Shown: positions 1 through 64,000 of the stretch, one piece after another
Numbering within the stretch: position 1 is the first letter of the stretch
Layout of the letters: every line of letters begins with the position of its first letter
Notes under the pieces: model-generated
Told to the model about the DNA's origin: nothing
The model's input: only the letters and a program-made list of their open reading frames with translations
The model's database searches: none
Sequence record: DRR378314_424
Length of the DNA: 64,000 nucleotides
Strand: one strand, 5' to 3'
Translations under genes and position numbers: made by a program

Positions 1-2889
1 CGCAAACTGTTCCGCGAAGCGATGGACCGGATCGGTCTGGAGAATCCGCGCGCGGCGATCATCTCCTCTCCCAAGAAGGAAGATGGCAAATACGACCGGA
101 TCGAAGGTCTGAAGCGTGCGATGGAAGCGCTTGACGAGGTAGGCTTGCCCGCCATCATTCGCCCGGCCTTTACACTGGGCGGAACAGGCGGCGGCGTTGC
201 TTACAATGTCGAGGAGTATGAAGAGATCTGCCGGTCAGGCATTGCAGCCTCCCCCATGGCGCAAATCCTTGTCGATGAGAGCCTGCTCGGCTGGAAAGAG
301 TACGAAATGGAAGTTGTTCGCGACAAGGCGGACAATGCGATCATCATCTGCTCCATTGAGAATATTGATCCGATGGGCGTGCACACAGGTGACTCGATCA
401 CTGTTGCGCCAGCCCTGACGCTGACCGACCGCGAATACCAGGTGATGCGGAATGCCTCCCTCGCCGTGCTGCGCGAGATTGGCGTTGAGACGGGCGGCTC
501 TAACGTGCAATTCGCCGTGAACCCTAAAGATGGCCGTCTCGTTGTCATCGAGATGAACCCCCGCGTATCTCGCTCCTCGGCGCTGGCATCCAAGGCGACT
601 GGCTTCCCGATCGCGAAGATCGCAGCCAAGCTGGCCGTGGGCTACACGCTGGACGAGTTGGACAATGATATCACAGGTGTCACACCCGCCTCATTCGAGC
701 CGACGATTGACTATGTCGTCACCAAGATCCCGCGCTTTGCATTCGAAAAGTACAAGGGCGCTGATCCGGTCCTGACCACAGCCATGAAGTCCGTGGGCGA
801 AGCAATGGCAATTGGTCGTTCCTTCCAGGAAAGCCTGCAAAAAGCGCTCTGCTCTCTGGAAACCGGCCTGTCCGGACTGGATGAAATCACATTTGAAACA
901 GAAGCCGATCTGCGCAATGCGCTGGGCGTTCCATCGCCGAACCGGTTGCGGGTTGTCGCCCAAGCCCTGCGCCAGGGGCTCAGCGTCGACGAGGTCTATC
1001 AGGTCACCTCAATCGACAAATGGTTCCTGCGGCAGATTGAAGAATTGATGCAGATCGAAGCAGGCGTTCTGAAGGATGGCTTGCCCGCTGATGCAGACGG
1101 TATGCTGCAGCTGAAAATGGCGGGCTTCTCGGACAAACGTCTGGGCAAACTCGTCGGCAAAACGGAGGCAGATATCCGTGCACAGCGCCACGGCCTGAAC
1201 GTGCGCCCTGTCTACAAACGCATCGATACGTGTGCGGCAGAATTCGCGGCGAAGACCCCTTACCTCTATTCGACGTATGAGCATCCTGTTTTCGGCGCAG
1301 ACGAAGCCGAATGCGAGGCCCTGCCCTCGAACCGCAACAAGGCCATCATCCTCGGCGGCGGCCCCAACCGGATCGGACAGGGCATCGAGTTTGACTATTG
1401 CTGCTGTCACGCCGCCTTTGCGATGGAAGATGTTGGCATCGAATCTATCATGGTCAACTGCAACCCGGAAACGGTGTCCACGGACTATGACACATCCGAC
1501 CGACTCTACTTCGAGCCGCTGACGGATGAACATGTTCTGGAGATCATCCACAAGGAACAATCCGCCGGCAAGCTGAACGGCGTGATCGTTCAGTTTGGCG
1601 GGCAAACACCGCTGAAGCTCGCAAATACGCTGGACAATGAAAACGTGCCAATCCTCGGCACCAGCCCGGCCTCTATTGATCTAGCGGAAGATCGCGAGCA
1701 ATTCGCGGCCCTGCTCGACACGCTGAACATACAGCAGGCCCCCTCGCGGACGGCGCGCTCAGTTGAAGAGGCTGAAGTGAAGGCAAACGAGATCGGCTAT
1801 CCGGTCATGCTGCGCCCCTCCTTCGTACTCGGCGGACGTGCGATGGAAATCGCCCGCAATAACGAGGACCTGCGCAAATTCGCGTCTGAAGCGCTGGATG
1901 TGGCCAAGGATTCCGGTGACGCGTCGCTCTTCATTGACCGCTACCTGTCTGACGCAATCGAAGTGGATGTGGACGCGCTGTGCGACGGTGAGAACGTGCA
2001 TGTCGCTGGCATCATGGAGCATATTGAAGAAGCCGGCGTACATTCCGGCGACTCCGCCTGCGCCCTGCCGCCCTATACGCTGTCCAAAGAGCTGCAAGCC
2101 CGCCTCGCAGAACAGACCATCGCATTGGCCAAGGCGCTGAAAGTGCGTGGCCTGATCAATATTCAATTTGCGGTCAAGGATGACGAGATCTACGTTCTGG
2201 AAGCCAACCCGCGCGCCAGCCGGACCGTGCCATTCGTCGCCAAGGCTGTTGGTGCCCCAATCGCAGCCATCGCCGCGAAAGTCATGGCCGGATCCAGCCT
2301 TACCGAATTTGACCTGACGAACGCCAATCCGCGCCGTGTGGCCGTGAAAGAGGCGGTGTTCCCGTTCGCCCGCTTCCCCGGTGTTGACCCGCAACTGGGC
2401 CCGGAAATGCGCTCCACCGGCGAAGTCATGGGATGGGATGATGATTTCGGCATGGCCTTCCTGAAAAGCCAGCTTGGGGCCGGGGTCCACCTTCCGGACT
2501 CAGGAACCGTATTTGTCTCTCTCCGCGATGCGGACAAGGAAGGCATTGTTCCGACGATCCAGAAACTCGTGGATCTTGGCTTCTCGATTGTAGCGACAAG
2601 CGGCACAGCCGCATTCCTGGAAGGCAAAGGCCTGCCGGTTTCTCGAATCAACAAGGTTCTGGAAGGCCAACCGCATATCGTTGACGCAATGATCAATGGC
2701 AAGGTTCAGCTCGTGTTCAACACGACCGAAGGCGCCGCATCCCTCGCGGATTCAGCCTCCATCCGCCGGACAGCTGTGAACGGGAAAATCCCGTATTTCA
2801 CAACTCTTGCCTCCTCAATCGCCTCGGTACAGGCCATTGAAAGCAAGAAAGACCGGGAAATCTCGGTGCGCGCCTTGCAATCGGCCTGA
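1..2889 (+). CDS. carB: Carbamoyl-phosphate synthase large subunit (5'-truncated by window edge)
   Basis: Open frame from base 1; motifs [49 protein letters not shown]-terminal MGS domain. Confidence 0.99.
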
Positions 2890-2956
2890 TCAGCCCCACT
2901 TGACGCCATTACCAATTAAGACAACGATTTTGCCGCCAACAATAGAGGTGACATAG

Positions 2957-3430
2957 ATGGACCGCATTCCCATGACCGCAGAAGGCCATGCTGCGCTTCA
3001 ATCCGAGCTCAAGACGCTGAAATCCGTTGAGCGCCCGAACATCATTGCGGCGATCGCGGAAGCCCGCGCGCATGGAGATCTGTCGGAGAACGCTGAATAC
3101 CATGCCGCCAAGGAGAAGCAGAGCTTCATCGAAGGCCGTATCGCAGAGATCGACGACAAGCTGGCCCGTGCAGATGTCATCGATGTCAGCAAGCTGACCG
3201 GCGGCAAGGTGCGCTTTGGCGCCACCGTCACCCTGATTGATGTCGATACGGAAGAAGAAAGCACCTACAAGATCGTTGGCGAAGATGAAGCCAGCGTGAA
3301 AGATGGCAAGATTTCCATCACCTCCCCGATTGCCCGTGCGCTGATCGGCAAGGAGGAAGGCGACGAGGCAGAGGTGGCCGCACCATCCGGTGCGCGCGCC
3401 TATGAGGTCGCCAAGGTCGAGTACCGGTAA
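2957..3430 (+). CDS. greA: Transcription elongation factor GreA
   Basis: [16 protein letters not shown] and [11 protein letters not shown] motifs; SD GAGG upstream; follows carB. Confidence 0.98.
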
Positions 3431-4510
3431 ATGGCAGAGGCGGGGTCGCTCGGACCATCCGTCTGGGCGGTCTCCGACGGCCGCGCAGGCAATGCGGCGC
3501 AGGTGCGCGCCGTGCTGCAGGCACTGGGCGACACGCGCCGGTGGATTCAGATCGCCCATATCGCAGGCGAGGCTCACCGTGCCGACCCATTGGTGCTGAC
3601 TCCACGCATCCCTTGGCGTTGGCTGCCGGCGGACAAATGGCCAAATCCCGTAGTCGCTCTGCCCAAGGATCAACGTGACCTGCTGGGACCACCCTGGCCG
3701 ACTGTATGGGTTGCTGCCGGACGGCGCTCCGCTGCGCTGACGCGTGCCGTACGCGAACTGTCAGGCGGAAAAACCCTGACCGTGCAGATCCTGGATCCGA
3801 AAATTTCGCCTGACAATTTCGACCTTCTGGTCACACCGGCGCATGACGAGGTCAGCGGACCGAATGTCATTCAGACAATAGGTTCCCCCTCCTATTTTCC
3901 ACCAGACCTCATTGAACAGGCAGGCCAATCCTTTGCCGACCTTGCAGATGAACGTGGCAAGAGTGCCATTGTGATTCTCGGCGGGAACTCCAAGGCACAC
4001 ACTTTCACGGACGCCGCTGCAGAACGCCTCGACTCCCAATTGCGCACGCTCGCTGGACAGGGCTGGCGTCTTCGCATCACCACATCCCGCCGCACACCGG
4101 TTCAGATCGTCGCCAGGTTTCGTGCGATGGCAGATGAAATTGGCGCCCGCTTCTGGACGGGGCCGGAAGACGGCGAGAATCCGTATCTCGCATGGCTGGT
4201 CTTTTCCGATTGCGCCATTGTGACCGAGGACAGCGCCAACATGCTGTCTGATGCGGCCTGGCACAATCTGCCGATCCACATTGCCCGCCTTGAGGGCCGG
4301 TCCGAGAAATTCGACAAACTGCATCAGAGCCTTATCGATCATGGCGCCGCGCGGCTCTTTGGCGGCGTCCTGGAAACCTGGACCTACCCTGCCCTGCGCG
4401 AGGCTGATCGCGTTGCCGATGCCATCGTCGCAAAACTTCTGGAACGTCATCCTCAGCCCAGCATGGGCGGAGACGACACCAAGGTCGCACCACCGGACTG
4501 GATGGAGTGA
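3431..4510 (+). CDS. Mitochondrial fission ELM1 family / GtrOC1-like putative glycosyltransferase
   Basis: SDGRAGN, QILDP..PAHD, TTSRRTP, NPY, VTEDSANMLSDA motifs; ATG directly abuts the greA stop. Confidence 0.85.
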   Translation: MAEAGSLGPSVWAVSDGRAGNAAQVRAVLQALGDTRRWIQIAHIAGEAHRADPLVLTPRIPWRWLPADKWPNPVVALPKDQRDLLGPPWPTVWVAAGRRSAALTRAVRELSGGKTLTVQILDPKISPDNFDLLVTPAHDEVSGPNVIQTIGSPSYFPPDLIEQAGQSFADLADERGKSAIVILGGNSKAHTFTDAAAERLDSQLRTLAGQGWRLRITTSRRTPVQIVARFRAMADEIGARFWTGPEDGENPYLAWLVFSDCAIVTEDSANMLSDAAWHNLPIHIARLEGRSEKFDKLHQSLIDHGAARLFGGVLETWTYPALREADRVADAIVAKLLERHPQPSMGGDDTKVAPPDWME

Positions 4511-4534
4511 TGGCGCGCGCCCCACGCTGACGGC

Positions 4535-5377
4535 ATGAAACTGTTCTGCCTCACCCTTCTGGCCATGATCGCGTTCGCGGCCAATTCCGTGCTGAACCGT
4601 CTCGCGTTGGCAGGAGAACTGATAGACCCAGCGAGCTTTGCGGTTATTCGTCTTTTCAGTGGTGCGATAATCCTTTGCCTGATTGTTCTGGCACGTTCTG
4701 ACACTCGCACCTCCCTGTTCACGCGCAGTCGCAGCGTCAGTGTTGGCGCGCTGCTCGCCTATATGCTCGGTTTCTCATTCGCCTATGTATCTCTCGATAC
4801 CGGCGTAGGCGCGTTGATCCTGTTCGGTGGTGTACAGATTACCATGTTCGCGGGCGCAGTGATCGCGCGGGAGTCAGTATCCCGACTGAAATGGATCGGC
4901 GCGCTGGTTGCGGCTTCTGGTCTTGCCTGGTTCTTGTGGCCAACTCCAGATACAGAAATCTCTCTACCAGGCGCTGGACTGATGGGAATTGCAGCGCTCG
5001 GCTGGGGCATTTACTCGCTGATGGGACGCGGCGCAAAAAATGCCACGGTCGAGACGGCAGCTAATTTCGCGCTTGCCGCCCCGTTCAGCCTGCCCGCCCT
5101 GTTCGCCCTCGCGCCAAATGTAACATTCGAGGGCTTCATCTTGGCCTGCCTGTCAGGCATCGTAACATCCGGTCTCGGCTACGCTCTTTGGTACGCGGTG
5201 CTACCCCGTCTGGCATCGTCCACAGCCGCCGTTGCGCAGCTCAGCGTGCCGATCTTTGCCACGCTTGGTGGAGTTGCCTTTCTGAGCGAGGATCTGACGC
5301 TACGCTTCGTGATGGCCGCACTGATTGTCCTCGGCGGCATTGGCCTGTCAGTCGTGAAACCGCGCACAGTCCGCTAG
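4535..5377 (+). CDS. DMT/EamA family transporter
   Basis: About 10 hydrophobic segments; [31 protein letters not shown]. Confidence 0.9.
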
Positions 5378-6558
5378 GCCGCCACGACGCGGTCGTCTGC
5401 CGGGATGGTCTTCAGGATGAAGCCGCCCCCAAGAATGCGCGTGCTGCCTGCCGCGTCATAGAGCACTGCTGCCTGACCGCGCGCGACGCCCTCTTCCGGG
5501 TCATCAAACCAGATCGCCGGCACGCCATCGCTCCAGCCAATGCGCGCCGGCACAGGCGGGCGCGTCGACCGCACACGGACCAGCACAGGTGAGCCTGAAT
5601 TGGCGGCAGCCTCAAGCGTGCCATCCCCGATCCAGTTCAGTTCCTCAAGTAACAGGCCCGATGTCATCAGCGCTTCGCGGGGGCCCACGATGACACGCCG
5701 CTTCGGCGCATCAATCTTCACCACATAAAGTGGATCACCGGTCGCAACGCCAAGGCCGCGGCGCTGGCCGATCGTGTAGTGGATCACGCCATTATGCTCG
5801 CCGAGCACGCGGCCATCGAGATGCACGATCTCACCACCGCGCCCGGCACCGGGGCGCAGCTTTTCAACCACGTTCGCGTAAGAGCCTTCCGGCACGAAGC
5901 AGATGTCCTGGCTATCCGGTTTGGAGGCCACCGGCAAATTGAACTGGTCGGCCAATTCCCGCACCTGTGTCTTCGGCAGATCGCCCAGCGGGAAGCGCAG
6001 ATAGTCGAGCTGCTCTGCCGTGGTGGCGAACAGGAAATAGGACTGGTCGCGGCTGGCATCGGCAGCGCGGTGTAGCTCTGGCCCGTCTTCGCCTTCTGTG
6101 CGCCGAATATAGTGGCCGGTCGCCAGGCAGTCCGCACCCAGATCCCGCGCCGTCTTCAGCAGGTCAGAGAATTTGACCGTCTGGTTGCACCGGATGCAAG
6201 GAATCGGGGTCGAGCCCGCCAGATATGTATCAGCAAAGTCTTCCATGACTTGTTCACGGAACTTCGACTCGTAATCCAGCACATAGTGCGGAATGCCAAT
6301 CTGATCAGATACATTGCGGGCATCGTGAATATCCTGCCCCGCGCAGCAGGCGCCTTTCTTCTCGATGGCTGCGCCATGATCGTACAGCTGCAGCGTGATG
6401 CCGATGACATCGTAGCCCTGCGCCTTCAGCATGGCGGCCACAACGGAACTATCGACACCGCCAGACATGGCAGCGACAACGCGCGTTTCCGCGGGTGGTT
6501 TGGCAAATCCAAGAGAGTTCACACGGCCATCCCAGGCCGGCCGCAATTCATAAGTCAT
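5374..6558 (-). CDS. mnmA: tRNA 2-thiouridine synthase MnmA
   Basis: [45 protein letters not shown]. Confidence 0.98.
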
Positions 6559-6641
6559 GTCTCACTCCATCCGGGTTAAAGGCCCGGAGCAGTTGCAGGA
6601 ATTGGGGCATATAGCGCGAGGTGCGCCAAATTGCGAGGGGG

Positions 6642-7505
6642 TCAGGCCGCAGACGCCTCAGCGTTGGCAGTACCAGCCGCGACCCAGCCACCACGGAATT
6701 CGCGCGCCGGCTCCAGCTTGTCGGTCACGCCATACATGTTTTCACCGCTGCCCATCAGGATCATGCCGCCTGGCATCATCTGTTTTGCAACGCTTTCGAT
6801 CACTTGCGTGCGGGCTGGCCGGGCCATGCCGGACAGGACGTTGCGACACAGGATAACGTCGAAATTGCCAAGCCCGTCGGCCCGCTCAAGCAAATTGTGC
6901 TGGCGGAAGCTGACGCGGGAGCGCAGTGCGTCCGACGCCTCCCACTGCCCCGTTTCCAGACGCGTGAAGTGTTTCACGAGGCGATGAATGGATAGGCCCT
7001 TCTGCACCTCATAGTGCCCATAACGGGCGGTGCGGGCTTTCTCTGTTGCCACCTTGCAGATGTCTGTTGAGAGAATATCGATCTTCGCCCCGCGAAGGCT
7101 GGCGGGCAATTCGTCTTCCAGCAGGATGGCCAGTGAATAGGCTTCCTGGCCTGTAGCACCGCCCGCACACCAGACCTTCAGACGGCCTGTATTGGACGCT
7201 TTCAGGCGCTTTGGCAGCACATCTTCAACGATACGCTGCAGCGCCTCGCGATCTCGGAAGAACCATGTGTCCTTGGATACGAGCGCCGCGGCCACTTCTG
7301 CAGCAAAAACTGCATTTGCGCGAGATTTCAGGCAATGGACGAGGTCAGCCATCGTGCCGAATCCTTCGCGCCGGGCAATAGCCGCGAGCCGTGCCTCGAT
7401 GAGATAGGATTTGGATTTCGGAATCGCCTGACCGGAGCCTTTCAGCGCCAGTTCAGCCAGTTCATTGAATACCTCTTCCTGCATCTGACACTCCGAATCG
7501 GACAT
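6642..7505 (-). CDS. cheR: CheR-family protein-glutamate O-methyltransferase (divergent)
   Basis: TWFFRD, TGQEAYSLA, STDI, FRQHNLL, FDVILCRNVL. Confidence 0.9.
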   Translation of the reverse strand: MSDSECQMQEEVFNELAELALKGSGQAIPKSKSYLIEARLAAIARREGFGTMADLVHCLKSRANAVFAAEVAAALVSKDTWFFRDREALQRIVEDVLPKRLKASNTGRLKVWCAGGATGQEAYSLAILLEDELPASLRGAKIDILSTDICKVATEKARTARYGHYEVQKGLSIHRLVKHFTRLETGQWEASDALRSRVSFRQHNLLERADGLGNFDVILCRNVLSGMARPARTQVIESVAKQMMPGGMILMGSGENMYGVTDKLEPAREFRGGWVAAGTANAEASAA

Positions 7506-7515
7506 TCTGCCCCTA

Positions 7516-7544
7516 AACCTTATGCATTAGGTAAGGTTTGTTAA
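7516..7544 (-). promoter_or_regulatory. AT-rich inverted repeat with CtrA-like half-site upstream of cheR
   Basis: AAACCTTA...TAAGGTTT palindrome; minus strand reads TTAACAAACCTTAC. Confidence 0.4.
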
Positions 7545-7552
7545 GAAATGCT

Positions 7553-7918
7553 TCAAACGAGCCCGACTTCTGCAAATTTGCTTTCTAGAATATCCGCGTC
7601 GAACGGCTTCATGATGAACTCGTCCGCGCCTGAACTCAACGCTTCATTGATATGCTCAGCGTCGTTTTCGATGGAACAGAACACAACGAGCGGACGCTTG
7701 CCCTCTTCCTCACGGCGCAGCGCGCGCAGAAAATCCAGCCCGTTCATAACCGGCATGTTCCAGTCCAGGAGGATGGCATCCGGCATCTTCTCGCGGCAGT
7801 GGCGCATGGCTTCTGCGCCGTCCCCAGCTTCCACGACATCGAATTTCAGGTCGCGCACGATGCGGGCCGCAACTTTTCGGACAACGCGGGAATCGTCGAC
7901 GATCAGACAGGTTTTCAT
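7553..7918 (-). CDS. Single-domain CheY-like response regulator
   Basis: MKTCLIVDDS, LLDWNMPVMNG, FIMKPFD; lies between chpT and cheR. Confidence 0.92.
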   Translation of the reverse strand: MKTCLIVDDSRVVRKVAARIVRDLKFDVVEAGDGAEAMRHCREKMPDAILLDWNMPVMNGLDFLRALRREEEGKRPLVVFCSIENDAEHINEALSSGADEFIMKPFDADILESKFAEVGLV

Positions 7919-8009
7919 GATGGATCCTGTGCGCAGCAGTGTTAATACGAATCTCAAGGACCCCGGTTAAGAAACCCTTTCCAAAGTGTAAATTTTCACC
8001 GCCCCGCAA

Positions 8010-8651
8010 TCAGCCTTCGGCGCGAATACCTGCCGCCATGATGATGACGGTCTCATCATTCTCGCTGGCCGTCAGCTCGCCGCCCAGACCATCACAGATG
8101 ATCTTCGCAAACAACGGCTGGATCGTCTCCGGGCGCCAGCCGTCCTCCGGCTCCACTTCCTTGATTCCATTGGCAATGTCAGGGCGCAAGCGCGCCCGCT
8201 TGCCCTTGCAGGTCAGCGCAATAGTCAGCCCCACGGGCTCATTGCGAATGCGTACCTGGATCACTCCACCGCGCGGCAGGCAGTCGATGCCCATCATCAC
8301 CAGATTCATCATCAGGCGCACATGGGAGAAGCTCAGATGATCGGTCTGAATGTCGAATTCGATACTTGGCCGGTGGCTCGCGACGAAATTCTCGGTGATC
8401 TTGCGGGCTTCGTGAATGTCTGCTGCCCCGGAATTCAGGCCAATGGAACCGAAGGCGTAACGCAGGAACTGGATCCGCGCCCCGGCCTTCTCCGCGCCGT
8501 CATGCAGCAGGGCTTCGGCCTGCGCTTTCATCTCCACATCGCCGGGATCATTCAGCAGATCGAGCGCATTCGTGACCGAGGACACAGGCGAAACCAGGTC
8601 GTGGCAGATGCGCGAAGCAATGTACGCGGACAAGCGTGCAGGATCGATCAT
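8010..8651 (-). CDS. chpT: Histidine phosphotransferase ChpT
   Basis: SRICHDLVSPV His box, FLRYAFG, LPRGG pseudo-CA domain. Confidence 0.93.
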   Translation of the reverse strand: MIDPARLSAYIASRICHDLVSPVSSVTNALDLLNDPGDVEMKAQAEALLHDGAEKAGARIQFLRYAFGSIGLNSGAADIHEARKITENFVASHRPSIEFDIQTDHLSFSHVRLMMNLVMMGIDCLPRGGVIQVRIRNEPVGLTIALTCKGKRARLRPDIANGIKEVEPEDGWRPETIQPLFAKIICDGLGGELTASENDETVIIMAAGIRAEG

Positions 8652-8733
8652 GAAGTAGGCAGCCCCATTCTGGAATTTGAATTCCGTGCAGAATTGTGTG
8701 AGCCGCTCGGCCTGTCAATCAAAGCTGTATGAA

Positions 8734-8994
8734 CTATTGGCGATAATCAATGTTCTGATCAGTTCGGTCCTCTGGGCGGTCAATCTCGTCATAGCCGTGG
8801 CGTGCGCTGTGGAAGGTGAGCAGGAAGAGGCCCATCGACAGAGCCAGTGTCAGGACGCCGCCCAACACATAGGCGATCCAGCCATGCCCGGATAGGCCAT
8901 CTGCGTTGCTTTCCCACAATCGCGAGATGCCCCAGAGCATGGCCCCAAGGAACAGGAAGCTGGCAATAACCCAGAAGATCAGCTTGCGTGACAT
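8734..8994 (-). CDS. Small two-TM conserved hypothetical membrane protein
   Basis: Two hydrophobic helices; LSGHGWIA and LFLLTFHSARHGYDE; co-oriented with ydbL. Confidence 0.75.
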   Translation of the reverse strand: MSRKLIFWVIASFLFLGAMLWGISRLWESNADGLSGHGWIAYVLGGVLTLALSMGLFLLTFHSARHGYDEIDRPEDRTDQNIDYRQ

Positions 8995-9030
8995 GATCCG
9001 GTATCTATCCCGGCCTGTGTTGCGAACAAG

Positions 9031-9378
9031 CTATTTCTGCTTCCAGCTGCCGCTTGCGTCCATGTACCACTGGCCGCGGCTCAGTTTGGCAATCTGCTTT
9101 TCGCCCGTAATACGGGCAACTTCAGCGACCGTTGTGCCGGTCTCAGCAGCTACTACGGCATATTTTGCGGCGCGCTTGTTGTTGATCTCCTGAACCTTGC
9201 GGATCAGTGCCGGATCGGCCGATCCGATCACGCCCAGGCGGCCGTCAATGCGCTCACCAACCTGACCAGATTCAATTGCGGCATCAATCACGGGATCACC
9301 CGCGAAAGCTGCTGGCGCGAGCGCTGACATGCCGAAAACGAGGGCCAGTGCAGCGAAGAAAGTTCGAAGGGATTTCAT
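9031..9378 (-). CDS. ydbL: YdbL (DUF1318) family periplasmic protein
   Basis: Signal peptide; GQVGERIDGRLG, INNKRAAKY, GQWY...W; downstream of ynbE. Confidence 0.9.
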   Translation of the reverse strand: MKSLRTFFAALALVFGMSALAPAAFAGDPVIDAAIESGQVGERIDGRLGVIGSADPALIRKVQEINNKRAAKYAVVAAETGTTVAEVARITGEKQIAKLSRGQWYMDASGSWKQK

Positions 9379-9403
9379 TATTTCGTCTCCGGATTTCGCA
9401 AGA

Positions 9404-9595
9404 CTAGAACAGGTCCGGGTTATCCGCGATCAAATCTTCGACTTCCTTGTCGAGGATCACGCGGACTTCCTGGGTGATATTGACGTTCAGATCGATCTTG
9501 ATTGGCTTGTCGGACGGTTCGATGCGCACGGTCGGCGTACACGCCGCCAGAGCTGCTATGCCCGCGCCAATCAGCAAGGCTTTTGGAAATTTCAT
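9404..9595 (-). CDS. ynbE: YnbE family lipoprotein
   Basis: Lipobox LAAC; PTVRIEPSDKPIKIDLNVNITQEVR...DLF; SD GAGGAG. Confidence 0.93.
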   Translation of the reverse strand: MKFPKALLIGAGIAALAACTPTVRIEPSDKPIKIDLNVNITQEVRVILDKEVEDLIADNPDLF

Positions 9596-9670
9596 CAGGA
9601 TTCGCTCCTCAAGGTTCGGACGGACCATGCCACACGCCGCCTTAACGTCAATGAAGTTGACCGTTGTGCG

Positions 9671-12600
9671 CTATTCACGTTCGCCTTCCTCCAGCCGCTT
9701 CGCCGTGACCTGTTTGACGACCTCGTCGGTCAGGCTTTTCTGGCTGGTGTAGTATTGCGCATTGCGCAGCAGCTCGCCCAGTGCGGAATTGACCGTGATA
9801 TCAAACAGGAAAGGCTGACCATTCAGCACCTGATTGCCATCGCCATAAGCAATGCCCTTACGGCTCTGGCCCTCCAGAATTAGGGAAATCGTCATCCGGT
9901 CGCGTACGTTTCCATCGAGGCCAAGCTCCAGCACAGTGAAATCAAAATCCTGTAGCGCTTCAAACGCCATCTTCGCATTCGGATCGGCTGCTCCGGCGGA
10001 GTCAGCGGCGGTGCCCTGATAGGAGATGTAACCGCCTTCCTCATCGGCTTTCAGTCGGGCATCGCGCACAAAGATGTCCGTGCCCTCGACGTTAATGGGG
10101 AAGCTGCCGGAGACGGTGCCCGTGGCGCGCGTGTCCGGCAATTTCAGCACTTCCACCAGTTTCGACAACTCAATGCCGTTTGCCGTTACCTCAACAGCCT
10201 GCTGCTCTCCAGCGAGGGACCAATTCAGCGGGGACAGTGCCAATGCGCCACCCGCAAACGGGAATGATGCGGATTCCACATTGAACTGATTTCCATTGAC
10301 CAGCTGGAACGTGATCTTGCCATTCTCAAGCGGCACGCCGGGGTTCAGGCGCTCGACGGAGATCACCTGCCCCGGCTCAGTGGTGAGGGCCATGACGTCA
10401 CTGAACGTGACCTGTCCATTCACGCCCTGCACCCGCCCAAGCCGCGTGGTCTGGAAGCCAAACTCCGAAACTGTCACATCGGCGGTGCCATAAATCTCGC
10501 CACCCTCGATATCCAGCCGCGCCGACGCAACGAGACCACCCCGTGCGTCGGTGAAGACACCGCGCAGTCGGTCTGACAGACGCCAAGGCTGCAGGCCGTC
10601 CGGTTCAAAGGTCAGGTCCCGGCTGTTAACTGCCGCCATGCCCGTCAGCGTAGCGATATCGAGCCGCAGAAGCGTGTCCGCCACGGTGATGCCATTGGAC
10701 AAGAGTTTGAGTGGACCGGTCATGTAGAAATCCGGCCCATTCAGCGTCGCATCCAGATTTGCCGTCAATGGCTGATAGAGCGGATCTGCCCGATAATCCC
10801 GGATCATGACGCCATCTGCGCTGAGGCCGCCTTTCACCCCACCCTCGCCTGTTGTCCCGTCAAATCGGAAATCCGTGGAGCTGACATCGGCAGGAATAAG
10901 CGATCCGTCGAATTTTGTCGCGCCCAGTCGCGCAGACAGCACGGGGGGCGCATTGGAGCGTGTCGCAAGTCCCAGCCTCAATGTCTGCCCGTCAATTGTC
11001 AGCGATTGCTCGCCTATGTTCAGGGACAGGGACAACGCATCCGCGATGGCTGAGACGCTGGCCGTCTTGCCGCCGGTCCAGTCGATTTCCGCATTGGTGA
11101 AACTGACGCTGCCAGTATTCGACGAGAAGGCAATGGGAACGGAAATGTCGCCAAGTGTCGTCGATCCGGCAAAGGCCTCGCCCGGTTTGATGAACTCGCT
11201 GCCCTCTGGGCAAATTGGAGTCTGGAATGCGCCGAGCTGCACAGATCCGAAACGAACGCCCTCGCTGTCCAGCTGCAGGCAGGAACGTTCTGTCGTTGCG
11301 ATTCGCCATCCGTCGTCGCTGGACGACACGATGAGATCCCCCGTCAAATGCGTCGAGGCCAGATCGAAACCAGACACATTTCCGGCGATCCCGATCTTGC
11401 CCTCCGTTTCGAGAGTGAGCGCTTCTTCGCCTGAACGCAAAAGGTCAAAGCTGTACAGGTCCGCAGACAAGCTGCGGTCACCGGCACGCCATGGAGCCAG
11501 TTTTACATCGTGCGCATGCATTTCACTGAGGCCGGCTTCCCCCGTGCTCAGCGAGAGATTCGTCTCAAGCTTCGGGAAACCTCCGCCGCGCAACGCGAGC
11601 TTGGCGTCGAAGGAGCGCGACTGGCCATGTTGAGTGAACCAGGCGGTCTCGACAGGCTCGATGTCGAGCGCCAGTCCAGTTCTTGAGGTCACCTGCGCCG
11701 GTCCGGTCGCGGACATGCTCCAGCCGCTTCCATCACGCTGCGCATCAACCGCGAGCGACGCATCAAACCCGACCATTGCCCGGCGCAGTGCGTCTTTCAG
11801 GCTGGCTTCGTGAGCCGAGAAGATGTCTGGCAAGTTGATCAAATCTGTAAGCTGGCCGGAAGTGCCGGAATTGAGCGCGACGCCTGCGGTCGTGATCTCG
11901 GCCTCGATACCGATGCCTGCATCTGCCGTACGCCGCAATTGCCCCCGAACGGTGGCGGTATCTCCGCGGCCCTGGGGTAGCTCAAATGCGTTCGCCACTG
12001 CGAGGAGCGGACCAGAGACGCGGCCGACTTCACCATTCAGATCCAGCTCGGCAGCAACATCGCGCCCCGCGAACGCGCTGCCCGAAACTTTTCCGACCAT
12101 TCCCTCAGCCGACAATTGGATCAGGGCGTCGAGAACCGAGTTCAGATCTGCCGACGGCAATTGCGCGAAAATAGCCTGTCCGTTCGTCTCTGCATCGGTC
12201 ACTTCATAGCCGGTCCAGCTGGCGCTCGAAATGGTGCCGTCCCAGACGAATTGAGTCCGCCCTTCTCCGCTGATCGGTGAGTTCAGGATGGCTTCGAGCT
12301 GGACTTCCCGGGCCTGCACGCCGCGAATTTCAGCCTGCTGGAGATCAAGGAATATGTCCCCTTCCAGTTGCCCATCCTGCGCGACGACGTCCACCCGCCC
12401 TTCAGACCACACAAGCGTCCCCTCAGGCCCCGACAGCGATACCGGGTCCAGCCGCATCTGGAGCGTGCCGGATGTTGGGAACTCGCCTTCCAGATCAATA
12501 GAGGCACCAATGTCACCCGCGCTGGTGGCAAGCGACACGCGCCCCGCACTGACCTTCACGGGCGGCAGCGCGCCGCCGCCACCGCTGCCAGACCCGCCAA

Positions 12601-13009
12601 CGCTTTCCAGCCCGTAGAATCGCAGGCCGCGATCGTCCAGCGTTCCGCGAAGCTGTGGTGCGACGACGGACACACCCCCAAGAGACGGCACGAAGCCGCT
12701 CCATTCGAGATCCGCAATCACCTCATCCGCCGCAAAGGGCGTCTCACCACCCGAACGGATGCGCACATCGGTCAGCATCGCGCCACCAGGCCCCAGACTT
12801 TCAAAAGTCGCCTGGCATTCCAGCGATTGCTCGTGACACCATTGGGCGAGTGCCTGCTGGGCGATGTACTTCCGCCCCAGCCAGACCAGAGCTGCGAAGA
12901 GCAGGATTAGCATCAAGACAGCCAGAGCCAACCAACGCCCCCATTTCAGGCGCTGTTTGCCCGGTTTCGAACTATCGACCTCTAAATCTTTGTAATGTGG
13001 CGTATTCAC
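9671..13009 (-). CDS. ydbH: YdbH family AsmA-like intermembrane bridge protein
   Basis: N-terminal TM, long beta-rich body; C-terminal LNPGVPLENG, FPFAGG, GSFPI, AFEALQDFDF; upstream of ynbE-ydbL. Confidence 0.88.
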   Translation of the reverse strand: MNTPHYKDLEVDSSKPGKQRLKWGRWLALAVLMLILLFAALVWLGRKYIAQQALAQWCHEQSLECQATFESLGPGGAMLTDVRIRSGGETPFAADEVIADLEWSGFVPSLGGVSVVAPQLRGTLDDRGLRFYGLESVGGSGSGGGGALPPVKVSAGRVSLATSAGDIGASIDLEGEFPTSGTLQMRLDPVSLSGPEGTLVWSEGRVDVVAQDGQLEGDIFLDLQQAEIRGVQAREVQLEAILNSPISGEGRTQFVWDGTISSASWTGYEVTDAETNGQAIFAQLPSADLNSVLDALIQLSAEGMVGKVSGSAFAGRDVAAELDLNGEVGRVSGPLLAVANAFELPQGRGDTATVRGQLRRTADAGIGIEAEITTAGVALNSGTSGQLTDLINLPDIFSAHEASLKDALRRAMVGFDASLAVDAQRDGSGWSMSATGPAQVTSRTGLALDIEPVETAWFTQHGQSRSFDAKLALRGGGFPKLETNLSLSTGEAGLSEMHAHDVKLAPWRAGDRSLSADLYSFDLLRSGEEALTLETEGKIGIAGNVSGFDLASTHLTGDLIVSSSDDGWRIATTERSCLQLDSEGVRFGSVQLGAFQTPICPEGSEFIKPGEAFAGSTTLGDISVPIAFSSNTGSVSFTNAEIDWTGGKTASVSAIADALSLSLNIGEQSLTIDGQTLRLGLATRSNAPPVLSARLGATKFDGSLIPADVSSTDFRFDGTTGEGGVKGGLSADGVMIRDYRADPLYQPLTANLDATLNGPDFYMTGPLKLLSNGITVADTLLRLDIATLTGMAAVNSRDLTFEPDGLQPWRLSDRLRGVFTDARGGLVASARLDIEGGEIYGTADVTVSEFGFQTTRLGRVQGVNGQVTFSDVMALTTEPGQVISVERLNPGVPLENGKITFQLVNGNQFNVESASFPFAGGALALSPLNWSLAGEQQAVEVTANGIELSKLVEVLKLPDTRATGTVSGSFPINVEGTDIFVRDARLKADEEGGYISYQGTAADSAGAADPNAKMAFEALQDFDFTVLELGLDGNVRDRMTISLILEGQSRKGIAYGDGNQVLNGQPFLFDITVNSALGELLRNAQYYTSQKSLTDEVVKQVTAKRLEEGERE

Positions 13010-13192
13010 TGAGGCTTCCGGCTTGCTTCTTGCTTTGATTGGCTACTAGGATTTGTAGAGAAGCAAGAAGGCCAAATTGAGCAAAAATGTCGTTTCTTAA
13101 CGTGTAAGCGGTATAAAAGGTCCTTCTTGCAGTCACAGTCCATAGAGACGAACGGTGTTGGGTGGCACTAAGTGAGTGAGGGAAATCGCGCC

Positions 13193-14572
13193 ATGGTGCA
13201 TGACGTGAACAAGAATGAGACAACACACGCCGACACAGCACGCACTGTGTCCCACGGCGTGAAAAGCCTGATCGTACTGGGCCTTCTGGGGTCGGTATCG
13301 GCAGTTCTGGGAGTCGTTTCCATCGGCCCGGACAGTGAATCTGGCGGCATTAGCGCGGCGCACGCATCGCCCGTTCCGCCGCCGCTCGCCGCAACACTGC
13401 TGTCGGCGACCGAATTCGAGCCTGTTCTCGGCGCGCCAACGCAGACAAGCGACACGCTGAAGCGCAGGGAGACACTGACAGAACTGGTCACGCGCCTCGG
13501 TGCGGAGCCGTCTGACGCAGCCGCAGCCCTGCACACGATCTACGAAAAGGAATTCCTGGATCCGCGCCGTCTGCGCCCCGGCGTGAAGGCAGACGCCTTT
13601 CTCACCAATGGAAAGCTGACCGCGCTGAACATCAAGGCTGACGCCGAGCGCAACCTGTTCATCACGCGAACAGCCACCGGCGACTGGACCGCAAGTGAGC
13701 TGAAGGCGCGGTTGAGCCCGACCTATCACCGGGTGGCTGCACCGATCGAAACTTCAATCTATGACGCCGCCCGCAAACTTGGCGCTGGCGACCAGCAGGT
13801 CGTCGATTTCGCCAGTGCGTTTGCCTATGATGTCGACTTCCAACGCGAGATCCATCCCGGCGACTCTTTCGAAATGGTCTATGAAACCATGGTGGACGAG
13901 CGCGGCACGCCCGTGAAGAATGGCGAACTTGTTTTTGCCAAACTGAATGGTCGCGCCCTGACGCGGGGCTTCTACCGCTTCACGCCAAGCGATGACGGCA
14001 TCGGCGACTATTTCGATGAGAAGGGCGAGAGCGCGACGAAATTCCTGATGAAGACGCCCATCAATGGCGCGCGGCTTTCATCCTCTTTCGGCAATCGCCG
14101 TCACCCGATCTCGGGCTACACCCGCCTGCACAAAGGCACAGATTTCGCGGCACCGACCGGCACGCCCATCTATGCGGCCGGCAATGGCACGATCGAACGC
14201 GCCAGCCGCTATGGCGGCTATGGCCACTATGTTCGCATCAAGCACGCCAATGACTACAAGACCGCCTATGCGCACATGTCGCGCTATGGGCCCGGCGTAC
14301 GCGCTGGCAAACGTGTGAGGCAGGGCGATGTGATCGGCTATGTCGGCTCGACAGGTGCCTCCACCGGTCCGCACCTGCATTATGAGGTCTACATCAAAGG
14401 CAAGCCGGTGAATGCCATGTCGCTCAAGCTGCCGACCGGGCGCAAGCTGGCCGAAACGCCAGAGATGCTGGCCGAGTTCGAGCTCCGCAAGGCCGAGATC
14501 GACGCCATCCGCTCCGCACAAGGCGCACAATTGCTGGCATCCACCGCAGAAACCAATCCGCCTTCGCCCTAG
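13193..14572 (+). CDS. M23 family (MepM/LytM-like) peptidoglycan endopeptidase
   Basis: HKGTDFAA, YAHMS, STGPHLHYE; N-terminal TM; alternative GTG start at 13172. Confidence 0.95.
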   Translation: MVHDVNKNETTHADTARTVSHGVKSLIVLGLLGSVSAVLGVVSIGPDSESGGISAAHASPVPPPLAATLLSATEFEPVLGAPTQTSDTLKRRETLTELVTRLGAEPSDAAAALHTIYEKEFLDPRRLRPGVKADAFLTNGKLTALNIKADAERNLFITRTATGDWTASELKARLSPTYHRVAAPIETSIYDAARKLGAGDQQVVDFASAFAYDVDFQREIHPGDSFEMVYETMVDERGTPVKNGELVFAKLNGRALTRGFYRFTPSDDGIGDYFDEKGESATKFLMKTPINGARLSSSFGNRRHPISGYTRLHKGTDFAAPTGTPIYAAGNGTIERASRYGGYGHYVRIKHANDYKTAYAHMSRYGPGVRAGKRVRQGDVIGYVGSTGASTGPHLHYEVYIKGKPVNAMSLKLPTGRKLAETPEMLAEFELRKAEIDAIRSAQGAQLLASTAETNPPSP

Positions 14573-14595
14573 TCAACCGACGGTCATTCAGACGA

Positions 14596-14631
14596 AAAGA
14601 GCCCCGGTCAATAGCTTGACCGGGGCTCTTT
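14596..14631. terminator. Bidirectional intrinsic terminator between the M23 gene and clpB
   Basis: AAAGAGCCCCGGTCAA-TAGC-TTGACCGGGGCTCTTT perfect 16-bp stem. Confidence 0.9.
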
Positions 14632-14645
14632 CTGTTTGGCGCCAT

Positions 14646-17267
14646 CTAGTTCAGGGCTGCGGCGCCTTTGGCGAAGTCGTTGGGTACGCCATTGATCGCC
14701 AACTGGTCACCTTCGACGCCTATCTCGATGGTCTCGCCATCATGGATGCGGCCCTCCAGCAGGAGACGAGCCAACGGGTCCTGAAGTTCCTTCTGAATCA
14801 CCCGTTTCAGGGGCCGTGCACCATAGACCGGGTCATAGCCGCGTGCGGCCAGCCAGTTGCGGGCGTCGAGGCTGAGCTGCAGTGTCATCTTGCGGTCCTT
14901 CAACAGGCCTTCGAGACGTTCCATCTGGATATCGACAATGTGGTCGATCTCGCCGCGGCCCAGCCGTTTGAAGAAGACAATCTCATCGATCCGGTTGATG
15001 AATTCCGGACGGAAATGCATCCGGATCGCGCCCATGACAGCCTCCTTGGCCGCATCGGACACGTCGCCTTCTTCGCCGCTCGCCAGCGCATCTGCGCCGA
15101 GGTTCGACGTCATGATGATGATCGTGTTCTTGAAGTCGACCGTGCGGCCCTGGCCATCCGTCAGGCGACCATCATCCAGAACCTGCAACAGCGTGTTGAA
15201 CAGGTCCGGATGGGCTTTCTCGACTTCATCGAACAGAATGACCTGATACGGACGGCGCCGGACGGATTCCGTCAGCACACCGCCTTCATCATAGCCGACA
15301 TAGCCGGGAGGCGCGCCGATCAGACGGGCCACCGAATGCTTCTCGGAGAATTCCGACATATCGAGCCGCAGGATCGCCGAATCGTCATCGAACATGAATT
15401 CGGCCAGCGCCTTGGTCAGCTCTGTTTTACCCACACCGGTCGGACCGACGAACAGGAAAGAACCGATTGGGCGGTTTGGATCCTGCAAGCCAGCGCGTGC
15501 ACGCCGAACGGCATTGGAGACTGCTTCCAGAGCCGCGTCCTGGCCGACGACCCGCTTGCGCAGCTCCTCTTCCATCTTCAGAAGCTTTTCGCGTTCGCCT
15601 TCCATCATCTTGTCGACCGGGATGCCGGTCCATTTGGAAACGACGGCTGCAATATGCTCCGGGCGGACGACTTCGGACACAAGGCCACCATCGCCCTTGT
15701 CTTCTTCGCTGCCTTCAACTTCGGCAATCTGCTTCTCCAATTGCGGAATGGTCGAGAATTTCAGCTCCGACGCCCTGCCGAGATCACCCTGGCGCTGAGC
15801 TTCGGCCATGTCGGCATAAGCGCGGTCGAGCTGCTCCTTGGCAGACGCTGCGCCTTTCAGCTTGTTCTTCTCGGCAGACCATGTGGTCGTCAGCTCGTCG
15901 GATTTTGTCTGCAGGTCTGCGATCTCACCTTCCAGTGTTTTCAGGCGATCAACAGATGCCGCATCCTTTTCCTTCTTGAGCGCTTCGGCCTCAATCTTCA
16001 GCTGCAAAAGACGCCGGTCGATCTCGTCCAGCTCTTCCGGCTTTGAATCCACCTGCATGCGCAGACGGGACGCTGCCTCGTCCATCAGGTCGATGGCCTT
16101 GTCCGGCAGGAAGCGATCTGTGATGTACCGATTGGAAAGCCCTGCAGCAGAGACAATGGCGGCGTCGGACACGCGCACGCCATGATGGGCCTCATAACGG
16201 CCTTTCAGGCCACGGAGGATCGAGATCGTGTCTTCAACCGTTGGCTCATTGACGTAAACCGCCATGAAGCGACGCGCGAGTGCGGCGTCACCTTCGACAT
16301 ACTTCCGGTACTCATCCAGTGTGGTCGCACCGATACAGTGCAACTCGCCGCGCGCGAGCGCGGGTTTCAGCAAATTCGACGCATCCATCGCGCCGTCTGA
16401 TTTGCCGGCACCGACCAGCGTATGCATCTCATCGATGAACAGCACGACACCCCCTTCCGCCTGCTGAACTTCGTTCAACACGGCTTTCAGGCGCTCCTCA
16501 AACTCGCCCCGGAATTTTGCGCCCGCAATCAGCGCGCCCATGTCGAGCGCGAGCAGGCGCTTGCCCTTGAGGCTTTCCGGCACATCGCCATTCACGATGC
16601 GCAGGGCCAGGCCTTCCGCAATCGCGGTCTTGCCGACGCCTGGCTCACCGATCAGGACCGGATTGTTCTTGGACCGACGAGACAGGACCTGAATGGCGCG
16701 GCGGATTTCTTCGTCCCGGCCAATGACAGGATCCAGCTTACCTTCACGAGCGTCCTTGGTCAGGTCCCGCGCGTATTTCTTGAGGGCTTCATACCCCTCT
16801 TCCGCGTTCTCGCTGTCAGCTGTACGCCCTTGGCGCAATTGTGCCACCGCGCCTTCCAGAGCGGACGGCGTGACGCCAGCCTGAGACAGCACCTCCGCTG
16901 CCGGATCATTTTTCAGTTTTGAAACAGCCAACAACAGGCGCTCTACCGTTACGAAGCTGTCACCGGCCTGTTTTGCCTCGGCTTCAGCACTCTGAAACAA
17001 TTGCGCGCCAGCCTGTTCCAGACGCAATCCCGAATTTGTGCCTTGCACTTTGGGCAATTTTCCAAGCGCAGTATCAATGCCCTGCGCGACAAGTTCCGGC
17101 CGGCCTCCAGCCGCACGAATGAGGTTCACGGCCAATTGATCGCGATCCTCCAGCATTGTTTTCAGGATGTGCGCAGGCGTCAAAACCTGATGCCCGCTCG
17201 CGAGGGCGGCCGTCTGTGCGCCTTGTATGATTGCGCGGGCGCGTTCTGTGTATTGCTCAATATTCAT
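14646..17267 (-). CDS. clpB: Chaperone/disaggregase ClpB
   Basis: Two AAA modules ([16 protein letters not shown]), coiled-coil middle domain, GAPPGYVGY. Confidence 0.99.
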
Positions 17268-17350
17268 CTATATCCCCTTTGAAAGGCAGATCATGGAAGT
17301 TGATGGATGATGGCCCCGCTCAGCGGCAGCCGGTATCCGGTTCTTTCCTG

Positions 17351-17379
17351 ATGTGGGATGCAGTGACGGTCGTTGCAAG
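17351..17379 (-). promoter_or_regulatory. Sigma32 (RpoH)-like promoter of clpB
   Basis: Minus strand CTTGCA-N16-CCCACAT about 85 nt upstream of clpB. Confidence 0.65.
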
Positions 17380-17405
17380 CGCGCAGAATACAGAATTCGC
17401 GCATG

Positions 17406-17437
17406 AAAAACCCGGCCAGTGCGGTCCGCAGGCCGGG
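17406..17437 (-). terminator. Intrinsic terminator of the DUF4167 gene
   Basis: CCCGGCC/GGCCGGG stem followed by TTTTT on the minus strand. Confidence 0.7.
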
Positions 17438-17464
17438 CAATTCAATACGGTCAGATAGTCAGGA

Positions 17465-18124
17465 CTATTCAGCAGACTCTGCCGACGCCTCTTCCGACTT
17501 CGCCGAATCGTCTTCTTTCGGTGCCGATTTGCGCCGACCGCGCGAGACGGTCTTCAGCACGCCGTCGGCTTCGCCATCCGCGCTTTCATCGGCCTTGTCC
17601 TTCTTGGCATAAGGCTTCCGGCGTGTGCGTGTGCGCGGCTTCGCCTTGGCGTCGTCGTCCGATGCCTCCGAAGTATCCTCTGCAGACGCTTCGTCCGATG
17701 CCGCCTTTTCATTCCTGGACTCATCCTGATTGTCTTCATCCCGGCTCTTGTTGCGGGACTCGACCTCGGCCTCCTGCTTTGGAGAGGCGTCATTGTCAGA
17801 ATTGTTGTCGTCATTGTCGTCGCGATCATCGCGGCGATTATCACGGCTCTGCTGGCGCTGCTGCTGGGCGCGCTCTTTCGCTTCCTGCTGCTTCGCAACA
17901 ATGCGCTGATAGTGTTCTGCGAACTGGTAATAGGCTTCTGACAGGATGCGGTCGCCACTTGTCTGGGCGTCGCGCGCATACTGTTGATACTTGTCCAGAA
18001 CCTGCTGGGCAGAGCCACGGATCTTCACGTCCGGACCAACACTTTCATAGTGACGATTCGGATTGTTGTGATTGTTCTGGTTATTGCCGCCTGAGCGACG
18101 ATTGCGCCCGCGTGAGCGTTTCAT
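17465..18124 (-). CDS. DUF4167 domain protein with long disordered acidic/basic tail
   Basis: YESVGPDVKIRGSAQQVLDKYQQYARDA..GDRILSEAYYQFAEHYQRI; between prmC and clpB. Confidence 0.9.
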   Translation of the reverse strand: MKRSRGRNRRSGGNNQNNHNNPNRHYESVGPDVKIRGSAQQVLDKYQQYARDAQTSGDRILSEAYYQFAEHYQRIVAKQQEAKERAQQQRQQSRDNRRDDRDDNDDNNSDNDASPKQEAEVESRNKSRDEDNQDESRNEKAASDEASAEDTSEASDDDAKAKPRTRTRRKPYAKKDKADESADGEADGVLKTVSRGRRKSAPKEDDSAKSEEASAESAE

Positions 18125-18320
18125 GAAGATCATCCCGTTACATGCGCCTGCTCAGTTTGCAGGCAGTTCCCAGCGCAATTGGCCATCTGAAATAAGCGGC
18201 CACAGCCCTAGATTTGCGCGAGTCTCGTGAGAGGGACATGCTGTTACACTTCGTGTGGTCGCCGTCTCACGAGAATCTTCTAGCGTGACTTTCCCAATCC
18301 GCCAAGAAGAAATGTAAGTA

Positions 18321-19172
18321 TTACACAATTGGCCGTTTTGCCGCGATAGCGCGATCATTTCCGCCGAGGTCTTTGCGGCAGGTGATTTCGTCAAATCCAG
18401 CATGATCCAGCAGGGCGCGAACCGCTTCTTTTTGGTCGAATCCGATTTCGAACACCAGCCATGCGCCTTGCTTCATGCCTTGAGCCGCGAGGGCAATAAT
18501 CTCCCGATACGCATCGAGCCCGTCCGTTCCGCCATCGAGCGCCGACATCGGATCGTATGCGCGAACCTCCGGCATCAAGCCTTCGATTTCGGCGCTGGCG
18601 ATATAGGGCGGATTCGAAATGATCAGATCCGCCTCAGCCCAATTCTGCCAACCCGTCCACGAGCCACGATGAACGAGGCTGCGATCGGCCAGTCCAAGGC
18701 GTGTGAGGTTTTCGCCAGCCAACGTCGCCGCCGCGTCGCTGGCCTCTACCCCTTCCCCCCTCGCCAAAGGACGATTGGCCAGCAGGACTGCGAGCAGGCA
18801 GCCGCTGCCCGTGCCAAGGTCTGCGATGAAAGCGGGCTGGTCCCTGGAGATACGCTCCAAAGCCGTCTCAACCACGATCTCGCTATCCGGGCGGGGGATC
18901 AGTGCTCGCGCATCACTGAGAAATTCGAGTCCGTAGAATTCGGTCGTGCCAAGTATATGCTGCATCGGCTCGCGATCCTCACGGCGAGAAAGTCGATCCA
19001 GAAATGCTGCAATGATCTGTTCGGGAACCTGGTCTGACCCACGACTTATAAGCTCTGAATGCTGACATCCTGAGACATGAGCCAACAGCCAGCGGCTTTC
19101 AAGCCGGGCGTTGACGATACCAGCGCCCTTCAACCGTGCAGTGCCATCAGCCATCAATTGATCATATGTCAT
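18321..19172 (-). CDS. prmC: Release factor glutamine methyltransferase PrmC/HemK
   Basis: LIPRPDSE, DLGTGSG, ISNPPY, ALDGGTDGL; downstream of prfA. Confidence 0.97.
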   Translation of the reverse strand: MTYDQLMADGTARLKGAGIVNARLESRWLLAHVSGCQHSELISRGSDQVPEQIIAAFLDRLSRREDREPMQHILGTTEFYGLEFLSDARALIPRPDSEIVVETALERISRDQPAFIADLGTGSGCLLAVLLANRPLARGEGVEASDAAATLAGENLTRLGLADRSLVHRGSWTGWQNWAEADLIISNPPYIASAEIEGLMPEVRAYDPMSALDGGTDGLDAYREIIALAAQGMKQGAWLVFEIGFDQKEAVRALLDHAGFDEITCRKDLGGNDRAIAAKRPIV

Positions 19173-19182
19173 GTCAGGCAGA

Positions 19183-20265
19183 TCAGCTGGCCTCCATCGC
19201 CGCCAGTTTGCGCGCACGATCTTCCGTGATCAGCGCTTCGACCACATCATTCAGCTTGTCGCCCGTGATGATCTTGTCGAGCGAGTAAAGCGTCAACCCG
19301 ATCCGGTGATCCGTGACGCGGTTCTCCGGATAGTTATAGGTGCGCACCTTCTGGCTGCGGTCACCTGAACCAATCTGGCTGGCCCGCGCCTCGGCGCGTT
19401 CGGCGTCGCGTTCAGACCGTTCTTTCTCGTAAAGACGGATTTTCAGCTGTTCCATCGCCTTCTCGCGGTTCACGTGCTGGGACTTTTCCGAACTGGTCAC
19501 AACGATGCCCGTGGCAAGGTGCGTGATACGAACCGCTGAGTCCGTCGTGTTTACGTGCTGGCCGCCAGCGCCCGAAGACCGCATTGTATCGATACGGATG
19601 TCTTCTGGCTTGACGTCGATCTCGACATTCTCCGGTGCAGGCAGAACGGCCACGGTCGCAGCGGACGTGTGAATGCGCCCCTGCGTCTCCGTTGCGGGCA
19701 CGCGCTGCACCCGGTGCACACCGCTTTCCCATTTCATGTGGCCAAACACACCATCGCCAGACACGTTCGCGACGATTTCCTTGTAACCGCCCGCATCGCC
19801 TTCAGAGGCATCGACCACTTCGACCTTCCAGCCCATGGTCTGTGCGTAGCGCGTATACATCCGGTAGAGATCGCCCGCGAAAAGCGCCGCCTCGTCCCCG
19901 CCCGTTCCGGCGCGAACTTCCAGCACGATGTTGGCCGCGTCATCGACATCTTTCGGAAGAAGCAGAACCTGCATCTCCTGCTCAAGGTCCGGCAGGCGAT
20001 CCTTGATGTCCTCGAATTCCATTTCGGCAAGTTCTGCCATCTCGGCGTCGCCGGACGACATCAACGCCTCGGCCTCTTCAAGCCCCTTGCGCGCAGCCAT
20101 CACTTCCCGCGCCTTGTCGACCACGGGCTTCAGTTCGGAATGCTCCTTCGACAGGGCGATGATTTCGTCGGTTTCCGTGGTCGCGCCCATGCGCGCCTCG
20201 ACTTCCTCGAAACGTTCAACAACCTGCTGGAGTCGGGAGAGGGAAAGAGTAGCCATCCGCGCCAT
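19183..20265 (-). CDS. prfA: Peptide chain release factor 1
   Basis: GGQ motif (GAGGQHVN), PAT motif (VPATE), [15 protein letters not shown]; start may be 20256. Confidence 0.99.
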
Positions 20266-20313
20266 TTAGAGTGCTTTTGGCCGCCTGATAAGTCCCCCTC
20301 CGCTGTCAGCCCC

Positions 20314-20745
20314 CTATCCGGTGGTTATGCGCAGCACTTCCTTGCCGGCCAGCACGATCAGCGTAATCGATGCAAGCGCGAAGACCAGGAAGCGCAGCGT
20401 TACTTTTGGAGACAGGATCTGAACGAAGGAGTGCAGGACCCGCAAGCCGACATAGATCCACGCCAGCAGGGTCGCGAAATGATCGCCGCCCCCCGTTAGC
20501 GCCGCGAAGAACATCAGCGCATAGAAGACGGTCGGTTGCTCGTGCAGGTGGTTGTAATTGTCGGCAACCGAGCGAACATTTGCCGGCAATTTGTCCCCAT
20601 AGGTTCCCGGATGGCGGGCATCGTCGGGATTGATCTGCGCCTTCTGCATGGCCGGAATGCGCGTGGCATACATCCAGAGCCACATGACCAGTGTCCAGAC
20701 GATCAACGCCAGGACCGGGTGAAGAAATTCGACATTAATTGGCAT
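20314..20745 (-). CDS. MAPEG family membrane protein
   Basis: ADNYNHLHEQPTVFY, AWIYVGLRVLHS. Confidence 0.9.
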   Translation of the reverse strand: MPINVEFLHPVLALIVWTLVMWLWMYATRIPAMQKAQINPDDARHPGTYGDKLPANVRSVADNYNHLHEQPTVFYALMFFAALTGGGDHFATLLAWIYVGLRVLHSFVQILSPKVTLRFLVFALASITLIVLAGKEVLRITTG

Positions 20746-20788
20746 TTTGGCCTCCCACAGCTTTTTCGTTCCGCAGGAAGCTTATGCC

Positions 20789-22093
20789 CTATTCTGCAGC
20801 CTGAACAGCACTTTGGTTAATGCCCGCATCGGAAAAATGCGCCTGCACGAAGGCTATGAACGTGTCGATATCTTCAGACACGACGCTGTGCCCACCCGGC
20901 CGGAGCCACCATGCAATTCCCGCATCGGGATCGAAATCCTGTTTCATGCCGCCATCCGGAAGGCCGGTCATTCCCACCGCCTCGTAAAGGGATGACGCTG
21001 CCTGCGCCGCGCGGAATGAAGAGTTTGGATCTGACCAGACATCCCGCCGTCCATTTCCGAGCAGCACGGGTGTCGGCGCCAACAATCCCAGCAATTGGTG
21101 CTGGTCGACCGGTAGTTCATCCACACGATCAAACCAGTCCCGAGCCTGGGGTGCGAGCCAATGCGGATAGGAATCTCCCATCCGTTTCAGGCCCTCGCCG
21201 GTTTGCGAGCGCGAGAGCGACGCCCCGGCAAACCCCGCCTGATGCGCGATGACCCCATCAATGCGATTGTCCCACACACCCGCCAGCAACGCCGCCTTGC
21301 CGAAACGAGAATGGCCGAGCAAAACTGTGCCATCCGGATCGATATCTGCCCGGGTCTCCAGAATTTGAGACGCTGCCGAATAGGCATAGGCCCACGCCAT
21401 CAATGTGCTGGTCGGCGCGACGGGGCCTCCAAGATTTGCCATCACGTCTCGCGCCTCTGCCCGACGGTCAGGGACGAAATCCGATCCATAGAAGCTGGCA
21501 TACGCGATGCCGGCATCCATGAACCGCTCCAGCGGCACTTTGGCGATGTAGGTGCCGAATATCTGTGTCGCGACGAAGCCAAACGCCCCTTCCATCTCGC
21601 TGCCATCGCAAATCGCGTCATCTGTGGCGGTCACCGGATAGCCGGGAAACGCCGCGCAATTGCTGGAAAAGGTCTGACTGATGATGACTGGGTGTGGCCC
21701 CGGCGCAGCGGGGGTGGCGACAACGAGATGAAACAGGCTGGCCCCGTCGCCTTGTCCGATCGTGACCGGAATTTCTTCCAGTCGTCCCTTACCGCCAAAC
21801 AGGCTCGCATCCACCAGGCGAGACTCGCCCCAGCTGACCGGCAAGCCTTCTGGCCAGGGCCCATAGAGTACTGCTTCGAACCTCTCCATCATCTGGCCGC
21901 GATAGGCATCGTCCCCAAGCATCGCGGCGACATTGATTTCCGGTTTTGGAACGGGCTTGTTTGCAGTTTCGAGACTTGCATAGTTCAGGCCCAGCATCGT
22001 GCAGCTGCTCATCACAAGCGCCGTCACGAAAATTAGCAGGATCAGTGGCAGGCGCACGAGAAACCAGACGCAAGCACGAAAAACTGAAAGCAT
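20789..22093 (-). CDS. CE15 (glucuronyl esterase)-like alpha/beta hydrolase, probable lipoprotein
   Basis: AWAY, GHSRFGK nucleophile motif, LPVDQHQLLGLLAP, DVWSDP, RPGGH; N-terminal LVMSSC. Confidence 0.75.
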   Translation of the reverse strand: MLSVFRACVWFLVRLPLILLIFVTALVMSSCTMLGLNYASLETANKPVPKPEINVAAMLGDDAYRGQMMERFEAVLYGPWPEGLPVSWGESRLVDASLFGGKGRLEEIPVTIGQGDGASLFHLVVATPAAPGPHPVIISQTFSSNCAAFPGYPVTATDDAICDGSEMEGAFGFVATQIFGTYIAKVPLERFMDAGIAYASFYGSDFVPDRRAEARDVMANLGGPVAPTSTLMAWAYAYSAASQILETRADIDPDGTVLLGHSRFGKAALLAGVWDNRIDGVIAHQAGFAGASLSRSQTGEGLKRMGDSYPHWLAPQARDWFDRVDELPVDQHQLLGLLAPTPVLLGNGRRDVWSDPNSSFRAAQAASSLYEAVGMTGLPDGGMKQDFDPDAGIAWWLRPGGHSVVSEDIDTFIAFVQAHFSDAGINQSAVQAAE

Positions 22094-22166
22094 GGGCCAC
22101 TCCGACAATTCAAGCCTGAAACCTAGCGACATTTGGCTGAGCGCCTAGCCCCTCACGGAAAAGTGG

Positions 22167-23021
22167 TTACGTCGCCAACTTGTCTTCATACTGCGCGCGA
22201 TAGCGGCGCGAACCTGGCACTTCGGCACCCGTGTCCAGCCGAAGCGTCACATCGCCTTCCCCTGTGGGTACGATCTCGCTGACACGGTCCAGATTGACGA
22301 GGTGAGAACGATGAACGCGGACATGCCGGTCGCCCGCCGCCTGCAGAAGACGTGACAGCTCGGTCAGCGTCATGCGCGCCAGATACTCCCGCCCTTCGGT
22401 AACAACTTCAACATAATTGCCGGCCGCCTTTGCCGAGATCACGTCTGGCGCGTTCACGAAATAGCTGCGCCCACCGGATTTCAAGGTCAGTCGATGCAAG
22501 TCTGTGGCGTCGCGCTTCGCCCCGCGTTCGTCGAGCGCACGTTGCTCCACCATGCGGTTCAGCCAGAACAGGGCAGCAATCAGCGTGTAGGTCAGAACGT
22601 CCTTGCGGAATTCATAGAGCCAGACAGACACATCCGTGAGGCCAAACTCATACGGAACACCGAAAATGATCGGGCTGAGAAGCTTGCGGATCGCGACCAT
22701 TGCGAGAATGTGCACGACAGAAAAGGCAATCGTCGCGGTCGCATGGACCAGAAGATTGACCTTCCACGCCTCCGCCGTCAGCGGGAACCGGCTGAGCATG
22801 AAAGTGATAAATGGCGTCAGCGCCAGGATCACTCCATGCGAGCTGGCCTGACTGAGCCAGGGCAGGTTTGGATACGGGTCGCCCGTCCGCAGCCACACAT
22901 GCTGATCTGACAGGGATTCCACGACGAAAGACGCAAACAGGAAGCACGCGAAGTACAACCACGTCTTGCGATCTGCGCGCCGGTCGGCCTCCAGTTCCGG
23001 ATGTGTTGAGACGATCTCCAT
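22167..23021 (-). CDS. Membrane-anchored LytTR-family transcriptional regulator
   Basis: About 4 N-terminal TM helices; C-terminal AAGNYVEV, VRVHRSHLVN, VPGSRRY LytTR motifs. Confidence 0.9.
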   Translation of the reverse strand: MEIVSTHPELEADRRADRKTWLYFACFLFASFVVESLSDQHVWLRTGDPYPNLPWLSQASSHGVILALTPFITFMLSRFPLTAEAWKVNLLVHATATIAFSVVHILAMVAIRKLLSPIIFGVPYEFGLTDVSVWLYEFRKDVLTYTLIAALFWLNRMVEQRALDERGAKRDATDLHRLTLKSGGRSYFVNAPDVISAKAAGNYVEVVTEGREYLARMTLTELSRLLQAAGDRHVRVHRSHLVNLDRVSEIVPTGEGDVTLRLDTGAEVPGSRRYRAQYEDKLAT

Positions 23022-23072
23022 CGGGGTTTCCTGCCACAGCCCACGTCATAGCCGGAACACAAATATCAGAAT

Positions 23073-23122
23073 TTCGTCCCCGAACGCCGCCATTTGTCCC
23101 CGGCGGACACAACTCGTCACCG
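23073..23122. promoter_or_regulatory. Three phased 10-bp direct repeats, candidate LytTR operator
   Basis: TTCGTCCCCG (23073), TTTGTCCCCG (23093), CTCGTCACCG (23113); 20-bp period. Confidence 0.7.
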
Positions 23123-23201
23123 CTGGCCACCTGATGGCCCATTCCAGCTGACTTGATGTCTCTTGAAAGCGAGGGTCACGCCAGCCCCTCTGGAGACCGC
23201 C

Positions 23202-24410
23202 ATGCCACACGCCCCCGCCTTCCCCCGCCGATACGATCTGGACTGGCTACGTATCATCGCGTTCGGCCTGCTCATTCTCTATCACTCGGGCATGTTCTAC
23301 GTGACTTGGGGCTGGCACGTGAAAAGCGTCCACGCCGGTCCCGAGGCCGAATGGGCCATGCTGCTGCTGAACCCCTGGCGGCTGTCGCTTCTCTTCTTCA
23401 TCTCCGGTGTGGCACTACGATTTGCGGCGGACAAACGCGGTGGCGGCAAACTCGCGCGGGAACGTTCGGTACGTTTGGGCCTGCCTATCCTGTTCGGCAT
23501 GGCGATTGTCGTGGCGCCACAGAGTTGGCTCCAACTGGTCGAGTCCGGCGAGTTCTCCGGCAGCTTCTGGGCTTTCTGGCCCCAATACCTCGATTTCAAC
23601 TCAGACTTTTCCATCACGACACCGACCTGGAACCACCTCTGGTACATCGTGTACCTGCTCGCCTACACGCTGTTGCTTGCCCCCTTCGCTGGCCGTATCT
23701 CACGCCTGATGCGAGGGCCGGGCGCGCGCGTGACGCAGGCGCTCTTCGCTGGCAAATGGGGACCGGCCACGGCGCTGGCCCTTCCGGTCCTGCCACACAT
23801 ACTCTACCGCCTGACGCTCGATCCCTATTTCCCGACCACGCATGATCTGACGAATGACTGGGCCAATCACGCCCACAGCCTGACCATGCTCATGCTGGGC
23901 TTCGTACTGGCAAAAGATGCCCACTTCTGGTCGGCCATCCGCCGCGCCCTGCCCGCCGCCATCGCCCTTGTATTGATCCTCGGGGTCGGGCTGTCGGCCA
24001 TTTGGGCACAGTGGGAAACCCTCAGCACCTCTGGTGAGTGGGACTGGATCATCTGGCCAGCGCGAATGGCCCGGCTTGCCTATGCCTGGATCGCAATTGC
24101 TGCCCTGCTCGGGCTCGCCCAACGTTTTCTAAACCGTCCGAGCCGCGCGCTGACCTATATGACGGAAGCGATTTTCCCCTGGTACATCCTGCACCAGACG
24201 CTGACAGTGATGCTCGGCTACTGGCTCACCCGCCAAGGCCTGCCGGTTGGATTGGAGGCCGTACTGGTCGTTGGCGGAACGTTTGCCGGATGCGCCTTGC
24301 TGCATGAACTCGTCATCCGCCGCGTCGGCTTCCTGCGGCCCCTGTTCGGGCTGAAGCCTGCAAGCTCGTCCGGGGCGGCTAGAAAGGCGAACGCGGCAAG
24401 GACAGTTTGA
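23202..24410 (+). CDS. Acyltransferase 3 family (OpgC/MdoC-like) membrane protein
   Basis: RRYDLDWLR, PWRLSLLFFISG, HLWYIVYL, FPWYILHQ; SD GGAG. Confidence 0.9.
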   Translation: MPHAPAFPRRYDLDWLRIIAFGLLILYHSGMFYVTWGWHVKSVHAGPEAEWAMLLLNPWRLSLLFFISGVALRFAADKRGGGKLARERSVRLGLPILFGMAIVVAPQSWLQLVESGEFSGSFWAFWPQYLDFNSDFSITTPTWNHLWYIVYLLAYTLLLAPFAGRISRLMRGPGARVTQALFAGKWGPATALALPVLPHILYRLTLDPYFPTTHDLTNDWANHAHSLTMLMLGFVLAKDAHFWSAIRRALPAAIALVLILGVGLSAIWAQWETLSTSGEWDWIIWPARMARLAYAWIAIAALLGLAQRFLNRPSRALTYMTEAIFPWYILHQTLTVMLGYWLTRQGLPVGLEAVLVVGGTFAGCALLHELVIRRVGFLRPLFGLKPASSSGAARKANAARTV

Positions 24411-24990
24411 ATATGATGCCAAACGCCCGAAGTACGAAAGCAGAGACGAGCCCCAGAATGAAAGCGAGAAATTCGTCACCGAGCCAAAGACTGGTCAGGA
24501 AATAGACCAGAGATCCCAACAAGGCCGCCGTGGCGTAGATTTCGGACTTCAACAGAAGCAGCGGCTTTTCGTTTGCCACAACGTCGCGCAGCAAGCCGCC
24601 GGCGCTGGCGGTCATTGTGCCCATGATCAGGACGACCGGCCAGCCATGCCCCAGCGCCGCAGCCTTTGCCGCGCCCGTCACGGCGAACAAAGCCATGCCA
24701 ATCGCATCAGCCCAGCGAAGGGGCCGGAAATTCTCCAGCCAGCGATGGAAGAAAAACGCTGCAAGACCTCCCGCGATCGCAAAACCTAGCGTTTGTGTGT
24801 CCTCCAGCCAGAACACTGGCTGTGAGAGGATGAGGTCACGCAACGTACCGCCACCAATCGCAGGCAGGAAAGCCATCACGATCACGCCGAACAGATCCAT
24901 CTCCTTGCGTACCGCGACGATGCCGCCGGAAATCGCAAAGACGAACACACCGATACGGTCGGTAAACAGGAACAAGAGGTCTGGATTCAT
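24379..24990 (-). CDS. Trimeric intracellular cation channel family (YadS/UPF0126) protein
   Basis: Duplicated GGGTLRD/GGLLRD motifs, DAIGMALF, EIYATAA. Confidence 0.92.
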   Translation of the reverse strand: MNPDLLFLFTDRIGVFVFAISGGIVAVRKEMDLFGVIVMAFLPAIGGGTLRDLILSQPVFWLEDTQTLGFAIAGGLAAFFFHRWLENFRPLRWADAIGMALFAVTGAAKAAALGHGWPVVLIMGTMTASAGGLLRDVVANEKPLLLLKSEIYATAALLGSLVYFLTSLWLGDEFLAFILGLVSAFVLRAFGIIFKLSLPRSPF

Positions 24991-25020
24991 GCGCCGATTA
25001 AGACTGGCGACGGCATCAAA

Positions 25021-25467
25021 TCAATCCCTGCGATGCCTGCGGCGGTGATGATCATGATCATCGGCGCGCGCCGTATCATAAGCACGATTGCGCTCCCAGC
25101 AGCCGCATTCCGTGCTCCATGTGAAGCCCTCGCCGCGGCCATTTACCTTCAAAGAAGATGAAGTCATCTCGCCCGTATCGGTGTTGCCGAACATGTCGAC
25201 ATAGCCGTCGCCATTGGTATCGCATTGATAGAAACTGCCGGTGTTTACGCACTCATTGTAGCCGACCCATTGCGTGGTGTCGTAATTTGTCGCCCCCACA
25301 CCATAGGGAGTCGCGCCGCCATAGCCGGTCGAACCGTAGGGCGAATATTGCATGTCATAGCTTGCCTGAGCGAGCCCCTGCGAGATGGCCTCCAGCTCCG
25401 CCGTGGTGCAGGCCGACAGACAGAGAGCCGCAGAGCCCGCCACAATTCCGGTGAACGTCCTGATCAT
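25021..25467 (-). CDS. Hypothetical lipoprotein
   Basis: Lipobox LSAC; SD AGGGG; Tyr/Gly-rich; DTNGDGYVD; His/Arg-rich tail. Confidence 0.7.
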   Translation of the reverse strand: MIRTFTGIVAGSAALCLSACTTAELEAISQGLAQASYDMQYSPYGSTGYGGATPYGVGATNYDTTQWVGYNECVNTGSFYQCDTNGDGYVDMFGNTDTGEMTSSSLKVNGRGEGFTWSTECGCWERNRAYDTARADDHDHHRRRHRRD

Positions 25468-25637
25468 TGCGTGCGTCCCCTTTCCAGCCCGCTCGAATAA
25501 CATTGCCAGACTGTAACCTTGGCAAGATGAACACCAGTCAACGAGTCAGGCCGGGCCGGAGCTTTGATCATTTTGCGAGATCGTCTTGTGAAGTGATGCC
25601 TGGCAGGCGTATTATTTGACGAGACAGGGATAGGCTT

Positions 25638-26471
25638 ATGAAATCACTCACCACATTCGTGCTCGCCAGCATCGGTGCATTTCTGGCGCTGTCGCTTCCG
25701 GCGCACGCGCAGGGGACGTGCCCGAAAGGCCGCGAGCTCGTGAACACGCTGGTTACTTCGATCAACGCCATTCCGGGCGATCCCAACAAGACCAAGGCCT
25801 ATGCGATCGTATACTGGAAGCGCGCGACCTATCAGGTCTACGAGAACGTGAACCTTCTCGGGGTCTTGAATGGTTGCAGCTATCCGAAAGGAAATTGCGG
25901 TCTTCCGGATGACCTGTCCGGAACGCGCTTTCAGCAATTAGTGGATTATCAGGACGCCGTTTATGCCTTCAGAAACGGCAAGACCAGTTCTGAGCCGCGT
26001 GTTCCGATGAGTGCGCCATTCCCTGATGACGGCATGCTTGAATGGGCTGAAGGGGTGCTTGGCTGCACCACATCCGAACCTGCACCCGCCGCGCCTCCGC
26101 AAACGGCGCCAGACCCGAAATGGGTTGGCTATGACGCCGCACGTCAGGCAGGCGGCGACCAGTTTTACCAGTGGTGGCGCAAGAACTTCGAAATGCGGCG
26201 AACCGCAGATGCGTTTGAGCTTTGCCGCAAGTTCGGATCTTCCAGCTATGAGTGCAGCCTGGTCGCAGAGTGGACCTATCTGAATTCAGGCCGCAATCCC
26301 TATACGGGCGGCACCACCCAGACCTTCAATGGGACCTATTCAGATCAGGATCGCGGCTACAATGCAGGCTATGAGGGCACCGTGCCGAAGCCGAGCTATA
26401 CCCCGCCAACGTCGAACGAGCCACGCTGCTATGATCAGGGCGACGGGACGGAAAAGTGCTTCTACGACTGA
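25638..26471 (+). CDS. Hypothetical secreted Cys-rich protein
   Basis: Signal peptide ending AHA; 8 Cys; Pro-rich linkers. Confidence 0.75.
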   Translation: MKSLTTFVLASIGAFLALSLPAHAQGTCPKGRELVNTLVTSINAIPGDPNKTKAYAIVYWKRATYQVYENVNLLGVLNGCSYPKGNCGLPDDLSGTRFQQLVDYQDAVYAFRNGKTSSEPRVPMSAPFPDDGMLEWAEGVLGCTTSEPAPAAPPQTAPDPKWVGYDAARQAGGDQFYQWWRKNFEMRRTADAFELCRKFGSSSYECSLVAEWTYLNSGRNPYTGGTTQTFNGTYSDQDRGYNAGYEGTVPKPSYTPPTSNEPRCYDQGDGTEKCFYD

Positions 26472-26480
26472 AGACGGTGC

Positions 26481-27617
26481 CTATTCCGCCGCGACGGTCT
26501 CAGCAGCCTCCCGCTGGGCTTTCAGGCGTTCGGCCTTCTTCTCGACCAGCTCGACGATATGCTCGACCATGTCGGCATTCGACACATTATGGTCCGGTCG
26601 ACCGGACACGAACATCTTTCCGCTTTCCTTGCCACCGCCGGTAAAGCCGAGATCGGTCATGGCGGCTTCACCGGGGCCGTTCACGACACAGCCGATAATG
26701 GAGAGCGAGATGGGCTCTGAAATATGGGCCAGGCGCTGCTCCAGCGTTTCAACTGTCTTGATCACGTCGAAACCCTGACGCGCGCAGCTTGGGCAGGCGA
26801 TGATGTTCACGCCGCGGGTACGCAGGCCCAATGACTTCAACATTTCGAAGCCAACCTTCACCTCCTCCACCGGATCAGCAGAGAGCGAGACGCGGATTGT
26901 GTCACCGATGCCGGACCACAACAATGTTCCCATACCGATGGAAGACTTCACTGTTCCCGTCCGCAGGCCGCCAGCCTCCGTGATGCCCAGATGCAACGGC
27001 GCGTCCGTGGCCTCGGCCAGCTGGTGATACGCCGCGACCGTCAGGAACATGTCTGAGGCCTTCACCGAAATCTTGTATTCGTGGAAGCCGAGATCATCGA
27101 GAATACGAGCATGGTCCAGAGCGCTTTCGACCATCGCGTCCGGACAAGGCTCACCATATTTTTCCAGCAGGTGACGCTCCAGAGATCCGCCATTCACGCC
27201 GATCCGAATGGAACAGCCATTGGCCCGCGCCGCGGCAACCACTTCCTTCACTCGCGCAGGAGACCCGATATTGCCGGGATTGATCCGCAAGCAGGCCGCA
27301 CCAGCGTCAGCTGCTTCGATGCCGCGCTTATAGTGGAAGTGAATGTCCGCCACGATCGGCACCGGGCTTGCCCGGCAAATCTCCGGCATCGCCGCCGTTG
27401 ATTCCTCCGTCGGGCAGGAAACACGCACAATGTCCGCGCCTGCCTCAGCGGCACGCTCGATCTGCGCGATCGTTGCCGCCGCATCTTCTGTCGGTGTATT
27501 TGTCATGGTCTGAACCGCGATTGGCGCGTCTCCGCCAACCAATACATTGCCTACGCGGATCTGACGCGATTTGCGGCGCTCGATGCTGCGCCAGGGACGA
27601 ATGGCATTATGAGACAT
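26481..27617 (-). CDS. ispG: HMBPP synthase IspG/GcpE
   Basis: [36 protein letters not shown]. Confidence 0.99.
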
Positions 27618-27682
27618 GGGCGCGAAGTCCTGTCCGGTGACTGTCGTGCATCACATGGCCGGTCCGGCGACACATGGCAAGC

Positions 27683-28603
27683 CTAGCGCGACGCCTTGTT
27701 GCCGGCATTGGCAGCCATCGCCGGGGCCGCCGCATCTGCTGCGCGGCTGATCTGTTCATCAATGCTGGCGGAAAAGACCGGAGTTGCCTCTGGTCCGAGG
27801 GGACCGACTGTTACATCGCCAACGCGCCATTCAAACGCGCTGCCATCACGCGCGGAAACCGTCCAGCCTGCATTGAGGCGCGGGAAATAGCTCTCACCCT
27901 CAGCCATCACACGGCTGCGGAAGATCGTGCCATCCGCGCCGCGCACTTCCAGCCAGCCCTGCTTCACGGCGACCAGCTCCAGGGGCAAATCCTTCGGTGC
28001 CGGGCGTTTGGACGTTTCAACATCTGCAAACAGGCTGTCGCGCGCGCCATTCACGGCGACGACGCCAGCCTGAGGCTCAAGCTCCACATTTGGGCGAACC
28101 AGTTGCGAAACGCCAATCGCGCCCGCCCCCAATACGACCAGAAGTGCCGCCGCGGCGACAGCGAGCGGCCATCGCGACTTCTCCGGGCCAATCTCGCCAA
28201 TCTTCGGAACCGGTGCATCATTCTGCACTTCCTGCACCGCGCCGCATTCCTGACTGTAAACGCGAATGACTTCTTTTTCGGGAAGCTTCAGATATTTGGC
28301 ATAGGTGTTGAGGATCGCGGTCAGATAACCGCCGCCTGGAAGTTCACCGACTTCCATACGTTCGATCCACATCAGATAGTCCTTGCGCATCAACGTATCG
28401 CGAGACACGTCCGCAATCTCAAGGCCCAGCGTCTCACGCACGCGGCGCAGGACCTGACCCATGCGCAGGGCCTCACCTTCAAACTCGCGCGCCTTGAAGA
28501 TCTCCATTGCCCGCTCATGCGCGCTCACGCCATCAGCGCTCGGCGCAGCCGTTTCCGGGCCGGTTTCAACAAGATCTTCGCGGGTCAAATCGTCGTGTGC
28601 CAT
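27683..28603 (-). CDS. rodZ: Cell-shape protein RodZ (HTH, TM, DUF4115)
   Basis: GQVLRRVRETLGL HTH, YAKYLKL, single TM, WLEVRGADG; between ptsP and ispG; start uncertain. Confidence 0.85.
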   Translation of the reverse strand: MAHDDLTREDLVETGPETAAPSADGVSAHERAMEIFKAREFEGEALRMGQVLRRVRETLGLEIADVSRDTLMRKDYLMWIERMEVGELPGGGYLTAILNTYAKYLKLPEKEVIRVYSQECGAVQEVQNDAPVPKIGEIGPEKSRWPLAVAAAALLVVLGAGAIGVSQLVRPNVELEPQAGVVAVNGARDSLFADVETSKRPAPKDLPLELVAVKQGWLEVRGADGTIFRSRVMAEGESYFPRLNAGWTVSARDGSAFEWRVGDVTVGPLGPEATPVFSASIDEQISRAADAAAPAMAANAGNKASR

Positions 28604-28695
28604 ATTCATCCAGCTTATCGATACAGCGAGGGGGTCCCCTCCCTGCACCGCAATATCTGGTCCATGAATGTGGTGATTATATGGGCCAGAGCGTA

Positions 28696-30963
28696 TTAAC
28701 CATCAGAAAGCTCGATCCCATGATCGGCTGCCAAGGCTAACACTTGGTTACGGAAATCCTGCTCGGGCGCATCCAGCGCAGCCAGAAAGTCCGGCTGGAA
28801 CGCCTGCAGATCCAAGGACCTTATCATTTGCTTGACCGGTCCAATAGATCCTGCCGACATCGACAATGCAGTAAATCCGAGCGCGACGAAGCAGAGCGCT
28901 GACAGCGGCGTTCCGGTCGCCTCGCCACAGGCCGACATGCGGATGCCGTGCGTCTTGCAGGAATCCGATACCTCTTTCAGGAAACGCAGGCCGCTGGGTG
29001 ACACCAGATCGTAGCGTTCCGACACATGCGGCGTCATCCGATCTGCGGCAAAGAAGAACTGCATCAAATCGTTGGTCCCGACCGACAGGAATGAGGCCTT
29101 TCCGGCCAGTTCCTTCAGCCCATAGGCAAGCGCCGGCGTCTCAAGCATCACACCAACTTCTACTTTAGCCGGGGTGCGGCCCGTGCGCTGCGCAGACCAT
29201 TCCACTTCCTTCATCAACAGATCCCGCGCTTCCTCGAATTCGGAAACCACGGTCACCATCGGGAACATGACGGTCAGCGGGCGATCCCCTGCCGCGCGAA
29301 CGAGTGCCCGCAACTGACGGCGGAACAGGCCCTTATGGTCCAGCGCGAACCGGATGGAACGCCATCCGAGGGCCGGGTTTTCCTCCCGCTGCAGATTCAG
29401 CGCGGGCAGCACCTTGTCGCCGCCGAGATCCACAGTGCGGAAGACGACCGGTTTGCCTTCAGCCTTGTCGAGCACCGTCTTGTAGAGCTCGATCTGGTCG
29501 TTCACCCGCGGCAGGGACTCAGACACAAGAAACTGGAACTCAGTCCGGAATAGGCCGACCCCATCGGCGCCTGCCTGTTTCATCATGTCGAGATCCAGCT
29601 CCAGGCCTGCATTCAGCATCAGGGACACATCGGTCCCGTCCTTCGTGCGCGCAGGCAGATCCTTCAAGGCAGCATAGGCCGCCTGACGTTCCGAGCGGAG
29701 GGAGACTCGACCCTTGTACGCATCGTACAGAGAGTCATCCGGGCGAATGTGCAGCGTGCCTTCTTCGGCATCCACGATCACCCAGTCCCCCTGATCAATC
29801 CGCGTTGTCAGCCCCTTGATGCCGCCGAGCGTGGGGATACCAAGCGCGCGCGCCACGATTGCGGCATGAGAGGACGCCGCCGCCTCTTCCATAAGAATCG
29901 CCCGCAGGCCCGTGTTGGAGTATTCCAGCAACTCGGCAGGCCCCAGACGCCGGGCGACGAGAACGCTACGTTCTTCGCTGATTTGCGGCTTGCCCTCTTC
30001 CCCGCCAAGGATGCGCAGCAACCGGTTGTCGAGATCTTCGAGATCGTGAAGGCGCTCTCGCAGGTAGGGGTCACGCGCACTTTGCAGGCGGGCGCGGTGT
30101 TCCCGGCGGGCACGATCTACCGAAGCCTCTGCCGAGAGGCCGGACTTCACGCCTTCCTGCAGCTTCTCGGCCCATGACGGGTCATGCGCTAGCAGCCGAT
30201 ACGTCTCCATCACATCGCGCGGGTCTTCGCCAAGTGCGGCGCCGTCAAGCGACATCATGCGATCAATCGAGGCCTTGAGTTCAGCCATGCCTTCCGACAG
30301 GCGATGACTTTCCGTCACCTGATCCGCTGCGAAGAATTTTGCGGCGGGCACGACCGGATCATGCAAAACGGCGCGGCCATAGCCGAGCCCTTCGCAGAAC
30401 ACACGCCCTTCCAGTGACGCAGTGTTTCGCTCTCGCTTCTCATCCGTGCCGCCATTGTTCAGGGCGTCCGGATTGATGCGATCGACGATCTCTGCGAGCA
30501 CCATTGCAATGGTCTGCAAATTGTCGACTTCTTCATCATCATACGCCCGCTCGGTGCGGTTCTGGACGGTCAGCACGCCAATGACGCGGCCGCCACGCAG
30601 GATCGGCACGCCAAGAAAGGCGTGGAACGGGTCTTCTCCGGTCTCTGGCCGGTAGGAAAAGGATGGATGACGCGGCGCATCCTGAATGGCCATCGGCTCA
30701 GCGCGGCGCGCAACAAGACCGACAAGCCCTTCATTCGCGGTGAGGCGCGTTGCGGCGACCGCGTCAGCTTTCAGACCTTCAGTAGCGATCAGCAGCAGGC
30801 CGCCATCCTGCAACCGCAAATAGATGGAGCAGACATCTGCAACCATTGTGGAGGCAATCAGCCTTACAACCTTGTCGAGCCGCGAACGTGTTTCGCCTTC
30901 CTCCGCCATGACCTGGCGGAGCCGGTTCATCAGCAGTCGCGTCGCGGGCAGATTATAAGGCAT
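28696..30963 (-). CDS. ptsP: PEP-protein phosphotransferase EI-Ntr
   Basis: N-terminal GAF domain, SHAAIVARA, GLFRTEF, SVGTNDL. Confidence 0.97.
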   Translation of the reverse strand: MPYNLPATRLLMNRLRQVMAEEGETRSRLDKVVRLIASTMVADVCSIYLRLQDGGLLLIATEGLKADAVAATRLTANEGLVGLVARRAEPMAIQDAPRHPSFSYRPETGEDPFHAFLGVPILRGGRVIGVLTVQNRTERAYDDEEVDNLQTIAMVLAEIVDRINPDALNNGGTDEKRERNTASLEGRVFCEGLGYGRAVLHDPVVPAAKFFAADQVTESHRLSEGMAELKASIDRMMSLDGAALGEDPRDVMETYRLLAHDPSWAEKLQEGVKSGLSAEASVDRARREHRARLQSARDPYLRERLHDLEDLDNRLLRILGGEEGKPQISEERSVLVARRLGPAELLEYSNTGLRAILMEEAAASSHAAIVARALGIPTLGGIKGLTTRIDQGDWVIVDAEEGTLHIRPDDSLYDAYKGRVSLRSERQAAYAALKDLPARTKDGTDVSLMLNAGLELDLDMMKQAGADGVGLFRTEFQFLVSESLPRVNDQIELYKTVLDKAEGKPVVFRTVDLGGDKVLPALNLQREENPALGWRSIRFALDHKGLFRRQLRALVRAAGDRPLTVMFPMVTVVSEFEEARDLLMKEVEWSAQRTGRTPAKVEVGVMLETPALAYGLKELAGKASFLSVGTNDLMQFFFAADRMTPHVSERYDLVSPSGLRFLKEVSDSCKTHGIRMSACGEATGTPLSALCFVALGFTALSMSAGSIGPVKQMIRSLDLQAFQPDFLAALDAPEQDFRNQVLALAADHGIELSDG

Positions 30964-30989
30964 GGTCAGCCTGTTTGTCGCAGCCTCTG

Positions 30990-32237
30990 TCAGGCAGCGT
31001 CAAGGCCGAATGCGGTATGAAGTGCCCGAACGGCAAGCTCAGTGTAGGCATCCCCGATCAATACAGAGATTTTGATCTCGGACGTGGAAATAACATCGAT
31101 GTTGATGCCTTTTTCGTACAATGCCTTGAACATGGTCTCGGCAACGCCGGTATGACTGCGCATCCCCACGCCCACGATGGAGATTTTGGAGACATCGCGC
31201 ACGACTTCGAGGCGTTCATACCCGATTTCTTCGTGCATGCCTTCCAGCGTATCCCGCGCAATCGGGCTGTCCCGATCGGTACAGGTGAACACCATGTTGG
31301 CCTGCTCAGGTCCACGTGCCTGCGCCTGGACGATCATGTCCACGTTCACGCCAGCCCGTGCAAGGGCAGAGAAGATCTTGGCGGAGATACCTGGTTTGTC
31401 CGGCACTCCGTAGAGCGTGACCTTGGCTTCATCCCGTGAATAGGCAACGCCGCTAACAACCTGTTTTTCCACGATTTCTTCCTCTGAGCAGACAATGGTT
31501 CCGGGATTGGGCTCACCAGGCTTCAAAAAGCTGGACAGCACCCGGACAGGCACATTGTGATTCATCGCCATTTCTACAGAACGCGTCTGCAGAACCTTGG
31601 CACCGAGGGATGCGAGTTCCAGCATCTCCTCAAACGAGATTTTCTCGATCCGTTGCGCCTTGGGCACGATCCGCGGATCGGTCGTATAAACACCGTCGAC
31701 ATCCGTATAGATGTCGCAAACGGTCGCATTCAGCGCAGCAGCCACAGCCACGGCGCTGGTATCGGAACCGCCCCGGCCGAGCGTGGCGACACGTTCATCA
31801 TCGGTTACCCCCTGGAAACCGGCAATAACGGCGATTTCCCCCGCATCCACCGCATCCGGCAGCATGGAATCGTCAAAGCCCATGATCCGCGCGCGGCCGT
31901 GGCTCTTATTGGTTTTCAGGCGCAATTGCCATCCAAGCCAGCTGCGCGCTTTCAGGCCTCGACGGCGCAGGGCCAAAGCCAGAAGACCCGCAGTAACCTG
32001 TTCACCTGAAGCAACCACGACATCGTATTCATCGTCGAATTGCTCGCGTGGCAGATTATCCCCCGCCGCGCCCTCGGCATAGCCGACCAGCTTGTTCGTT
32101 TCGCCCGACATGGCGGAAACGACGACAGCCATGTGCTCGCCCTTCGCCGCGCGATCTGCCACAATGTCTGCGACATTCGCGATGCGGTCGAGGTCTGCGA
32201 CCGATGTGCCACCAAATTTCAGAACCGTGCGCGCCAT
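30990..32237 (-). CDS. lysC: Aspartate kinase
   Basis: VLKFGGTSV, TLGRGGSD, DVDGVYTTDPR, two ACT domains. Confidence 0.98.
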   Translation of the reverse strand: MARTVLKFGGTSVADLDRIANVADIVADRAAKGEHMAVVVSAMSGETNKLVGYAEGAAGDNLPREQFDDEYDVVVASGEQVTAGLLALALRRRGLKARSWLGWQLRLKTNKSHGRARIMGFDDSMLPDAVDAGEIAVIAGFQGVTDDERVATLGRGGSDTSAVAVAAALNATVCDIYTDVDGVYTTDPRIVPKAQRIEKISFEEMLELASLGAKVLQTRSVEMAMNHNVPVRVLSSFLKPGEPNPGTIVCSEEEIVEKQVVSGVAYSRDEAKVTLYGVPDKPGISAKIFSALARAGVNVDMIVQAQARGPEQANMVFTCTDRDSPIARDTLEGMHEEIGYERLEVVRDVSKISIVGVGMRSHTGVAETMFKALYEKGINIDVISTSEIKISVLIGDAYTELAVRALHTAFGLDAA

Positions 32238-32331
32238 TTCGCCCCATAACCTGTCGTCTTCTTGGGATATCCCACTATATTCGCTCTCCATAGGGGGTGT
32301 TCCCCGCCGGATCAAACAGGTTTCTTGAACT

Positions 32332-33108
32332 ATGACAGTAGCAAAAGACAGGGTGAACGACGCCCCCGCCACGCCGAGCATTGATCCTGACGAAGTCGCC
32401 AAGTTCTCAGCAATGGCAGCAGACTGGTGGAATCCGCGTGGCAAGTTCCGACCGCTCCACAAGTTCAACCCCGTTCGACTTCGATTCATCCGCGAGACTG
32501 CGGAACAGCATTTCAACATCTCGCCCAACGCAAAACGCCCACTGGAAGACCTGCGCTTGCTGGATATTGGTTGCGGCGGCGGGCTGGTGTGCGAGCCGAT
32601 GACCCGGCTTGGCGCCTCTGTTACCGGCGTCGACGCCTCTGAAGCGAACATCAAGACCGCCCTGACCCACGCACAGGAACAGGGGCTGCAAATCGATTAT
32701 CGAGCCGGCACCGCCGAAGGGCTTATCGAAGCAGGCGAGCCAAAGTTCGACATTGTTCTCAATCTGGAAGTGGTCGAGCATGTCGCAGACCCGCACCAAT
32801 TCCTGAAAGATACCGGCGGGCTGGTAAAGCCAGGCGGCCTGATGATTGTTGCCACGTTGAACCGCACGGCGAAGGCGCTCGCCACGGCAGTGATTGGTGC
32901 AGAATATGTGCTCGGCTGGTTACCGCGCGGCACGCATGACTGGTCGAAATTCGTGACGCCCGAAGAAGCCGATGCCGGACTCACCGCGTCCGGACTGATA
33001 ACAGAGGATCCGATTGGCGTGTCGTACAATCCGCTAGGCGACAGCTGGAAACTCTCTGGCGACACGAAGGTGAACTATATGATCGTTGCCCGGAGGCCAG
33101 CAGAATGA
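32332..33108 (+). CDS. ubiG: Ubiquinone biosynthesis O-methyltransferase UbiG
   Basis: [36 protein letters not shown]. Confidence 0.97.
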
Positions 33109-33716
33109 CGAAGATCCCGACACCCGCAGACGTACTGGACTATTGGTTGGGGAACACGCCAAACTCCGTCGACGGACTTGAAGAAAAGCACAAGCTCTGG
33201 TTTGGAAAATCTGACGTAACGGATGCCGAAATCCGGGAGAAGTTCCTGCACCTGCTAGAGGACGCCTCTCACCTGCCCTTCGCGGATGACTGGGCTGCCG
33301 AAGGCCCGCGTGGACGCCTTGCCGCCATCATCGTGCTTGATCAGTTCAGCCGCAACCTTTTCCGGAATGACGCGCGGGCGTTTCATCAGGATTCGCTGGC
33401 GCTTCGTCTGTGCAAGGACGGGCTGGCACTGAAGGAGGACGAAAAGCTCAGCGATACTGAACGCGTGTTCTTCTATCTGCCGCTGGAGCATTCGGAGGTT
33501 CTGGAGGACCAGAAGCAAAGCGTCGCTGTATTCAAGAAACTGGCCGAAGATGCCCGGCCTGACTATCGCAGCTTTGCTGAGAACACATACGACTACGCTA
33601 TCCAGCATTTGAAAGTGATTGAGAAATTCGGGCGCTTCCCGCACCGCAATGCTGCGCTCGGCCGGGAGACGACACCTGAAGAGGCCGAATGGCTGGCCGA
33701 AGGCGGCGGGTTCTAG
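33105..33716 (+). CDS. DUF924 family protein
   Basis: [35 protein letters not shown] overlap with ubiG. Confidence 0.93.
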
Positions 33717-35083
33717 TCCAGCATCTCAGGCCCGCGCGGGTCGAGGCTTTTGCTGATGTCCTGCTGCATGGCTCGGGTCAGCGTGTAGCGCGATGCGACC
33801 AGTGCTGCGAGCCCGTACAGGATGAATGGCAGGACACAGAAAACCAGCAACAGGCCGTGCAAAGCGTCTGGTGAATTGACTGTTCCCGGCTTGAACCCGG
33901 CGACCCGGCCGAGAACGAAATATCCGATGCCGAACGCAAGGCTGCTGCCGATCTTGTAGGCACTGGTCAGCAGGGAATAATAAATGCCGGCCCGGTTCTC
34001 CCCGGAACGCGCAGCCTGATACTCCACCACATCCGCCGCCATGGAGCGCGCGATCACGACAGGGGCGCTGAAAGCCGCACCATTGACGAGCGCACCGACA
34101 AGCAACGCGCCAAAACCGCCCCCTGAACGACCGGCAATATAGTAAATGATGTAACTGGCCATCCCCATGATGACGGCGCAGAGGAAGGCTGTGTGCTTCT
34201 CCGTCATCGCCGAGAATTTCAGCCATAGCGGAAGCGCCGCGACCGCCGTCGAGAAGAAGATCATGAGGATGACGCTGGCCATGGAATCCGACAGGCCGAA
34301 CACGTATTCCGCAACGAACAGATAGTTTGATGCGGTGATGGCCACAGCCGTTCCCACCAGCAATTCCATCGAGAGGACGACACCGAGAAACCTGTTTCTC
34401 AGGGCCGCGATCATGGCCTTGAGGTCAAACTTCATGGCTTCGCCCCGGTCGCCCCGCATCGGATTGTCGGGAACGAATGTGCACGACAGGAAGGCGACAA
34501 TCGGCAACGAGATGAGCAAGGCCCACCCCATCACGGCCACTTGTCCGAACCGGTCGACTTCAAAACCCGACACCGCCAGGATTGCAGGGACGGCCAGCAG
34601 GGCCAGCATGGAGACGATGCTGATCACCTCCGCCCAGGTGAAGAAGCGCGAACGGTCGTCATAATCTGTTGCAATGGCCGGAACCCAGGCGGATCGCGCC
34701 GTCTGCAAGAGGGTGAACCCGATATAGAACAGGATCATCCACACCACGAAGTAGGCCGGCCCTGCCCCCCGTTCCGGCATATAGATGAAGTAGGTCGCGA
34801 TCCCCAATAGTGGCACGCTGAGCACGATCCAGTGGCGCACGCGTCCCCACGGGCTGCGATAGCGGTCCACCACAAAGCCCATGATCGGATCGGTCGTGAT
34901 GTCCCAGAAGCGGAGCACCATGAACAGGAATCCTGTCAGCTCCAGCCCCAGCCCCACCTCGTTCGCATAGAGCGGCGCGAGATAGACGGCCAAGGGCAAT
35001 CCCACCCCTGCCAGCGGTATGCTGAGCGAGGAGAAAGCAAGCACTCTCGGTAAGGACAGGCGCGGGCCACGTGCGTCAGTCAT
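33713..35083 (-). CDS. MFS transporter (GPH/MelB-like)
   Basis: About 12 TM; RFWDITTDPIMG..DRYRSPWGR. Confidence 0.9.
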   Translation of the reverse strand: MTDARGPRLSLPRVLAFSSLSIPLAGVGLPLAVYLAPLYANEVGLGLELTGFLFMVLRFWDITTDPIMGFVVDRYRSPWGRVRHWIVLSVPLLGIATYFIYMPERGAGPAYFVVWMILFYIGFTLLQTARSAWVPAIATDYDDRSRFFTWAEVISIVSMLALLAVPAILAVSGFEVDRFGQVAVMGWALLISLPIVAFLSCTFVPDNPMRGDRGEAMKFDLKAMIAALRNRFLGVVLSMELLVGTAVAITASNYLFVAEYVFGLSDSMASVILMIFFSTAVAALPLWLKFSAMTEKHTAFLCAVIMGMASYIIYYIAGRSGGGFGALLVGALVNGAAFSAPVVIARSMAADVVEYQAARSGENRAGIYYSLLTSAYKIGSSLAFGIGYFVLGRVAGFKPGTVNSPDALHGLLLVFCVLPFILYGLAALVASRYTLTRAMQQDISKSLDPRGPEMLD

Positions 35084-35204
35084 GGGCTCAGCCTGCCCGC
35101 GAAAAACGTGACGGCCAAGTCATTTTTTTATTTGCACAAAGCTTGACGTCGCGGCGGTCGGGCCTGACACGGGAAGAAAGATACGTTTGGAGGAAGCAAA
35201 CCCG

Positions 35205-36698
35205 ATGCTGAAGAAAATCCTGTTGGGCCTTGTCGCGCTGGTCGTGATTCTTGTTGCAATCGTCGTGTTCCGCACCTTTACCTATGGCGGCGCGGCGTCG
35301 GGCGAACGTGTTGACCTTCCTACAGTGCCAACGGTGTCGGCAGACAGCGCGGCAACGCATCTGAGCGAAGCAATCCAGTTCCGCACCATCACAGTCGCCG
35401 CGGGTGACCCACGCCCCGGACAGGAAGGCCCGTGGCTGGACCTGCACGCCTGGCTGGAGACAACTTATCCCGCCGCGCACAGCGCCATGAGCAAGGAACT
35501 CGTGCCCGGTACACTGACACTGCTCTACACCTGGCAAGGCACGGACAGCTCGCTCGACCCCTTATTGCTGATGGCGCACCAGGATGTTGTGCCCGTGAAC
35601 ATTGGCACGGAAGACGACTGGACCGGCGCGCCGTTTGCGGGGGAGATCGTGGACGGTTACGTCTACGGGCGTGGCGCGCTTGACGACAAGGGCAGCCTCG
35701 TCGCCCTGATGGAAGCCGCAGACGCGCTGGCAGCCGATGGTTTCCAGCCAAAGCGCACCGTCTATTTCATGTTTGGACACGATGAAGAAATCTCGGGAAG
35801 TGGTGCAGAAGCAGGTATCGCCCTTCTGAAATCTCGCGGCGTCACACCGGTCATGGCGCTGGATGAAGGCTTCGCAATCGTCGACCCCTCTCCCCTGACT
35901 GGCAAGCCGATGGCCTTCATCGGCATCTCTGAGAAGGGGTACCTGACGCTGACCCTGACTGCACTTGCCGAAGGCGGGCATTCTTCAACGCCTCCGCGCG
36001 ATTCCGCAGCTGTCCGCCTGGCCCGTGCGATTGTGGCACTGGACGAGAACCAGATGCCTGCCGACTTCTCGAAACCTCCAGTGTCAGACCTGTTCCGAGT
36101 ATCTGCACCTGACCTGCCATTCACGCAGAAAATGGCCTTCGCCAATCTGTGGCTGTTCGGAGGTTCGGTCGAATCTGCAATGGCGGGCATTCCTGCCGGC
36201 AACGCCATGATCCGCACGACCACCGCACCGACCATGCTTGTTGGGTCCGCCAAGGAGAACGTGCTGGCCCAACGCGCCATGGCGACAGTAAACTTCCGGG
36301 TCCATCCGAACAACACTGTGGAAGATGTCATCCAGCACGTGAAGGATGTAACATCCGACATCAAGGGGATCGAAGTCACCGTCTCTGATGGCGGGATCAG
36401 CGGCAGTGAAGCCTCGCCCGTCTCACCAACGGACAACAAGGCGTACGCCGTTCTGGCCAGTGTGGCAGAAGCGGCCGGAAACGGAGCGCCGGTCGCGCCG
36501 GGTCTTGTTCTTGGCGCCACGGATGCGCGCTATGCCAGCGCGATCACCGATAGCGTCTACCGGTTTGCTCCTTCCGTTCTCAACCCGACAGATCTGAACG
36601 GATTCCACGGCACGAATGAGCGCCTTGCCGTCGACAACATGAAACGATTGTCGGAAGGTTATGCGCAGATCATCGTCGCCATGGATGAGGGCGACTGA
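35205..36698 (+). CDS. M20 family peptidase/amidohydrolase (PM20D1/CPS-like)
   Basis: AHQDVVP, GRGALDDK, HDEE, GGHSS, ATDAR, HGTNE; N-terminal TM. Confidence 0.93.
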   Translation: MLKKILLGLVALVVILVAIVVFRTFTYGGAASGERVDLPTVPTVSADSAATHLSEAIQFRTITVAAGDPRPGQEGPWLDLHAWLETTYPAAHSAMSKELVPGTLTLLYTWQGTDSSLDPLLLMAHQDVVPVNIGTEDDWTGAPFAGEIVDGYVYGRGALDDKGSLVALMEAADALAADGFQPKRTVYFMFGHDEEISGSGAEAGIALLKSRGVTPVMALDEGFAIVDPSPLTGKPMAFIGISEKGYLTLTLTALAEGGHSSTPPRDSAAVRLARAIVALDENQMPADFSKPPVSDLFRVSAPDLPFTQKMAFANLWLFGGSVESAMAGIPAGNAMIRTTTAPTMLVGSAKENVLAQRAMATVNFRVHPNNTVEDVIQHVKDVTSDIKGIEVTVSDGGISGSEASPVSPTDNKAYAVLASVAEAAGNGAPVAPGLVLGATDARYASAITDSVYRFAPSVLNPTDLNGFHGTNERLAVDNMKRLSEGYAQIIVAMDEGD

Positions 36699-36720
36699 TC
36701 CACATGCCCACAGAAGAAAC

Positions 36721-37083
36721 CTAGTGTTGCTGGTGCCTGTTCCAGCGAAACAGGTGCGCGCCAGCAAGGCAGCACGCGCCTATGACGGTGAGATGCGTTT
36801 CGTAATCGTGCAGGGACTCTACAAAGGCGCCCGCAACCAGCAACGCGCCCCCAAATGTGGCCAAGGCGCCGAAGACCAGACGAGTCGTGGGGCGGCGGGT
36901 CTGCGTGAATGCCAGAAGCGCAATCGGCAGCGCAATCATGACCAACGCCTTGTGCACCCATTCGGCCTCCGCCACCGTTGTCATCAATGGCATGACCGAG
37001 CCAAGCACTGGCAAGGCCAGACAATGCACCAGGCACAGGCCTGAAAGACCAACCGCCATCGTATCTGTTTTCTGAATTTTCAC
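36721..37083 (-). CDS. MerC domain-containing membrane protein
   Basis: D..AVGLSGLCLVHCLALP, EWVH, ETHLTVIG..LAGAH..N; GTG start assumed. Confidence 0.85.
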   Translation of the reverse strand: MKIQKTDTMAVGLSGLCLVHCLALPVLGSVMPLMTTVAEAEWVHKALVMIALPIALLAFTQTRRPTTRLVFGALATFGGALLVAGAFVESLHDYETHLTVIGACCLAGAHLFRWNRHQQH

Positions 37084-37097
37084 CTGAGAACACCCCA

Positions 37098-37118
37098 AAA
37101 TGTTATAGTGTATCTTTT
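37098..37118. promoter_or_regulatory. Zur-like box upstream of the MerC-domain gene
   Basis: AAATGTTATA-G-TGTATCTTTT vs proteobacterial Zur consensus AAATGTTATA-N-TATAACATTT (10/10 and 7/10). Confidence 0.65.
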
Positions 37119-37236
37119 AGGGATTCCTCAGCGCAGGTTCAACCCACCAAATCAGCCGATGAACATGAAAGCGAACCCTCGCCGCGCGGATGCGGGCGAT
37201 CATTCAGGTCTGTGGAGTTGGTCTCTCGTGGAAAAC

Positions 37237-37282
37237 GTTTGATGCCCCCCGCCCCCAGGCAAACCCGCGGGAGGCATCAAAC
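37237..37282 (-). terminator. Hairpin terminator downstream of the MpaB-like oxygenase gene
   Basis: GTTTGATGCC...GGCATCAAAC stem followed by GTTTT on the minus strand. Confidence 0.65.
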
Positions 37283-37295
37283 TCCCCTCCCACCG

Positions 37296-38618
37296 TCATG
37301 CAGTCGCGGGTACTGCAGGACGGTAAGCTTCAGCATTCGATGTGAACTCGGCATGGCCGTAGCGTTTCAGCAGGCGGCGAATGCGCGCTGTCAGGCGACG
37401 ATCGGCCATTTTGCGCAATCCGGGCACGGACAGCGCAAACCGGTAGAGCGCCATCTTGGTCGCAATATAGGGAAACAGTACCGCCGCGACAGCATATTCA
37501 CTTGCGCCAACGGGCACGCCAATCTCCCGGGCGCGATCACTGTCCCCGTTCAGGAAATGCTTCACCAGGACAAGCCGGGCGAGCCGTTTTTCCAGGGCAT
37601 TGAAGATGCGATGCCCCAATTTCTGATCCGGCGGCAAATATGCGTCCAGCGTCGCGCGCACCAAAGTTCCACACGTCTTGTCGTCAAAGCCTTCGCGGAT
37701 TGATGCGCCCCGCGCATTCATGATGTCGACGATGCCTTGCGGCGTGTCCATCAACAGGTCTTCCGGCAAGCCTAGCAGGTAACAACGATAGCGGCTGAAC
37801 TCGACCCGCGCGCGCTCTTCTGCGGTAAACTCGGTCCGTCCTTCATCCAGCATCTGATAAGCCAGAAGGAACACGTCGATCAGTCCGGCTGGCATTTGGT
37901 CCACTTGCGGCACCGGAATGCCGTAAACGGACTTATCCCAGCTTTTCATGCGGCGCAGAATATTGAACCGGACCATGGAATGCATCAGGCGCACCATGGC
38001 GGCGGCCTTGAACCCTTCACCGCGCGGCTCCAACGCGCCCGGCAAGGTCGTCACAGTGAAGAATGTCGCGGTTTCGTTCACACGGCGGGAGGCCGTGGAA
38101 TGACCCAGCGTGCCGGTCATCGCCATTGGCAGGGCGGTATACTTGTTGAGGAAAGTTGCCAGAAACGCTCCCCGGATCATCCAGGGCGATGTCACCGCCA
38201 TCGGCAGGCGGTTCAGTCGCGCCCCTTCCCGCACAAGGTCCATGTCCAGCCAATCCGGCCGGGTTTCCATTTCCTCGATCAGCGCGACCAGTTCCTTCGG
38301 CGCATCCGGCACAGCGTCGATGCCGTGGTCACACGCCGCCGTCAGCATGTCGACCAGACGCTTAAACCCGTACTCCCCCATCAGCGACGCGTAGGCATCC
38401 GCTGTAATGTCCCCCAGCATCGTGTACGCCTTCACGCGCTCCTTCATGTCGGCGGGCGGTGGCGGCAGGTGGCGCAGTGATTTTGGCAGGGAACTGTCTT
38501 CGACCTGCTCTGTATAGCGTTCCGGAGTTGCGGAAAAATCCACGTCACCATACATCACCGGCAGAGCGGTTTTCTGGTAGGCGATCCGCTCCTGAACTTG
38601 GGCGAGCGATGGGTGCAT
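37296..38618 (-). CDS. MpaB/DUF2236 (Lcp-like) heme oxygenase family protein
   Basis: GDITAD, PDWLD, RRVNETATF, VRLMHSMVR, YGIPVPQVD, YLLG. Confidence 0.85.
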   Translation of the reverse strand: MHPSLAQVQERIAYQKTALPVMYGDVDFSATPERYTEQVEDSSLPKSLRHLPPPPADMKERVKAYTMLGDITADAYASLMGEYGFKRLVDMLTAACDHGIDAVPDAPKELVALIEEMETRPDWLDMDLVREGARLNRLPMAVTSPWMIRGAFLATFLNKYTALPMAMTGTLGHSTASRRVNETATFFTVTTLPGALEPRGEGFKAAAMVRLMHSMVRFNILRRMKSWDKSVYGIPVPQVDQMPAGLIDVFLLAYQMLDEGRTEFTAEERARVEFSRYRCYLLGLPEDLLMDTPQGIVDIMNARGASIREGFDDKTCGTLVRATLDAYLPPDQKLGHRIFNALEKRLARLVLVKHFLNGDSDRAREIGVPVGASEYAVAAVLFPYIATKMALYRFALSVPGLRKMADRRLTARIRRLLKRYGHAEFTSNAEAYRPAVPATA

Positions 38619-38729
38619 CAGACTGTTCCTGTCGTATTACTTGCAGTTCCAGATACATAATGTAAGCAATCCTCATATTTTCCACTCGCATCGCGAACGA
38701 TGGGTCAGATTTCGGATTGAGGACTATAA

Positions 38730-39341
38730 GTGACTGAAAAGTCTAGAAGAAAACCAAGGCAAGCGCGTGCGCAGGCCACTGTTGAAGCAATTCTCGAAGC
38801 AACGTTTCAGCTTTTGGAAGAGAGCGGCCTCACGAAGTTAACCACAAATCGCATCGCTGAACGCGCGGGCGTCAGCATCGGCACACTGTATCAGTATTTT
38901 TCTGATCGCGAGGCCATCCTCTTTGCGCTCAGTCAGCGCCAAAGCGACAATGTGCGCAAAAAGATCACCGAACTCGTGCTCGAAAACCCGGAAACATCTG
39001 CCGTCCGGGCGATCATTCGGGCCCTCATGAACGGACCGACCGGGTCACACCAGACGCGGTTGATTTTGTCGGATGCCCTCTTCCGCTCAGGCGGCAGCGA
39101 TGTGATGAGCCGTCAGCACTTCGCCTTTCTGGACTCTGTCAGCGGACAATTGAGCTTCGACTTCCCACACGGGCGCGAAGCGGCCTTCATCCTGACCCAC
39201 ACGGTTGTGCAGCTCTTGCGCGCCGCGGCTGCCGAGCCGGAGCTGGACCTCAATCCTGAAGTTCTGGAAGATGAACTGGTCCATTTGCTGGAAAGCTACA
39301 TCGAAAACCTGACGTCGCGCTTTGCTCCCGCGAAATCCTAG
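38730..39341 (+). CDS. TetR/AcrR family regulator
   Basis: [39 protein letters not shown]; divergent from the oxygenase gene. Confidence 0.95.
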
Positions 39342-41212
39342 CCGCTGTTGAAGTGGCCCCAGATGCGTTCTGCCAGCGCCTCGCTGACACCTTCTACGGC
39401 CATCAGATCGGCCACTTTGGCCCGCGAGACTCCCTTGGCCGACCCGAAATGGTGCAGCAGGGCTTTCTTGCGCGCAGGGCCGACGCCCTCAATCTCGTCC
39501 AATGGGGAGGATTTGATCGCGGCGGACCGCTTTGCCCGGTGCGCACCGATGGCCCAGCGGTGAGCCTCATCGCGCAGGCGCTGGAGATAGTAGAGCACCG
39601 GAGCTGTTTCCGGCAGTTTGAAAGGCGCGCGGCCCGGCCGGAAGAATTGTTCCCGACCGGCATTTCGGTCCACACCCTTGGCGATGGAAACGAGATTCAC
39701 GTCCTCCGGGGTCACACCAATTTCGGCTAGCGCTTCGATCACGGCGTTCAGCTGTCCCAGGCCGCCATCAATTAAAACCAGGTCCGGCCAGTTTGCACCA
39801 TTGCCCTCTTCGCGTTCCTTCAGGGCGCGAGAGAAACGACGCCGCATCACTTCGCGCATCATGCCATAGTCATCGCCAGGTTCGATGGCCGTGTCCTTGA
39901 TATTGAACTTGCGATAGGCGTTCTTCATGAAGCCTTCCGGTCCGGCGACAACCATTCCGCCTACGGCATTTGAGCCCTGGATGTGGGAGTTGTCGTAAAT
40001 CTCGATCCGGTCTGGCGAGGCGTCCAACTCGAACACTTTCGCCACTTCCGCCAGCAGGCGCGCCTGGCTCGCCGTTTCGGCCAATTTGCGCGACAGGGCT
40101 TCTCCCGCGTTGCGCGAAGCCTGAGCCACAAGGTCTTTCTTGCCACCGCGCTCCGGTCGGCGCACCTCAACCTTGCGCCCGGCCTTCAGCTCAAGCGCTT
40201 CCCCAATCAACTCGGCCTGATCCGGCAATTTGTTGACAAGAATCAGTTTCGGCGGTGGGCGCTTGTCGTAGAATTGCACAAGAAAGGCTGACAGCACTTC
40301 CTCTGGTGTCTGTTCCCGTTCGTGACGCGGATAATGCGCCGTCGCGCCCCAATTCTGTCCGGCGCGAATGAAGAAGACCTGCACGCAAGATACGCCGCCA
40401 TCCATCTCGATGGCGAATACATCTGCCTCTTCAATATCTTCCGGATTCACATCCTGGCTGGCGCGCACATGGGCCAGCGCGCGAATCCGGTCTCGCAATC
40501 GCGCCGCGCGTTCAAATTCCATTTCCTCCGCAGCTGCTTCCATGTCTGCCGCAAGGCGCTTCTGAAGGTCTGCCCCCTTCCCGCGCAGGAAATCTGCCGC
40601 CTGATCGGCCAGCGCCTGATAATCCTCGGTCGAAATCAAATCGACGCAGGGCGCAGCGCAGCGCTTGATCTGGTGCAGCATGCAGGGGCGGGTCCGAACG
40701 CTGTAGACGCTGTCCTCACAAGTGCGCAGCAAGAACGCCTTTTGCAGCGTATCGAGCGTGCGCATTACGGACCCCGCGCTCGCAAACGGTCCGAAATAGT
40801 CCCCCTGATCCATCTTCGAACCACGATACTTCTTTATCTGCGGGGCTTCATGATCGCGACGGATGAGGATGTAGGGAAAGGATTTGTCGTCGCGCAGCAA
40901 AACGTTGAAGCGGGGCTTCAGGCTTTTGATCAGACTGGCCTCGAGCAGCAGCGCCTCAGTCTCGGTCTCTGTGACGACGAATTCCATCCGCTTGGTCATG
41001 GAGATCATACGCGCAATTCGCTGCGTATGACCGCCCAGCCGCGCATAGTTCGACACACGTGCCTTCAGGTCGCGTGCTTTGCCGACATAGAGCACGTCAT
41101 CATGCTCGCCGAACATGCGATACACGCCGGGCTTGCTCGGCAGCCTTTTCAGATTGTCTTTGATGACATCGATGCCCCGCAGGGACGTCGCGCCGGAATC
41201 AGTCGGGTCCAT
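39338..41212 (-). CDS. uvrC: Excinuclease ABC subunit C
   Basis: [40 protein letters not shown]-terminal HhH. Confidence 0.99.
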
Positions 41213-41251
41213 AACTCAACAGATAGTCCGGCTTTCCGCCGGATGCGAGCC

Positions 41252-41563
41252 TTAGCCGAAGTTCAACATGTGATGAAGCGCAAACCGGGAATCCAGCATC
41301 CAGCCCGCGCCGAAGCTGAACAGCATAACCAGCACGATAGACGATACGAAGGACCGCCCCTTCTTTGGCGTATGCTTGCGGTTCGCCGCCTTCACGAGAA
41401 TGAGGAAGAACAACAGCGCAATGAACACCGCCATGAAGAAGACTTTCTCCATGTCAGAGAGATGGTCGACCCAATCGGTGACGTCCAGAATGATATCGTT
41501 TGCCACTTCCGCGATCTTGTCGAGCATCGCATTCAGCAAACTCATGTCCAGTGATACGCTCAT
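41252..41563 (-). CDS. Small hypothetical two-TM protein
   Basis: SD GGGGAG before ATG; two hydrophobic segments separated by a basic loop. Confidence 0.65.
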   Translation of the reverse strand: MSVSLDMSLLNAMLDKIAEVANDIILDVTDWVDHLSDMEKVFFMAVFIALLFFLILVKAANRKHTPKKGRSFVSSIVLVMLFSFGAGWMLDSRFALHHMLNFG

Positions 41564-41788
41564 GTCTCCCCGCAAATTCCCGTCCTGGGAACGCTTTCAT
41601 GCTTGTTTCAGGAACGAGGAGTGTCTCACACATGGCTAAAATCCAGCCCTAGACCGGCATATGAATTTACCGCATTCGATTCAGGCATTGGAAAGGAATT
41701 TTCCCGGCTGCGGCGGTTTTCCCCCTGCCCGGCTCTTGCCGCGCGCCAGCCGCAGGATTAAGCCGACGCAAACGCCAGCCGAGCGTGA

Positions 41789-43018
<1,230 letters not shown>

Positions 43019-43027
43019 ACCAATGGT

Positions 43028-43064
43028 ATAGAGGGGTTCTATATCGGGTGTTCCACGTATTGAT
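43028..43064. promoter_or_regulatory. OxyR-like box upstream of dps
   Basis: ATAG-N7-CTAT-N7-GTTC-N7-TGAT; first half matches the OxyR consensus exactly. Confidence 0.5.
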
Positions 43065-43122
43065 TTGAATGGAACTTTCCCCGTTCTTACGTGCTGAACA
43101 AGAGAGCAAAAAGGAGCCCCTC

Positions 43123-43587
43123 ATGCCTGTAGACATCGGTCTGAACGACGACGCCCGAAACACATCCGCTGACGCCCTGCGCGTCCTGCTGGCGGAGACA
43201 TATGCATTGTACTCCAAGACGCACGGCTACCACTGGAACGTGACCGGCCCACGCTTCAACAGCCTGCACACCATGTTCGAGACACAATATAATGAGCTGT
43301 GGCTGGCGCTGGACGAAATCGCTGAACGCATCCGCGCGCTCGGCCATTTTGCCCCAGCTTCTGCCAGCGAGATGGTCGAACCAGCCACGATCAAGCCGGA
43401 TAATGGCATTCCGGATGCCGACACGATGGTCGAAAACCTGGTGAAAGGCCATGAAGCGGTCAGCCGCGCAGCGAAAGCCGGTTTGAAGATCGCAGAAGAT
43501 AATGGCGACGCTGTAACGGCCGATCTGATGACGCAGCGCGCCGCCATCTCGGAGAAGACCGCCTGGATGCTGCGCGCCAATCTCTAG
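43123..43587 (+). CDS. dps: Dps family DNA-protecting ferritin-like protein
   Basis: KTHGYHWNVTGPRFNSLH, DEIAERIRALG, EKTAWML; SD AAGGAG. Confidence 0.97.
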   Translation: MPVDIGLNDDARNTSADALRVLLAETYALYSKTHGYHWNVTGPRFNSLHTMFETQYNELWLALDEIAERIRALGHFAPASASEMVEPATIKPDNGIPDADTMVENLVKGHEAVSRAAKAGLKIAEDNGDAVTADLMTQRAAISEKTAWMLRANL

Positions 43588-43632
43588 GGAATCCGCGCCT
43601 CCGGCGCATCCTGTATATTGCACTGCACAACA

Positions 43633-43683
43633 AGTGCCGCGCTTCATGGGCTTGACGGTCCCGCTGAGGCGCGGCACTCTTTC
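43633..43683 (+). terminator. Long hairpin terminator after dps
   Basis: AGTGCCGCGCTTCA...TGAGGCGCGGCACT then CTTT. Confidence 0.65.
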
Positions 43684-43739
43684 ATTTGTGTAATGAATGG
43701 GTCAGCAAGAGCCCACCGGAACAACCCCGGACTGCGCGC

Positions 43740-43855
43740 AAAAAAAGGCCCGGCAGCGAGTTAACGCGCCGGGCTGTAAAGTATCGGGTCCCGTAGGGGG
43801 GAGGAAACGCCCAATCGGAGGAAGGATTGGGTTAATGCCCGGGACCCTTGGCATG
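43740..43855 (-). ncRNA. Candidate trans-acting sRNA with anti-SD motifs (AbcR/MmgR-like)
   Basis: Nested stems GGGTCCCG/CGGGACCC and CCCAATC/GATTGGG exposing CUUCCUCC and UUUCCUCCC; GCCCGGC/GCCGGGC terminator plus U7; TTGAAA-N16-TATCTA promoter; 5' end estimated. Confidence 0.75.
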
Positions 43856-43907
43856 CGTGTTAGATAAACACTCCAGCCCTGTTTTCAACCTACGAGACAG
43901 CAAAGCT

Positions 43908-43927
43908 TTCATGCAATTCTGCATGAA
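43908..43927. promoter_or_regulatory. Perfect palindrome, candidate activator site of the sRNA promoter
   Basis: TTCATGCA-ATTC-TGCATGAA about 20 bp upstream of the -35. Confidence 0.65.
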
Positions 43928-43941
43928 TGTCGCATTTCTGA

Positions 43942-44850
43942 CTAATTCTGACGCATAGCAGGACGCCGCAGGATTTCGGTCTCTGCGGTGATGAAATCCC
44001 GGAACGCCGCAATCCGCTTGGAACGGCGCAAATCACTCGGATAGATGAAGTAAAGATCGAAGATCGGGCCGACCGTTTCCGGCAGCACTTTCACAAGGCG
44101 CGGCATTGTCCCGGCCATGTAATCCGGCACATCCGCAATCCCCAGACCAGCATCGACCGCGCGCAACATGGCGAACACATTGTTCACTTTCAGCGCGGCC
44201 TGCCGTGGCGGGCTGTCATCACGACCTACCCGGCAGGCAAAGCTCATCACATCCAGCATGGAGGTTTCGTCGCCATAGGCGATGATCCGGTGATTATCCA
44301 GATCCTGCGGCGTGCGGGGCATCCCATAGGCTTTGAGATATTCCGGCGAGGCATAAAGGTTCGTCGCAACTGTGCCCAGCTTGCGCTGGATAAGGTCCGC
44401 CTTGTCTGCGGCCCACAGGCGGATGGCGCATTCGGCCTCCAGCTTCAGCAAATCATATTCGCGGCTGTCATCAAGACGAAGGTCCAGGTTCATATCCGGA
44501 TGCTTGCGCATGAAGCCACCAAGGCGCGGCACCAGCCAGGTTGAGCCGAACGCCACTGGCGCGGCTACGATCAATTCGCCCTGCGGGGTTTCCTGCTGGT
44601 CCTTCAGCAACGTATTCGCCGATTGCGCGGCGGTCGCCATTTCCATGGTCGAGCGGAACAGGGTGTGGCCGCTATCGGTCAGCACCAGGCCGCGCGCATG
44701 CCGCTGGAACAGGGACACGCCCAGCGCCTCTTCCAGCGCCGCGATCTGGCGTGAGACAGCCGACTGCGATATGCCCAGCCGCTCGCCCGCAGATGTCAGG
44801 CTGCCCGCTTCGGCCGCCGCGTGGAAAGATTTCAGTTTACCCCAATCCAT
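43942..44850 (-). CDS. LysR-type regulator, LsrB/VtlR-like
   Basis: MDWGKLKSFHAAAEAGS..SQSAVSRQI..LFQRHARGLVLT; ADLIQRKL; YFIYPSDLRRSKRIAAFRDF. Confidence 0.9.
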   Translation of the reverse strand: MDWGKLKSFHAAAEAGSLTSAGERLGISQSAVSRQIAALEEALGVSLFQRHARGLVLTDSGHTLFRSTMEMATAAQSANTLLKDQQETPQGELIVAAPVAFGSTWLVPRLGGFMRKHPDMNLDLRLDDSREYDLLKLEAECAIRLWAADKADLIQRKLGTVATNLYASPEYLKAYGMPRTPQDLDNHRIIAYGDETSMLDVMSFACRVGRDDSPPRQAALKVNNVFAMLRAVDAGLGIADVPDYMAGTMPRLVKVLPETVGPIFDLYFIYPSDLRRSKRIAAFRDFITAETEILRRPAMRQN

Positions 44851-45100
44851 GGGGAGCGTTTGTGACGCCTAAATGACCCCACGGCAAGCAGAGAATGCGG
44901 CAGTCCCTCCCACCCGCATACTGTAGGGCGGGTTGAACAAAGCGATGCGCGCCCGTTCCACGCTCTCTCTGTGATGTGGTGTTGGTGGAATCCTGTCCAA
45001 ATTCGCACCCAAGCCACTACGTTCCCCAACGTGACGCCCCACTGCCATGCCTGTTCTTCTAGTTTCCGGGTGATACACTCCTCATCGGGAGGAATATCAG

Positions 45101-45742
45101 ATGCCACGACTGAAACAGGCGGGGCGCGAAGCGGAAAATCCGTTCGCAAACCGGATTTTTGACATCCTGTTCGGCGAACGGGACCCGATTGCGGAGCCTG
45201 GAACCGAGACCGGAACGCCCGGGAACTGGTGGACTGTTTTCAACATCGTGCCGGATGCATTCAAGCACACAACTGAAGGGTTTCAGTTTTACCGGTCAAA
45301 AAATCGGAAGCTGGATCCGAAACTGCGTGAACTCGGACAGACCCGCGCAGGCTTTGCCGTTGGCTCACAGTTTGTCTTTTCCCAGCATTGCAAGGCCAGC
45401 CGCGACGTCGGCCTCACCGAAGACCAGATCGCCGCCATACCTCATTGGCAGGTGGCATCCTGCTTCAGCCCGCTGGAGCGCGCAGTTCTCGCCTATACGG
45501 ACGGACTTGTCCTGCAGCGCGGCCGCATCCCGGATGGCGTGTTCGATGCGCTGAAGTCCGGGCTGTCGGATGAGGAAATTCTCGAACTCACCTACATCAC
45601 CTGCACCTATATGATGCACGCGATCATGAGCCGCGCACTGAAGCTGGAATATGATGATGTGGATGAGCGTATTGTTGAGATAGCCGCACCAAAAGATGCG
45701 AACACGGATGTCATGTCGATGGTCGACAAGGGAGGAAACTGA
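45101..45742 (+). CDS. Carboxymuconolactone decarboxylase/AhpD-like family protein
   Basis: LDPKLREL, FVFSQH, FSPLERAVLAYTD, LSDEEILEL; SD GGAGG. Confidence 0.85.
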   Translation: MPRLKQAGREAENPFANRIFDILFGERDPIAEPGTETGTPGNWWTVFNIVPDAFKHTTEGFQFYRSKNRKLDPKLRELGQTRAGFAVGSQFVFSQHCKASRDVGLTEDQIAAIPHWQVASCFSPLERAVLAYTDGLVLQRGRIPDGVFDALKSGLSDEEILELTYITCTYMMHAIMSRALKLEYDDVDERIVEIAAPKDANTDVMSMVDKGGN

Positions 45743-45744
45743 AC

Positions 45745-46281
45745 ATGGCCTATCATCATCTCGCCCTCGCCGCGAAAGACATGAAAGCCACGCACGCATT
45801 CTATGAAGGCATCATGGGATTTGAACTGGTAAAGGTTGAAGTTGCTCCCATCATGACCGGAGGCTGGGGCAAGCATTTCTTTTACCGCATGGATGGCGAT
45901 GACAGCCGGTTTATCGCCTTCTGGGAACTTCATGACACAGAGGGCAGCGAAGATTATGTGTATGACATCAACGCCGCCGCCAAACTGCCGCCGGGCACGA
46001 ACCATTATTCCTTTTCCGTTGACTCGAAACAGGAGCTGGAAGACTGGAAACAGAAATGGCTCGCAGCCGGTCTGGACGTATTCGAAATCGACCATAATTG
46101 GTGCCATTCGATTTATACCAGAGACCCAAACGGAAACTCTGTCGAATTTTGCCTGACCACAAGAACGTTCACCGAGACCGACAGGCAGCGCGCGCTCGAC
46201 GCACTTTCGGAAACAGAGTTCACCCCCTCCCCGGCCCCTGCCTTCATGCAATTATGGAATGCGAAAAAGGTAGACAGCTGA
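45745..46281 (+). CDS. VOC/glyoxalase family protein
   Basis: YHHLALAAKDM..FY, NHYSF, SIYTRDPNGNSVEF. Confidence 0.9.
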   Translation: MAYHHLALAAKDMKATHAFYEGIMGFELVKVEVAPIMTGGWGKHFFYRMDGDDSRFIAFWELHDTEGSEDYVYDINAAAKLPPGTNHYSFSVDSKQELEDWKQKWLAAGLDVFEIDHNWCHSIYTRDPNGNSVEFCLTTRTFTETDRQRALDALSETEFTPSPAPAFMQLWNAKKVDS

Positions 46282-46289
46282 TAGATCGC

Positions 46290-46907
46290 CTACTGACTGG
46301 CCCAGAGGATACGGGCGATCCAGGCGATCTCGGACGGCTTGAAACTGCGTGTGGGATAGGCCGGGTTCAGAGAGGCAAGCTCCACCGCGCGCGAATTCCG
46401 CCGTGCAAGGATCTTGGCCATCACTTCACCTTCCAGCGTTTTCGCCACAACCCGGTCACCAATTTTCACCTCGGAGCCCGGCGAGACGATGATCCGATCC
46501 CCCGCGCGATAGGCTGGCTCCATCGAATCGCCGCTGATCTCCAGCGCATATACAGACTCGGTCTCAAGCCCCGGAAAGCGAACCTCTTCCCAGCCGCCCC
46601 CAACCGGAAACCCTGCATCGTCAAAAAAGCCGTCCTGCCCGGCTTGCGCAAAACCAATCAAGGGCGCAATCGCGCCGCGCCGCCCATCGACCAGCGCCGC
46701 GAAATCCTCAAACCGACTGCCAACTGAATCCAGCACACGCGCAAGACTCTCCGTAGACGGCCAGCGCGGACGACCATCCGCCGCCTCCCGCTTCGACGGA
46801 TTGAACGCCGTCGGGTCCAGCCCGGCCCGCCGCGCAAGACCAGATGGGGTCAATCCATGATGAGCGGCCAGGGCATCAATGCCTCGCCAAATGTCACGAT
46901 GTTTCAT
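46290..46907 (-). CDS. HTH plus S24 peptidase (LexA/CI-like) repressor
   Basis: SGLARRAGLDPTAFN HTH, AG cleavage site (AQAG), catalytic GDSM and MAK. Confidence 0.92.
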   Translation of the reverse strand: MKHRDIWRGIDALAAHHGLTPSGLARRAGLDPTAFNPSKREAADGRPRWPSTESLARVLDSVGSRFEDFAALVDGRRGAIAPLIGFAQAGQDGFFDDAGFPVGGGWEEVRFPGLETESVYALEISGDSMEPAYRAGDRIIVSPGSEVKIGDRVVAKTLEGEVMAKILARRNSRAVELASLNPAYPTRSFKPSEIAWIARILWASQ

Positions 46908-46966
46908 GGGATAATTTTCCCAACTATTGCCTTGCTCGCTAAATAGGAATATCCACCTATTGTCAA
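46907..46966. promoter_or_regulatory. Two GG-N8-CC palindromes plus TTGACA (minus strand), candidate autoregulatory operators
   Basis: TGGG-ATAATTTT-CCCA (46907-46922) and AATAGG-AATATCCA-CCTATT (46942-46961). Confidence 0.6.
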
Positions 46967-46985
46967 GTCAGGTTGGGAGTCAGGC

Positions 46986-47714
46986 ATGAAACTCTTCATT
47001 CATGGCGTGCCGGATACGCCGCATTTGTGGGAACCGCTGATTTCCGTGCTGGACCTCAGTGAAAACGACTATCGTGCGCCTGCCCTGCCCGGTTTTGGGT
47101 GCGCCCGTCCGGCCGGGTTCTCTGCCACGAAAGAAGCTTATACAGATTGGCTTGTCGGCCAGATGGAAGACATTGGCGGAGGCATAGATATCGTTGGCCA
47201 TGACTGGGGCGCCTTGCTGACCTTGCGGGCCGTCTCTCTGCGGCCGGATCTTGTGCGCACCTGGTGCGTTACCAACGCGGTGATCGATCCCGAATATCGT
47301 GGACATGCCATGGCCCGCCGCTGGGCTACACCAATCCTGGGCGAGTTGGTTATGCTGGGCATGCGGAACAAGAAGCGGCTTCTTCCCGCCATGATCGCTG
47401 GCGACATGCCGAAAAGCCTCGCAAACAAGGAAGTTCCCCTGATTGACAAGACCATGCGGCAGAGCATCCTCGATCTTTACCGCTCAGCAGACGGACTGCG
47501 GTTTTCAGATGACTGGGTCAACGGCCTCGCAAATCTGCCACAGCGCGGACAGCTTTTCTGGGGCGAGACTGATCCTTATGTCGACCTTTCCGTCGCCAAA
47601 CGGTTTTCAGAGCGATGGAATGTCCCACTTCATGTGGAGACCGGTGCGGGGCACTGGGCCTGTGCAGAACGGGCGACGGAATTCGCCGCCCTTCTCCAGT
47701 CACATTGGGCGTGA
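46986..47714 (+). CDS. Alpha/beta hydrolase (epoxide hydrolase/dehalogenase-like)
   Basis: HGVPD, GHDWG nucleophile Asp, WGETDPY, AGHW. Confidence 0.9.
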   Translation: MKLFIHGVPDTPHLWEPLISVLDLSENDYRAPALPGFGCARPAGFSATKEAYTDWLVGQMEDIGGGIDIVGHDWGALLTLRAVSLRPDLVRTWCVTNAVIDPEYRGHAMARRWATPILGELVMLGMRNKKRLLPAMIAGDMPKSLANKEVPLIDKTMRQSILDLYRSADGLRFSDDWVNGLANLPQRGQLFWGETDPYVDLSVAKRFSERWNVPLHVETGAGHWACAERATEFAALLQSHWA

Positions 47715-47717
47715 ACT

Positions 47718-50306
47718 TCAGGCGGCCTCTTTTTTCGGGCTGCCAAGCTCCTGCTTCACACGCTCTGCCAACTGACGAACAGTAAACGGTTTCGGCAGGA
47801 AGGAAACTGCCCGGTCATCATCCAGCTGCTTGGCAATATCGCGCTCTGCATAGCCAGAGATGAAGATCACACGTGCATGGCCAAGCAACTCCTTGGCCTC
47901 GCGGATCAGCGTCGGACCATCCTTACCCGGCATGACGACATCTGAGATAACGAGGTCGAAGCTCTCCGGATTGTCTTCCAAAATCTCCATTGCCTCTTCG
48001 CCATCGCAGGCCTCCTCAACCTCATAGCCGCTGGAGCGCAGCAGAGAGGCAGCAATGCCGCGAACACCGTCTTCATCCTCGATCAGCAGGATCCGACCAC
48101 GGCCGGAAATATCCACTGGCTGGCTCGCGGCGTGCTCGACCTGCGCCATATCCACTGGCTCTGGAATCTCTTCGGCGGCCAGCGCTGGCAGGTAGATGTG
48201 GAAGGTCGTGCCTTTGCCCACGCCAGAGGTGGTGCAAATATAGCCGCCGGACTGCTTGATAATGCCGTACACAGTCGCGAGGCCAAGACCCGTGCCAACG
48301 CCCGCTTCTTTCGTGGTGAAGAAGGGTTGGAAGATCTTGTCCATGACATCCTTCGGCATGCCGTGGCCGGTATCTTCCACTTCAATCAGCATGTAGTCGC
48401 CATCATTGACGAAGGAGAAGCCCTTCTCCTGGGCTTCCTTGCCAGTCGCCCGCGCCGTACGGATCGTCAGCTTGCCGCCATTCTTGTGGCTCAGCATCGC
48501 ATCGCGCGCATTGGTGGCAAGATTGAACAGCGCGTTTTCCAGCTGGTTCTTGTCAGCCTTGACGTATGGCACATCGCGGCCATGCTTGACGTCCAATTCG
48601 ATCCGCTCGTCCAGCAACTGACGCAGAAGAATGGAAAATTCGGTCATGAAGTCTGTCACCGCGAAGACTTCGCGCTTGAAGGTCTGCTGGCGCGCATAGG
48701 CGAGCAGCATCTTCACGAGGTCTTTCGCGCGGATCGAGAATTCGTGGATCGACTTCAAATTCGGATAGGAAGGGTCACCCAGCGGATGGTGGACCATAAG
48801 CTGCTCATTGTTCAGGATGATACCCTGAAGCACATTATTGAAGTCATGCGCCACGCCGCCGGCAAGCTGGCCAATCGCCTGCATCTTCTCGCCATGCGCC
48901 AGACGCATCTCCAACTGGCGCTGCTCGGTAATATCCATGACATACGCAACCGACGGACGACCCGCGCCGTCCAGCGCCACGAAGACATTGACGTGCTTGG
49001 GCTCGGCGCCGGCAAGCTTCAGGCTGATCGGCTTGTCGATCGCATCAACGAGGAGACCACTCAACGCCTCCTGCCCTTCCTCGGCGAGGAAGAGGTCAGA
49101 GAATTTTCCGCCCGGCGCAGCCTTGCCTTCGGTCAAATCCATCAGGGAGCGATTGGCATCCATGATGATCGCGCTGTCGACGCTGCCGCCTTCCAGACGC
49201 ACAGCACCAAAAGGCGCGTCATCAAACATCGGGTCGCCATCCGGGCGCGGCGGACGCGAAGCGGTCGACAGGCGGAAGCCTTCCTCGCCCGTATTCATCA
49301 CCTGTTGGCTGGCCAAGATGATTGTACGACCGGTCGCTTCGGCGCCCTTGCCAGACCAGGTCGTGATCGCCTGGACTGGACGCTCGACACCATCGCGGCC
49401 GCGCAACTGAATATCCACCCGGCCCGGCACACCGGATTTGCGATCTCGCGACAGCATCTTCACAAATTCCGGGCGCATGATGTCATCGATCCGGATGTTC
49501 TTCGCCATTTCCGGCAGACCGAGCATGTCGCGCAGCCAGCCATTGGCGTAGGTAATCGTACCGTCCGGACGCGCGGCAAAGAAACCCATCGGAGCGTCTT
49601 CGACGTAAAGCGACTTCAAGTCCGCCGCACCAGTCGCTTCGCGCTCGCCTGCGATCGGGCGGATGCGCCACAGAACCTTGTCACGTGGCAGCGGAGAAAC
49701 AGTGATCTCGAACTGCGCCGGTACGCGCTCAGGGCCAATCGTGATCGGTGGCAGGATTTCGCGGCGCGCATGACCGACTTTGGCGTCCTTGGAGAGGCGA
49801 TAAACGGGCGCTGCCAGACCGGGATTGGCCCCGAACAGGCGGTCGACAGTGACAGGCGCACCTTCGGCCTGTGAACCAATCAGAGCCAGCGTGGTCAGTT
49901 CGCGGTAAGATCCATTCGCCGCCATTGGCGCGCCACCGCGGTCTGCAATCAGAACAGATTCATCCAGCGCTTCGATCCAGCCATAACGAGGCGTCGCCGC
50001 CTGCGCTGCGCGAGCAATCGAGCCGCGCTCCGGAAACAGGCCCAGCATCCGACCGGCGCCGCGCACACTCCACAACAGGAAAACCAGACCACCAGACGCC
50101 ATTGCGATCAGAAGGATCGGTCCCGGCGCGCCCGATGCGTTCGGCCAGGCAAGCGCTACACTCGCAGCGGCAATCGACACAAGCAGGCAGACCCAGAATG
50201 ACAATTGCATCCAGTCCAGCCGTCCACGCTCAGACAACGCACTCAGTTCAGCGGCAGAATCCTGATCGTCAACGGGAGCAGCATTGGCCTGCACTTTTAA
50301 ATCCAT
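47718..50306 (-). CDS. cckA: Hybrid histidine kinase CckA
   Basis: Two TM, PAS domains, KMQAIGQLAGGVAHDFNN, LATNARDAM, PFFTTK, GTGLGL, C-terminal receiver. Confidence 0.9.
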   Translation of the reverse strand: MDLKVQANAAPVDDQDSAAELSALSERGRLDWMQLSFWVCLLVSIAAASVALAWPNASGAPGPILLIAMASGGLVFLLWSVRGAGRMLGLFPERGSIARAAQAATPRYGWIEALDESVLIADRGGAPMAANGSYRELTTLALIGSQAEGAPVTVDRLFGANPGLAAPVYRLSKDAKVGHARREILPPITIGPERVPAQFEITVSPLPRDKVLWRIRPIAGEREATGAADLKSLYVEDAPMGFFAARPDGTITYANGWLRDMLGLPEMAKNIRIDDIMRPEFVKMLSRDRKSGVPGRVDIQLRGRDGVERPVQAITTWSGKGAEATGRTIILASQQVMNTGEEGFRLSTASRPPRPDGDPMFDDAPFGAVRLEGGSVDSAIIMDANRSLMDLTEGKAAPGGKFSDLFLAEEGQEALSGLLVDAIDKPISLKLAGAEPKHVNVFVALDGAGRPSVAYVMDITEQRQLEMRLAHGEKMQAIGQLAGGVAHDFNNVLQGIILNNEQLMVHHPLGDPSYPNLKSIHEFSIRAKDLVKMLLAYARQQTFKREVFAVTDFMTEFSILLRQLLDERIELDVKHGRDVPYVKADKNQLENALFNLATNARDAMLSHKNGGKLTIRTARATGKEAQEKGFSFVNDGDYMLIEVEDTGHGMPKDVMDKIFQPFFTTKEAGVGTGLGLATVYGIIKQSGGYICTTSGVGKGTTFHIYLPALAAEEIPEPVDMAQVEHAASQPVDISGRGRILLIEDEDGVRGIAASLLRSSGYEVEEACDGEEAMEILEDNPESFDLVISDVVMPGKDGPTLIREAKELLGHARVIFISGYAERDIAKQLDDDRAVSFLPKPFTVRQLAERVKQELGSPKKEAA

Positions 50307-50504
50307 CGGTCGCTTTACACTCCTGCTGCCAGCCGCCAAGGTCGCGCCAGCACTTTACGCCTATTTCCGTCCAGCATCGCTGGCGACTCAGTCATACGGA
50401 ATCCTAGTCTACCAAATGTGGCACGACAAAGGTTAATGAAGTGGGAAAAGACGTTAAGATGAACGTTGAAAATTGCAGAAATCACAGTGGAATCGGAGGT
50501 TTTC

Positions 50505-52394
50505 ATGAGACGGACTTCAACAGCAATCGCAGCGCTCCTGCTGCTCGGCGCATGCCAGAGCGAGCCCAGCGACACGCTTCCGCCGCCAGTTGCCGAGATG
50601 CCGCCAGCGCCGGCAATTCAGGACCGCGCTGAAATCGTTGCTGCAGAAAGCGCCCGCCTGAACCAGTTCTTCGAAGACAAGTTCCAGGCCACGCTTTCGC
50701 GCAATCCGATGTACCAGACCTATCTGGGCGTGAAGACCGATTATGACAAATGGAACGACGTCTCTGACGAAAATGCCGTGCGCGAAATGGAAATCCAGCG
50801 CGCCGACATGGAAGAGATGAAAACCCTGTTCGACTACGACCTGCTGGACGATCAGGCCAAACTGTCCTGGCGACTTGCGGAATATGAACTTGCGCAGGCG
50901 GAAGCGGCCTTCCCATTCCGCCATCACAGCTACACCTTCGACCAGATGCGGGGTGTGCAGTCGAGCATTCCGGCCTTCCTGGTCAACCAGCATGGCGTCA
51001 CCAGCCTGTCAGACGCGGAGGCCTATGTTTCGCGGCTCGAAGGCATCTCAGCTTATCTCGATCAGCACATTGAAAATGCGGAGTATTCGGCGAGCCTTGG
51101 CATCAAGCCACCGGCCTTCGCCTACGCCTATGTCCTGAACGATTCCAAAGGCGTCATAACAGGATACCCGTTCACGTCGGACGTTTCCGATGGCAGCGAA
51201 GACAGCCCGCTGATGAAGGATTTCCGCGGCAAGGTCACCAAACTGGTCGAGGCTGAAACCATTGATCAAAGCCAGGCGGACGCATTGCTTTCGGATGCGG
51301 TTGCGGCGCTGACATCATCCGTCGGCCCAGCCTATGAGAATGTGATCACGGTCATGGAGGCCCACGCCGAAACCGCCACGACAGATGATGGCGCGTGGAA
51401 GCTGCCAGACGGCGACGCCTATTACGAGATGCGCCTGAACCAGATGACCACGACAGGCATGAGCGCAGCTGAAATTCATCAGCTGGGTCTCGACGAAGTG
51501 GCGCGCATTCACGGCGAAATGCGCGGAATCATGGCGCAGGTCGGATACGAAGGCACGCTCAAAGAATTCTTTGAATTCATGCGGACTGACGAGCAATTCT
51601 ACCTGCCGAACACGGAAGAAGGTCGTGAGGCTTACTTGTCCGAGGCACGTCATCAGATCGAGCTGATGAAAGAGGACCTGCCGAGTGTGTTCAACACATT
51701 CCCGAAAGCCGACATGATCGTGAAAGCGGTTGAGCCGTTCCGCGAAAAGTCCGCAGGCAAGGCCTTCTATTCCCGCCCTGCCCCGGATGGCAGCCGGCCC
51801 GGCACCTACTATGCAAACCTCTACCGCATGCAGGATATGCCGACCTATCAATTGCAGGCACTTGCCTTCCATGAGGGCATTCCGGGCCACCACATGCAGA
51901 TTGCCATCGCGCAGGAACTGGAAGGCATTCCGAGCTTCCGGAAGTATGGCGGCTACACCGCCTTCTCCGAGGGCTGGGGCCTGTACTCAGAATACCTGCC
52001 GAAGGAAATGGGCTATTATTCCGACCCGTATGATGATTTCGGCCGCCTCGCCATGGAGATCTGGCGCGCTGCCCGTCTCGTCGTCGACACCGGAATTCAC
52101 GACAAGAAATGGACCCGTGAACAGGCAATCCAGTATCTTCTCGACAATACGCCGAACCCCGAAGGCGACGCGAAGAAAGCCATTGAGCGCTACATCGTGA
52201 TGCCGGGTCAGGCGACAGCTTACAAGATCGGCATGATCAAGATCCTGGAGCTTCGGGAATCAGCCAGAGCCGAACTTGGTGATGCATTCGACATCGCAGA
52301 GTTCCACGATGTTGTGCTGAAGGATGGCCCGGTTCCGCTCAGCATTCTGGAAGAGAATGTGAAAACCTGGGTCGCCTCCAAACAGGAAGCCTGA
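50505..52394 (+). CDS. DUF885 family lipoprotein (putative metallopeptidase)
   Basis: Lipobox LGAC; HEGIPGHHMQ, EGWGLYSE, PGQATAYKIG; SD GGAGG. Confidence 0.93.
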   Translation: MRRTSTAIAALLLLGACQSEPSDTLPPPVAEMPPAPAIQDRAEIVAAESARLNQFFEDKFQATLSRNPMYQTYLGVKTDYDKWNDVSDENAVREMEIQRADMEEMKTLFDYDLLDDQAKLSWRLAEYELAQAEAAFPFRHHSYTFDQMRGVQSSIPAFLVNQHGVTSLSDAEAYVSRLEGISAYLDQHIENAEYSASLGIKPPAFAYAYVLNDSKGVITGYPFTSDVSDGSEDSPLMKDFRGKVTKLVEAETIDQSQADALLSDAVAALTSSVGPAYENVITVMEAHAETATTDDGAWKLPDGDAYYEMRLNQMTTTGMSAAEIHQLGLDEVARIHGEMRGIMAQVGYEGTLKEFFEFMRTDEQFYLPNTEEGREAYLSEARHQIELMKEDLPSVFNTFPKADMIVKAVEPFREKSAGKAFYSRPAPDGSRPGTYYANLYRMQDMPTYQLQALAFHEGIPGHHMQIAIAQELEGIPSFRKYGGYTAFSEGWGLYSEYLPKEMGYYSDPYDDFGRLAMEIWRAARLVVDTGIHDKKWTREQAIQYLLDNTPNPEGDAKKAIERYIVMPGQATAYKIGMIKILELRESARAELGDAFDIAEFHDVVLKDGPVPLSILEENVKTWVASKQEA

Positions 52395-52563
52395 TCCGAA
52401 ACGCCGCGCAGCCCTCTGCAGACATTCCGCATTAGGCGGGAACGGCAGATACGCTGCGCGGCGCTTTCTTGGGAACTGATAAAGTCAGGCGACGTAACTT
52501 GATCTGAACGTTTGACCGTCCCTATCAGGGGACTGGACCAATTTGCCATCAGGAGATTTGGGG

Positions 52564-53583
52564 ATGCTGGGTGAAATCATGACGGAGGTCTTCTCCGTAT
52601 CGGGCCTGTTTACGCTGTTGATGTTGTTGATGCTGCAGGCCGTGCTCGGCTTCGACAACCTGCTCTACATCTCGATCGAATCAAAACGCGTTGGCGAAGA
52701 GAAAGCGCCGATGGTTCGCCAATGGGGCATCGGCCTCGCGGTCGCTTTCAGGATCATCCTGCTCTTCATCATCGTCGCTCTGTTCGATGCATTGGCCGAG
52801 CCGCTGTTCGGATTTCATCTGACCGGGTTCTTTGAAGGCGAGTTTACCTTCCAGAGCCTCATCACGCTCGCGGGCGGCGCGTTCATCATCTACACCGCGA
52901 TCAAGGAAATCACCCACCTGCTGACGGTCGACCACATTGAGCACAGCGAAGGCGGCAAGGCCAAATCGGTCATGCAGGCCATCACGCTGATCGTGGCAAT
53001 GAACCTCGTCTTCTCATTCGACTCCATCCTTTCCGCGATGGCGATTGCAAACGTCGAAGTCGCAAACATTGTATCGGCCAGCGGCGAGGTGATCGACACG
53101 TTCAAGGGCACTGTGACGGATTGCAAGTCCGCCCTGATCAGCACGCCCATCGAAGGCGCTGTCGGCTGTCGTCCCGGCAAGGATTATCAAGTCTGGCTGA
53201 TGGCGATCGCGATTATCGTATCCGGTATCGTGATGGCACTCATGGCCGACGCGGTCGCTGAGTTCCTCAAGAAGAACCGAATGTACGAAGTTCTCGGCCT
53301 CTTCATCCTGTTCCTGGTCGGGGTCCTGCTGGTCACTGAAGGCGCCCATCTGGCTCACATGAAACTGTTCACCTTCACCATCGAAGCCATGAGCAAATCG
53401 AGCTTCTACCTCGTCATCTTCGTACTGGTGGTCACCGACATCATCTCGACCAACTACCAGAAGCGTCTCTGGCGGCAGCGCGAAGCGGAACTCCAAGCCC
53501 ACGGAGAATCCGAATCCGTTGTCGCTGCGGTTGACGATGAAATGGATAGGAAGCCACCGATCTTCACAGGCTTCAGACTGTAA
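52564..53583 (+). CDS. TerC family membrane protein
   Basis: LQAVLGFDNLLYISI, MNLVFSFDSILSA, FLKKNRMYEVLGL. Confidence 0.9.
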   Translation: MLGEIMTEVFSVSGLFTLLMLLMLQAVLGFDNLLYISIESKRVGEEKAPMVRQWGIGLAVAFRIILLFIIVALFDALAEPLFGFHLTGFFEGEFTFQSLITLAGGAFIIYTAIKEITHLLTVDHIEHSEGGKAKSVMQAITLIVAMNLVFSFDSILSAMAIANVEVANIVSASGEVIDTFKGTVTDCKSALISTPIEGAVGCRPGKDYQVWLMAIAIIVSGIVMALMADAVAEFLKKNRMYEVLGLFILFLVGVLLVTEGAHLAHMKLFTFTIEAMSKSSFYLVIFVLVVTDIISTNYQKRLWRQREAELQAHGESESVVAAVDDEMDRKPPIFTGFRL

Positions 53584-53614
53584 GGAACGGCGCTACTGGA
53601 CGCCCTGTTGCCGA

Positions 53615-54784
53615 CTAGCGCAGCAGGGCCGTCCGCCTGCTGATGCGCAGGGCCATCTTGTTGCCCTTGCGACCGATCTGGCCCTCTGCAACCACAGCGC
53701 CGTCGCGGCCACCAGTCAGCAATTCGACAGGCTGGTCTGATGGCAGGCCAAGCAGCAGGGTCGAGCCTGGCTTGAGGTCTGCAAGACGCGAGAGCGGCAC
53801 GCTGAGCGATGCGATACGCGCGGTCAGAACGGCAGTCATCGCCCCTGCCCCCGCTGCTGCTGGTGCAGCTGCAGGCGCACTCAAAGTCATCTGGCGAGAC
53901 CGGACAGGCGCCGGTTCACTCGCGCCATCGAACAGGTCGTCCTCCGCCATGATCAGACGCGCTGGCATCTTTGCGTCATTCACGCGCACATCGAGGTCAA
54001 GAATCGTGGTCTGCCCCGGACCGGCCAGCGCGGACGCAAATTCCGGATCCGTCTCGATGCGGGAGAATTTCAGCGACGACGCCAAGGCCGCGCCCAATGG
54101 TCGAACCAGCCCTTCCAGCAGCGCCGCATCCATCGGCGTCAACATGCGCGCCTTCTGTTGGGATGGGTGTCCACCGCACGCCGTTTCGATCAAGGCATTC
54201 GCCAGCGGCGCGCTGATCACCAGCATCGCGGCAATCTCTCCGCCGGGCGCGGTGAAGCAGGCGATCGCTGATCCCGTACCTGCGCAATCTGTCTGTAGAC
54301 CCTGGTCGAAACTGCCCCGTGCACTCGCGCGCGCCAGAGCGGCGGCCTTCAGGCCACATCCATCACGCAGGGCGAGACTCAGGCGAGACGCCATCCGGCG
54401 TGCCTCGTCGGTCACATCGGTCGGTTGCGCAGGCGGCAAGGCGAGGTCGCGAACCTGTACGTCTTCCACCTGCTCCGGCTCGGGTTCAGGCTCCGGCATG
54501 TCATCCAGATTGGGTCGCAGCAGCGCTTCGATTTCCGCCGCGCTCAGAACACCGCGCGACGTCGGCAACGGACGATCGGGCGTGATCGGCTCGAACGTTG
54601 TTGGCATGTCCAACATGATGTCGGACTCACGTCGAGGTGACATGTCCCATCCATCATCAGCAGCAAGAGGCAAGTCGGTCTTCATGGAGCGGTCGGCCGG
54701 TTCTTGGGTTCCTGACCGTTTTGCGCCAGATACGGTTAACGACTGGTTAGGAATTTCCTCTTTCGTCCGCTCATCGTCAGCCAT
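53615..54784 (-). CDS. FliM/FliY-like flagellar switch paralog (FliMN_C domain)
   Basis: LSAAEIEALL resembles the FliM CheY-binding peptide; C-terminal LSRLADLKPGSTLLL...AEGQIGRKGNKMALRI SpoA domain. Confidence 0.8.
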   Translation of the reverse strand: MADDERTKEEIPNQSLTVSGAKRSGTQEPADRSMKTDLPLAADDGWDMSPRRESDIMLDMPTTFEPITPDRPLPTSRGVLSAAEIEALLRPNLDDMPEPEPEPEQVEDVQVRDLALPPAQPTDVTDEARRMASRLSLALRDGCGLKAAALARASARGSFDQGLQTDCAGTGSAIACFTAPGGEIAAMLVISAPLANALIETACGGHPSQQKARMLTPMDAALLEGLVRPLGAALASSLKFSRIETDPEFASALAGPGQTTILDLDVRVNDAKMPARLIMAEDDLFDGASEPAPVRSRQMTLSAPAAAPAAAGAGAMTAVLTARIASLSVPLSRLADLKPGSTLLLGLPSDQPVELLTGGRDGAVVAEGQIGRKGNKMALRISRRTALLR

Positions 54785-54966
54785 GATTCTACCCTGGTCT
54801 CCGTTGGGATTAATGCAGGCGCACTTCACGTTAAGTATCACGAGCTGGCGTTAAGGCCTTGATTACGATGCTGTAAGACATCGTTTGGACCTTCATGCCA
54901 TTATGCCTTCATCGCATGAGGCACCAAGCATAACCGCCGAAGCGTTGGGTAGATTGGGCGAAAGAA

Positions 54967-55005
54967 AACGGCGGTAATCCGATGCCGGATTACCGCCGTT
55001 GTTTT
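54967..55005. terminator. Intrinsic terminator downstream of dksA
   Basis: AACGGCGGTAATCCG-ATGC-CGGATTACCGCCGTT perfect 15-bp stem with A/T flanks. Confidence 0.9.
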
Positions 55006-55024
55006 ATTCCGAACTGGAATTGAG

Positions 55025-55441
55025 TTAGTCGTCTCGCAGCGTGCGCTCTTTGCGCTCATGGCGCTCCTGCGCCTCAAGGCTGAGCGTGGCGGTCGGGCGC
55101 GCTTCCAGGCGACGCAGACCAATCGGCTCACCCGTCACTTCGCAATAGCCGTAAGATCCATCATCGATGCGGCGCAGCGCCGAGTCGATCTTGGAGATCA
55201 GCTTGCGCTGTCGGTCCCTCGTGCGCAGCTCAAGCGCCTTGTCGCTTTCGGCAGACGCGCGATCCACGATGTCCGGCAAGGATCCTGACTCACCCTGCAG
55301 ATTGTTGATCGTCTGCTTTGCGCCATCAAGAATGTCAGCCTTCCAGTTTTCCAGAAGCCGACGGAAGTAGGCGAGCTGGCGCTCGTTCATGAACTCCTCG
55401 TCGTCCGAGGGGCGATAGTCGTCCGATAGGTCAACACTCAT
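55025..55441 (-). CDS. dksA: RNA polymerase-binding protein DksA
   Basis: EEFMNERQL, DIVDRA, RTRDRQRKLISKID, YGYCEVTGEPIG..RLEARP. Confidence 0.98.
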   Translation of the reverse strand: MSVDLSDDYRPSDDEEFMNERQLAYFRRLLENWKADILDGAKQTINNLQGESGSLPDIVDRASAESDKALELRTRDRQRKLISKIDSALRRIDDGSYGYCEVTGEPIGLRRLEARPTATLSLEAQERHERKERTLRDD

Positions 55442-55701
55442 CGCTTATTCACCTTACTCTGTTTGGGGGCGGATATAGACCGCCTAGTGATTCTCTGCAA
55501 TTCCTGCCGCTGAGTAATTTTTGCCAATGTTTTCAGTCAATTGAGGCAAAATCATGTAATCTTCATGAGATTGTTACCAATCGACTGCGTCGTATTCCGA
55601 GAAATTCGGTGCAATTTACAGGCCAGCCCTTGATCTTTCTCGCGACGATGCGCTGAATGAAATCTGTCCCAAACACTACGGATGCATTGGTTTCAGCGTA
55701 C

Positions 55702-57021
55702 ATGGCCCGACGCCGGAAAACTATGGATAAGACGTCCGGCTGGATGCAGGCAGTTGTCTTCAACTCGCTGCTGGTCCTCATGCCTGTCATCGCCGCGCAG
55801 AGCCTCTCAATGGCATTCTCCGGCGAAGGGTTCTCCGACACACCCACCATCGAAGCCATCGACCAGACCCGCCGCAACATGGACGAGTCCTTTGCCTCCA
55901 TCTCTCCGCGCAGCGGCGGCGACAAATACAAATTCTGGCACGACATCGTCGAACGCGAACTGACCGATATGGACGTTTCCGCGGCGCGTGGTTTCCTGCT
56001 GGCTGCACCCGAAATGCTTGACCGTGAATCTGTGCGGGAGCTTCAGGCAGATTCAGACGGGGTGAAGATGGACCGCGCGGATGATCGCCTGGCCGCTGCC
56101 GCCTTGCGCAAGCTTCCGCTCGATATTGGCCTGAAATTCGAAGAGGCAGAAGCTGCCGCTGGCCGCAAGACATTTGCATCCACATCGTCCGCTCTGGACG
56201 AAACTGATGAAGCGGAAGACACAAACCCGGACACGGATGCTGAAACGGCAGACACGTCGGACCTGGGCGAGGAAGCCGAAACCGAGGTGACCCTTGCGGC
56301 GAGCGCCCGTTCGGCCGACCGGCGCTTCATCCTGCTCGGCACGTTCGCGGACCTTGCCAACAATTCAGAGCGCTGGGTAAAGGGCGACCGGGTTGATCCG
56401 ATTACGCTGAAAGTGACGGCCATCGGCCTCATCGGTGCCGAGAGCGCGGATGGCGTGGGCGACGGGAATGTCCGGGCGGCGTCCATCCTGAAGTCCGCCC
56501 GGCGCGCCCGGCGAATGACCCCGGAATTCACGACCTATATGCGCAACCGGCTGAACGATGCGATTCCCGACTCGGCACTCCGCCCTGCCCTGGAAGACGT
56601 TTTCGATGAACTGGCCACAACCAGCGTGCGTGTTGATCGTGTGCGGGACGCCTATATGAGCGCCATTGATCCGGCGGGCCTGCAGCAACTCGAGGCAGAC
56701 CTCGTCCAGATCGACCGGATCGGCATGTTAACGAGCACGCCCGCAGCCATCACTTTGATCGAGCATGTAAAAGACGAAGCGGATCTGCGTCGCGCGCGCC
56801 TGCTGGCCGAGGCTGGCGGTGACCGCTCTGTTGCTCTGGTCAAGCAGAATGGCGAAGACGCCCTGCGCATTGCCGACACCGGAATCAAGTGGACCCGCGA
56901 CCTGATGTTTCAGGTCATGGGCCTTACTGCGTCTGGGCTGGCCCTGCTCTATGTGATGATCGCAACGTTCCGCCGGAATGTCCGCCTTCCGAAAAAGCGT
57001 ATCGAGCCGACAGGAATCTGA
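55702..57021 (+). CDS. Hypothetical membrane-anchored protein (N- and C-terminal TM, acidic linker)
   Basis: Long ORF with host-like codon bias; two TM segments; start uncertain (55657/55702/55723). Confidence 0.8.
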   Translation: MARRRKTMDKTSGWMQAVVFNSLLVLMPVIAAQSLSMAFSGEGFSDTPTIEAIDQTRRNMDESFASISPRSGGDKYKFWHDIVERELTDMDVSAARGFLLAAPEMLDRESVRELQADSDGVKMDRADDRLAAAALRKLPLDIGLKFEEAEAAAGRKTFASTSSALDETDEAEDTNPDTDAETADTSDLGEEAETEVTLAASARSADRRFILLGTFADLANNSERWVKGDRVDPITLKVTAIGLIGAESADGVGDGNVRAASILKSARRARRMTPEFTTYMRNRLNDAIPDSALRPALEDVFDELATTSVRVDRVRDAYMSAIDPAGLQQLEADLVQIDRIGMLTSTPAAITLIEHVKDEADLRRARLLAEAGGDRSVALVKQNGEDALRIADTGIKWTRDLMFQVMGLTASGLALLYVMIATFRRNVRLPKKRIEPTGI

Positions 57022-57024
57022 TCG

Positions 57025-57672
57025 CTAGAGATTGAATGCGCCGCGAATGCCATCGATCAGAAGCTGAACGGACAAGGCCGCAAGAATGACGCCCAGGATC
57101 CGCGTCAGCGCGCCCGCAACACTTGCCCCCATAAGTCTGACCAGTGGCCCCGCAGCCAGGAAGATCAGAAGCGTCAGCGCAAGGTTCAGGCCGATCGCAG
57201 ACAGGACAATCCCCTTCTCGATCCAGTCGGACTTGTCAGACATGTAGAACATGGCCGTGGCGATCGTACCCGGCCCGGCGACCATTGGAATGCCAAGCGG
57301 GAACACGGATACATCATCCGGCTCGGGGTCTGCTGCGTGGCTTCCCAAATGTTCCTCGGCGCGGTGTTCCCGGCGTTCCGTCCGTTTCTCGAACACCATG
57401 TCGAGCGCGATCATGAACAGCAGGATGCCGCCGGCAGCCCGGAACGCATCAATCGAGATGTGCATTGCGCCGAGTAGCCAGGAGCCGCCAAACGCAAACC
57501 CATAAATGATAATCGTGGCGACAATAATCGACTTGATCGCCATTCGGCGACGATAGGCGGCATCACCACTCGCCGTCAGCGTCGCAAACACGGGCGCGAC
57601 GCCCAAGGCGTCGATCAGGACGAAAAAGGTGACAAAGGATGCGGTAAAAAGAGAGATCAGTTCGGCGCTCAT
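57025..57672 (-). CDS. MarC family membrane protein
   Basis: ISIDAFRAAGGILL, VFPLGIPMVAGPGTI, TRILGVILAALSVQ. Confidence 0.95.
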   Translation of the reverse strand: MSAELISLFTASFVTFFVLIDALGVAPVFATLTASGDAAYRRRMAIKSIIVATIIIYGFAFGGSWLLGAMHISIDAFRAAGGILLFMIALDMVFEKRTERREHRAEEHLGSHAADPEPDDVSVFPLGIPMVAGPGTIATAMFYMSDKSDWIEKGIVLSAIGLNLALTLLIFLAAGPLVRLMGASVAGALTRILGVILAALSVQLLIDGIRGAFNL

Positions 57673-57681
57673 GCGCGCGAC

Positions 57682-57990
57682 CTAATCTTTTTGGTCCGCT
57701 GCGTCGAGGATTTCCTGCACGAGCGGCGCAACAATCACTGCATCTCCCATGCCCGCGAACCGGGACAGGTCAGCGCCGCCAGAGGCAAGGGACATCATCA
57801 TACGATGGCCGCGCAGACGCTGCAGCAAGCCTTCCTCACCACGATGGCCATCTGCTGTGGCTGTGCGGCCGTGTCCGAGATCCACCAACAAGCCTTCACC
57901 CTTCCCGGCCTCCAGCAGGGAGATTGCCTCATCTAGCGAGACAGCCTTCGGATCAGGGAGTGGGTCCATGCGCATTGGTTTCGCCATCAT
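57682..57990 (-). CDS. Hypothetical protein coupled to flbT
   Basis: ATGA overlap with the flbT stop; fills the gap to marC. Confidence 0.65.
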   Translation of the reverse strand: MMAKPMRMDPLPDPKAVSLDEAISLLEAGKGEGLLVDLGHGRTATADGHRGEEGLLQRLRGHRMMMSLASGGADLSRFAGMGDAVIVAPLVQEILDAADQKD

Positions 57991-58373
57991 TCCGGTCCTC
58001 GCGCGTCAGCGGCCATCAGCTTTCTGCACCGGCTCAGCGCGCGATATAGATTGGAACTGGCAACATCGGCCGAAATTTCCAGAACATTTTCACGGTCTTC
58101 ATCGCTTTCGCAGACGGCGAGCAACCCTGCGATGGCTTCAGCTGCCTGCGCATATGGCGGACCATCGACCTCGCCGAGCAGGTACATCTGCATGATCGCG
58201 AAATAGGCGCGCCCCGCCTGCGTGGTCGCTTCGGTAGGTCTCAGAATATCCTTCTCGCGCAGCACTCGGGCGCGCGTTTCGAGCAGAAGTACGCCACGCC
58301 GGTCGCCATTTCTGACAACCGCGCCGTTCACCACGAATGTTTCGCCCGGCTTGAGGGACAGCTTCAATGGCAT
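57987..58373 (-). CDS. flbT: Flagellar biosynthesis regulator FlbT family protein
   Basis: MPLKLSLKPGETFVVNGAVVRNGDRR, VLREKDIL, YRALSRCRKL. Confidence 0.92.
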   Translation of the reverse strand: MPLKLSLKPGETFVVNGAVVRNGDRRGVLLLETRARVLREKDILRPTEATTQAGRAYFAIMQMYLLGEVDGPPYAQAAEAIAGLLAVCESDEDRENVLEISADVASSNLYRALSRCRKLMAADARGPE

Positions 58374-58767
58374 AGCGTCTGATTCCACTCCTGCAGATTT
58401 TGATAAAATTTGCAGAAAGGCGTTAACGCTTGATTGCGATTGCGTAAGTCTGTCAAAAATCTGCAATCAATTGCATACCATAAAGGCACCATGCGCCCGG
58501 TTCCCGAATGCGTAGGATCAACAGGCCTGCGAGGGGTTTGGTCCGTCACGGTCCTCAGGGGACGACCTAACCAAATCCAGCGCGGCACTCATCTGAAGCT
58601 TGAGGCACTGCGGCGGTACGCATGGCTGACTTCCTTTTACCACAGAGCCTCCCTGCGCAAAAATGAATTCAATGCTGCAGCGCGGCAGCTGCCCTTTCGC
58701 CACGTCAGCGCTTGCTCCTCAGGCCCGCCACACTATTGTTGGGTCAGACCCAGATGAGGAAGAATTC

Positions 58768-59643
58768 ATGCGTTTTGAAGGCACCCAGGATTATGTCGCC
58801 ACCGATGATTTGAAAGTGGCAGTCAACGCGGCAATCGCTTTGGAGCGTCCGCTCCTGATCAAGGGTGAACCCGGCACCGGTAAAACCGTCCTCGCCGTTG
58901 AAGTGGCCAAAGCGCTCGGCGCAGAACTGATCGAGTGGCACATCAAATCTACAACGAAAGCCAGCCAGGGCCTTTACGAATATGATGCGGTCTCCCGGCT
59001 GCGCGACGGCCAGATGGGTGAAGAGCGCGCGAAGGACGTGGCGAACTACATCAAGAAGGGCAAGCTGTGGGAAGCGTTCACCGCTGAAAAGCGCCCAATC
59101 CTGCTGATTGACGAGATCGACAAGGCCGACATCGAATTCCCGAACGACCTCCTGCAAGAGCTCGACCGGATGGAGTTCTATGTCTACGAGACCGACCAGA
59201 CCATCAAGGCGAAGCAACGTCCGATCGTGATCATCACATCGAACAATGAAAAGGAACTGCCGGACGCCTTCCTGCGCCGCTGCTTCTTCCACTTCATCAA
59301 GTTCCCGGACGAAGAGACGATGAAAGAGATCGTCGATGTCCACTTCCCGGATATCAAGAACAAGCTGGTCAAGGACGCGCTGACGACCTTCTACGCCATG
59401 CGCGAACTGCCGGGTGTGAAGAAGAAGCCGTCCACGTCTGAGCTACTCGACTGGCTGAAGCTCCTGATGAATGAAGACATTGATCTGGAGACCCTCAAGG
59501 AACAGGATCCGGACCGCCTCACCCCGCCCCTGCATGGCGCACTCCTGAAAAACGAACAGGACGTCGCCCTGTTCGAACGCCTCGCCTTCCTCGCCCGCCG
59601 CGGCGACGGCAATGGCGGCGGCCGCAGAGGCCCGGCGGGTTAA
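58768..59643 (+). CDS. MoxR family AAA+ ATPase
   Basis: GEPGTGKT, LYEYDAVSRL, LIDEIDKAD, ELPDAFLRRC, KKPSTSELLDW. Confidence 0.95.
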   Translation: MRFEGTQDYVATDDLKVAVNAAIALERPLLIKGEPGTGKTVLAVEVAKALGAELIEWHIKSTTKASQGLYEYDAVSRLRDGQMGEERAKDVANYIKKGKLWEAFTAEKRPILLIDEIDKADIEFPNDLLQELDRMEFYVYETDQTIKAKQRPIVIITSNNEKELPDAFLRRCFFHFIKFPDEETMKEIVDVHFPDIKNKLVKDALTTFYAMRELPGVKKKPSTSELLDWLKLLMNEDIDLETLKEQDPDRLTPPLHGALLKNEQDVALFERLAFLARRGDGNGGGRRGPAG

Positions 59644-59765
59644 ATCCGCACCATCAAGATGCAATTACCCCTAATCCGAGATGAACAGATGCGATCATCC
59701 TGAATTGGGCCATTGTGGATGGAATTCGGTCAGAATTTTATCGCACGGCCTTCGTCGTGCTCGGC

Positions 59766-60122
59766 TTAGTCAGACAAGCAAATCTTGTTGCCATCGAGAT
59801 CTCTGACATAAGCAGAATATTTAGGGCCCCGTTGCCCAGGTGCCCCCTCGCACGTACCGCCATGCTCAATGGCTAAGGCGTGAATGCGCCTGACCTCCTC
59901 AACGGTTCCGACGCAGAATCCCACCATAGTGCCGTTCCCGAAAGTCGCCGGCTGTTCGTTGAATGGGCGCGCCACGGCAAAAGCAAAATCCTGCTCCACC
60001 CAATAAGTCATGCGGTCGGACGGAGCAACCTGGTTGAGACCCTGCCGCTCAAACAGCGCTTTGTAGAATCGGACAGCAGCGGGCATGTCATTTGTTCCGA
60101 CGACGAAGTAGTTCATTTTCAT
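59766..60122 (-). CDS. VOC/glyoxalase family protein
   Basis: YFVVGTND, PFNEQPATFGNGTMVGF, GGTCEGAPGQR, AYVRDLDGNK. Confidence 0.92.
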   Translation of the reverse strand: MKMNYFVVGTNDMPAAVRFYKALFERQGLNQVAPSDRMTYWVEQDFAFAVARPFNEQPATFGNGTMVGFCVGTVEEVRRIHALAIEHGGTCEGAPGQRGPKYSAYVRDLDGNKICLSD

Positions 60123-60191
60123 GATGCAATCTCCAATACGCCATTTAGCTAGCGCGTGCGTTGAGGTGTGTGGTGAGAGTTGCTTATTGAA

Positions 60192-60216
60192 AAATGCGAC
60201 ATTTTGTGTCGTATTT
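60192..60216. promoter_or_regulatory. Inverted-repeat operator between the VOC and HTH-WYL genes
   Basis: AAATGCGACA-TTTTG-TGTCGTATTT (9/10), overlapping a TTGAAA -35. Confidence 0.75.
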
Positions 60217-60221
60217 CTTTG

Positions 60222-60947
60222 ATGCCCAGAGCAAATACCTCAGTCAGATTGCGCAGGATAGAATTGCTCGCGGTTGAACTGAAACAGGACTCCCACCGCA
60301 CGGTCAAAGACCTCGCCCGTCAGCACGGCGTCAGCGAACGCACCATCACCCGGGATCTGGCGCTCATGCGGGACCAGGGAATGCAGATTGATGCCGATCG
60401 CGGGCGGGGTGGTGGCGTACGCCTCAATCGAAACTGGGGCGTCGGCCGCCTGAATCTTGATTACTCCGAGGCTGTTGACCTTCTCATCAGCATTGCCGTT
60501 GCGGAGCAAATGAAATCGCCTCTGTTTCTGGCCAATCTCGACTCGGTTCGCCGTCAACTCGTAGCGTCATTCTCGCCAACCAAACGTGAATCTGTTGACC
60601 GATTAAGAGCCCGAATTCTGGTAGGCGCTACGGCCTCGACATATGTGCAGGCCAGTGTCACCGCTCCCCCAAAACGGATTGTTCAATCCTTGCATCAGGC
60701 ATTTATGGATTTGGAAACACTGGAAATCGACTACAAGAGCGAGGATGGCGCGGTATCGCGGCGACGGATTGATCCGCACTACCTCCTGCTAAAATATCCG
60801 GTCTGGTATGTCGTCTCATTTGATCATCTACGAAACGAGCCCCGCACTTTTCGATGTGATCGCATACTAAACGCTTCACGGACCGGTGACGTATTCAGCC
60901 TGTTGCCTAAGAGTACTTTTCAATTGTCGCTCATTTGGAATGACTGA
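60222..60947 (+). CDS. HTH-WYL domain transcriptional regulator
   Basis: GVSERTITRDL, GRGGG, RRIDP..WYVV..RTFRCDRI. Confidence 0.92.
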   Translation: MPRANTSVRLRRIELLAVELKQDSHRTVKDLARQHGVSERTITRDLALMRDQGMQIDADRGRGGGVRLNRNWGVGRLNLDYSEAVDLLISIAVAEQMKSPLFLANLDSVRRQLVASFSPTKRESVDRLRARILVGATASTYVQASVTAPPKRIVQSLHQAFMDLETLEIDYKSEDGAVSRRRIDPHYLLLKYPVWYVVSFDHLRNEPRTFRCDRILNASRTGDVFSLLPKSTFQLSLIWND

Positions 60948-60987
60948 CTGGCTTGGGCGACTACCGATTGGCAACGTCACACGCACC

Positions 60988-61740
60988 TCAATCCTTTGAG
61001 ATGTCGCCCAGCGGCTGCGCCTTGGGCCGCCGGTTGACGTCTTCGCGGCTTTTCAGGAAGTCGGCCATCTTGGTCTTGTCCTGGCGCTCGTCGAACCAGG
61101 TTTTCCAGGCCAGTGTCATCCAAGCGGCATGGAACAGCAGGCCACAGATGATCGAAACCAGACCGGGGATCGGCCCGATATGGGCACGCCGGACAAACTC
61201 TCCCAGAGTCAGCACATCGGTTGGATGGATCGCAATCTTGGCAAAATAGGCCGCGCCCTGAATGGCGAAAATCCAGCCATAATTCCGGCGCAACCGCCGC
61301 CCAATGGCGCGCGCCATGGATATTCGGTATTGCGGCTTTTCGTAATCGTCCGACAGGGCGGTGCCTCGGTCGAGCGGTATCCGGGCGCCCTTCCCGCGCA
61401 GCATGGGGACGTAAAATGCAATCTCCAACACGCGCGCGCGAAACCGCCAGACATAGAAGAATCGATAGCGACGCGCTTCCAGTATCAGGAACATGATGCA
61501 GAGCGCCCCGACCAGCACGATGGGAAAGGGAGATGCGCGATCACTGGCAAAGGATACTGACAGGCCGATCCCGGTCGAGATCACAGCCCAGTTCGTCGTC
61601 TGGTCCAGGCGCTGGCGCCAGATGGTCGAGCGATAGACTTCCGCGCGATAGAGGTGGGCCAGCGCGCCAACCTCCTTGCTGCCCACAATGGCTTCAGGCG
61701 GATCGCCATCAGGATCTTCAGTAAATTCCAAATCGCTCAT
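60988..61740 (-). CDS. DUF2270 membrane protein
   Basis: AHLYRAEV..WRQRLDQTTNWA, EARRYRFF, RRLRRNY. Confidence 0.9.
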   Translation of the reverse strand: MSDLEFTEDPDGDPPEAIVGSKEVGALAHLYRAEVYRSTIWRQRLDQTTNWAVISTGIGLSVSFASDRASPFPIVLVGALCIMFLILEARRYRFFYVWRFRARVLEIAFYVPMLRGKGARIPLDRGTALSDDYEKPQYRISMARAIGRRLRRNYGWIFAIQGAAYFAKIAIHPTDVLTLGEFVRRAHIGPIPGLVSIICGLLFHAAWMTLAWKTWFDERQDKTKMADFLKSREDVNRRPKAQPLGDISKD

Positions 61741-61795
61741 ACGGGCATTCTACGGCGCGAATCTCCGCCGCGCCAAGGGGCAATCGGGCGCGGGC

Positions 61796-62701
61796 TCAGC
61801 TGTTTTCTCGGGCTTCTTCCCGCTCTTTCACCACCCGCGTCTTCAACGGAATTGGAACAGCCTCTTCCCGGAACGATAGCGTGGATTGCGGGAATGGAAT
61901 GGTGATGCCCGCCTCGTCCAGCGCATCCTTCACCGCAAAGGCGACTTCGTCATAGGTTGCGCGTTGGTCCGCCGGACGGCTGCCGGACCACCAGAGCAGT
62001 TTGAAATCGATGGACGAGCCACCGAACGAGACACATTGCACGTCCATGGTTTCAGACTGCTCGACCGACTCACAGCCTGCCAGCGCGTCCTGCAACACCG
62101 ACTTGGCCTTGCGCATGTCGGTATCATAATCGACGCCGACCACGAGCTCCTGACGTTTCAGGGTGCGGTCGGTTTCAATATTGACCGGATTCTTGAACAG
62201 GTACGAATTCGGCACGATGACAAGCTCGCCATCCGTTTCCCGGACATGGGTTTCGCGGATCAAAATGCTCTCGACCCGGCCATACACGTCTTCGCATTCG
62301 ATCACATCACCGATCCGAAGCTTCTCGCGGCCAAGGATGATAACCCCTGCGAGGAAATTCTCGAACACGTCCTTGAACGCAAAGCCGATCGCGACCGATG
62401 TCAGGCCGAGACCGGCAATAATGTCAGATGGCGACACGGACGGGAAAATCACCGTCATCGCAATCGCAACGCCGACAATCCAGGCCGCGATGGAAATCAG
62501 GTTTTGCGCCAGTGTCACCAATGCGTCCCGAACCCGCGCGCGATGCATGGCCGTTGAGACAATCGCCCGGACAACACGGCCCGCAATCAGGGTCACAATC
62601 AGGATGACCAGCGCAATGGTAAGATTGGGCAGGCTCTTGAAGAAGGCTGAAGCCATGTTTTCGACTTCGGTCTTCAGGTCTTCAATGGGCGTAAACTCCA
62701 T
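61796..62701 (-). CDS. MscS family mechanosensitive channel
   Basis: GLTSVAIGFAFKDVFENFLAG, GDVIE, VPNS, GITIPFPQ. Confidence 0.95.
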   Translation of the reverse strand: MEFTPIEDLKTEVENMASAFFKSLPNLTIALVILIVTLIAGRVVRAIVSTAMHRARVRDALVTLAQNLISIAAWIVGVAIAMTVIFPSVSPSDIIAGLGLTSVAIGFAFKDVFENFLAGVIILGREKLRIGDVIECEDVYGRVESILIRETHVRETDGELVIVPNSYLFKNPVNIETDRTLKRQELVVGVDYDTDMRKAKSVLQDALAGCESVEQSETMDVQCVSFGGSSIDFKLLWWSGSRPADQRATYDEVAFAVKDALDEAGITIPFPQSTLSFREEAVPIPLKTRVVKEREEARENS

Positions 62702-62709
62702 CCGCGTGT

Positions 62710-62734
62710 AACGCGCGAACCCGGTTCAGGTTCC
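62710..62734 (-). promoter_or_regulatory. SigT/EcfG general-stress-type promoter
   Basis: Minus strand GGAAC-N16-CGTT ending 8 nt before the mscS ATG. Confidence 0.7.
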
Positions 62735-62736
62735 CA

Positions 62737-63489
62737 TCAATTGCAGTAACCGAGCTTGAGGACGGGTCCATAGCCGTCGAGGGCAAGACGAACATGGTGC
62801 GTGTCGTCGGAATTCGCGTCCGCCCGGATACGCCCAGCCAGCGCTCCGGCCTGCCCGGTAATCCGCCGCCGCCACAGCGCATAGCGTAGAGACTCCGGAT
62901 CAGCGGTGAGCGCAATGGCCCGGTCAAAACTGCTCAAGTCACATGCCTCCATCGCCAATTCCGCGAGGGAATGACCGAAATCGGCCTGTTCAAACGACCG
63001 GTCCAGTCCGCTTGCTGCAATTGGACGCCCGGCCAATTCGAACATCGCATCAACCACGCGCCGCCGGGTTGGAGCGTCCGGTGCCAGACGCGCGCCCTCT
63101 GCCATGATCTCAGGACGGCCAATATTGAAAGGCTGCGCCCCTGCCCGTGCATCGCGCAAAAATGCTGTCCAATTCCCCCGCGACAAAGCCGCCTTGGCCT
63201 TTTTCCTCGCATAGGGTTCGACGGCCTTCTCACGTCTCAGATCTGCGCCAAGCCGCGCCTGCCAGTGCCGCAGCAACAGCGTGTCGCCACTCTTCGCCAC
63301 GGTTTCCAGAAACGGCGCCTTCAACCGGCTCTGCTTTTCTGCGGGCAAGTGCTCAGCCGCCGACCAGATCGCGTCCAGCATGCACACCGCCTCATCAGCG
63401 GTGCCGCACGCCGGATGTTCGAACGCATGTGCAGCGTCCAAACCGAGCGCGGCAATGCTGAACAGCAAACTGGTCAGAAGGGATTTCAT
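62737..63489 (-). CDS. Hypothetical secreted protein
   Basis: Signal peptide ending AHA; Cys pair near the N-terminus; helical composition. Confidence 0.7.
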   Translation of the reverse strand: MKSLLTSLLFSIAALGLDAAHAFEHPACGTADEAVCMLDAIWSAAEHLPAEKQSRLKAPFLETVAKSGDTLLLRHWQARLGADLRREKAVEPYARKKAKAALSRGNWTAFLRDARAGAQPFNIGRPEIMAEGARLAPDAPTRRRVVDAMFELAGRPIAASGLDRSFEQADFGHSLAELAMEACDLSSFDRAIALTADPESLRYALWRRRITGQAGALAGRIRADANSDDTHHVRLALDGYGPVLKLGYCN

Positions 63490-63536
63490 GCTGCCCGGTT
63501 AGCAAGAAGCAGCTGAACCGGGCATGAGTAAGCCGC

Positions 63537-63959
63537 TCAGGAAGCCACCGTGCGCAGCCGAACGAAATGCTGGTCCCAGCCCTTGTCGTGACTTGTCAGC
63601 ATGTCGAACACATCACCGTCGAACGTTTCAAATCCGGAATGCACCAGTGTCAGTCGTGTGCCACCAAATGCGGATTCCAGCGTCCAGTCCACAATGGTTT
63701 CGTGTCCATTCAGGAACGCATGCGTAAATGTGTAACGCAGGCGATGAGGCGGCTCCGACACCAGAACCTTGCCCCAAATCATCTTCGGGTCGGGCTTGTC
63801 CGGGTTTTCGCGCAGCAGCGCATAGTCAGTGCCTGCGCTGAGGTCCGAATCTGCCTCGTGGAACCATCGCGCCAGCTTTTCCGGCTCGACAAGATAGGTC
63901 CAGACCCGTTCCGGCGCAGCGTTGATGAATATGGTTTTGGTAAGAGTGGCGTCAGTCAT
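63537..63959 (-). CDS. SRPBCC/AHSA1-like START domain protein
   Basis: INAAPERVW..PEKLARWF, EPPHRLRYTF, GTRLTLVHSGF, HDKGW. Confidence 0.92.
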   Translation of the reverse strand: MTDATLTKTIFINAAPERVWTYLVEPEKLARWFHEADSDLSAGTDYALLRENPDKPDPKMIWGKVLVSEPPHRLRYTFTHAFLNGHETIVDWTLESAFGGTRLTLVHSGFETFDGDVFDMLTSHDKGWDQHFVRLRTVAS

Positions 63960-64000
63960 CAGATCCCTCCACGGCCTGTTTCAGTTTGAGAAGTTTGTCG
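63952..64000 (-). CDS. 3' end of a probable ArsR-family regulator (truncated by window edge)
   Basis: ...DKLLKLKQAVEGSDD* overlapping the SRPBCC start, typical of ArsR-SRPBCC pairs. Confidence 0.55.
   Translation of the reverse strand, partial: DKLLKLKQAVEGSDD

Follow-up and report, generated by a model that had tools for sequence, protein, structure and literature searches.

The anti-SD small RNAs (sRNAs) AbcR1, VrsA and NfeR1 have been shown in print to be activated by the LysR-type regulator LsrB/VtlR (PMC7486931 and PMC8844928), and work on this circuit has dealt with its part in virulence and symbiosis, in Brucella, Agrobacterium and Sinorhizobium. AbcR1 and AbcR2 (alpha-r15, RF02345; Agrobacterium, Sinorhizobium, Brucella) lie immediately 3' of lsrB/vtlR and in the same orientation. 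NfeR1 (alpha-r14, RF02344) and VrsA are activated by LsrB/VtlR via a site upstream of a sigma-70 promoter and NfeR1 works through anti-SD seeds; unlike the RNA considered here, neither is adjacent to lsrB.

Here we analysed a 64-kb stretch of DNA (64,000 nucleotides, hereafter the window) from a marine Hyphomonas. Our reading, which we regard as likely, is that the place held by AbcR1 at the side of lsrB/vtlR is occupied in Hyphomonas by a trans-acting sRNA gene of about 115 nt from an uncurated family. This would extend the LsrB/VtlR-to-sRNA circuit to free-living marine Caulobacterales. The features of the locus are the following.

43942..44850, minus strand: gene for a LysR-type regulator of 302 aa, LsrB/VtlR orthologue, with Pfam HTH_1 and LysR_substrate
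43908..43927, minus strand: putative operator palindrome TTCATGCA-N4-TGCATGAA, whose core ATGCA-N4-TGCAT begins at -70 from the predicted start
43902..43914, minus strand: LsrB/VtlR-box-like 13-mer GCAT-N3-AG-N3-T at -60 to -48, one mismatch from the published box
43861..43888, minus strand: predicted sigma-70-type promoter, TTGAAA (43888-43883), 16-nt spacer, TATCTA (43866-43861)
43740..43854, minus strand: sRNA of about 115 nt, running from A 43854, the predicted +1, through the last base of U7
43835..43854, minus strand: P1, 5' hairpin AUGCC/GGCAU (43854-43850 with 43839-43835)
43786..43847, minus strand: P2, outer stem GGGUCCCG/CGGGACCC (43847-43840 with 43793-43786)
43810..43831, minus strand: P3, hairpin CCCAAUC/GAUUGGG (43831-43825 with 43816-43810)
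43817..43824, minus strand: putative anti-SD seed 1, CUUCCUCC in the P3 loop
43796..43807, minus strand: putative anti-SD seed 2, UUUCCUCCCCCC, unpaired in the junction
43740..43774, minus strand: intrinsic terminator, a GC stem with one bulge and then U7

The LysR-type regulator beside the RNA

The gap between the end of dps (43587) and the LysR stop (43942) measures 354 nt, the same length as given in an earlier note on this DNA, and every sequence element that the note had listed was found at its coordinates when the minus strand was read. In the window, the sRNA starts 88 nt past the stop of the regulator gene, on the same strand. A riboswitch or leader reading was ruled out because only the convergent dps follows on the minus strand.

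The regulator had been called LsrB/VtlR-like from its sequence, and the comparisons point the same way. Over residues 1-290 it matched A. tumefaciens LsrB (PDB 9HH1, 9hh1_A) with an E of 5.7e-72 and about 42% identity (123 midline identities over 290 positions, counted by hand), and the next LysR-type regulator in the PDB followed at 3.9e-27. Across the class, trxB (TIGR01292 above cut-off) lies directly upstream of the best homologue of the regulator in 22 of 29 sampled loci; when one such trxB-linked LysR (L071) was compared with the nearest genome (G001), it retrieved the sRNA-linked gene at 6.4e-93 and the next at 5.2e-41, and the pair were reciprocal best hits. By these alignments the LysR protein is an orthologue of LsrB/VtlR. 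One strong match to it was present in 249 of the 401 alphaproteobacterial genomes sampled, with a clear orthologue in four of six Caulobacterales families, a distribution to be set against the statement in a 2025 paper (PMC11975290) that LsrB is unique to Rhizobiales.

The surroundings and the cysteines of the Hyphomonas protein offer a comparative handle on what LsrB senses. No trxB was found among the 16 neighbouring ORFs scanned (33713-54841), and the gene upstream of LysR is a divergent CMD/AhpD-like gene. Redox roles are described for LsrB Cys144 and Cys273 (A. tumefaciens numbering; PMC11975290). Cys141 of the LysR protein aligns with Cys144, while LsrB Cys273, Cys236 and Cys244 are replaced in the alignment by Ile, Val and Asp, respectively; since the position of Cys273 is Ile here, the input signal may differ.

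Conservation, fold and coding capacity of the RNA

The earlier note had proposed a discrete RNA gene on the minus strand, and relatives bear this out: the conserved block opens at 43854 and closes with the terminator. BLASTN detected the sRNA throughout the genus (25 of 25 genomes) and in none of 16 genomes from other families. A covariance model (R1) scored 126.8 bits at the sRNA, its sole match in the window, and recovered the sRNA in 30 of 31 sampled Hyphomonadaceae genomes, including genera g12 (17/17), g13 and g14; the single family genome without the sRNA (G154) is also without the LysR gene. The sRNA was present in 77 of 80 named Hyphomonas, Henriciella and Hyphomonadaceae loci. A same-strand LysR gene stood about 95 nt upstream in 55 of 56 loci; at the remaining locus the contig ends, and the count includes some genomes twice. 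In another family the linkage still holds where the protein identity has fallen to 60%. One genome, G046, carries a tandem pair, the second copy lying about 280 nt from the first with its own palindrome and promoter-like hexamers.

A 122-nt stretch covering the RNA folds at -48 kcal/mol compared with -36.7 +/- 3.4 for shuffled sequences (z -3.39; equalled by 0 of 200 shuffles), and the helices are maintained by compensatory change. In an alignment of 26 sequences (A1), 100% of 690 cells were paired with six compensatory pairs, and in the shuffle test 0 of 500 shuffles reached the observed value on four of five measures, the fifth being reached by 270 of 500. In a larger alignment of 94 distinct sequences (A3), 97.8% of cells were paired and 23 of 30 pairs were compensatory; 0 of 500 shuffles reached the observed value on any of the five measures, and slid controls were 30-47% paired. 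All four helices co-vary in the 94 sequences: P2, which RNAalifold also predicted (98.4% of cells paired, 7/8 pairs compensatory), P3 (98.8%, 4/7), the terminator (99.1%, 8/10) and P1 (92.7%, 4/5). The outer stem, the P3 hairpin and the terminator had been drawn correctly in the earlier note, which missed the 5' hairpin P1 as a fourth helix.

P1 was also absent from the structure used to build the covariance model. Its compensatory changes run from A-U to G-C in 26 cells and from C-G to U-A in 25, the first base of the conserved block (43854) co-varies with its P1 partner, and the tolerance of G-U wobbles favours pairing in RNA over a DNA palindrome. The P1 loop contains the 5' arm of P2, so that the two helices likely form a pseudoknot or alternative folds, the pseudoknot topology being our reading of the pairing pattern. 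The most conserved parts of the sRNA, ahead of the helices, are the two unpaired C/U-rich stretches: the P3 loop UCCUCC is nearly invariant in A3, and GUUUCCUCCC of seed 2 is identical in 26 of 26 sequences of A1 and kept throughout A3.

Conservation and covariation in relatives are the decisive evidence that the sRNA is more than chance, and on this comparative evidence we conclude that the minus strand at 43740-43854 is a real structured small-RNA gene. A structured RNA in this place might act in cis, as a stabiliser or terminator at the 3' end of the LysR transcript, or might bind or titrate a protein instead of pairing with other mRNAs. The constant attachment to the LysR gene would suit such a role, as would a compact, pseudoknot-like 5' domain that exceeds the needs of pairing alone and a terminator that probably also ends the LysR transcript. 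We nevertheless consider this reading quite improbable, because conservation peaks in the unpaired C/U-rich stretches and not in the helices, because RNAs that act in trans, alpha-r8/MmgR and those of the AbcR type, carry the same seeds, and because the tandem duplication in G046 suits a gene and not a 3' end.

The absence of a plausible ORF, claimed in the earlier note, needs a qualification. The predicted +1 coincides with an ATG that begins a frame of 50 codons, the first of which is ATG or GTG in 77 of 94 distinct orthologues and neither in the other 17, as might be expected if the RNA were a leaderless message encoding a small protein. The frame itself is not conserved: in-frame stops interrupt it in 30 of the 94 orthologues, the net differences in length within the first 88 columns of the alignment are distributed 36/34/29 over the three residues mod 3 (99 aligned rows), and the translations diverge after each indel. 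Substitutions are instead compensatory in pairs, as RNA helices predict. Contradicted by the stops, the indel spread and the divergence of the translations, the small-protein reading was rejected, and we give it only the slightest chance.

Across the whole window, no Rfam model matched at its gathering score. The best similarity of the sRNA was to suhB (RF00519), the alpha-r8/MmgR model, at 22.3 bits (E 0.019), under the 41-bit gathering score, and the similarity to ar14 reached 16.1 bits against a cut-off of 58.8. The ar15 model gave no match in the window at its gathering score (40 bits), and none in 43600-44000 even when the limit was relaxed to E 10. The same model was negative in 101 genomes of the order and 151 of the class, results of little weight since it was also silent in 14 of 14 control genomes; a search of five further large genomes likewise provided no usable positive control. 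The sRNA family is new and not yet curated in Rfam, and within the literature searched we found no printed description of it, in keeping with the earlier note's remark that none was known for this lineage. Being invisible to Rfam models while showing strong covariation and a likely pseudoknot, the family is ready for curation.

Promoter, operator and transcripts

The predicted promoter TTGAAA-N16-TATCTA is compatible with the alphaproteobacterial consensus CTTGAC-N17-CTATAT (PMC8844928). Among 96 distinct relatives, the TTG of the -35 element (-34 to -32) shows conservation of 94, 91 and 82% and the TAT.TA of the -10 element 68, 90, 80, 89 and 78%, at fixed spacing, while the sequence between promoter and LysR stop codon is variable. 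A generic scan for consensus elements passed over both the promoter and the terminator of the sRNA; its rules demand T as the last base of the second hexamer, which here is TATCTA.

Upstream of the promoter, the exact core ATGCA-N4-TGCAT occurs in 58 of the 96 distinct orthologous promoters (52 at -70 and 6 at -71), and the remaining ones carry near-matches, with a consensus of 70-83% per position. The motif is not significant when taken alone in the window (one match against 0.18 expected; 18 of 100 shuffles with at least one). Genome-wide it occurs five times in G001 and three times each in G008 and G015, mostly inside coding frames, and its use as a regulon marker was dropped, just one further intergenic site being common to two genomes. 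The LsrB/VtlR box GCAT-N3-TG-N3-T, published for Brucella and Agrobacterium (PMC7486931), has an exact copy in 44 of the 96 distinct relatives, placed at -60 in 43, and the window's own box has A in place of the published T. In the S. meliloti abcR1 promoter (PabcR1), the LsrB box is placed at -61 to -49 (PMC8844928). The conserved promoter sites appear to match the published LsrB/VtlR sites in both sequence and position.

Contigs from metatranscriptomes bear on the origin of the transcript. In run X3, a contig covering 43450-43854 at a depth of 64.5 ends without a loose end at the predicted +1, an end that cannot by itself prove a transcript end and that comes from one study only. The LysR contig of the same run had a depth of 13.9, and no contig covered 43855-44251, which is a hint only. 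Two contigs of other runs, at 43688-44116 in X1 (depth 6.6) and 43794-43962 in X12 (depth 2.4), bridge the 3' end of LysR and the sRNA and may reflect read-through from LysR or DNA carry-over.

Such bridging contigs are what one would expect if the sRNA lacked a promoter of its own and were processed out of the LysR 3'UTR, in the way that SorX is cut from cenR (RSP_0847). Two further observations fit this route: neither sequence reading nor the consensus scan found any other terminator in the interval from the LysR stop (43942) to the sRNA, and in other genomes look-alikes of SorX, a 3'UTR-derived RNA, lie downstream of the LsrB orthologue (SorX-model matches downstream of trxB-linked orthologues in eight alphaproteobacterial loci at E up to 0.01, one above cut-off). 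On the other side stand the -35 and -10 elements, held at fixed spacing within a flank that varies up to the stop codon, the sharp onset of conservation at 43854 with a first base that co-varies with its P1 partner, the X3 contig that ends there at a greater depth than LysR with none between, and the second tandem copy of G046 with its own palindrome and promoter-like hexamers. We judge 3'UTR processing unlikely as the source of the RNA; both routes could coexist.

With a promoter of its own, the sRNA would be activated by the LsrB/VtlR orthologue binding to the palindrome and box at -70 to -48 upstream of the sigma-70 promoter. Transcription would start at or within one base of A 43854, a position to which the conservation boundary, the covariation of the first base and the one RNA contig end all point.

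Kinship with described sRNAs and proposed action

The earlier note had combined AbcR-like synteny with an MmgR-like seed, and both halves of this description hold. As in the AbcR loci, the sRNA lies directly downstream of an LsrB orthologue, with a candidate LsrB/VtlR box near -60 in its promoter (an exact box at -60 in 43 of 96 distinct relatives, one mismatch in the window). The two kinds of RNA are also alike in length (about 110-115 nt), in ending with an intrinsic terminator, in having a pair of anti-SD seeds, of which the first occupies the loop of a 5'-proximal hairpin and the second is single-stranded (PMC8844928), and in occurring as a tandem pair, here in one genus (G046). They differ in the seeds themselves, CUUCCUCC and UUUCCUCCCCCC here compared with CUCCUCCC and UUCCCCUC in S. 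meliloti (PMC8844928), and in the extra helices P1 and P2 that surround the seeds here. Moreover, this locus has neither trxB upstream nor an ArsR gene downstream, and its host belongs to the Caulobacterales whereas AbcR belongs to the Rhizobiales.

SorX (RF02784) of Rhodobacter sphaeroides is likewise a short anti-SD-type sRNA just 3' of a transcription-factor gene. Unlike our proposal for Hyphomonas, it is processed from the cenR/RSP_0847 3'UTR without its own promoter, and its core …CUCCCAGACGUGAAGCCUCCCUGUU… differs from the core found here; none of the 12 Rfam matches that 43600-44000 gave at E up to 10 was to the SorX model.

The likeness to alpha-r8/MmgR resides in the 3' half, where a hairpin and the GGCGUUUCCUCCC core are followed by an A/U-rich spacer and then the terminator. 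The stretch GGGCGUUUCCUCCC of the sRNA aligns to the consensus of the suhB model, with the conserved single-stranded seed UUUCCUCCC after a short hairpin, and the 13-nt core GGCGUUUCCUCCC is identical in the sRNA and in the canonical alpha-r8 copy of the nearest genome. That copy scores 50.7 bits and sits at a separate locus (G001:C56:52868-52940) with a different upstream region, without the palindrome or box and without a LysR gene beside it; among canonical suhB loci in other genomes of the order, the 12 with the highest scores likewise lacked the LysR gene. The sRNA is also longer (115 nt compared with 77 nt), with a 5' extension formed by P1 and P2 and an inserted 3' arm of P2. Model R1 in turn cross-matches canonical suhB loci in other families (for example in G036, G040, G121, G101 and G108). 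The sRNA is not the genome's single orthologous alpha-r8 locus.

One possibility, which we put forward tentatively and with some doubt, is that an LsrB-type regulator and the anti-SD sRNA it switches on form an ancestral module of the Alphaproteobacteria and are no peculiarity of the Rhizobiales, with AbcR, SorX-like RNAs, the Caulobacterales RNAs and perhaps alpha-r8/MmgR as diverged descendants of one ancient seed-bearing sRNA. If so, the sRNA would have kept its place beside the regulator gene as its sequence diverged past the reach of current family models, and the pseudoknotted 5' domain, which may gate the seeds or protect the 5' end, would be an addition made in the Hyphomonadaceae.

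Taking the trans-acting reading, the sRNA would fold into a compact 5' domain in which P1, a helix borne out by covariation like P2, may interlock with the latter. This domain would expose the two C/U-rich anti-SD seeds, one in the P3 loop and the other in the junction, followed by the terminator and its U tail. By analogy with AbcR1/2, NfeR1 and MmgR, the seeds would base-pair to ribosome-binding sites rich in GGAGG and prevent translation, probably with the help of Hfq; we infer both the activation by LysR and this occlusion. The seed being common to the sRNA and the canonical alpha-r8 copy under different promoters, the locus may add a second, LsrB-type input to the same seed, and the alpha-r8 copy could pair with the same target sites. 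With the seed GUUUCCUCCC under two different promoters in one genome, Hyphomonas would offer a simple system for input diversification of sibling sRNAs.

A scan of G001 for complements of the seed, a weak stand-in for whole-genome target prediction, placed two of seven non-self matches at a ribosome-binding site. AbcR represses the mRNAs of ABC transport proteins by pairing at the ribosome-binding site. The predicted candidate target here is the leader of a TonB-dependent receptor gene. Within this otherwise variable leader, a 17-nt block, GGCCCGAGGGGAGGAAA, is invariant in six of six Hyphomonas genomes.

The sRNA gene and its fold

The earlier note had described a minus-strand sRNA unit in the 354-nt gap between dps and a LysR gene, and each of its elements was recovered at its coordinates when the minus strand was read.

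Features read from the sequence, and the flanking genes
43927-43908, minus: 20-nt palindrome
43888-43861, minus: promoter TTGAAA-N16-TATCTA
43847-43840 with 43793-43786, minus: outer stem P2
43831-43810, minus: hairpin P3, with loop CUUCCUCC (seed 1)
43807-43796, minus: unpaired UUUCCUCCCCCC (seed 2)
43774-43740, minus: GC stem and U7
43069-43587, plus: dps
43942-44850, minus: LysR gene

The sRNA stretch folded better than its shuffled versions (z -3.39; 0 of 200 shuffles equally good). A generic promoter and terminator scan called neither the sRNA promoter nor its terminator, and the palindrome core alone had no significance in a single window (1 match against 0.18 expected; at least one in 18 of 100 shuffles). 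The note had seen no plausible ORF; a 50-codon frame does open at an ATG coinciding with the predicted +1 (A 43854), and it was set aside as not conserved among relatives.

BLASTN with 43735-43935 as query found the element in all 25 genomes of the same genus and gave no match in 16 genomes belonging to the order's other families. In the matches, a conserved block started at the base equivalent to 43854 and stopped with the T-run. A first alignment, made of 26 sequences of which 23 are distinct, had 100% pairing at every one of the 30 pairs in the four helices and compensatory changes at 6. RNAalifold, unaided, predicted P2, P3 and the terminator. The covariance model R1, built from this alignment, matched this site alone in the window (126.8 bits) and matched strongly in 30 of the family's 31 sampled genomes (genera g1, 11/11; g12, 17/17; g13, 1/1; g14, 1/1), with weak matches only across the rest of the order. 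When named genomes were scanned for a 19-mer of the core, the matching records carried the names Hyphomonas, Henriciella and Hyphomonadaceae; R1 confirmed 77 of the 80 fetched loci, and the remaining three, under the names Candidimonas, Rhodopirellula and Grimontia, were rejected as chance matches. Because of this distribution, we assign the window to a Hyphomonas (Hyphomonadaceae, Caulobacterales). The covariation check proposed in the note was run on a larger alignment of 99 matches (94 distinct), in which 97.8% of cells were paired and 23 of 30 pairs had changed on both sides; no shuffle out of 500 attained any of five measures, and slid controls were 30-47% paired. Together, these alignments indicate that the sRNA is a conserved, structured RNA gene.

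The stems listed in the note were all present, but a helix at the 5' end, P1, had been overlooked: the five bases at the very start, AUGCC (43854-43850), are paired with GGCAU (43839-43835). P1, absent from the structure of R1, was paired in 92.7% of cells, with compensatory changes at four of five pairs (A-U to G-C in 26 cells, C-G to U-A in 25). Because it tolerates G-U wobbles, P1 is better explained by pairing in RNA than by a palindrome in the DNA; the covariation of base 1 also puts 43854 inside the RNA. Because the P2 5' arm sits within the P1 loop, P1 and P2 would form either an H-type pseudoknot or two folds that exclude each other. In the pseudoknot, the first loop would be 2 nt long, the second would be absent, and P3 and seed 2 would lie in a long third one.

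The LysR neighbour and the sRNA promoter

The description of the adjacent regulator as LsrB/VtlR-like held up well. Over residues 1-290 it matched chain A of PDB 9HH1, the cryo-EM structure of Agrobacterium tumefaciens LsrB (PMC11975290), at E 5.7e-72, with the next LysR-type regulator in the PDB at 3.9e-27. A class-wide search gave one strong LysR match per genome in 249 of 401 genomes (a count that takes in G382, a genome flagged unpublished on which no conclusion rests), with 43-52% identity among the matches listed. Of the 29 best loci outside the nearest genome, 22 have a thioredoxin reductase gene (TIGR01292, above cut-off) as the immediate upstream neighbour in the same orientation; an adjoining trxB is described as a hallmark of lsrB/vtlR (PMC7486931). 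Searched back against the nearest genome, a trxB-linked LysR found the sRNA-linked gene at 6.4e-93 and the next LysR at 5.2e-41. These matches identify the window LysR as the LsrB/VtlR orthologue.

In the order-wide search, 91 of 151 genomes had this orthologue, and they belong to four of the six Caulobacterales families (f1, 30/31; f3, 30/30; f4, 1/1; f5, 30/30); the other two families gave none at E up to 1e-60 (f2, 0/30; f6, 0/29; 0/59 together). This contradicts a 2025 paper that calls LsrB unique to Rhizobiales (PMC11975290).

Unlike characterised LsrB/VtlR genes, the window gene has no adjacent trxB and has a divergent CMD/AhpD-like gene upstream instead. Nor does it have Cys273: A. tumefaciens LsrB has cysteines at 144, 236, 244 and 273 in the printed 9HH1 alignment, in agreement with the description in PMC11975290, whereas the window protein keeps the Cys144 equivalent alone and has an Ile aligned with Cys273. 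The regulator is flanked by stress-type genes rather than trxB (43069-43587, plus; 45101-46281, plus). Of 56 fetched sRNA loci, which include some genomes twice, 22 have a convergent dps downstream of the LysR/sRNA unit; the loci of close relatives did not show the upstream pair formed by the CMD/AhpD-like gene with one of the glyoxalase family. As speculation, the dps and CMD/AhpD-like neighbours hint at oxidative or iron stress as the input. About 50 nt past the dps stop, a long hairpin followed by a T-rich stretch (43637-43699, plus) is probably the dps terminator; Rfam gave only meaningless, sub-threshold microRNA matches there.

In 55 of the same 56 loci the sRNA followed the LysR gene at a distance of about 95 nt and in the same orientation, the sole exception being a contig end, and the linkage was kept in a locus of another family whose LysR protein is just 60% identical. 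The sole Hyphomonadaceae genome without the sRNA (G154, 100% complete) also lacked the LysR gene.

Upstream regions were compared in an alignment of 96 distinct sequences, left from 99 once the three chance loci were dropped. TTG at -34 to -32 was kept at 94, 91 and 82%, and the -10 element TAT.TA at 68-90%. Exact ATGCA-N4-TGCAT occurred in 58 of the 96, always at -70 or -71, and the published LsrB/VtlR box GCAT-N3-TG-N3-T in 44, 43 of these at -60; the box of the S. meliloti abcR1 promoter (PabcR1) is reported between -61 and -49 (PMC8844928). The window box reads GCAT-N3-AG-N3-T, one mismatch from the published form. Many relatives carry an extra GCAT at -39 to -36, beside the -35 element, which resembles the two-site layout of LysR-type activators. 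LsrB/VtlR is described as directly activating AbcR1, VrsA and NfeR1 (PMC7486931, PMC8844928). Here the LsrB-type regulator would bind -70 to -48 and activate transcription from A 43854. A second intergenic palindrome, ATGCAAGATTGCAT, was common to two Hyphomonas genomes (L224, G008:C4:68366-68379; G001:C62:123602-123615), where it lies between divergent open frames and may be another operator of the same regulator. Other genome-wide palindrome matches fell inside coding frames.

Known RNA families and the LsrB-linked module

No Rfam family reached its gathering score anywhere in the window. With relaxed thresholds the best match of all was suhB (MmgR/alpha-r8), one of the models the note had singled out (22.3 bits, cut-off 41, E 0.019), aligned over GGGCGUUUCCUCCC, an A/U-rich spacer and the terminator; ar15 (AbcR) gave no match at the sRNA even with relaxed thresholds; neither did SorX, and ar14 scored 16.1 bits at relaxed thresholds. 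Canonical alpha-r8 was found above cut-off in 79 of 101 genomes of the order. The copy of the nearest genome (G001:C56:52868-52940, 50.7 bits) lies away from the sRNA locus and has a 13-nt core, GGCGUUUCCUCCC, in common with the sRNA; its 601-nt locus (L238, G001:C56:52600-53200) held no palindrome and no LsrB box. The 12 canonical suhB loci with the best scores, which came from other genomes of the order, had no LysR beside them, and the weak R1 matches in other families fell on canonical suhB loci. Because canonical alpha-r8 exists elsewhere in the same genomes, the sRNA is a separate gene; with neither palindrome nor box at the G001 copy, the two would be siblings with the same seed and different inputs. 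Compared with MmgR/alpha-r8 it has an alpha-r8-like 3' core plus its own 5' extension; compared with AbcR1 it has a similar position and promoter, in keeping with the AbcR-like synteny and MmgR-like seed originally proposed.

Among 29 class-level loci, 15 showed by eye an sRNA-like unit (CCUCC-type motifs, then a terminator) downstream of the LsrB orthologue, and 9 gave weak R1 matches, all downstream on the same strand. The SorX model matched eight loci (L073, L074, L083, L089, L092, L093, L095, L097) with 31-47 bits and E up to 0.01, each match being 150-350 nt past the LysR orthologue and one of them above cut-off (L093, 47.0 against 46.6); all eight have the core ACGUCUCCCAGACGUGAAGCCUCCCUGUU, and in five trxB lies directly upstream of LysR. 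In R. sphaeroides, SorX is reported to be processed from the cenR/RSP_0847 3'UTR. Because the SorX-model matches adjoin the LsrB orthologue, SorX may belong to the LsrB-linked sRNAs and have lost the regulator gene there. Within Caulobacterales, all 6 additional f5 loci had such a unit, as did 4 of 13 f3 loci, several of these with a TGCA-N4-TGCA palindrome before it. These loci indicate that the module extends beyond the Hyphomonadaceae sRNA family. In genus g14 (L239, G046:C4:31800-34300), the LysR orthologue is followed by two tandem sRNA copies (about 33372-33484 and 33650-33762 in the G046 contig; 64% identity), each with its own ATGCA-N4-TGCAT palindrome and with an extended hairpin in place of the P3 loop seed.

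Expression and candidate target

In assembled contigs of public RNA libraries, the marine metatranscriptome X3 contained a 405-nt contig (depth 64.5, 7 differences) that covers 43450-43854 and stops exactly at the predicted +1 without a loose end; its LysR contig had a depth of 13.9, and no contig lay over 43855-44251. Low-depth contigs in X1 (6.6) and X12 (2.4) span the LysR 3' end into the sRNA. The pattern is a weak hint that fits an independent start plus some read-through and proves neither.

With the helices observed, the predicted topology would place CUUCCUCC in the P3 loop and leave UUUCCUCCCCCC single-stranded between P3 and the P2 3' arm. By analogy with AbcR1/2 (PMC8844928) and NfeR1, whose seed pairing at ribosome-binding sites is described as blocking translation, the seeds would pair with GGAGG-rich ribosome-binding sites to the same effect. 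Since LsrB/VtlR-sRNA circuits are already well known in kind, the sRNA counts as a variation on a known theme. As the note had supposed, no description of sRNAs in Hyphomonas, or of this RNA, was found in the largely non-subscription literature searched.

The complement of the seed 2 10-mer occurs seven times outside the sRNA in the nearest genome, twice at ribosome-binding sites. One site lies ahead of a gene for a TonB-dependent receptor (Plug domain; L230, G001:C1:93879-96888). All 6 Hyphomonas genomes compared (L230, L260-L264) have an identical 17-nt block, GGCCCGAGGGGAGGAAA, in the leader of this gene, which otherwise varies. The complementarity of the block to seed 2 (10 bp) and to four bases of the P2 3' arm makes the receptor leader a candidate target of the sRNA; the canonical alpha-r8 copy could pair with the same site.
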